From: Wallemia ichthyophaga EXF-994 | Lineage: Eukaryota; Fungi; Basidiomycota | Assembly: GCF_000400465.1 (NCBI RefSeq) | Contig: NW_008806275.1 | Location: 678,156 to 710,155 of the forward strand | Length of the DNA: 32,000 nt | Direction of reading: 5' to 3' | Shown here: piece after piece, positions 1 through 32,000 of the stretch | Layout of the letters: the number at the start of each line of letters is the position of its first letter | How positions within the stretch are numbered: the stretch's first letter is position 1 | The notes under the pieces: model-generated | Database searches by the model: none | What the model was told of the DNA's origin: nothing | What the model saw: the letters and a program-made list of their open reading frames with translations, nothing else | Position numbers and translations under genes: made by a program

Positions 1-286
1 TGAACTATTCTCTGCTGGTCCTGCTTTCTTGAACATACTTGCCTGCTGCCTTGTGAGCTGGAGTAAAGTCTCAGTTAAGAATGACTCACAATTGAGTGTT
101 CGTAGTTCAAGTTTAAGAGAAAGAGGGAATCGAGGTCCCAATCAATATTTCAATCAGGTGTCACGAGGCTGAAATTTGCTCGTCAGGAACAGTACCACAT
201 GAGCCTCCTATGCAATAACTCGGTATTGTATATGTGTAAAAAAATGCAATTTGTATTCATTTATCGTGTGAAAATAACCATGTCTT

Positions 287-316
287 AATGCAACCTATTG
301 CAGCCTAATGCAGCCA
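287..316. repeat. Degenerate 10-bp tandem repeat, 3 copies (aatgcaacct/attgcagcct/aatgcagcca)
   Basis: Read directly from sequence, about 70 nt downstream of the NoxA stop. Confidence 0.6.
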
Positions 317-388
317 ATCGAGTAAGTCCGGGAACCGGCCCAAACATACGCACCACTCTAATTTTTAATAAAATGGCTCAGTAAACAC

Positions 389-2901
389 TTAGAAAGATTC
401 TTTGTAGAAGCTACCTTGTGTCAGCCTGTCACGCTGTCACAGTGCATGCTCACCTGAACTCGACCTCCTCGTCCTTCCCCACACTTTTAATAGCTTCCTG
501 AAGTGACTTACCGAGCGGACCAGGTCCGCAAAAAAAGGTGGCGATATTCGTTTTAAGGCGTGCTTCTCTGCCATGGATATATGTGGAGTCTGCCTGGGTA
601 ATTGAGCGCTTCAACTCGCTATAGATGTGCCTCCAATCAGGCCTCCCGAATCGTGTGCGAGCTCTGAGACTTGTGAGTGGGTCAGCCTTGGCGCCTCTGA
701 GACTTATGAGTAATATTAGTAAGCTATTTGCAGCACCTACACATCATTCAACGTTATGTTGTGTATCATGTCATCTTCCCATCTTGTGAGATAGATATTG
801 ATCGAGATAAACGACGAGTGCATTTGCTGACCCTCCTCGATTGCTATAAGAAGTTTCTTAAACCATATAAGAGATCTTTTCGGAATCATTGAGTCAGTGG
901 TGGGGCCTCGTATCGTCTCGTACCTGGCTTACTCGGTTTCACGGCAAATCCAGTAGAACTCGACTCGTTTAAGAGTTCCGAGTTGGTCATTCGCGTTGCG
1001 GTACCTTTGTGAAATATTGAGATTAACCCAAAAGGGCAACTCAACCCACCATAAACTCTTCAATATCGAGGCGAACGGGGTCACGCCGATACCCGCACCA
1101 ACGAGAACGACCACCTCTTGCTTGAGTGCGTGCTGTAGTAAATTATTGGTAATTAATGCACACTCCGCCAACGTCAACGTCACGTACATCTGCTGGTGCA
1201 CCGTATGGACCGTCCACCAGGAATTTCGGCATCTTGCAGTTGCATATGACTTGTGATACATAATCAGAGCTCAAATCATCCTGCTTACCGGTGCCGCTAT
1301 TCATAGCCACACCAAATAATGCGCCCAACGACTTGCTAAAGTCACCGACCTGTCTTACGTGTACGGATATGAACTCATCTTCAGGTGCGCTGTGGCTGAT
1401 TAGCTGGTAGCAACTATGCAAAACTAAACTTACGATGTGATTGTGAACTGCAAAGAATTTCAGCACGTCCAAAGAGCAAACCACGTGGTGTGACCTACTG
1501 GATGCCACTGGAACTTGGATATCTCAGGAACTTGAATCCAAATATATTGACCACTCTTGTATCTAAATGTAGGAGAGGATTAAGAGTGTGCTCTTGATTT
1601 CTCCTCACCCCACTCACTTCAAAGATGGCTAGAGATGCTATGTTAATCGATATGACATAACGCCTTGAAAAAAGCGCACTTTTGCAAAACGTATCTCAAT
1701 CGTGTTTCCAGGATGAACAAGTACTTCTGTAATGTATGTTTTGAGGAAACGTGCTCGTGCCTCCCTAAACAACCGTTCAAAGATGTATGCGATAAATGGC
1801 CACTGTTGTAATGGTTAGAGGGGAGTGAATATGCGTATGATCCGCACAATAATGAATCTCCAGCTACGCAAGTGTCATTAGGCATAAAATACCCTTAAAA
1901 CACACTACACCCACCTCTCATAACCCAGACAATGCTCAGTTGAATAGTAAGGAAAGTAACTACGGAAGTCAGGTGCGGGTGTGTCACGCACGAAACATCC
2001 AGTCGCGTGTGTGAACAGAGCGAGCATAAAAACCAGTGCGCAAACTTGATGCGTATACCAAAACAGCTCAAACTTCTGATGCCTGATAGACGCATGTGCT
2101 GTTGTAAACATGATAAACATGGCGAGTTGCCTAAAGCTCGGTAAGATGCAAATCTTGTGAATCGCTGCACTTGCATGATATGTCCTGTTATACCGCCCGC
2201 CTGTGCATAGTGGATCTGCCAAGCCATGACGGGACGAAGTTCTGAGAGTGAACTTAGAGTGTGCTTTTGGGAATAAAAAATGCCCGCTCTCACGCATTCT
2301 CTCGACATTGATAAAGTTTACCTGCTCACATCAGCTGAATAGGAGGAAAGCCAACTGACACCAACATAGTGTGATGTGACGTGAATAATGGTAAATAATA
2401 GGAGCATGTAAGCAACCTGCTTGTGAAACCAGCTTTTGTTGCTATTAGACGGCTCTTGTAAAGCTCGTATCACGTACACAGGCTCATCAAGTGGAATAAC
2501 CGAACCGAAACAGGAACGAATGACATGAATCAGATTCTTGAGCACTGCGGTGTTATCAGTGTGGATAACACAAAATGCCTAAAATGCCCACTCGGAAGCA
2601 GAATCAATCCGCCATCCAGTGCAAGCACCAGGCCTGCGCCTCTGCTGGCCCAGACAGAGATGCCGAGCTTGTTCAACCCAGCCAGCCGTTCGTTAGTCTG
2701 CTGTGACCACCATCCGTAGACAAACTAGTTTGCTGTGAGCTGTGAGCCTCTCATATCCCGCGTAACGTACAAGGCCGAGATGGACACCGTAAAAGGCGAG
2801 CTGGAACACATTAGACAGGCATAGCGTAAGCGCGGGCCACCCACGTAGAATGCCACCACTCTCGTCATCAATCTGGCTTTGATAGTCCTGAATATCTTCA
2901 T
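389..2901 (-). CDS. noxA: NADPH oxidase catalytic subunit (gp91phox family, NoxA type), about 18 exons
   Basis: Manual splicing reconstructs ferric-reductase TM motifs ([33 protein letters not shown]), FAD-binding QWHPFTITSAP, NADPH-binding DGPYGAPA / [15 protein letters not shown], and C-terminal FFCGP...FYKESF*. ATG 2901, TAA 391-389. No N-terminal extension or EF-hands, so NoxA rather than NoxB/C. Confidence 0.93.
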
Positions 2902-3009
2902 CGTGCTACGTCTAGGCCACGACACACAATGAGGGTGCTAATATGTGAAAATTTTGACATACATCTAGGACAATAAACATACAAGAACGTGCTACTATAA
3001 TCATTAGAG

Positions 3010-4224
3010 TTAGTCGGAGTCGCTGCCGTAGCTAGCAAGGCCGCCCAGTCCACCCACTCCACTCAATCCACCGGAAGGCGGCTGCGCTACCGCGACTGCT
3101 GTTGGCTTGGTTGCGCGCAGCTGAGCTAGCTTGTTGATAGCCTGGAGGGATGTGTTTGATAACAAGCCTTGGTTTGTCGGTTGTTGTGGAGGGTGCGAAA
3201 TTGCGTCATTTCCGCTTGCATCTTCCTCACCCTCAACCTCACTACCTTCACCATCTGCAATCTGCTCGAGTGGCGGCGGTGCTGGAAGGCCATTCTGCAG
3301 CGCCTCCATCTGCCTTGTGGCATGTATGAGCTCCGTATCCATAGCCAGCCTCTTGGTGACCTTCTCTGAACCCTCCTCGGCAGCTCTCTTGCGATCTTCC
3401 TCGATGGCGTCTGCCTTTGGGTCCTCAGTGGCCCACCTCACGTTGAGCGTCTCGCCTTCGTCGAGCGACTGACTGCCCATGGCTTCCTTTGCGAATTGTG
3501 CATTACATTCGTTCTTAAACTTGACAAATCCACATCCTCTACCATGCAGCACTCTCACCTTCTCGATCTCACCAAATTCACCAAAATGCTTGATAAGCTG
3601 GTTCTCCCCTCTACCCTCACCATACTCAGCCATTCTACCGATATAGAGGGTGGAGTTTTGTCTACTAAAGCTACCAACACCGCTCATGTCATCACGGTAG
3701 TTGGCGTGCTTCTCTCTTCCGAACACATCTCTGGACAAGTCATGTAGGATATTTTGTGGACGTGGCAATCTATGCAAATACTGGCACTGAGCGCTAAGTA
3801 AAAAGGGTGTGTAAGTTTGCGCTCCATCTCCAATTCAAATAACTCACCCTAGTGGACAGCATCCTCTAGCGAAGAAAAGGCAATAGGTTTTAGCACCGCT
3901 AGCATCTGCGCGTGTATATCCCGAGTCCTTGGGTACGTCTAGCCTCGTTTGGGCGTGTTCTTTGCTGAGGGAGAAATGTCAGCTGCAACCACACAACCAG
4001 CAACGCTACCAACGTATTTGTAGAATCCTCGTAATCACCGCCTGCCCATTTATTGTACCAGATATCTATCAGGCTCGTCAGCAACCCATCTCTCCATCTT
4101 CCATCTCTCACTCACTGTACGTGAATCCAGTCTGCGCAATCTCCGGCTTCTTAAGCTGCCCAGGCTCAACCTGTCGCCTGGCGGGCTGCACTAATCTCTT
4201 GGGTTTTGGCTGCGAGGTGCTCAT
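3010..4224 (-). CDS. CWC2: Pre-mRNA splicing factor Cwc2 (Torus/CCCH zinc finger + RRM), 3 introns
   Basis: Spliced product has PARRQV, NIWYNKWAGGD, YCLFFARGCCPLGAQCQYLH, DVFGREKHANYRDDMSGVGSF and RRM GCGFVKF...LNVRWATEDP. ATG at 4224. Confidence 0.93.
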
Positions 4225-4276
4225 GGCCGTTTGCGGAAGAGAAGGTTGATCCCAATCTCCCAAGATACACAACGCG

Positions 4277-5558
4277 ATGCCGCCCAAAAGACCAGCTGGA
4301 TTGGGTGCTGCCAGTAAAGCAAAGAAGAACAAGCAGGATGAAAGCAAAAATGAAGACACATCAGTACAAGTGCAACCTACAGCGGCACAAGATGATGAGG
4401 ATGGAGATAACTGGGCGGATCTGGTAGAGCTTTGGGAGAAGTGCAGCAATAGCTTACAGAGTGGGTTAGTTGCGCGGAAGAAACTTCTCTAACCAACGCT
4501 ATAATGTCATCAGGCAGTGAGCCAGCTTCAAGCGCACCACTACTGCGAGGCGTGCTTCACGAGACTTCACGACTCGGAAATATGCATGGATCCGATCTGT
4601 CTGGTTTCCTTACCGAGAACGACAATGGCCAGAAATATCAAGTGCCCTTATCGCACTTCAGATTGATATTGGCTTCTGCAATGCTGGAGTTGGGAATTTT
4701 GATAGCAGCTTCTTCCCATTTAGGTGCAGGTAAGAGTCTAGCAGCCACAGGTGAACCCAAAACAGGAACACCGTTCTTCTCTAGAGCATACTCAGTCGCT
4801 CAGACAATCGAAGACAGTGCTTTCTCAAAAGATAGCGAAATTGTGGCTGGTAGAGCAGCCGCTGAATACCTCAAAGAACGTCTAGAGAGTGAGCCAGAAG
4901 ATGATGCAGACGACGAACTCAAACATGAAAGCAAAGAGCAAATTCTCACTATCGCCAAAGAAAGTCTAGTCAAAGGTGACATGGGAAGCAGATCTTCTTC
5001 ACTTCTGCTTTCAATTGGATCCTTGCTTTCCACCCTTGAAGAGGAAATCATAGATCTCAACTCACCATCCACTGCGGTCGTTGCCTTTACAAGTGCGTTG
5101 AAAGCCGCTGAAAATACACAGGCCAAGTTTGAATCTCTCGTCGGGAAAGCTAGAGTTTTGGTGTCTCGTGGTAGTTACGTAATGGATAAGATCTTTGATG
5201 AGGAAGATACGTTTGGTGACGAAGACGTCGAGGAGTACATTAAAGCTGTGAAGAATGAGTTAAGAGAAGGTGAGTGCGTTAGATCCAAACCTATCTTTAG
5301 CTCAATTCTCTCAATCAACACTAGCAATCAGTAGTTTGGAAGATGCACAAAATATGACCGACGATATAGATGTTGGTGAAGAAGAAGCCGAAGAACTAAC
5401 GTCACTTGTGGGTATATTTTCGACAATTTTATACACCTTCCTCACACTCATCATAACAGCACAAAGAGGCAATGATTGTACTTGCTAATATTCTACCCGA
5501 GGGTAAAGAACAAGAAGAGCTTTTCAATAAAGCGGGGGTGGAAGACGACGAGGAGTGA
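4277..5558 (+). CDS. ETT1: Enhancer of translation termination 1 / Nro1-like protein, 3 introns
   Basis: N-terminus MPPKRPAGLGAASKAKKNK, then DLVELWEK...LRGVLHETSRL, matches the remembered Ett1/Nro1 pattern (KRPLGLGK...LW...GIVHECDRL). Exons join in frame to TGA at 5556-5558. Confidence 0.7.
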
Positions 5559-5735
5559 AAAATAGTTACTTGTTTTGTACCTAACTTATGATGAAAAATG
5601 AAGCTTTAGAGGTGATCCAAGGGAGTGCATTTTACAGGAACATATTGCGCAACTATATCACAATGTACAGTCAAAAAATGCTCACTCCACCTCCATTCAC
5701 CCGTTGCATCATCCTCGCTTCGGTAGCTATTCGTC

Positions 5736-7096
5736 ATGACCAGTATCCTAAGAAATGGAAAAAAGTTGCAAATTCCAAGCATACCTAAGCCCAAGAAATC
5801 CAGTAACCAAAAGGAATACACTCACGATCAAGCCGTCGAGCTAGTAGCCTCATTCCTAACTCAAGATATTGCGAGAGGGAAGACGGCGATACTGAGCGGG
5901 GCGGGTGCGAGTGTAGAGAGTGGGATAAGATCGTACAGAGGAAAAGAAGGACACTACGAGTTACACAAAAAGTAAGTTGCATGATGTTGTAACGTTCGCC
6001 ACCAGTAAGCTAATGCAGGGTTTAGATATCGACCCATATTCTATCACGAGGTTAGTTGCTGAGCGCATGCTGAGAAGCCATTTGACCGATTGTAGTTCAT
6101 CGAAGACTCAGATCAAGGACGTCTATTCAGGCAGCGCTATTGTGAGTGCTGATTACCGTGTCTTCTCGACACAGTTGACGAGATAACTCACAGGGGCGCG
6201 ATCATTTTTTGGTTATATCCCCGTACAGAATGCCAAACCAAATAGAGTGCACTACAGCGTGGCTGCACTGCAGTACATGAATCTGGTCGACAAGCTAGTC
6301 ACACAAGTGAGTACAACAGAATGTTGTGTGTATAACCCCACCCTAATAACACGCCACCCGCACTACAGAACGTAGACAGACTGCACCACCGAGCTACCCC
6401 CGAATCACTCAATCCAGATTCACGAATACTGGAGCTGCACGGCACACTGAACTTTGCAGTGGTGCCGAGCCACCCGAACCACCCAAAAAAGCTGCGTTCA
6501 GATCTTCAAGCTGAACTCGCCGCTCTCAATCCTAGTTGGGCGGAGTTTGCGGACTCGCAGGCAAAGTTGAAGCAAAATCCAGATGGCGATGTCGAACTTC
6601 CTAGTGGATTGACATACGAAACATTCAAAGTACCTCCTCCTGACGGATTAGAAGGCGACCGCAGCGCTTTTTACAAACCAGATGTCGTTTTCTTCGGTGA
6701 GACACTCAGTCCGCATCAGAAAGAAGAAAGTATAAAGGCCATTGAAGACGCGGATAGGGTGTTGGTTGTTGGCAGCTCCTTAGCTACATACTCTGCTTTC
6801 AGACTAATCAAGCAGGCTATAGAGAGCAAGAAACAGGTCCTTATGTTGAACGTGAGTGGATTTTTGTTACGACGCAACCAATTCACACAATGCAGGTCGG
6901 ACCTTCTCGTGCAGATGATTACGATATTACAAAGATAGAGTTGCCCGCTGCAGACGTCCTTCAAGGTGCTGTTAAATTGCTTGCATCGAAACTGCCACAC
7001 GATGACATGCTCAGCAAGCTTTCTAGCAGCGGCGTGAATATCTCCATCGAGGACATAGGGCCTATGCCAGATCCCGAGGCTACAGAAGCCAAATAA
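5736..7096 (+). CDS. NAD-dependent deacylase, class II (SIRT4-like) sirtuin, 367 aa
   Basis: Exons 5736-5971, 6026-6050, 6096-6141, 6194-6306, 6369-6851, 6896-7096 sum to 1104 nt in frame. Motifs GAGASVESGIRSYRG, RQRYWARS, TQNVDRLH, ELHG, NPDGDV, KPDVVFFGE, VGSSLATYSAFR. Confidence 0.92.
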
Positions 7097-7248
7097 AAAA
7101 ATTTGCAAAGATGTGAAGAAACGGATGAATTACATAGTAAACAGTATTAATAACAATTGAGACATAGCTGAAACAGGTAATGCTAAGCAAGAAAACTGAA
7201 AAATCTATCATGTGTGACTTAAGTTCGTTGAGAGTAACACACATCCTA

Positions 7249-8635
7249 TCAACCACTCTCAAAGAGATACTCTGCAAAGGAGACAGTTGGCTGCTTCCAC
7301 GGATGAGTTGTAGCAGGCTTAGGTGTGAGCTTGCGAGGAGTACTTGTTCTGCTTATGCTTGGGGATGTGCGTTCGACATCACTCTCTTCTGTATCGCTAT
7401 CTCTCACAGCTCTGCTCGATCTATCTGGGGTTGATGCACTCCTGCTTATTCTATCCCTTGGAGAACTTTCATCATCGCTAATGAGTTTGTCTTGTATGTT
7501 GACCCTGTTATGTAAATCATCGGTAATATCGGCCCAAGCAGCGCTCGCGCTTGCGTCTCTATGATCAGCAACATTCTCCTCTGCCTCTGAAGGAGTCATG
7601 TTGAGATCGCTTGCTGTATCACTAGCCGCCTCACTAGCAACCTCGCTGGCCACCTCACTAGCGCTATCGACTTCACTCGTTGGTGGCGTGTCCAAATCGT
7701 CATGTTTGATTTGCTTGTCGAGGGGCAAGCGTGGTTTGAGGAGGTGCGTAACTCTCTCACCATCGCTGTTGGACTTGGAGAAGCTAACAACGCCCCACCA
7801 ACGCGCTACACAGTGTACGACGAATCTTTCGAATTTCTCCGGAATAAGCCAAACGAGACTGCTTGAAGAGCGTGACAACTCAATAATGCTGGGTAGTTCA
7901 ATGCACTCCTCGTTATCCTCGTGGAAGTGGCCATTAGCGTGGCAAGTGGTTGTGGCATCGATTACTCTACCACGACTATGGATGTTATCGTCCGGATTAA
8001 CAACCACATGGCTGTTGACGCCAAGTATCCTAAAGCTTACTGTGAATACCAATAGCCTGCTAGACAGTAGCCACCCACCAATGACGTATTTCAGACTCAG
8101 TTGCCTGTACAACGAATCTGGCCCTGGCGGAACCAGTTCCTCTTGGAGCCAGGGTTTTTCTGATGCCTTTCAAGCTTACGTAGAAGGAGCCTATAGTGAG
8201 TGTCAGTTGAGCCCCTTTCCAACTTAGCTATGTCACACCTTCGTCACCTGCAGCAGGCGATTTACGCTGTGATCGGCCGCGGGCGGTTGTGGACGAAGGA
8301 ACAGGCTGATTGCGAGGCAAGAGCGAAGGTGGGAGAGGAGAAGGGAAGGTAGATTTGTAGGAGTGCACTGGCGCAGATGCATCATCCCTTTCAGCGCCTT
8401 TAGCTCTGCTGGTGAGGGTAGAATCGCGCTCTTGGATGTATCTACGCCGCTTTCCGATATAACCGTCACTCTTTGATTTGTGTGTGTTGTTGATGTACTC
8501 GCCACGGAGCTGTGTAAGCTTTGGATTTGTGAGAATGGCGGGGAAGCTGGATTGCTGGTAATGGATTTGGCTTGTCTGCTCAGTGACAGCTGTGATTGGC
8601 TGCGATTTAATCCTTATATCGTGACTATCTCCCAT
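7249..8635 (-). CDS. R3H-associated N-terminal domain protein with acidic/Ser-rich tail, 2 introns
   Basis: Spliced segments FYVSLKGIRK...FVVQATESEIRHW and LVWLIPEKFERFVVHCVARWWGVVSFSK...RVTHLLKP resemble fungal R3H-assoc/R3HDM4-like proteins. Both introns are canonical GT-AG. Confidence 0.7.
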
Positions 8636-8700
8636 TTTTCAGCGTTGACGTCGTCGTGATGATGGTAAGGGCTAAACAGTCATCATAGATATCCAGGCAA

Positions 8701-11218
8701 ATGAACTACATTTACCAACTCACTCAAGCTGCCACTACGGCTGTTCTTGAGAAATCTGGCAGGAATCTCCCTTTCTCACTCGGTGCTGCTACCGGCAAGC
8801 ATTCCATCTGGGATACCTTTGAGGGCGAGAAAAGAGACGACAGCTCCCCGCTTACTATATTCGTCTATAACAAACACGCAAATCAGAGATATACCCAGCT
8901 CGCTACAAACGCAATGAGGAAGCTGCGTACACTCAGGCACCCACAAATACTCAAATTCATCGACGCTATAGAAACTGACTCAATGATATACATTGCAACT
9001 GAGAGAGCCACGCCGCTTTCGAAATTCCTCCCTTCCGATGACACGATTTGGCTCACTTGGGGGCTACAGAGTGTATCACAGGCTTTGGCATTCTTGCACA
9101 CTCTCACACACTCTATACATGGCTCTGTGTCTAGCGATAGCGTTTTCGTATCCCACTCCGGCGAATGGAAGCTTGGCGGGTTCGAGTTGTGTACAACGCA
9201 GACTGAGCTGAGTAATGGTATTCTGGAGAGCAACTACGACTCGAAACTGGCTGCACCCGAAGCCAGGCAGGGCTTTGATGCCATTCCAACCAACCCTGTT
9301 TCCAGCCTCGACTCATTCAGCTTGGCACTGCTTATCAGCCAGCTATACAACCCCACAAAACCACTCCCCGTAGACTTAACAGCCGCGCCTGCACCAAATA
9401 GCAGAGGTATGATACCAACCAGTCTATTCAACTCGTACCGCAAACTCCTCAACCCATCACCGAAGAATAGAATCTCAGTAGACACTTTCTTGCACCTTGG
9501 AAAGAACACACAGGAAACTCAAAACGGAGCGTTCTTCACGCAAAACCCTCTGATCGAGTTGTGCCAAGGATTGGAAATGTTCAGCCTTATGAGACAGACG
9601 GAAAGGGTAGTATTCCTCAAAAACCTATCGCACCTCCTCAACTACGATAACTCTAATGAGGGTATACTAGGTGAGAATAGAGTGTCAATACCAAACTCGC
9701 TAGCAATACACAGAATACTACCAACATTAGTCCATTCGGTTGAGTACATGACAGCGGGTGATTCAGCCCCTTCACTCGTACCTCTGATTGTTAGAATAGG
9801 TATGCGTCTAAGCACGGAAGACGAGCGCAGCACAGCCATCAGCAAGCCTCTGCTAAGGCTATGGATGAGTCCAGACCGAGGAACGCGCATGGCGCTACTC
9901 GAAGATCTCGAGCGGTATATAGATGTGCTATCGAACAAGATAGTAATCAACGAGCTATGGCCACATCTGCTTACTGGATTCAACGATACCGCTGCTGTTA
10001 TTAGGGAAGCTACCATCAAAGCCGTCCCGCTCCTACTGCCGAAACTCTCCGACAGAATCATCAACAATGAGCTCCTCAAGCAGCTAGCTAAGGCACAGCT
10101 AGACCCTGAGCCTAGCATCCGCACCAACACGTGCATCTTGATCGGTAAACTTACTCCCAAATTGTCCCTCACGACGCGCAAGAAGGTCCTAGTTGCAGCG
10201 TGTGCACGCGCCATGAAGGACAGCTTCCCGCCAGCCAGAGCAGCCGGTCTGCGCACGTTGCTAGCTACAGTAGATGACCAAGAAGAAACAGACTTAGCGA
10301 CGAGGGTGTTGCCGACGATATGTCCCTGCCTTCTCGACAAGGAGAAGAGCGTTCGCGATCAGGCGTTTGAAGTACTCAGGAATATCGTTGACAGAATCGA
10401 AAATATAGCCTCTAAGATGCCAGAAACGGTTGTTAAGCCAGACGAAGAAATTGATTACAGCTACAGCGGCACTGCTGGTAAATCCTTTTTAGGCGACGAT
10501 CAGCTGGGTAGTGCTGCAACAGCGATAGCCGGCTGGGCATTCGGAACATCGACGACGAGCAAAAAGGTAGGGTTAATGAAGCTTACGACAAAGTAAATCA
10601 CTCATCACACCCCAGCTCGAAGCCAGCGAGGCTACTACAGCGATGTCGTCAGCAGGTCCAGAAGCTGCGGCGAGCATGCCTTCTCCAATGCTACCAACGC
10701 AATCTACACCCCAGCTCGATAAACCGATGTCGTCTGGAGGAATGAAACTGGGCAGCAACAAACCCTCACCCTCTCCATTGCCTTTCGAGGACGACGAAGG
10801 CGGGTGGGGAGATCTCGAAGAACCTAAGAGCATACCAAGCATACCCGAGATGCATGCGTCAAATACATCTGTATCTGCTCCAACCAGACAGGCTGGTAGT
10901 GCACCAGCAGCACCTTCACTTCAGCCGATAAAACCAACTAACACTGGCAGCATGGCCAGACCAGGGTTAGGTGCACCATCACCAGCGCTGAATCGAGCTA
11001 ATACCACCAATAACGCACCAACTGAAAGCCACATCAGTGTCCAGAAATCACACTCTTTGCATACACTCTCCCCATCCCCATCCAGCCCATCAACACCACT
11101 CAGTAAAGAAGAAAAAGCGCAAGATCTCGCTCGCAAGAGAGAAGAGAGAGCACAGAAGATCGCCCAAATCAAGGCTGCGAAGGCTGCTGCAACTGCCAAC
11201 ACTGGTACACTTATCTGA
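8701..11218 (+). CDS. CEX1: SCY1-like pseudokinase with HEAT repeats (Cex1/SCYL1), intron 10567-10615
   Basis: KLRTLRHPQILKFID, WKLGGFE (no DFG), HEAT region GFNDTAAVIREATIK / IRTNTCILIGK / DSFPPARAAG, and a disordered tail ending in a coiled-coil. Confidence 0.9.
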
Positions 11219-11354
11219 AACAGTACCTACCATGCAAATAGTGCTAATAATACTCATGTCTAGACATAACATACAATGCATATATATAATAGCAAAAATA
11301 GCAAATTTCAAAACTTGTGGGTGCTCGAAATTAATGTATATTTCATCACTCATC

Positions 11355-14300
11355 CTAGTCCTGCTGGTAGCCTCCTCTACCCCTGTAGCCTCCTCTGCCT
11401 CTAAATCCACCTCTACCTCTATTACCACCTCTATTACCACCTCTGCCACCGGCACTACCATGGTTCTCTGAAGCGTGCGTGATTGGTATGTTGTGATCAC
11501 CAAACTGCAAAGATGTCGGATGCTGCTGCTGCTGCTGACTGAGAAGATGAGGTGGAGGTGCTCTGTTGCTACCGGCTGGGTTCGCCATATGAGGTGGAGG
11601 TGCTCTGTTTCTTGGTAGAGTTGGTTGAGCTGGTTGAGCTGACACAGAAGACCCAGAGAAAGCAGGTCTGTCATAATTAAGTGGCGGTGGACGCGGTCTA
11701 AAAGTAGGCTGCTGTGGTTGCTGTAGTTGCTGCATTTGCTGCATCTGTTGATGTGGAGGCAGAGGACGACCGCTAAACTTGGGCTGTCTGCCAACAGCAT
11801 TCGGACCACTGGCACCGCCACCCAAACTCAATGCGTCAGCGAGATTTTTCTGATGAGAAGATGGCTGCTGTTGATTGAAACGTCCTTTGTGAGCACCATT
11901 ATAGCCAGATTTCGGTCCTGGTGAGAAGTGTTCCTGCGGTGCTGAAGTCGCTGGCTTCACATAGCGATCACCACCCAATGCCGGACGCGGTCCAATCTGT
12001 CTCTTGAATGGTGGAGCGGGCTTTTCATACTGCGCATTCTCGGCCATTCCATCCATGCTAGCCACATACTGCTCATTACTAAGGTTGAGCACGGCATATG
12101 AAGGTATCGTCGCACCCCTGTAAGCGCTACATTTACCGCCAAGCGTCGTGCCACTCATGAAGGGCTCATCCATAACCACATCGATTAGATTGTTTGATGC
12201 TATTCCAACGACTGTGCCTCTCGACGTCAAGTTCACCTTGCCGTGGTCGGCGACATACACCACTCTGTCACAAAGTCTGAACTGCTGGTTGATAATACGC
12301 GTAGATGCGTGGTTTGGCTTGAGGACAGCGTGGCGAGGAACGTTCTTCACTATCGCCTTCTTTGGCTCGACTTTCTTACTCGCATCAGCTAAATCCTCGG
12401 AAAGCTTCTCGACTTGGGCTATAGACTCGGTTGACATTTGGTTGACGAATAGAGAGACTGTCTCGAATGTATTGACCTTCTTGGCCTTGAGCCACTTTTG
12501 TATTTCTGCCAAACGCACAGCTGCTTCATCTTGATCTTGCCATATTTCGTCGTAGTTGTTGACACCCTTGTTTCTATCAAGACGCATAAATACTTCGGGG
12601 AAATTTTGCTTTTATGATTATAAGAAAATGACTCATGAAACCAGTAAAACTTACTTTATACTCTCCAACAAGTTCAGAGGCTTTATCGGAATACTCCCAA
12701 CCAACATGGTTCTTTTGCGTATAACCCGCCACCTTCTCACCCTTAGCTTCAAACTTGAGATTAAGACCAATGTTGATGTTTTTACCATCAGGTCCTACAA
12801 TAGTCAATGCAGAAGTGATCTTTGACAAAGTGAGTGATTGAATACGATGGAGCTGTGCCACTTTTGGTGAGATGTAGTAATTCTCGCTGTTCGAAGCTTT
12901 GCCAATCGCGTTAAATTTAGGTCTTTCAGTAAGATTAGGCATGAGAACAAGACGTAGTGTCATAGTGTTGCTCTTGTTGTCGGCTGCTTCGACTGTAGCG
13001 GGCGAACCGTATTTCACGCCTAAGAAGAACAACTGCGTACCGACAGAGAACTCCTCTTCAAGTGGTGGCGCGGCTTGCTCCAAATAACGCTCATCTTCAG
13101 ACTCTACTTCAAGCACGGTAGTCTGTAGCGGATACTGTTGCTCATTCTCTTCGTAGTCTTTGACGAGTTCGCCTGAGAGTTTTCTCTTGAGACCTATGCA
13201 ATTGAGTTAGAATGAAATAGTTAACTACCACTAAACCCACCCTTCAAAGGACGCGCATGAACCATGATATCAACCACACCGATACGTACAGCGCGGCTCT
13301 TGGAGTAAGTGGTCTCCAGACGTTCGCTGTCTCTAGCAAACTTTGCTGATAAGCTAGCTTCCTCTTGTACGATATTTCCCTCAAGAGTGTATTTGGCATT
13401 CTCGTCGCTAATACCGGCAACGAACGCTTCCTGCAAGAAAGGCCAATTGATGAAGACCCTCTTACCCAGCAAGGACCCAGCGACATCCTTAGCAGTGTGA
13501 TTCTCATACTTGTTGACGGTCACAATCACGATAGAGTCCTTTCTCGATGGCTGGTTGAACACCATAACGCCATGCTTGTGGAGCAGCGACTCGAACTCTA
13601 GATTGTAGAGGGTGGGAAATCCAGCAAGTGCTTGTTTACCACTACGTGCGTGTGGCACCAAACCCTGTCTGAAAGCACCTTCGCCGAGAGCTGGAAGAGT
13701 ATAGACACACTCATTACACTTATCGTTGACTATGGTGGTGAACTTTTCATGTGTCGATTCGTACTTCTGGCCCTCTCTGGTGCCATCATACTTGAAAATT
13801 GTTGCATCACCAAACGAGTTGCGGAGTCTCTCTTCTGGGGTCAAGGCTTGCTCCACTCTTCTCATAGTACCGAGTAAGAGTTGTTCATCGATGAAGGGAA
13901 TCTTGATGATAGCCTCCCATTCCTGCTTCTTGCCATTCATATCCTTTTCGAATTTCTCAGGGTAGAACTTGATAATTGGTGATGTCTCCTCTGTCATCAA
14001 GTCTCTGTATACAAGAGGCACCAACTCTTTAGAAGCAGATGGGAGAACACCCATGAGCTGTTCAAACGGCTTAAACGGAAAGCCTTTTTCATATTCGCAC
14101 TTAATATCTCCCATATCAACGATATCTGAGATTTTTGGTGCGTAGTAGTAGTCGTAAAACCAGCCCCAAGAAACGCAGCCCTCGTAGTAGTACTTAATAA
14201 CCCATTGAATACCCTCGACATAGCGCTGTACCAGTCGTCTAACTTGTTCAGGTTGCGATGTCTTATTGAAACCCAGCTTGCTGCTGTAGTACTCTTCCTT

Positions 14301-16160
14301 CCAACCCTTGAATCGACCTTCGAAGCTTCTATCAATGGCATTTTCTTGTTCTTCGTAGATTTCTTCTGGATCGTCAACAACCTTGCGTGGATTCAAAGCT
14401 GTGAAAGATTTCATGAAGTTGGCACTGAAACCGCTGACTTGGAGATTCTCCATTTCATCCTCGAGAGCATCTGGATTGTTGAGGTCGTTTTCAATTTCGC
14501 TATCAGAGGAGTTGTCATCAAGCGCCATGCCGATTCTTTGTGCTGCTGATAGACCTTCGCGTTTGGTAGCTGATACAGGGACTCTGACCACAGCTTTGGG
14601 TACGCCGTCTGCGGCAAAGTGATCATATTCAAGGACGAGGCTGAAATTTTCAGAAATTGCATGCAGGTATTCCCTTTCAGATTCGCCAAGTGGGAGTGGC
14701 AACTCCAAGAAGCCACCCTTCTGTGAGAGGGATCCAGAGGTGATACTTTGAGTGAGCATTTCATGCAATTTAGCCTGCTTAGTGGTCATGGTGGTCTTGC
14801 CCTCTTCAAGGACTAGCGGAGTGTGTTGACTAACTGGACCATTAGCCATATCAGTGTCAACCATTTCATCCTTGAACACGGTCTTTTCAAAGTCGTGAAG
14901 ATGGTTCATGACGAGTTGCAAACGGTTGAAGTTGATGTTTCCAAGTACATTGATGTATCCACCGGCGTCTTTCAATATCTTCTTGTAAGATGAGAACAAG
15001 AGCTCAAGTGCGCCGTCATTAATGTGAAAACCAGGCAAATGCGGAAGGAAATCATTACCGACGAGAATAGCGAGGAGGATAAAGTCATCGATGATTCTCT
15101 CCAAATCATAGTCGAATGGGAGTGTGTGCCTAATTTCCTTAAACTCAAGGTCCAAGTATTCACGGAAGAGCGAGAGGTGCATCAAGTAAAACTTCTGATG
15201 TTCAAGGCCTTCACTCTTCTTTTTTTTCTGTGGACCGAAAGTAACTTCCTCTCTAAGCAGACAGAAGTGAGGCTCGTGGGAGAGAAGGCCGAGCATGATG
15301 AGATCAGCGTCTAAACCGTAAAGACAGTGTCTCATGTTAGGGTTGTAATGAGGCTGAGCCTTAGTAAGACGAATGAATTCCTGGATCTTGTGCTCTCCTT
15401 CACCAGGAACTTCGTGGCCAGATAAGATAACGTCAATGCCCTGCCATAAAGCATCCTCGGAGATTTTCTTGTGAACGAAATATTTGAGTTGCTGGGAGAG
15501 CTTAGCCATGAAAGTGGTTCCTGGAGTGATACAGTTGCTGTTGAATGCGTCATCAATGTTTTCACCCAAACGTTCAGCTTTTGTAAGGTTTTCAGCGTGT
15601 TCTTGAGCAGTTCTAAATCGACGGCTACGTTGCTGGTTCATCTTGGCACGAGGAGCAACACCGTCAACGGCCATGAAGAATGTCTTGCGAGGTCTAATTT
15701 TCGAGAAGAGAAATTCAATGTACTAATTGTTGTTGTTAAAACATCTACCATATCTAATATATCCAAACTAACCTTGAATATATTCTGTACCATATCAGTC
15801 TCATTAACCTTGCGTACGGATCCTTGGCCTGTATTTGCAGCGCAAGTGTGGATGATACCATTCATATCCAAGTATAAGCAGTCTGTGTGGTTGGTTAGAA
15901 TCCAATTCGATATCGAGTGGCACACCTACCAAACTCAGGAATACGATTATCTTCAACCAGTTGACTTGTAAGCGGGTATCTTTCACTGTGGATGCTGTCA
16001 GCGTCATATAAATCACGCATATTCCTCTACTCACGATACATATCTGAAGAACTGAGAGATATCAATAAGTATTATACGTATTGGAGAGATGAACGTACTT
16101 TTGGAATACCTGAGATTTGCTTGTTAGTAATGCGAATTTAAATTATTTAGACTCACCCAT
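11355..16160 (-). CDS. XRN1: 5'-3' exoribonuclease 1, 7 introns
   Basis: Spliced start MGIPKFFRYVSERYP. Motifs LYLDMNGIIH, DGVAPRAKMNQQRSRRF, PGEGEHKI, YGLDADLIMLGL, GNDFLP, KPFEQLMGVLP. C-terminal KOW/SH3-like region and Q/P/RGG-rich tail distinguish it from Xrn2. Confidence 0.95.
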
Positions 16161-16366
16161 TTTAGATTTACTATGTGATGATGGTTGTCGTCAAATGAAT
16201 TGAGAAGATACGGTAATCAACGATATCAACAAAATGCATTAATCCTCCCAGAGGTTTGCGTTTACAAGAAATAAAGTTAAGAATCGTGAAAACAAATTAG
16301 ACCAAGTCAAAGATCCCTCTTTACTTGGACTGTTTCACTTAGCACTTGGCACTTTGCACCTTGCAA

Positions 16367-17642
16367 TTAGTGATGGAATCTGCGTCTGTTGTGCTGATCC
16401 CTCTTAACTTTCATTCTCTTCATTTTGTCATCGTCTACGAGTCTTCTCTGTACTTGTCCACGGCAAGATACGAATTCATCTTGACACGAGTACGCAGTAC
16501 CTGGAACCCAGTCGTTGTTACATTGCGTCCATTGTGATTCACAGTCTTGTTCGGCAGTTGCTTGTTGGCCAGAGTTGTTTTTCTGGTTTGCATTGTTATT
16601 CTGCTGCCCTGAGCCTTTGTCTTGTTGAGCAGAGCCATCATTTTCGTCGGCATCGTCATAATCATTTGAATTGTTGTTGGACCCATCATTAGAGCCATTG
16701 TCAGAGTTTCCGTTGCCTTGGTTACCCTGATCTACCTGTTGAGCATGAACATTTGCAGAAGATTGAGCAGGAGCGAACTTTTTGAAGTTAGATTGTGTGG
16801 CGCTTGATGTAGAGTTATCAGAGTTATCAGAACCATCTGAAGTACCATCACCACCACCACCGGAAGCAGCACCCTGTCCAACAGTGATAAGCTCAGGACC
16901 TGGGAATTGGTATGCTGAATCAGACTGAACGTTATAGATATCACTACCACTCGAAGCTAAACCAGCATCAGACCAGCTGTAAGTACCTGGGAAAGTAGCC
17001 GTTGCGTCGTCGCTGTAGGTGTTTGAACCATCACCTGTGATAGTCCATGACACGCAGCGAGGGTAGTACTGTGGCCTTGAAGCATGAAGTGAAATTATCT
17101 CAGTTCTCATGAGGTAGTCACCTGTTTTTAAATGCTGTGAGACAATCTTCTAGATGAAAAATCTTCTTTTGTCACTCACCAGCTGCGAGATCCTCTGGGA
17201 TAGTCACTTGGTATCCGCCACCATTCATCAATGAAGCTTGCTTCCACTGTCCGTTTTCGAAACCAACTTGATCGATCTTGAACCATTTAGCTGAATCAGC
17301 GTTCATGTTGGCACAGTCGGTGGTACATTGTGCCATATAAGTGATTATTGGACCTGTATTGTGTGGCCACTGCTGCTGAGCTGTCTCTTCCCACCAGAGA
17401 GTCATAGTGGACCCAGCACCAATCGTAGCAACACTATTTGGTGATGAGTTTGGACCACAAAACATATCCGATGAGTATGGGTCCTTGATTGGGTTGATAC
17501 CAGAGGTCCACTCTGGTGCATTTTGTGAGGACTGATTAGGGTCAGGACCGTTGAAGCCTTGACCATTCACGTCTATGTAAGAAACCACACCGTGTGCGAG
17601 TGCTGAGCTAGCTAAAGAGAGTGCGACGAATGCGTTAACCAT
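16367..17642 (-). CDS. Secreted AA9 lytic polysaccharide monooxygenase, paralog 1 (1 intron)
   Basis: Signal peptide ending ALA, then His1 (HGVV); WPHNTGP, WFKIDQ, YLMRTEIISLH, QYYPRC. Followed by an N/D/S/Q linker, a 4-Cys module and a basic His-tipped tail. Confidence 0.92.
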
Positions 17643-18629
17643 TTTTACAAGACCGGCTTGTTTGAACGACTTTTGAAGAACTTGGGTTGTTGAGATGACC
17701 TAAGAGAGAACAATGACATTTACGAATTTTTCTTATTACAGGGCAGGAACGGTAAAAAACCGATGACCAGGGTAATAGCGCATGTACATACGATCGGTCA
17801 AATTGATAACAGCAATTGGTAAATTCTCATATAATCCTGCACACTTCCTACTATGCTAGTTATCTAGTTGCCATTCCCCACTTCAAATTTGGTTACAGGG
17901 CTTGCCCGCTATTCAAGACCGGCCAACCTCCACATCGAAGAGGCGGGAAACTGCTCACTGCCTCAATATATGTTTGTAAAAAGACCCATTCAAAGATCAC
18001 ACTTGGAAAAGTGAGACTATGCGGACAGAGAGACACACAGTGGTGATGTCACCGATAGAAACTTTCGTGTGCGTTTGACTTTTAATTTGTATCCAAACAT
18101 AGATACTAAAAATAGTACAGTCAGCTTCACTGCGCGCGTCTCAAGACAGCGGATGTTGAGAAGACCCTGGTATTTTGAAAAGTTCCGAGATTCGCTAAAT
18201 GAGCGCGTTTAAAGGGTGAGTTTAAGAATGTGAGATAAGAGTACTACATTCAAGAGCGGATAACGTAATTGTATCGATTGCTTATTCACGGCTTCCCTGT
18301 AAGCACGGCGCAGACCTTCTAGTCGCACGTTCCTGAAACAGTCTTAAACGAGACGGCATATACATGAATAAGACAGTTATCCAATCAAACTTAAAATCCA
18401 AAAACATCTCACCAAGTCACAAATCAAACAATACTGAAATCCAAGACGCCATATTCATGAGAAGTAATAAAGATATAGATGCCTTATCCTGAAGGTATCT
18501 AGAAACGAAGGAAATATCTACACGATATATAAAGCGGGTAAAAAACGAAAGGTTAAAGCAAAGCATCAGAAGAATTCCATTCTCCGATCCGTTTTGGGTG
18601 AATGAACATAACCGTCTCTAAAAAGCAAT

Positions 18630-19752
18630 CTAGTGGTGGCGACGAGCGTGTTGAGCGTGCTGGTTGTGCATGTCTCTCTTGACTCTCTTGGTCGTCATTT
18701 TGGCGTTAGAGTTCAATCTTCTTTGGACAGATTGGCCACGACATTGTGCCCATTGGTCTTTGCAGGTGAAGTCAGTGCCTGGGACGTAGTCCTTGTTGCA
18801 TTGAGTCCACTTAGACTCGCACTCATCCTCATTTGCTTGAGTTGCACACGATGGGTTTGAGGACGCGGTGTTTGAGTCGTCGTTGCAAGTTGATGACTCG
18901 TCTTCCTCATCAGCACCGTCATCTTGCTTATCACTGTCTGTGGATTGGGAGTCGTCGTTGCTTCTATAGGAAGCTTGACCACCTTGACCGACGGTAACAA
19001 GTGGTGGACCAGGGAACTGGTATTGTTCGTCAGAGTGTACGTTGTAGATACCACCACCGCTAATAGATAAGCCAGGGTCAGACCAGCTGTAAGTACCAGG
19101 GAAGCTACCCCAAGCGTCGTTACTGTAAGTGTTGCTGCCACCGCTACCGTAGATATGGAATGAAACACAAGATGGGTAGTATTGTGGCTTTTGTGCGTGA
19201 AGGGAGATAATCTCAGTTCTCATGAGGTAGTCGCCTGTAGTAATCAACTGTGAGTCAATGTACTTTGAAAAGAAAAACACACCCACCCTCTTCGAGATCC
19301 CATGGGATGGTGATGGTGTAACCAGCGCTGTTCATCAAAGAAGCTTGCTTCCATTGGCCATTCTCGAAACCTTTTTGATCAATCTTGAACCAGTTTGCCG
19401 AGTCAGCGTTCATGGTCGAACAGTCACCGCTCCAGCAGCGGGCCAAGTAGGTGATAATTGGACCCGTGTTATGTGGCCATTGTGAGTATTGCGTCTCCTC
19501 CCAGTAGATGTTCATGGAAGAGCCAGCTCCGATGTAGCCTTTGCCATTGGCGTAAGCGTTTGGACCGCAGAACATGTCTGGTGAGTATGGGTCCTTGATA
19601 GGGTTGATACCAGCGGTCCATTCGGCAGCGCCAGGAGACGCTTGGTTTGGCTCTGGACCATTGAAGCCTTGGCCTTCAACGTTAATGTACGACACGATAC
19701 CGTGAGCGAGTGCAGAGCTAGCTAACGAGAGTGCGGCAACTGTCTTAAACAT
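18630..19752 (-). CDS. Secreted AA9 lytic polysaccharide monooxygenase, paralog 2 (1 intron)
   Basis: MFKTVAALSLASSALA then HGIV; WPHNTGP, WFKIDQ, YLMRTEIISLH, QYYPSC. Intron at the same codon and phase as paralog 1 and the same C-terminal architecture. Confidence 0.92.
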
Positions 19753-19820
19753 TTTCGTTCGTAAGTAAGGACCGGCCTTGAATTTGGATCTAAAGTACAA
19801 GAAGAAAGAACGCACGTCCC

Positions 19821-19826
19821 TTTATA
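19821..19826 (-). promoter_or_regulatory. Putative TATA box of AA9 paralog 2
   Basis: TATAAA on the minus strand about 70 nt upstream of ATG 19752. Confidence 0.45.
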
Positions 19827-20577
19827 CGTAAAATTTGTAGGGTTACACTGGCGGACGGCACTAAACGTCACTTAGTAGTTTTAAGCGTGTGAGGACAAGC
19901 ACCGCTATAATAAACGCGTATATAAATAAGGTTGACTTACTTTTGGGATAATTCGTGGAGTGCCTATTGAAGGGGGCTAGCTTTACGTGACATGTTCGAG
20001 ACCTGGCGATGACGAGGAGACGTTCTCTAACATCTATTTTTGTTTTCAAGGGCAGCTCAGAGCACAAACGAGTGCGTTATGGGAAATTTGTGCATTTCAT
20101 ACATGTCATCAGTTGAAGTGGTGTTTTGAGGCTGTGATTGGTATATACGCACGTGCTTAGAAGCCATGTAGCTAGAGCCACGAGTATATTTGCATTTAAG
20201 CGTGTTTTGAAACTATTCCACACAGCTTCATTGGTGGATGTAGACAGCTGTGCGCTGTACCAGAGACCTTATTAAGCGGACGATAAGAGCTTCGAAAGGG
20301 AGCGACGAGTAGAGCGCGCAATTTATCGCCCCCACTGACACCCGCAAAGTCAAAATCACTTGCCCACAATTGATGACTCAAGAAGGCTGCGCCGGAGACT
20401 GAAAACTTTAACAGTCGTCTAGCGTCAAAAGAGAAAAGAGAGCACAGACGAAGTTCTCAGTCTTTTTGTAGTACCACTCACCTGAAATTGCAAAATTAAT
20501 TTTAAAATCTCTGACCAGCAGTTACTCTGATCCAAGATTTTGGATTTTCCCGACCACGACCTTGGAAATTGGATAAA

Positions 20578-22302
20578 ATGAGCATGAACAGTAAAGATAT
20601 AGATAAATTAGAAGCGTCGTCTTCAGAAGAGGAGGAGGAGATAAAGGAGAAATATGATAGCCACAGTCGGCCGTCATCTTCCAACAGCACGACGCCGGCG
20701 AATCCAGCGAGTGCGAATCCTACAAAGTCGCACAATCACGGCAGCACATCGCCAACGACGCCACGCCTGCCGAGCAGCTTAGCAGCGAAAATGGCAGCGA
20801 TGGTGAATAGAGGCAGAGTATCGAAAGAAAGAGACACTGGCAGCACGAGCAGCGGTGGTAATGTGAGCAACATGCAATCGAAAGGTGGCCAGCCAGTGGG
20901 AGCTGGGCTTCGGAGCATGCGTCAAGCGCCCCTCCCGCCGAACCAGCTGCGTGAGAAGATGGAAGCCATGTCAATGAATGACAAGGTGGAAGTGGAGAGG
21001 TCATCTCCACAGCAGAAAACAGCAGCAACGCCCTCACCCCCTGGTGGACTCGCAGCGAGACGGGGTATGAAACTTAGCATGAACAACAACCCCGCGCCAC
21101 CAGCAGGCAACACACCCAAAAAGCGTGGCCCGCCTGGAAAGCTGAACCTCAGCAACGATGACGGCAAGCACGATACCCCTTTCTCCAAATTCTCAGACAT
21201 CGTTGACCCTTCTGGTAAACTCAATTTCGGAGAAGGGAAGGCAGTGCTGCATGCATCAGGAGTCAACTTTTCCACCGGGCACTCATTTAATATTAAAATC
21301 GAAGATCTAGAACTGCAGGAGGAGCTTGGCAGGGGAGCGTACGGAGGGGTGCGCAAAGCCAAGCACAGATCGACAGGCGTGGTGATGGCAATTAAGGAGA
21401 TACAATTAGAACTAGACAAGAGTAAACTCGCAGGTATTGCTATGGAATTGGATATCCTTCATCGCGCAGTCAAGCCCCAGATAGTTGAGTTTTACGGTGC
21501 ATTCTTCGTCGAAGGCTGTATTTTTTACTGCATGGAGTTCATGGATGCGGGATCGCTCGATAAACTCTACTCGCCTACATTCGGTGTACCCGAGGATATC
21601 CTAGCGTTTGTGACGAAGAATCTGATCATTGGATTACAATTCCTCAAAGATGATCTGCAGATTATACACAGAGGTGGGTGTGTGTTGATTTGGTTGACTG
21701 GATTCTAACACTTCTTCCAGACGTCAAACCCACAAACGTGCTAATCAACAGACGCGGTAAAGTCAAGATATGTGATTTCGGTGTATCGGGACAACTCGAG
21801 AAGTCACTAGCCAAGACCAACATAGGATGTCAATCGTACATGGCAGTGAGTGGGAGATATACGCATGTTTACACCTTACTAACAGAATACATAGCCAGAA
21901 AGAATACAGTCACCAGAAAGTGGTGTGCACGCCTCGTTTTACACTGTAAGCTCCGACGTTTGGAGTCTAGGATTAACAATGGTGGAGTGTTCGCGCGGTG
22001 AATACCCATACTCTTTCTCGAATGTCCTCGCGCAACTGCAGGAGATAGTCAAAGGACCAGCGCCCGAACTGCCAGCTACATACTCGGAAACGGCAAAGGA
22101 CTTTATACACTCGACGCTGCGCAAGGACCCGAACGCGCGACCACAATACCAGGAATTACTGGAACATCCCTTCCTTGCATATGACAAAGAGCCAGATGTG
22201 TTTAGGTGGATTGAAGACGCACTGAGGGCTAAGAACGGCGGCAACTTGCCAGATTCGATACCAGAGTCTGAACCTAGTCATCATTATGAGAGGTCGCATT
22301 AG
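20578..22302 (+). CDS. PBS2: HOG-pathway MAP kinase kinase (Pbs2/Wis1), 2 introns
   Basis: [66 protein letters not shown] (Pbs2-type activation loop). First true ATG at 20578; the ORF-track start at 20569 is TTG. Confidence 0.93.
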
Positions 22303-22358
22303 AGTGGTATTAATTGACATGTGTAATTTTGATTCTATTTCTTTTATGTTGTGGGTTG

Positions 22359-23204
22359 ATGAATGGCGTTGATGGGGTGATCGACCGGTGGACCGAGTAT
22401 CAGTGGAAAATAAGAGAAAGAGCTGTGTATGAGGATGAGGATGGGGATAATAATGAGGGCAATTATAATGCTACAGATACAAACGAATTCAGTCCCGTCG
22501 TGCATCACCTACCACAGCGCGCACTCGATGTAAAAACAGAAATAGTTGGAGGAATAGACATAACACCCGCCTCGTCATCGCATGACGAATGCATAGTAAC
22601 GATAGTTGTTCTATCCGTCCACGCCCAGCGCGTGCTCTACACGTATCACGAGGCGCACGCAATCAGCGAACCGTACGTTCCTTCGTATCTAGCGATGCGG
22701 GAGAGCGGGCCAATACGCAGGGCGTACACCAACTTCACAGCGCACACGCTCAATCCGATGCACACACCCGCCGTGTGGCTGATAGACGGCAATGGCAGGC
22801 TTCACGAGAGGGAAGCAGGACTAGCTACGCAGGTTGGCGTCGAGCTCGGTATAAGGACGGTGGGGGTGACTAAGAATTACTATCCAATGACCCATTTCCA
22901 CGGTGCACTCAGCCATCCCAAGCTGTTTAAAGGGCTGGCTCAACAACTACTCAATAGGCGCGGCGATTGGATTGGGTTGCCTGGCGCGTCTGAGAATGCT
23001 TCTGCTAACACCTACATCGGCGCTGCTCTCCTCACCGGACGCAATGCTACCAATCCAGTCTTCGTGTCAGCGGGTCATAGATGTTCATTGCAATTCGCCC
23101 TAAGTGTCACATACGCTCTCTCTAAACACCGCATTCCTTTGCCAATTGCCCTTGCTGATAAGGCGGGCAGGCAGTATATGCGAGAACACAGCTACCACTG
23201 CTAA
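22359..23204 (+). CDS. ENDOV: Endonuclease V (inosine-specific nuclease), intronless
   Basis: VGGIDI, PYVPSYLAMRE, IDGNGRLH..GLA, GVTKN, PVFVSAGH, RIP.P...AD. The catalytic D/Y/E/D/D positions are recognisable. Likely ATG 22359. Confidence 0.88.
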   Translation: MNGVDGVIDRWTEYQWKIRERAVYEDEDGDNNEGNYNATDTNEFSPVVHHLPQRALDVKTEIVGGIDITPASSSHDECIVTIVVLSVHAQRVLYTYHEAHAISEPYVPSYLAMRESGPIRRAYTNFTAHTLNPMHTPAVWLIDGNGRLHEREAGLATQVGVELGIRTVGVTKNYYPMTHFHGALSHPKLFKGLAQQLLNRRGDWIGLPGASENASANTYIGAALLTGRNATNPVFVSAGHRCSLQFALSVTYALSKHRIPLPIALADKAGRQYMREHSYHC

Positions 23205-23359
23205 TATTGATAAAAAATCATGCTATGAATTTGTATGTGAATGACATGTGTAATGATAATATGAAATATATAAGAAATTGAAAGTTGAGTTAGTTAGTTT
23301 CTCACTTTGAAAGTAGGTTCGATGAAATCCAGCTTGTTGCTATATCCACTGCGATGCTC

Positions 23360-25137
23360 TTACTTGGCAAGCTTGGGACCAGCGTTGATGACAGCCTGGG
23401 AAAGACCTTGGGCATACTTGTCGAAAGCACCGTTAAAGAGACCGCCAAGCTTGTTAATCTCCTTGTCAAGTGCAGCAGTGTCCTTCCATGCTTTCGATGG
23501 GTTGAGAAGCTCTGAAGGCACGCCTTCGATGCTCTTTGGAATCTGGAGGTTGAAGATGGAGAAAGGCTCGAATTCACTCTTGCCCAAGCTGCCGTCGTGG
23601 ATGGCGTTGATGATAGCACGAGTGTACTTCAATGGACACCTCTTGCCAACACCAAACTTACCACCAACCCAACCAGTGTTGATCAACCAGCAGTTAGTGT
23701 TGGCTTTGTTCATCCTCTCTGCCAACATCTTGGCATATCTACCTGGATGCAATACGATGAATGGCTGACCGTAGCAAGTGGAGAATGTTGGTGATGGCTC
23801 CAAAATACCATCCTCAGTTCCAGGCGTCTTGGAGGTGTAACCTGCAATAAAGTGGTATTGGGCTTGCTCTTCGGTGAGTTTGCTGACTGGTGGTAAAACA
23901 CCATAAGCATCACAAGTCAACATGATGATATTTGATGGTTGATTTCTACTCAGGCAAGGTATTTTGGCGTTCTCAATGTACTCGATTGGATAAGCGCATC
24001 TAGTGTTCTCGGTGATCATGACATCTTCATAGTTTGGTTCGCGTGTACGAGAATCATAGACGACGTTTTCTAAAACAGAGCCAAATTTGATAGCGTTGTA
24101 GATTTCAGGCTCCTTCTCTTTAGAGAGACCGATAGTCTTGGCGTAACAGCCACCTTCGATGTTGAAGACACCGTTATCAGCCCAAACGTGTTCATCGTCA
24201 CCGATAAGTTTGCGTTGGGGGTCTGCAGAGAGAGTGGTCTTGCCTGTACCACTCAAACCGAAGAAGAGAGTGACGTCACCTTTCTCACCCTCGTTGGCGG
24301 AAGAGTGCAAAGACAATTGACCAAATTTGACTGGTTGGAGATAGTGCATGACAGAGAAGATACCCTTCTTCATTTCACCAGCGTATTCGGTACCTAGGAT
24401 AACCATTTCCATACGCTTGAAGTTAATTTCAACCGAGGTGGCGGAAGTCATACCGGCAGTGAATCTGTTGGCTGGGAATTGACCAGCGTTGTAGATGGTA
24501 AAGTCAGGTTCGCCCCAATTGTCCAATTCCTCTTTGGATGGTCTGATAAGCATATTCTGCATGAAGAGAGCATGGTATGCTCTAGCACAGATGACTCTAA
24601 CTTTGATTCTGTACTTTGGATCCCAGCCAGCGAAAGCGTCAACGACGTAAACATCATCGCGTGTGTTGAGGTAATCGATGGCACTGAGTGGGAGTATGAG
24701 ATCATAGAAGAATGATAAAGACGTCTACTCACCGTTCGCGATTAATTTCAAAAACATGCTCAGGCATTCTGATATTCACAGGGCCCCACCAGATATCGTC
24801 CATAGAGGTCTCTTCAAAGACGATACGCTTGTCGCGGGGACTGCGGCCAGTCTTCTTACCAGAGAAGTTGATGAGAGCGCCGTTGGAGGAAATAACAGCG
24901 CCTTCTTTCTGGACAGCGTCTTCGTAGAGCTGAGCGACGGCAGAGTTACGCTGAGGGTGGGGTAAGATGGGTGAAATGGACGGGTAGCCATCAACTCACC
25001 TTCACATGAATTCTATCCACTTCAAAACCAGCGTCTGAGAGAGAATGCAATTCATTTGGGAGAGCTGTGATTGGTTAGAATGGACTAGCCTGTATGAATC
25101 CCAACACACTAAGAAATTGCTGCTTATTTAAAGACAT
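23360..25137 (-). CDS. PCK1: Phosphoenolpyruvate carboxykinase (ATP), 3 introns; alternative in-frame start at 25260
   Basis: [65 protein letters not shown]. The exact N-terminus is uncertain. Confidence 0.93.
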
Positions 25138-25290
25138 ATTGTAAAATCCAAGTTGGTTGTACAGGATAAAGAGTATTTTCCCCTTTTTTAAATATCTCGG
25201 CACTGCACGGTTACCACGAGTAGCATATGACATTAGACGGAGTGACCGAATTATTTTCATTTTTAGTTTTAAATGTGTGTGATTTGAGGG

Positions 25291-25340
25291 TATATTAGGT
25301 TATTTACGGTGATATATGGTTATATTAGGTTATATTCACG
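25291..25340. repeat. Degenerate 10-bp tandem array, 5 copies (consensus tatattaggt)
   Basis: tatattaggt/tatttacggt/gatatatggt/tatattaggt/tatattcacg read directly. Confidence 0.65.
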
Positions 25341-25836
25341 TTATCATATGCAGTTCCTGTCAGTATCCCGTGTTCAATCGAATTGAAACGCGTTCAAATG
25401 TGTTCATTGAGCTGATTTGATCAATAATCGAGATATATCTCAATTATTATTTAATTCATCATCTAGTTATATCCAAATACACACAAAAACACACACTCTC
25501 TCTCAAATCTTCATTCTAATTCCTGCGGCTACAACATCTTTTCTAGTCGCTTAGCGAAGATGCGAGATTGATAGGTACGAGGTGATCGTAGTTTGTTTAA
25601 TTAATATATTCTTAGTCTGTATCTTCTGTGTATTCATTCTGTGTTCCTTGTCTTCGCCGCTTTGTTTATCCCTGTTGCTTGGCAGTGCGCTTGCAAATCA
25701 TCTTGGCAGATAGATGCCAAGCTGGGGTAGTATTTCCGAGTTTAAATGGTGTAAGCGGGGTTATTCAGGGTGGCGTGCAGTTTAACTGGTCATATCACTA
25801 GTAAAATTGCGCTGTCTGATGACATGTATATTAGTA

Positions 25837-25886
25837 GATACACTCGGATATACTCGGATATACTCAGATACCCTCAGATATTCTCG
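25837..25886. repeat. Degenerate 10-bp tandem array, 5 copies (consensus gatatactcg)
   Basis: gatacactcg/gatatactcg/gatatactca/gataccctca/gatattctcg read directly. Confidence 0.8.
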
Positions 25887-25969
25887 ATTATACCGTAATA
25901 AATAATTATCTATTAATAACGACTATAATATTAATGCGATTAAACATTTGGGTATAGACGATTCCCTCG

Positions 25970-28762
25970 TCATTTAACCTGATTACTCTCCTCCCTCTTA
26001 TTACGCTCCCTACGCATTTTCAAACTACGCAGCATCTCCTCCAACTCCTTCATGCTCGCCTTTGGTCTCATTCCGTTTTCTGACTGTGACGACAGTGGCG
26101 AAATATTGCTACCGGTGCTGCTCATTGATGGGTGAGCGTGGTATCTCTTTGAGTTTGTGGGTGTGTGCATCGGTGTATTTGTCTGTATTGGTTGCGGTTG
26201 CGTTCGCGGTTTATAAAACAAATCTTCTTTGTTGTTCTCCCCATCACCATCACCAATCTCGACCACCTCACCCCCCTCGTCTTCAGCCACTTGCCCAAGT
26301 CTACCACTGCACTGCCTCGATATTCCCATATTGAGGCTGTTCAAATACGCATCAGTGCTTAAGCGCTTAGACAGTGAATCGCCGGGTGTGTTGAATGTCA
26401 TATTAGCGTCACTATTTGCGAATGGGTGGGGTGTCTGCGAGGCATGCTGGGTGTTTTGGGTGTTTTGAGTGTGTTGGTGCTGGGGTTGCATGAGATGCTC
26501 ATCATGCCCCGAATTTCGCAGTCGTTCAGCAGAACGCAGCTTATTATTCACCATTTCCACGTCAAGTGCTAATCTCGATCCTGATTCTGGTGGGTGCACA
26601 AATCGCAGCAAATCAACAGACGGGTTTATCGCTCTATGACTCCTACTTGCAGTACTTATATTAGCCGATTCTGGTGCATTCCATCCACTTGCACTTGCAC
26701 CTGGACTTGCTCCTGAATCAATCGCCTCTGGACTTTTGTCTTTTTCTTTACACATCTGCTCCACCCCCACTTCCACTCCTACTTCCTCAGGCCATCTACG
26801 TGGTATAGGGTGGGTGGTAAATGTAGTGTATGACTTCTTTTCTATCGACTCCTGCGCTCTTCTCCTCGGCGACTTTCGTGGAATTGGCGGTGTAGGTAGT
26901 GGGTAACCAAGGAAGACAGGGTGATCTATATCTCTACTCGGCGGATTTGGTGAAGTATGCATATCAGTAAAAGTATTTTCCTGTGGTGGGAGCGTGATTG
27001 TAACCGCTGGTGCAACTTCTCTGCTGTGCGTCACAAGTAAGTAATACCATCCAATCCAACACAATGTACTCACTCACCTTCTGCCTTCACCTTTGCGTCT
27101 GCGACTATCTTCTCCATTGAGAAAATCGCCTGGTGCATCATGTGCATCACTAGTATGCGACACATCTACCCCCATTGCTGGGCTAGGTCTAGTAAGTGAC
27201 GCTTGAGATACACCTCTCGACGCTTGCATGATATCGCCAGTGCGGATAGGGGGTAAGGGAGCATCACGCAACTCTTCCATTACGCTGCTCGTGCTGTTGG
27301 TGTTGCTACTATCACGTGTATCGTGTACGTGTGTGCCGTGTGCGCTGTGCACACCTGGCAACAGTGTTGCTGATGGTGGTGGACGATGATCGAGTGTAGC
27401 GACATCAGAAGCAATGCTGCGATTGGCTAGGCTGTCATTCACTTCTGACTCCTCCCCATTCCCCTTTTCCACGGCGTGGTAGGCGAGGTAGGTGTCGTAT
27501 GCCATGCTTCGGCTGCTCGTTGCTGACATACTCCTCGATGAGGAATTAGGAGCACTCTCACGGCTACTCCCACTCCCACTCCCACTCCCGCGACTATGAC
27601 TGCTCCTTTTCCCACTCACTCCCCCACCTCGCCGCCGCAACTTGGTTTTGGTGTATTCGCTCCCAGTGATAATCGACTTGGAGGGTGAGTATCTCTTCGA
27701 ACTTCCGCGCTGCGGTATGACGATGCGACGATTTTGTGTATGTGATGAGTGTTCGTCGGTGGACGTAGCGACGCTCCTCGCCGTGGGCGTGGCGGGCGTG
27801 GGCGTGGGAGTGGGAGTAGCAGGAATAGCAGATTGCATATGCGAGCTGCCGGGTGGTGCCGGGGAGGAGCTAGTAACAGCGAGGCCAACTTGGCTGGTAG
27901 ATGGTGACGGATCAACTGTCTGTGCACCGTATGCATAACCATACCCATCGTCATCGCGCACCTGCCCATTATCGATGCGTATCCTGTCGCGCTCTCTCAA
28001 CACATTCACACTGTCTTTCCCCTGGTTGCTTATGTGCAAATTAAACCCACTCGTCTCGACGCGTAGGTGCAGATCATTCGGGTGGGTGTTCTCCTTGTCC
28101 TTGTTGAATGTCCACGCTTGGCTTAGCACTCTCCCACACCCGAGTACTCCTTCCTCTTGGCTGCGCGCCAGGTGTATCTCGAGCGGCTTGCTAGGAACAC
28201 TCAGGCTTTGTGAGTGCGCCAGTGACGATTTGGTGGAGGATGTAGAGCCTTTGCGGGAGTGCTGAGGGTGCTGAGATTGCCTTGGAGGCGATGAATACTT
28301 CTGAGCCGGCTGCTTCTTGGGCGATAACTGCCGCACCTGCCTATTCAATGGCTCTGTATTTGAAAAGTGCCTGCTGATAGAATTCGAAGATCGTGCAAGT
28401 GGGCTATTCCCCAGTCTCTGCCAGTAATTTCTCTCTAGATCGAGAAGATGGGCCTGGTGGAGAACATTGGAGATATTCTGGTGATCGTCCCAGCCATTTT
28501 CAAGAATGGGTGATGGCTGTGGGGCAGACGCAGACCTGCGACGGTGATTGAGGGTGTCTTGTGGTATATGAGGATGAGGAGGAGGATTTGGATGGAATAA
28601 ATGCTTTAAGCTATCGCCTCTGTTGTGCTGTTTTTGGTGTACGACGCTGGGAGATTCACCGATATGGGCGTCGTCGATAAGGCTCGGAGGAGGGAGATAA
28701 GAACGATTAGAAGGTTTATAGGCCGTGTATTTCTTTTCTTTTTTGTTGAATATCTTGTTCAT
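25970..28762 (-). CDS. Hypothetical ~910-aa S/P/H/T-rich, largely disordered protein (1 intron, about 27025-27078)
   Basis: Two long abutting ORFs (562 and 367 aa) join in frame through a canonical AG|gtgagt...cag|C intron. No family recognised. Confidence 0.75.
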
Positions 28763-28797
28763 TGCATCTTCCCCCTTAACGTTCCAGATAGAAAGTG

Positions 28798-29411
28798 ATG
28801 TTCTCTAAATTCGACAAAACTCAAATTGGTAACTCGACTGCCATCAAATCTTCGGTACAGAGAGCTATCAGACAGAAATTGCTCGATCAGTTTGAAGGAC
28901 TTAGAGTGAACGACGGCGCGTTACTCGAACAAATTTGGCCAAAGAAGGAATCTATCTCACTCATTAAATGCCACAATCAGCTTCAGCTTCTCTCCTTCAA
29001 CGGATTTCCCCTTTTCTTCCAATCCCACGATGACCCTTACGTACCTACGTTGAGACTTCTTCATTTGTGTGCGTTTTTACTGCTTTTCGAGGGGAAAATT
29101 CTTACTAACTGATCACAGACCCCCACCTTCTCCCTCCAGTCACCGTCGACAGAGGCGCTATCAGATTCCTAATAGCAGGTGCAAACGTCATGTCTCCCGG
29201 TTTGACATCGAAAGGCGGTCAACTACCCCCACCTGAAAAATCCTACCCAGCTAACACTATCGTATCCATCTTTGCTGAAGGTAAGGTTCATCCTGTCGCT
29301 ATAGGTATCTGCAAAACCTCCACCGAAGAAATCAAAAAAGTTAACAAAGGCATCGGCATTGATCTTCTCCATTTCGTTGGTGATGGTCTCTATAAGTTTG
29401 AAAGAATCTGA
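28798..29411 (+). CDS. TMA20: Translation machinery-associated protein 20 (MCT-1/MCTS1, PUA domain), 1 intron
   Basis: MFSKF..., KSSVQRAIR, IKCH, PTLRLLH(Y)P, VDRGAIRFL..GANVMSPGLTS, GIGI..LHFVGDGL. Confidence 0.92.
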
Positions 29412-29801
29412 TTTATTACATAGATGTATTTTAGCGTTGATTTGTGTGTGTTTTGTGTGGATTTTGTGTTAAAAGTGATTGTGAAGCTTGAGTTAGTAAA
29501 TCACTGGTTTTTTAAATTAAGCGCTCATCTTTTTGCTCCAATTTTCGGTTCCGAGTAGTCTCTCAAAGTAACTCCACGAACCGTTCTTAACCTCAAACAA
29601 GGTAGATAGCACCCAACATATACTCCAAAAACCACTTAATCAAGCTCATGCTAGTCAAATCACCTGTATAATTAAATTTTACTACAACAGTTTTAAGAGT
29701 TTGCAGTTATTATATGAAAATTTGAATTTGATTGTTCAAATATATCAGTTATAAGCAGGGACGTTGTCAACAATTCGAATAGTACAACGGTGCTTGCAAT
29801 C

Positions 29802-29873
29802 AGCTTCGTGGCCAAGAGGAATGGCGTTGGGCTCATAACCCAAAGATCCCCGGATCGAAACCGGGCGAAGCTA
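29802..29873 (+). tRNA. Initiator tRNA-Met (CAT), intronless, 72 nt
   Basis: Perfect cloverleaf: acceptor AGCTTCG/CGAAGCT with A1-U72; anticodon stem TTGGG/CCCAA with three terminal G-C pairs; anticodon CAT at 29834-29836; T-loop ATCGAAA (A54/A60, initiator hallmark). T4 run at 29878-29881. Confidence 0.96.
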
Positions 29874-30786
29874 AAACTTTTGCGCTTCAAATCTTTGCCT
29901 AAACGAGTCCTGGTGAGAAAAGATAATTTAATATATTGTGCCACTCCTATATTTTTCTGAGACTATAGGCAAATATTTGCCGTTCGAGATGCCTAACAAC
30001 CAAGATTTTTTAATTTGTTTTTACGTCGCGATGCTCCAATTGCGCACAAATTCTCCATCTCAATAGCTAAAACAAACATTGATTTGATCAAAAATTTATA
30101 AGTTTGCTCATTTCATTCTGGCAGTGATTTCAATCTTCTATTTCACGCTCCACACAAACGATTATAAAGAATTTGTGCAATAGAATTTCCTTAGGATCTC
30201 ACTCAGTAGTTATAGGGCTCATTTCGTTAACAATATAAATCCTACCGCAGAACTCGCAGACTTTGCGCCTTATCTGTAGCGTGAAACATTGCAAATATGG
30301 TAGATATTCAATCTTAATTAAGTCATCTCACGGTGGCGATAGTGTTATGCCCTAGATTGACCATATCCAGCGCGAATCACTTCTAAAGTAGAAGAAAAAA
30401 TAGTGACGTAGAATGTTTTTGCTTTTTAGGCCGCGTTTTATTGTGAGTCTGAGCGTATTCTATAGGTTTACTATAAACGATAACCCTGTTTTGAATTCTT
30501 TTTCTGCTATAAGAGTTGGGTTGGAAGGGATAGCGTGTAAGAAAGAGCGCTTTGATTTGCTTTGTATACCATAGTCATGCCATTACCTCACTTTTTCGCC
30601 CTTTTTTACCCAAGTCTTCAGCCCACTCCGGCACGCACTAAGGCACCCACCAGCCAGTCTCCACATACCGAGTCAAGGTGAGTAAAGTGTGATAACGTCA
30701 TTAAGGGGGGGGGCTAGATAAAAGGTTGGCCAGCACGTGAACTGATTTACACCTAACCTAACACCGCAAACCTCTTTACACAAGAA

Positions 30787-31714
30787 ATGCCATCAGTATT
30801 CATTAGGGGGGCTACAGGGCTAGTAGGAAGAGCGTTAGTGCATGAGCTGCAAGAGCACGCATATCAGATAAGCGTGCTAGCTCTGAGTGAAGCGAATGTG
30901 CTCCAACTGCAATCTCAAGGAGACGGAGTGAGAGTGGTTCGCGGGAGTCTCGATGACTTGGCCACTCTCAAAGCAAAAGCAGCGTGGAAGGATATTGATG
31001 GGGTGATCCACCTTGCCTTCATCCACAAGTCAGACCAGTATGCGCAGTCGTCTGAGGTGGATGCGAAGGCCATTGCAGCTTTGGGCGACGGACTTAGGGA
31101 GGTTGCTAGTGAGAGCGAGGGAAGGCGCAATGCGAAAGCGCTCGTGGCGAGCTCTGCTGTCGCGGTAGATGCCCAAGGTAGTGACGGCGTGGCGAGGGAG
31201 GCTGATGCTCCACTCGATGTTTTCCGCGTAGAAGCGAAGCAGCTGCTTTGGAGATGGCAGTAAGTGGCGTCACACCAACTGTCATGCAGCTGGCACCAAC
31301 TGTGCACTGCGACGACGACAAAGCGTTCGTTCGCATCCTCAACAATAGCACTCTCACTCACTGGAAGGCGGTGTATGTGTATCTAATCACTTGGTCAGCT
31401 GTGCACCCTAGAGATTTCGCGTCACTCTATCGACTCGCTTTCGAAGCCGCTCGGAAAGGTAAATCGATTGTTTATCACGGTGTGGATGAGTGTCGAGTGC
31501 CTTTCAAGAGCATCGCAGAAACTATTGCGCGTAAAACCGACAGCAATACTCAACTATTCTCGCCTCATCAATGTCTTCCAGTACATCGGCTTGTTGACTC
31601 ATTTCGCACTCCCTGTTTAAACCCACATACAGCGATCGGACTCGCAAAGAGCTCGGCTGGAACCCCACACAAGTAGACCTGTTGAGCGATATTGAGCACA
31701 ACTATGCTGCTTAG
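30787..31714 (+). pseudogene. Degenerate NAD(P)-dependent epimerase/dehydratase (atypical SDR) pseudogene
   Basis: GATGLVG Rossmann motif and DGVIHLAFIH in frame 1. LAPTVH and AVHPRD...LYRLA are in a second frame after about 31235. TRKELGWNPT..DLLSDI..Y* is in a third frame ending at 31714. No usable introns explain the shifts. Confidence 0.75.
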
Positions 31715-32000
31715 GTTTGTATTAAGTCTGGTTTGGGGTGATAATTAATCCGCCTCAGATCAATTCAGGAGTCCTTGTGAGAGTGTGCTTGCTATCGACG
31801 AATGTAACGATATAAAGATAATATTGCAAAATGAAATAATCAATCGAGGCTATAGCTTTGTTGCAGTCCTTGGAGTGTGTCAGTCATTGTATCAAGCTAC
31901 TATCCTAGTCAATTACACACCAGAAACAAGCTTTGTACGTATACTGCAGCATGCTATTAGGGTTATTGGTGTAAGTCGTATCAATCATTCTCTCCTCCTG

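What the first reader, a model, noticed from the sequence alone, without database searches (positions are those of the whole stretch)
16367..16450. AA9 LPMO tail may be a Kex2-released ATCUN copper-binding peptide (paralog 1)
The C-terminus reads ...C-RGQVQRR-LVDDDKMKRMKV-KR-DQHNRRRFHH*. Kex2 cleaves secreted proteins after KR/RR (established). Cleavage after the last KR exposes H2N-Asp-Gln-His. An N-terminal Xaa-Xaa-His is the ATCUN Cu(II)/Ni(II) motif, as in albumin DAH and histatin-5 DSH (established). Paralog 2 has a very different linker yet keeps QRRL, KR-D-x-H-N and terminal RR(x)HH, which points to selection. Hypothesis: the gene is a small polyprotein delivering a copper enzyme plus its own Cu-binding peptide. 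The peptide could load or buffer Cu, make H2O2 co-substrate by redox cycling, or act as a histatin-like antimicrobial. Cu-binding His-containing C-terminal motifs (X283) have been reported on some basidiomycete AA9s; I cannot tell whether this is the same element.
Basis: partly seen in the sequence, partly recalled or inferred. Interest (0 to 1): 0.72.

Follow-up and report, generated by a model that had tools for sequence, protein, structure and literature searches.

The report
Basic histidine tail on Wallemia LPMOs
Two neighbouring copper enzymes (AA9 LPMOs) of the salt-loving fungus Wallemia ichthyophaga end in a conserved arginine/histidine-rich tail of a known type (X283-like) whose layout would also fit a protease-released copper-binding peptide, an idea the sequences allow but cannot prove.

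Summary
Window 16367-16450 (minus strand) encodes the last 27 residues and stop of a two-exon AA9 LPMO. The protein is identical to W. ichthyophaga EXF-994 EOR04231.1. A tandem paralog lies 1 kb away.

Both proteins have a signal peptide, an AA9 domain, an acidic disordered linker, a 4-Cys helical hairpin and a 31-36 residue basic tail. In seven tails from four Wallemia taxa, [KR]-x-[KR]-R then [D/S/H]-x-His and a C-terminal His never change. Synonymous sites there are saturated, so the tail is under purifying selection.

The conserved His lines up with the His of the known X283-type motif (RxHAR / RHxxR[VIM]MRR) that ends many fungal LPMO disordered regions. The sister Wallemia clade has the His at +5 (Asn in one). 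Agaricomycete and ascomycete tails lack the KR-x-x-H spacing. One shuffled tail gives [KR]R-x-x-H 19-30% of the time.

A related AA14 tail was recently shown to bind Cu through His, to resemble histatin-5 and to be antifungal, while still attached. No data address kexin cleavage.

ATCUN chemistry argues against the copper-loading and H2O2-making roles. Copper sequestration remains possible.

Verdict: a new variant of a known tail type. The Kex2/ATCUN reading is plausible (about 0.2) and testable.

The parts
16367..17642 (-). LPMO1 gene (AA9 LPMO, 405 aa): exon 1 17180-17642, intron 17122-17179, exon 2 16367-17121 including the stop codon
   Evidence: ORFs and splice junction. Pfam AA9 E 3.7e-49. 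Product identical to EOR04231.1 of W. ichthyophaga EXF-994.
17595..17642 (-). Signal peptide (aa 1-16, MVNAFVALSLASSALA). Its removal would expose His17 as the N-terminal His of the copper histidine brace.
   Evidence: Read from the sequence. H17 is invariant in a 19-sequence AA9 alignment. Cleavage itself is inferred.
16871..17594 (-). AA9 catalytic domain (aa 17-238, interrupted by the intron) with His17, His94 and Gln172-x-Tyr174
   Evidence: Pfam. pLDDT above 90. Closest solved structure 5NNS, E 8.8e-35, with WPH and PQ[FY]YP aligned.
16544..16870 (-). Acidic, N/D/S/G/Q-rich disordered linker (aa 239-347)
   Evidence: pLDDT below 50 over residues 239-339. 12% identity to the paralog. Indels between strains.
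16463..16543 (-). Four-cysteine module C-x6-C-x11-C-x6-C (aa 348-374), predicted helix-loop-helix
   Evidence: The four Cys are invariant in 15 homologs. AlphaFold2 gives helices 2-14 and 23-60 of the isolated module (pLDDT 76) and 341-358 / 367-388 in the full-length model.
16370..16462 (-). Basic Arg/His-rich tail (aa 375-405, RGQVQRRLVDDDKMKRMKVKRDQHNRRRFHH), X283-like
   Evidence: 12 K+R in 31 residues, against 11 in the other 374. Purifying selection. Aligns with RH[AN]R-type tails of other AA9s.
16400..16411 (-). K392-V-K-R395: candidate kexin (Kex2) site, P4-P1
   Evidence: [KR]-x-[KR]-R is conserved in 6 of 7 clade tails. W. hederae position 1 has A at the first position (RKRAAKR). The terminal [KR]R pair is in 7 of 7. 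Lies in a low-pLDDT segment. Cleavage is not shown.
16391..16399 (-). D396-Q-H398: would be an N-terminal Xaa-Xaa-His (ATCUN) triad if cleavage occurs after R395
   Evidence: His is invariant in 7 of 7. Position 1 is D/S/H and position 2 is Q/M/I/A/E.
16370..16375 (-). C-terminal His404-His405. The last residue is His in all seven clade tails and in several Agaricomycete tails.
16442..16450 (-). Q379-R-R381 of the conserved VQ[KR]RL motif, a second possible dibasic site. The finding's interval starts here.
   Evidence: V-Q-[KR]-R-L is invariant in 7 of 7.
18630..19752 (-). LPMO2 gene (tandem paralog, 356 aa): exon 1 19287-19752, intron 19235-19286, exon 2 18630-19234
   Evidence: Pfam AA9 E 1.4e-45. 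Identical to EOR04232.1.
18633..18740 (-). LPMO2 basic tail (aa 321-356), with R339-V-K-R342 at 18675-18686 and D343-M-H345 at 18666-18674

Best explanation
The segment is the C-terminal end of an AA9 LPMO of Wallemia ichthyophaga. [quoted passage not shown] Here the motif follows a four-cysteine helical hairpin rather than a single Cys.

Shown: the gene, the domain order, the homology of the tail to other AA9 tails, and purifying selection on the tail.

Inferred: the tail works mainly as an appendage of the secreted enzyme. It is a polycationic, His-bearing patch that binds Cu(II) through imidazoles, as was measured for the X283-like tail of PcoAA14A. It may also contact anionic surfaces or the enzyme's own acidic linker.

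Whether kexin also cuts at R/K-x-K-R, which would turn D-x-H into an ATCUN site, is left open. I treat that as the main rival, not as established.

Of the 0.45 confidence, the identity part (an X283-type tail under selection) is about 0.8. The mechanism part (His-based copper binding while attached) is about 0.4.
For: Gene and family.

Architecture: AA9 domain pLDDT above 90, linker below 50, two helices over the Cys module, tail below 50.

Selection: 7 of 7 conservation of VQ[KR]RL, [KR]R, x-x-H and the C-terminal H. The synonymous difference proportion is at least 0.55 and the non-synonymous 0.08-0.37. Tail identity between paralogs is 61%, against 12% in the linker.

Homology to X283-type tails:
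- Sister Wallemia clade ...KRSQQRHARMMRRKIRF.
- Agaricomycete AA9s ...RPRH[YIV]SR[VI]MRR..., and Moniliophthora ...LRAHNRSKFRR.
- LPMO1 has HNRRRF and LPMO2 has QHARR.
- X283 is defined in the literature as a positively charged RXHAR motif preceded by a conserved Cys at the end of AA9 disordered regions (PMC10990093; PMC8615602).

Mechanistic precedent: the PcoAA14A tail is described as 'reminiscent of X283'. It binds about 0.5 Cu per chain through its His residues (KD about 31 uM; shown by EPR and by NMR paramagnetic relaxation). It is likened to histatin-5 and is antifungal. All of this was measured on the intact region secreted from Pichia.
Against: - LPMO1 does not match RXHAR literally. 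It reads R-D-Q-H-N-R, with one extra residue and Asn for Ala.
- No experiment exists for any Wallemia LPMO.
- The invariant R/K-x-K-R just before D-x-H is a near-ideal kexin site in a probably exposed segment. The attached state may therefore not be what is secreted.
- In related clades the His is sometimes Asn (P0024 and many ascomycete tails), which weakens a general metal-binding role for that position.
- Ionic binding of the AA14 peptide was abolished at 1 M NaCl. W. ichthyophaga lives at higher salt (my own knowledge), so electrostatic roles are doubtful in this species.
Confidence: 0.45

Rival explanations
1. In the late Golgi, kexin (Kex2) cuts after R395 (LPMO1) or R342 (LPMO2). Kex1 trims the enzyme's new C-terminus. 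A 10-14 residue peptide with a free N-terminal Asp-Xaa-His is co-secreted. It binds Cu(II) in the four-nitrogen ATCUN mode, and the C-terminal His-His may bind Cu(I). The chemically most plausible role is sequestering and redox-silencing free Cu(II) near the enzyme, or a histatin-like antifungal action. Copper loading and H2O2 production are less plausible.
For: - [KR]-x-[KR]-R then [D/S/H]-x-H holds in 6 of 7 clade members, and [KR]R then x-x-H in all 7, across four taxa and both paralog positions, with no indel between KR and His.
- The only substitutions are at the two positions ATCUN leaves free (D/S/H and Q/M/I/A/E). W. hederae even has RR-DAHN, the albumin-type triad.
- The segment has pLDDT below 50.
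- KR/RR is the conserved fungal KEX2 site, and W. ichthyophaga is among the species rich in predicted KEX2-processed proteins (PMC6339444).
- Five of seven tails end in HH.
- Metal coordination, unlike ionic binding, would survive the high salt of this fungus's habitat (inference).
Against: - There is no evidence of cleavage anywhere.
- A related tail carrying KKKRK passes Pichia's secretory pathway intact.
- The His is inherited from the X283-type motif. The +3 spacing is absent in the sister Wallemia clade (+5, or Asn), in Lentinula (RR-HHS), in P0028 (KR-MH) and in other tails.
- [KR]R-x-x-H arises in 19-30% of shuffles of one tail.
- ATCUN affinity (1e12-1e14 M-1) and its resistance to ascorbate argue against two of the three proposed roles.
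- In W. hederae the Asp-Ala dipeptide is a typical STE13 substrate, and its removal would destroy the triad.
- Further RR/KR sites inside the would-be peptide could fragment it.
Confidence: 0.22
2. The tail is a purely electrostatic or structural appendage with no metal role. It would be a polycation that pairs with the protein's own strongly acidic linker, drives self-association, or tethers the enzyme to anionic cell-wall or substrate surfaces. The His residues would serve only as mildly basic or hydrogen-bonding residues.
For: - Charge is extremely segregated: 12 K+R in the 31-residue tail against 11 in the other 374 residues, and 21 D+E in the linker and module.
- In CoAA9A the region around the Cys before X283 promotes a salt-sensitive dimerisation that improves cellulose binding.
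- His and Asn interchange at the motif position in other clades.
- Position-2 orthologs carry a fifth, unpaired Cys.
Against: - In the window clade the His at +3 and the C-terminal His are invariant, while neighbouring basic residues drift.
- Ionic interactions are screened at molar NaCl, which is the normal habitat of this species.
- LPMO1 has an even number of Cys (four), so disulfide-mediated dimerisation is not expected for it.
Confidence: 0.2
3. The tail is a C-terminal pro-segment. It would help an extremely acidic, K/R-poor protein through folding and secretion, or keep it inactive, and would then be removed by kexin and discarded. The peptide itself would have no function.
For: - Three dibasic sites keep their positions in both Wallemia clades (QRR / GRR, xKR, xKR).
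- The tail is predicted to be exposed.
- The body has almost no basic residues.
Against: - Residues downstream of the last dibasic site (x-x-H, the final H) are as conserved as the site itself. A discarded stub should not show this.
- Homologous tails elsewhere lack dibasic sites at the aligned position (Lentinula VSSR-AFAKH).
Confidence: 0.1
4. It is a chance resemblance in a neutral, compositionally biased tail.
For: Single-sequence shuffle frequencies are 19-30%. The dibasic excess is not significant.
Against: Positional conservation in 7 of 7 with saturated synonymous sites. The tail is identical between strains whose linkers differ by indels.
Confidence: 0.03

Closest known systems
X283 short linear motif of AA9 disordered C-terminal regions (CAZy; Lenfant 2017; Tamburrini 2021 PMC8615602 and 2024 PMC10990093)
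   Same: - It sits at the extreme C-terminus of an AA9 after a disordered linker.
- It is a positively charged Arg/His patch with an H-[A/N]-R core.
- It is preceded by conserved cysteine.
- Tails of intermediate form link the two (Wallemia clade B RHARMMRR; Agaricomycete RPRHxSRVMRR).
   Different: - The literal RXHAR is not present in LPMO1 (R-D-Q-H-N-R).
- A four-Cys helical hairpin replaces the single dimerising Cys.
- A conserved R/K-x-K-R lies immediately upstream of the His, and the tail ends in His-His.
- The host is a halophilic saprotroph, not a plant pathogen.
- The function of X283 itself is still unknown.
C-terminal tail of Pycnoporus coccineus AA14A (bioRxiv 10.1101/2025.11.04.686606)
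   Same: - The last roughly 25 residues of an LPMO disordered region are rich in Arg, Lys and His and follow a Cys.
- Its authors call it reminiscent of X283 and of histatin-5.
- It binds copper through His and is antifungal.
   Different: - It belongs to a different LPMO family (AA14).
- Copper binding was measured on the uncleaved tail, with micromolar KD and 0.5 Cu per chain (a bridging, side-chain mode), not the picomolar N-terminal ATCUN mode.
- It has a single redox-active Cys.
- No sequence alignment with the Wallemia tail was possible here, because the peptide sequences are held only as images.
ATCUN peptides (N-terminal Xaa-Xaa-His; serum albumin Asp-Ala-His, histatin-5 Asp-Ser-His)
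   Same: - After a cut at KR/RR the peptides would start DQH, DMH/DIH, DAH, SEH or HEH.
- Position 2 is never Pro.
- Several also carry a bis-His pair, as histatin-5 does (the histatin detail is from my own knowledge).
   Different: - The free N-terminus is hypothetical.
- The known examples are animal proteins.
- No fungal enzyme-derived ATCUN peptide turned up in the literature searches.
KEX2-processed precursors (alpha-factor and KEX2-processed repeat proteins; PMC6339444)
   Same: It has a signal peptide and conserved KR/RR sites in an exposed region of a secreted protein, in a genus noted for many predicted KEX2-processed proteins.
   Different: - There are no repeated peptide units.
- The bulk of the precursor is a folded enzyme.
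- The definition used for KEX2-processed repeat proteins (internal repeats separated by KEX2 sites) is not met.

Membership tests
AA9 lytic polysaccharide monooxygenase | AA9 catalytic domain (Pfam PF03443) above the curated threshold | tested here: met
   167.9 bits (LPMO1) and 156.2 bits (LPMO2) against a cut-off of 27.8. Thirty solved AA9 structures match at E below 1e-10.
AA9 lytic polysaccharide monooxygenase | Histidine brace: His as the first residue after the signal peptide, plus a second His, plus the axial Tyr in H-x(n)-Q-x-Y | tested here: met
   ALA|H17-G. H17 is invariant and H94 nearly invariant in the 19-sequence alignment. WPH94NTGP and PQ172-Y-Y174-P align to 5NNS. The signal-peptide cleavage point is inferred.
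AA9 lytic polysaccharide monooxygenase | Copper-dependent oxidative cleavage of a polysaccharide | not testable with these tools
   Needs an enzyme assay.
X283-type C-terminal motif of AA9 disordered regions | Located at the very C-terminus of a disordered extension of an AA9 | tested here: met
   Linker and tail have pLDDT below 50. The motif lies within the last 12 residues.
X283-type C-terminal motif of AA9 disordered regions | Consensus RXHAR within a positively charged patch | tested here: inconclusive
   LPMO1 reads R-D-Q-H-N-R (no literal match). LPMO2 has A-Q-H-A-R-R. Clade B has Q-R-H-A-R and Moniliophthora has R-A-H-N-R. CAZy's own X283 model was not available.
X283-type C-terminal motif of AA9 disordered regions | Conserved Cys preceding the motif | tested here: met
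   The last Cys lies 31-36 residues upstream and is invariant. It is part of a four-Cys module rather than a lone Cys.
ATCUN Cu(II)/Ni(II) site | His at position 3 counted from the N-terminus, with position 2 not Pro | tested here: met
   This holds only conditionally, counting from the residue after [KR]R. The triads are DQH, DQH, HEH, DMH/DIH, DMH, DAH and SEH in 7 of 7.
ATCUN Cu(II)/Ni(II) site | Free alpha-amino group on residue 1 (requires proteolytic release) | not testable with these tools
   No proteomic data were found. It needs mass spectrometry.
ATCUN Cu(II)/Ni(II) site | Square-planar four-nitrogen Cu(II) complex of very high affinity | not testable with these tools
   Needs UV-vis, EPR or competition titration on a synthetic peptide.
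KEX2-processed secreted precursor | Secretory protein with KR/RR sites in an accessible context | tested here: met
   Signal peptide. K-V-K-R / R-V-K-R in a low-confidence, probably exposed segment. KR/RR as the fungal KEX2 site.
KEX2-processed secreted precursor | Repeated peptide units separated by KEX2 sites (the definition of KEX2-processed repeat proteins) | tested here: not met
   The inter-site segments are not repeats of one another.
KEX2-processed secreted precursor | Cleavage demonstrated | not testable with these tools
   The only indirect datum is that the related PcoAA14A tail with KKKRK is recovered intact from Pichia.
X282 extension of AA9 | About 30 residues rich in Ser/Thr/Pro forming a 'belt', with two conserved aromatics; found in Agaricomycetes only | tested here: not met
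   The description in PMC10354095 does not fit the Cys4-plus-basic tail.

The most novel reading that the evidence does not exclude
The Wallemia AA9 genes are bifunctional precursors. Kexin cuts at the conserved R/K-x-K-R and co-secretes, in a 1:1 ratio with the copper enzyme, a histatin-like peptide. That peptide would carry an N-terminal ATCUN site for Cu(II) and a C-terminal bis-His site for Cu(I). It would either silence stray copper, protecting the LPMO from runaway H2O2 chemistry, or act as a salt-proof, copper-armed antifungal. By extension, the widespread and still unexplained X283-type tails of fungal LPMOs would be processed peptides rather than appendages.
Probability: 0.2. Interest if true: 0.75.

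Novelty: new variant of a known kind. Interest (0 to 1): 0.42.

Why it matters
What the disordered C-terminal tails of LPMOs do is an open and active question. Reported roles so far are dimerisation in Colletotrichum AA9s (2024) and copper binding plus antifungal activity in an AA14 (2025 preprint).

The Wallemia clade offers an unusually clean natural test case. It has a near-ideal kexin site directly in front of an invariant Xaa-Xaa-His, plus a terminal His-His. These sit in an obligate halophile, where purely ionic explanations are weak.

If the tail is cleaved, LPMO genes would encode an enzyme plus a copper peptide. That would change how copper supply, free-copper side reactions and recombinant expression in Kex2-containing yeasts are interpreted.

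If the tail is not cleaved, the clade still extends the X283-type tail in two ways. It adds a four-Cys hairpin module, and that module is also found on a protein that is not an LPMO.

Tried and rejected
- X282 as the identity of the tail: rejected. X282 is a Ser/Thr/Pro-rich belt of Agaricomycetes.
- GPI anchor or other hydrophobic C-terminal signal: rejected on the sequence, because the tail is strongly basic with no hydrophobic stretch.
- Antisense ORF 16346-16537 (+), 63 aa: mechanical only. The minus-strand reading is confirmed by homologs.
- Fold search of the Cys4-plus-tail model against the PDB: no match (best E 5.9).
- Profile of Cys4 plus tail against 1.84 billion representative proteins: only 8 hits. 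The module is rare, and no large sample of tails could be drawn that way.
- Third word-indexed homolog search with the same profile: no protein scored.
- Avoidance of dibasic sites in the mature enzyme, as indirect evidence for Kex2 pressure: uninformative. The body has so few K/R that zero sites are expected anyway.
- Enrichment of dibasic pairs in the tail: weak (P 0.05-0.34).
- My provisional idea that LPMO1 was missing from GenBank: wrong. It is EOR04231.1.
- Literature searches for ATCUN plus LPMO, Kex2 plus LPMO plus C-terminal, and Wallemia plus secretome: no report of processing of LPMO tails and no Wallemia peptidomics.
- Whether CoAA9A keeps its tail in Pichia: cannot be read from the paper, because the protein was purified without a tag.
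Full report
**What is at the coordinates.** Read on the minus strand, 16367-16450 encodes QRRLVDDDKMKRMKVKRDQHNRRRFHH followed by a stop. This is the end of exon 2 of a two-exon gene: exon 1 17642-17180, a 58-nt GTGAGT...ACAG intron, and exon 2 17121-16367. The 405-residue product matches Pfam AA9 at E 3.7e-49. It is identical, residue for residue, to GenBank EOR04231.1 / XP_009266448.1 of Wallemia ichthyophaga EXF-994. About 1 kb upstream on the same strand lies a tandem paralog (19752-18630, 356 aa). It matches AA9 at E 1.4e-45 and is identical to EOR04232.1. The window is therefore from this obligately halophilic basidiomycete.

**Anatomy.** Both proteins share one domain order.
- A 16-residue signal peptide comes first. 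Its removal would expose His17.
- The AA9 domain follows, carrying His17, His94 and Gln172-x-Tyr174. It aligns to the Heterobasidion structure 5NNS at E 8.8e-35.
- Next is an acidic N/D/S/G/Q-rich linker.
- Then comes a C-x6-C-x11-C-x6-C module.
- A 31-36 residue tail ends the protein.

AlphaFold2 models the AA9 domain at pLDDT above 90. It leaves the linker (residues 239-339) and the last 20 residues below 50. It places two helices over the Cys module at pLDDT 65-74. The module plus tail modelled alone gives a helix-loop-long-helix at pLDDT 76, with no structural neighbour in the PDB.

Charge is strikingly segregated. LPMO1 has 11 Lys+Arg in its first 374 residues and 12 in the last 31. All KR/RR pairs are in the tail.

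**Is the motif more than chance?** For one sequence it is not. Shuffling a tail of this composition yields [KR]R-x-x-H in 19-30% of trials. The number of dibasic pairs is only marginally above expectation. The evidence comes from comparison with relatives.

- **Synteny.** The order PEPCK, EndoV/kinase, AA9 (position 2), AA9 (position 1), XRN1 is shared with W. hederae, W. mellicola and an unnamed Wallemia in run SRR25399871. W. mellicola has only the position-2 gene.
- **The seven tails.**
  - W. ichthyophaga position 1 (LPMO1): KVKR-DQH
  - SRR25399871 position 1: RMKR-DQH
  - W. hederae position 1: AAKR-HEH
  - W. ichthyophaga position 2 (LPMO2): RVKR-DMH
  - SRR25399871 position 2: RVKR-DMH
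  - W. hederae position 2: RVRR-DAH
  - W. mellicola position 2: RVKR-SEH
- **What is invariant.** Every tail keeps the same columns: RGQ, VQ[KR]RL, the [KR]R pair, the His two residues later, and the final His. No indel falls between KR and His.
- **Selection.** Over these roughly 30 codons the proportion of synonymous differences is at least 0.55 in all 21 pairs. This is noisy but effectively saturated. Non-synonymous differences are 0.08-0.37.
- **Contrast with the linker.** The two window paralogs are 61% identical in the tail and 12% in the linker.
- **Strain variation.** Among W. ichthyophaga strains the only tail polymorphism is DMH to DIH, the position an ATCUN site leaves free.

The tail is therefore under purifying selection.

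**What the tail is related to.** A profile of module plus tail found only 8 proteins among 1.84 billion cluster representatives.
- Most hits are Wallemia AA9s.
- A few are Agaricomycete AA9s (Lentinula, and P0028).
- One protein, P0027, is not an AA9. It has a weak DPBB-like N-terminal domain (E 0.0019, below Pfam's threshold), a Ser/Thr linker and the same Cys4 module and tail.

The sister Wallemia clade ends ...MKR-SQQRHARMMRRKIRF. There the His is at +5 from KR, and P0024 has Asn instead. Agaricomycete AA9 tails retrieved with a full-length profile read C...RPRH[YIV]SR[VI]MRR......QRRHFKRFMRR......LRAHNRSKFRR and ...AKHLRRHHSGVSRLEFH. These share an R-H-x-x-R / H-[A/N]-R core with LPMO1 (HNRRRF) and LPMO2 (QHARR).

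The literature defines CAZy's X283 as exactly this sort of element. It is a positively charged 'RXHAR' short linear motif at the end of AA9 disordered C-terminal regions, preceded by a conserved Cys (PMC10990093; PMC8615602). X282, by contrast, is an unrelated Ser/Thr/Pro belt.

The Wallemia tail is best read as a clade-specific variant of the X283-type tail, although LPMO1 does not match RXHAR literally. The conserved His is therefore inherited from that motif. The KR-x-x-H spacing is specific to one Wallemia clade. In ascomycete tails (C-x-SKRKRRSA[N/H]KKRA...GLGLMRD) His and Asn interchange at the equivalent position.

**What is known about how such tails work.**
- In Colletotrichum AA9s the Cys before X283 forms an intermolecular disulfide. 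Dimerisation is helped by salt-sensitive charge interactions and improves cellulose binding. The authors purified those proteins without a tag, so the state of the extreme C-terminus is not reported.
- A 2025 preprint on P. coccineus AA14A describes a tail 'reminiscent of X283'. It binds about 0.5 Cu per chain through its His residues (KD about 31 uM; shown by EPR and by NMR paramagnetic relaxation). It resembles histatin-5 and damages basidiomycete spores, and that binding is abolished at 1 M NaCl.
- Those proteins were secreted from Pichia with a C-terminal His tag. The untagged region still bound a HisTrap column. So a tail containing KKKRK is not necessarily cut by Kex2.
- Neither paper mentions Kex2, cleavage or ATCUN. 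Searches for ATCUN plus LPMO and for Kex2 plus LPMO found no report of processing.

**Weighing the Kex2/ATCUN model.**

In favour:
- The site (R/K-x-K/R-R, with acidic or small P1') is close to the kexin/furin optimum (established knowledge). KR/RR is the conserved fungal KEX2 site (PMC6339444).
- It lies in a probably exposed segment.
- W. ichthyophaga is listed among species rich in predicted KEX2-processed proteins.
- The substitution pattern D/S/H - any - His is what ATCUN tolerates.
- Five of seven tails also end in His-His.
- Metal coordination would survive molar salt, where ionic functions would not (inference).

Against:
- There is no cleavage evidence.
- There is a precedent for an intact tail.
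- The spacing is lost in the nearest relatives.
- Further RR/KR sites lie inside the would-be peptide.
- In W. hederae an Asp-Ala dipeptide could be removed by STE13.

On function, ATCUN sites bind Cu(II) at 1e12-1e14 M-1 and resist ascorbate reduction (PMC9698028). LPMO copper sites are nanomolar (my own knowledge). A released peptide would therefore compete for copper rather than load the enzyme, and would suppress rather than generate H2O2. Sequestering stray copper or an antifungal role remain chemically reasonable.

**Verdict.**
- Shown: the gene, the architecture, selection on the tail, and kinship with X283-type tails.
- Inferred: any mechanism.
- Most likely (0.45 overall; about 0.8 for identity and about 0.4 for mechanism), the tail is an X283-type Arg/His appendage. 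It would bind copper through His side chains and act as a polycation while attached.
- The Kex2-released ATCUN peptide is a live rival at about 0.22.
- A metal-free electrostatic role is at about 0.2, a discarded pro-segment at about 0.1, and chance at about 0.03.
- It is a new variant of a known kind. It is interesting mainly because it gives the LPMO field a sharp, cheap experiment, which is C-terminal mass mapping plus peptide copper spectroscopy.

Noticed in passing
P0027, residues about 296-355: A secreted protein that is not an LPMO carries the same C-x6-C-x15-C-x6-C module and a basic tail (ERRRSLRRHIAHSRLESF) after a Ser/Thr linker. Its N-terminal domain is weakly DPBB/RlpA-like (E 0.0019, below Pfam's cut-off). 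The module plus tail may therefore be a mobile C-terminal cassette, not an AA9-only feature.
   Followed up: partly
L001 7908-13274 (W. hederae SPNW01000066.1): The deposited gene call fuses the position-1 AA9 with the neighbouring XRN1 exonuclease into one 1947-aa product with AA9 and XRN domains. ORFs show a normal AA9 ending ...MRKRAAKRHEHIRYHKQH at 9360. This is probably an annotation error.
   Followed up: partly
window 16544-16870 (-) versus P0001: The acidic linker of LPMO1 differs between W. ichthyophaga strains by short indels (GGGG versus GGGGGG; an extra DQGNQGN unit) and several substitutions. The 31-residue tail is identical.
   Followed up: no
P0002, P0004, P0008 (position-2 orthologs); window 18822-18890 (-) for LPMO2: Most clade members carry a fifth Cys 8-10 residues upstream of the Cys4 core (C-[ST]-S-Q-A-x-E-D-x-C). 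That gives an odd Cys count in three position-2 orthologs, so possibly a free or dimerising thiol as in CoAA9A and PcoAA14A. LPMO1 lacks it (4 Cys) and LPMO2 has two extra (6 Cys).
   Followed up: partly
P0029-P0101 (ascomycete AA9s): Dozens of ascomycete AA9s end in a lone Cys followed by a very dibasic tail, often C-A-S-K-R-K-R-R-S-A-[N/H]-K-K-R-A-x-K-x-G-L-G-L-M-R-D. The GLGLMRD end is conserved downstream of many potential kexin sites and is unexplained.
   Followed up: no
window 16367-17642 and 18630-19752 (-): Outside the tail these enzymes are extremely poor in basic residues: 11 K+R in 374 residues in LPMO1, and only 4 in 375 in the W. hederae ortholog P0002. This may be a halophile-style acidic proteome signature. 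The tail holds about half of all basic residues.
   Followed up: partly
window about 13221-24600; L001, L002, L004: The gene order XRN1, AA9, AA9, protein kinase, endonuclease V, PEPCK is conserved across Wallemia species. W. mellicola has lost, or never had, the AA9 next to XRN1.
   Followed up: partly
W. hederae P0002 tail (L001 about 7240-7271): The would-be peptide starts Asp-Ala-His-Asn. That is the same first three residues as serum albumin's copper site, but Asp-Ala is also a classic STE13 dipeptidyl-aminopeptidase substrate.
   Followed up: no
Clade tails, columns QRRL...KR-V-KR (window 16400-16450 and 18675-18725, -): The conserved RR-(10 residues)-KRxKR layout also resembles a bipartite nuclear-localisation signal. 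It is probably irrelevant for a secreted saprotroph enzyme, but is noted because LPMO tails have been discussed as effector-like.
   Followed up: no
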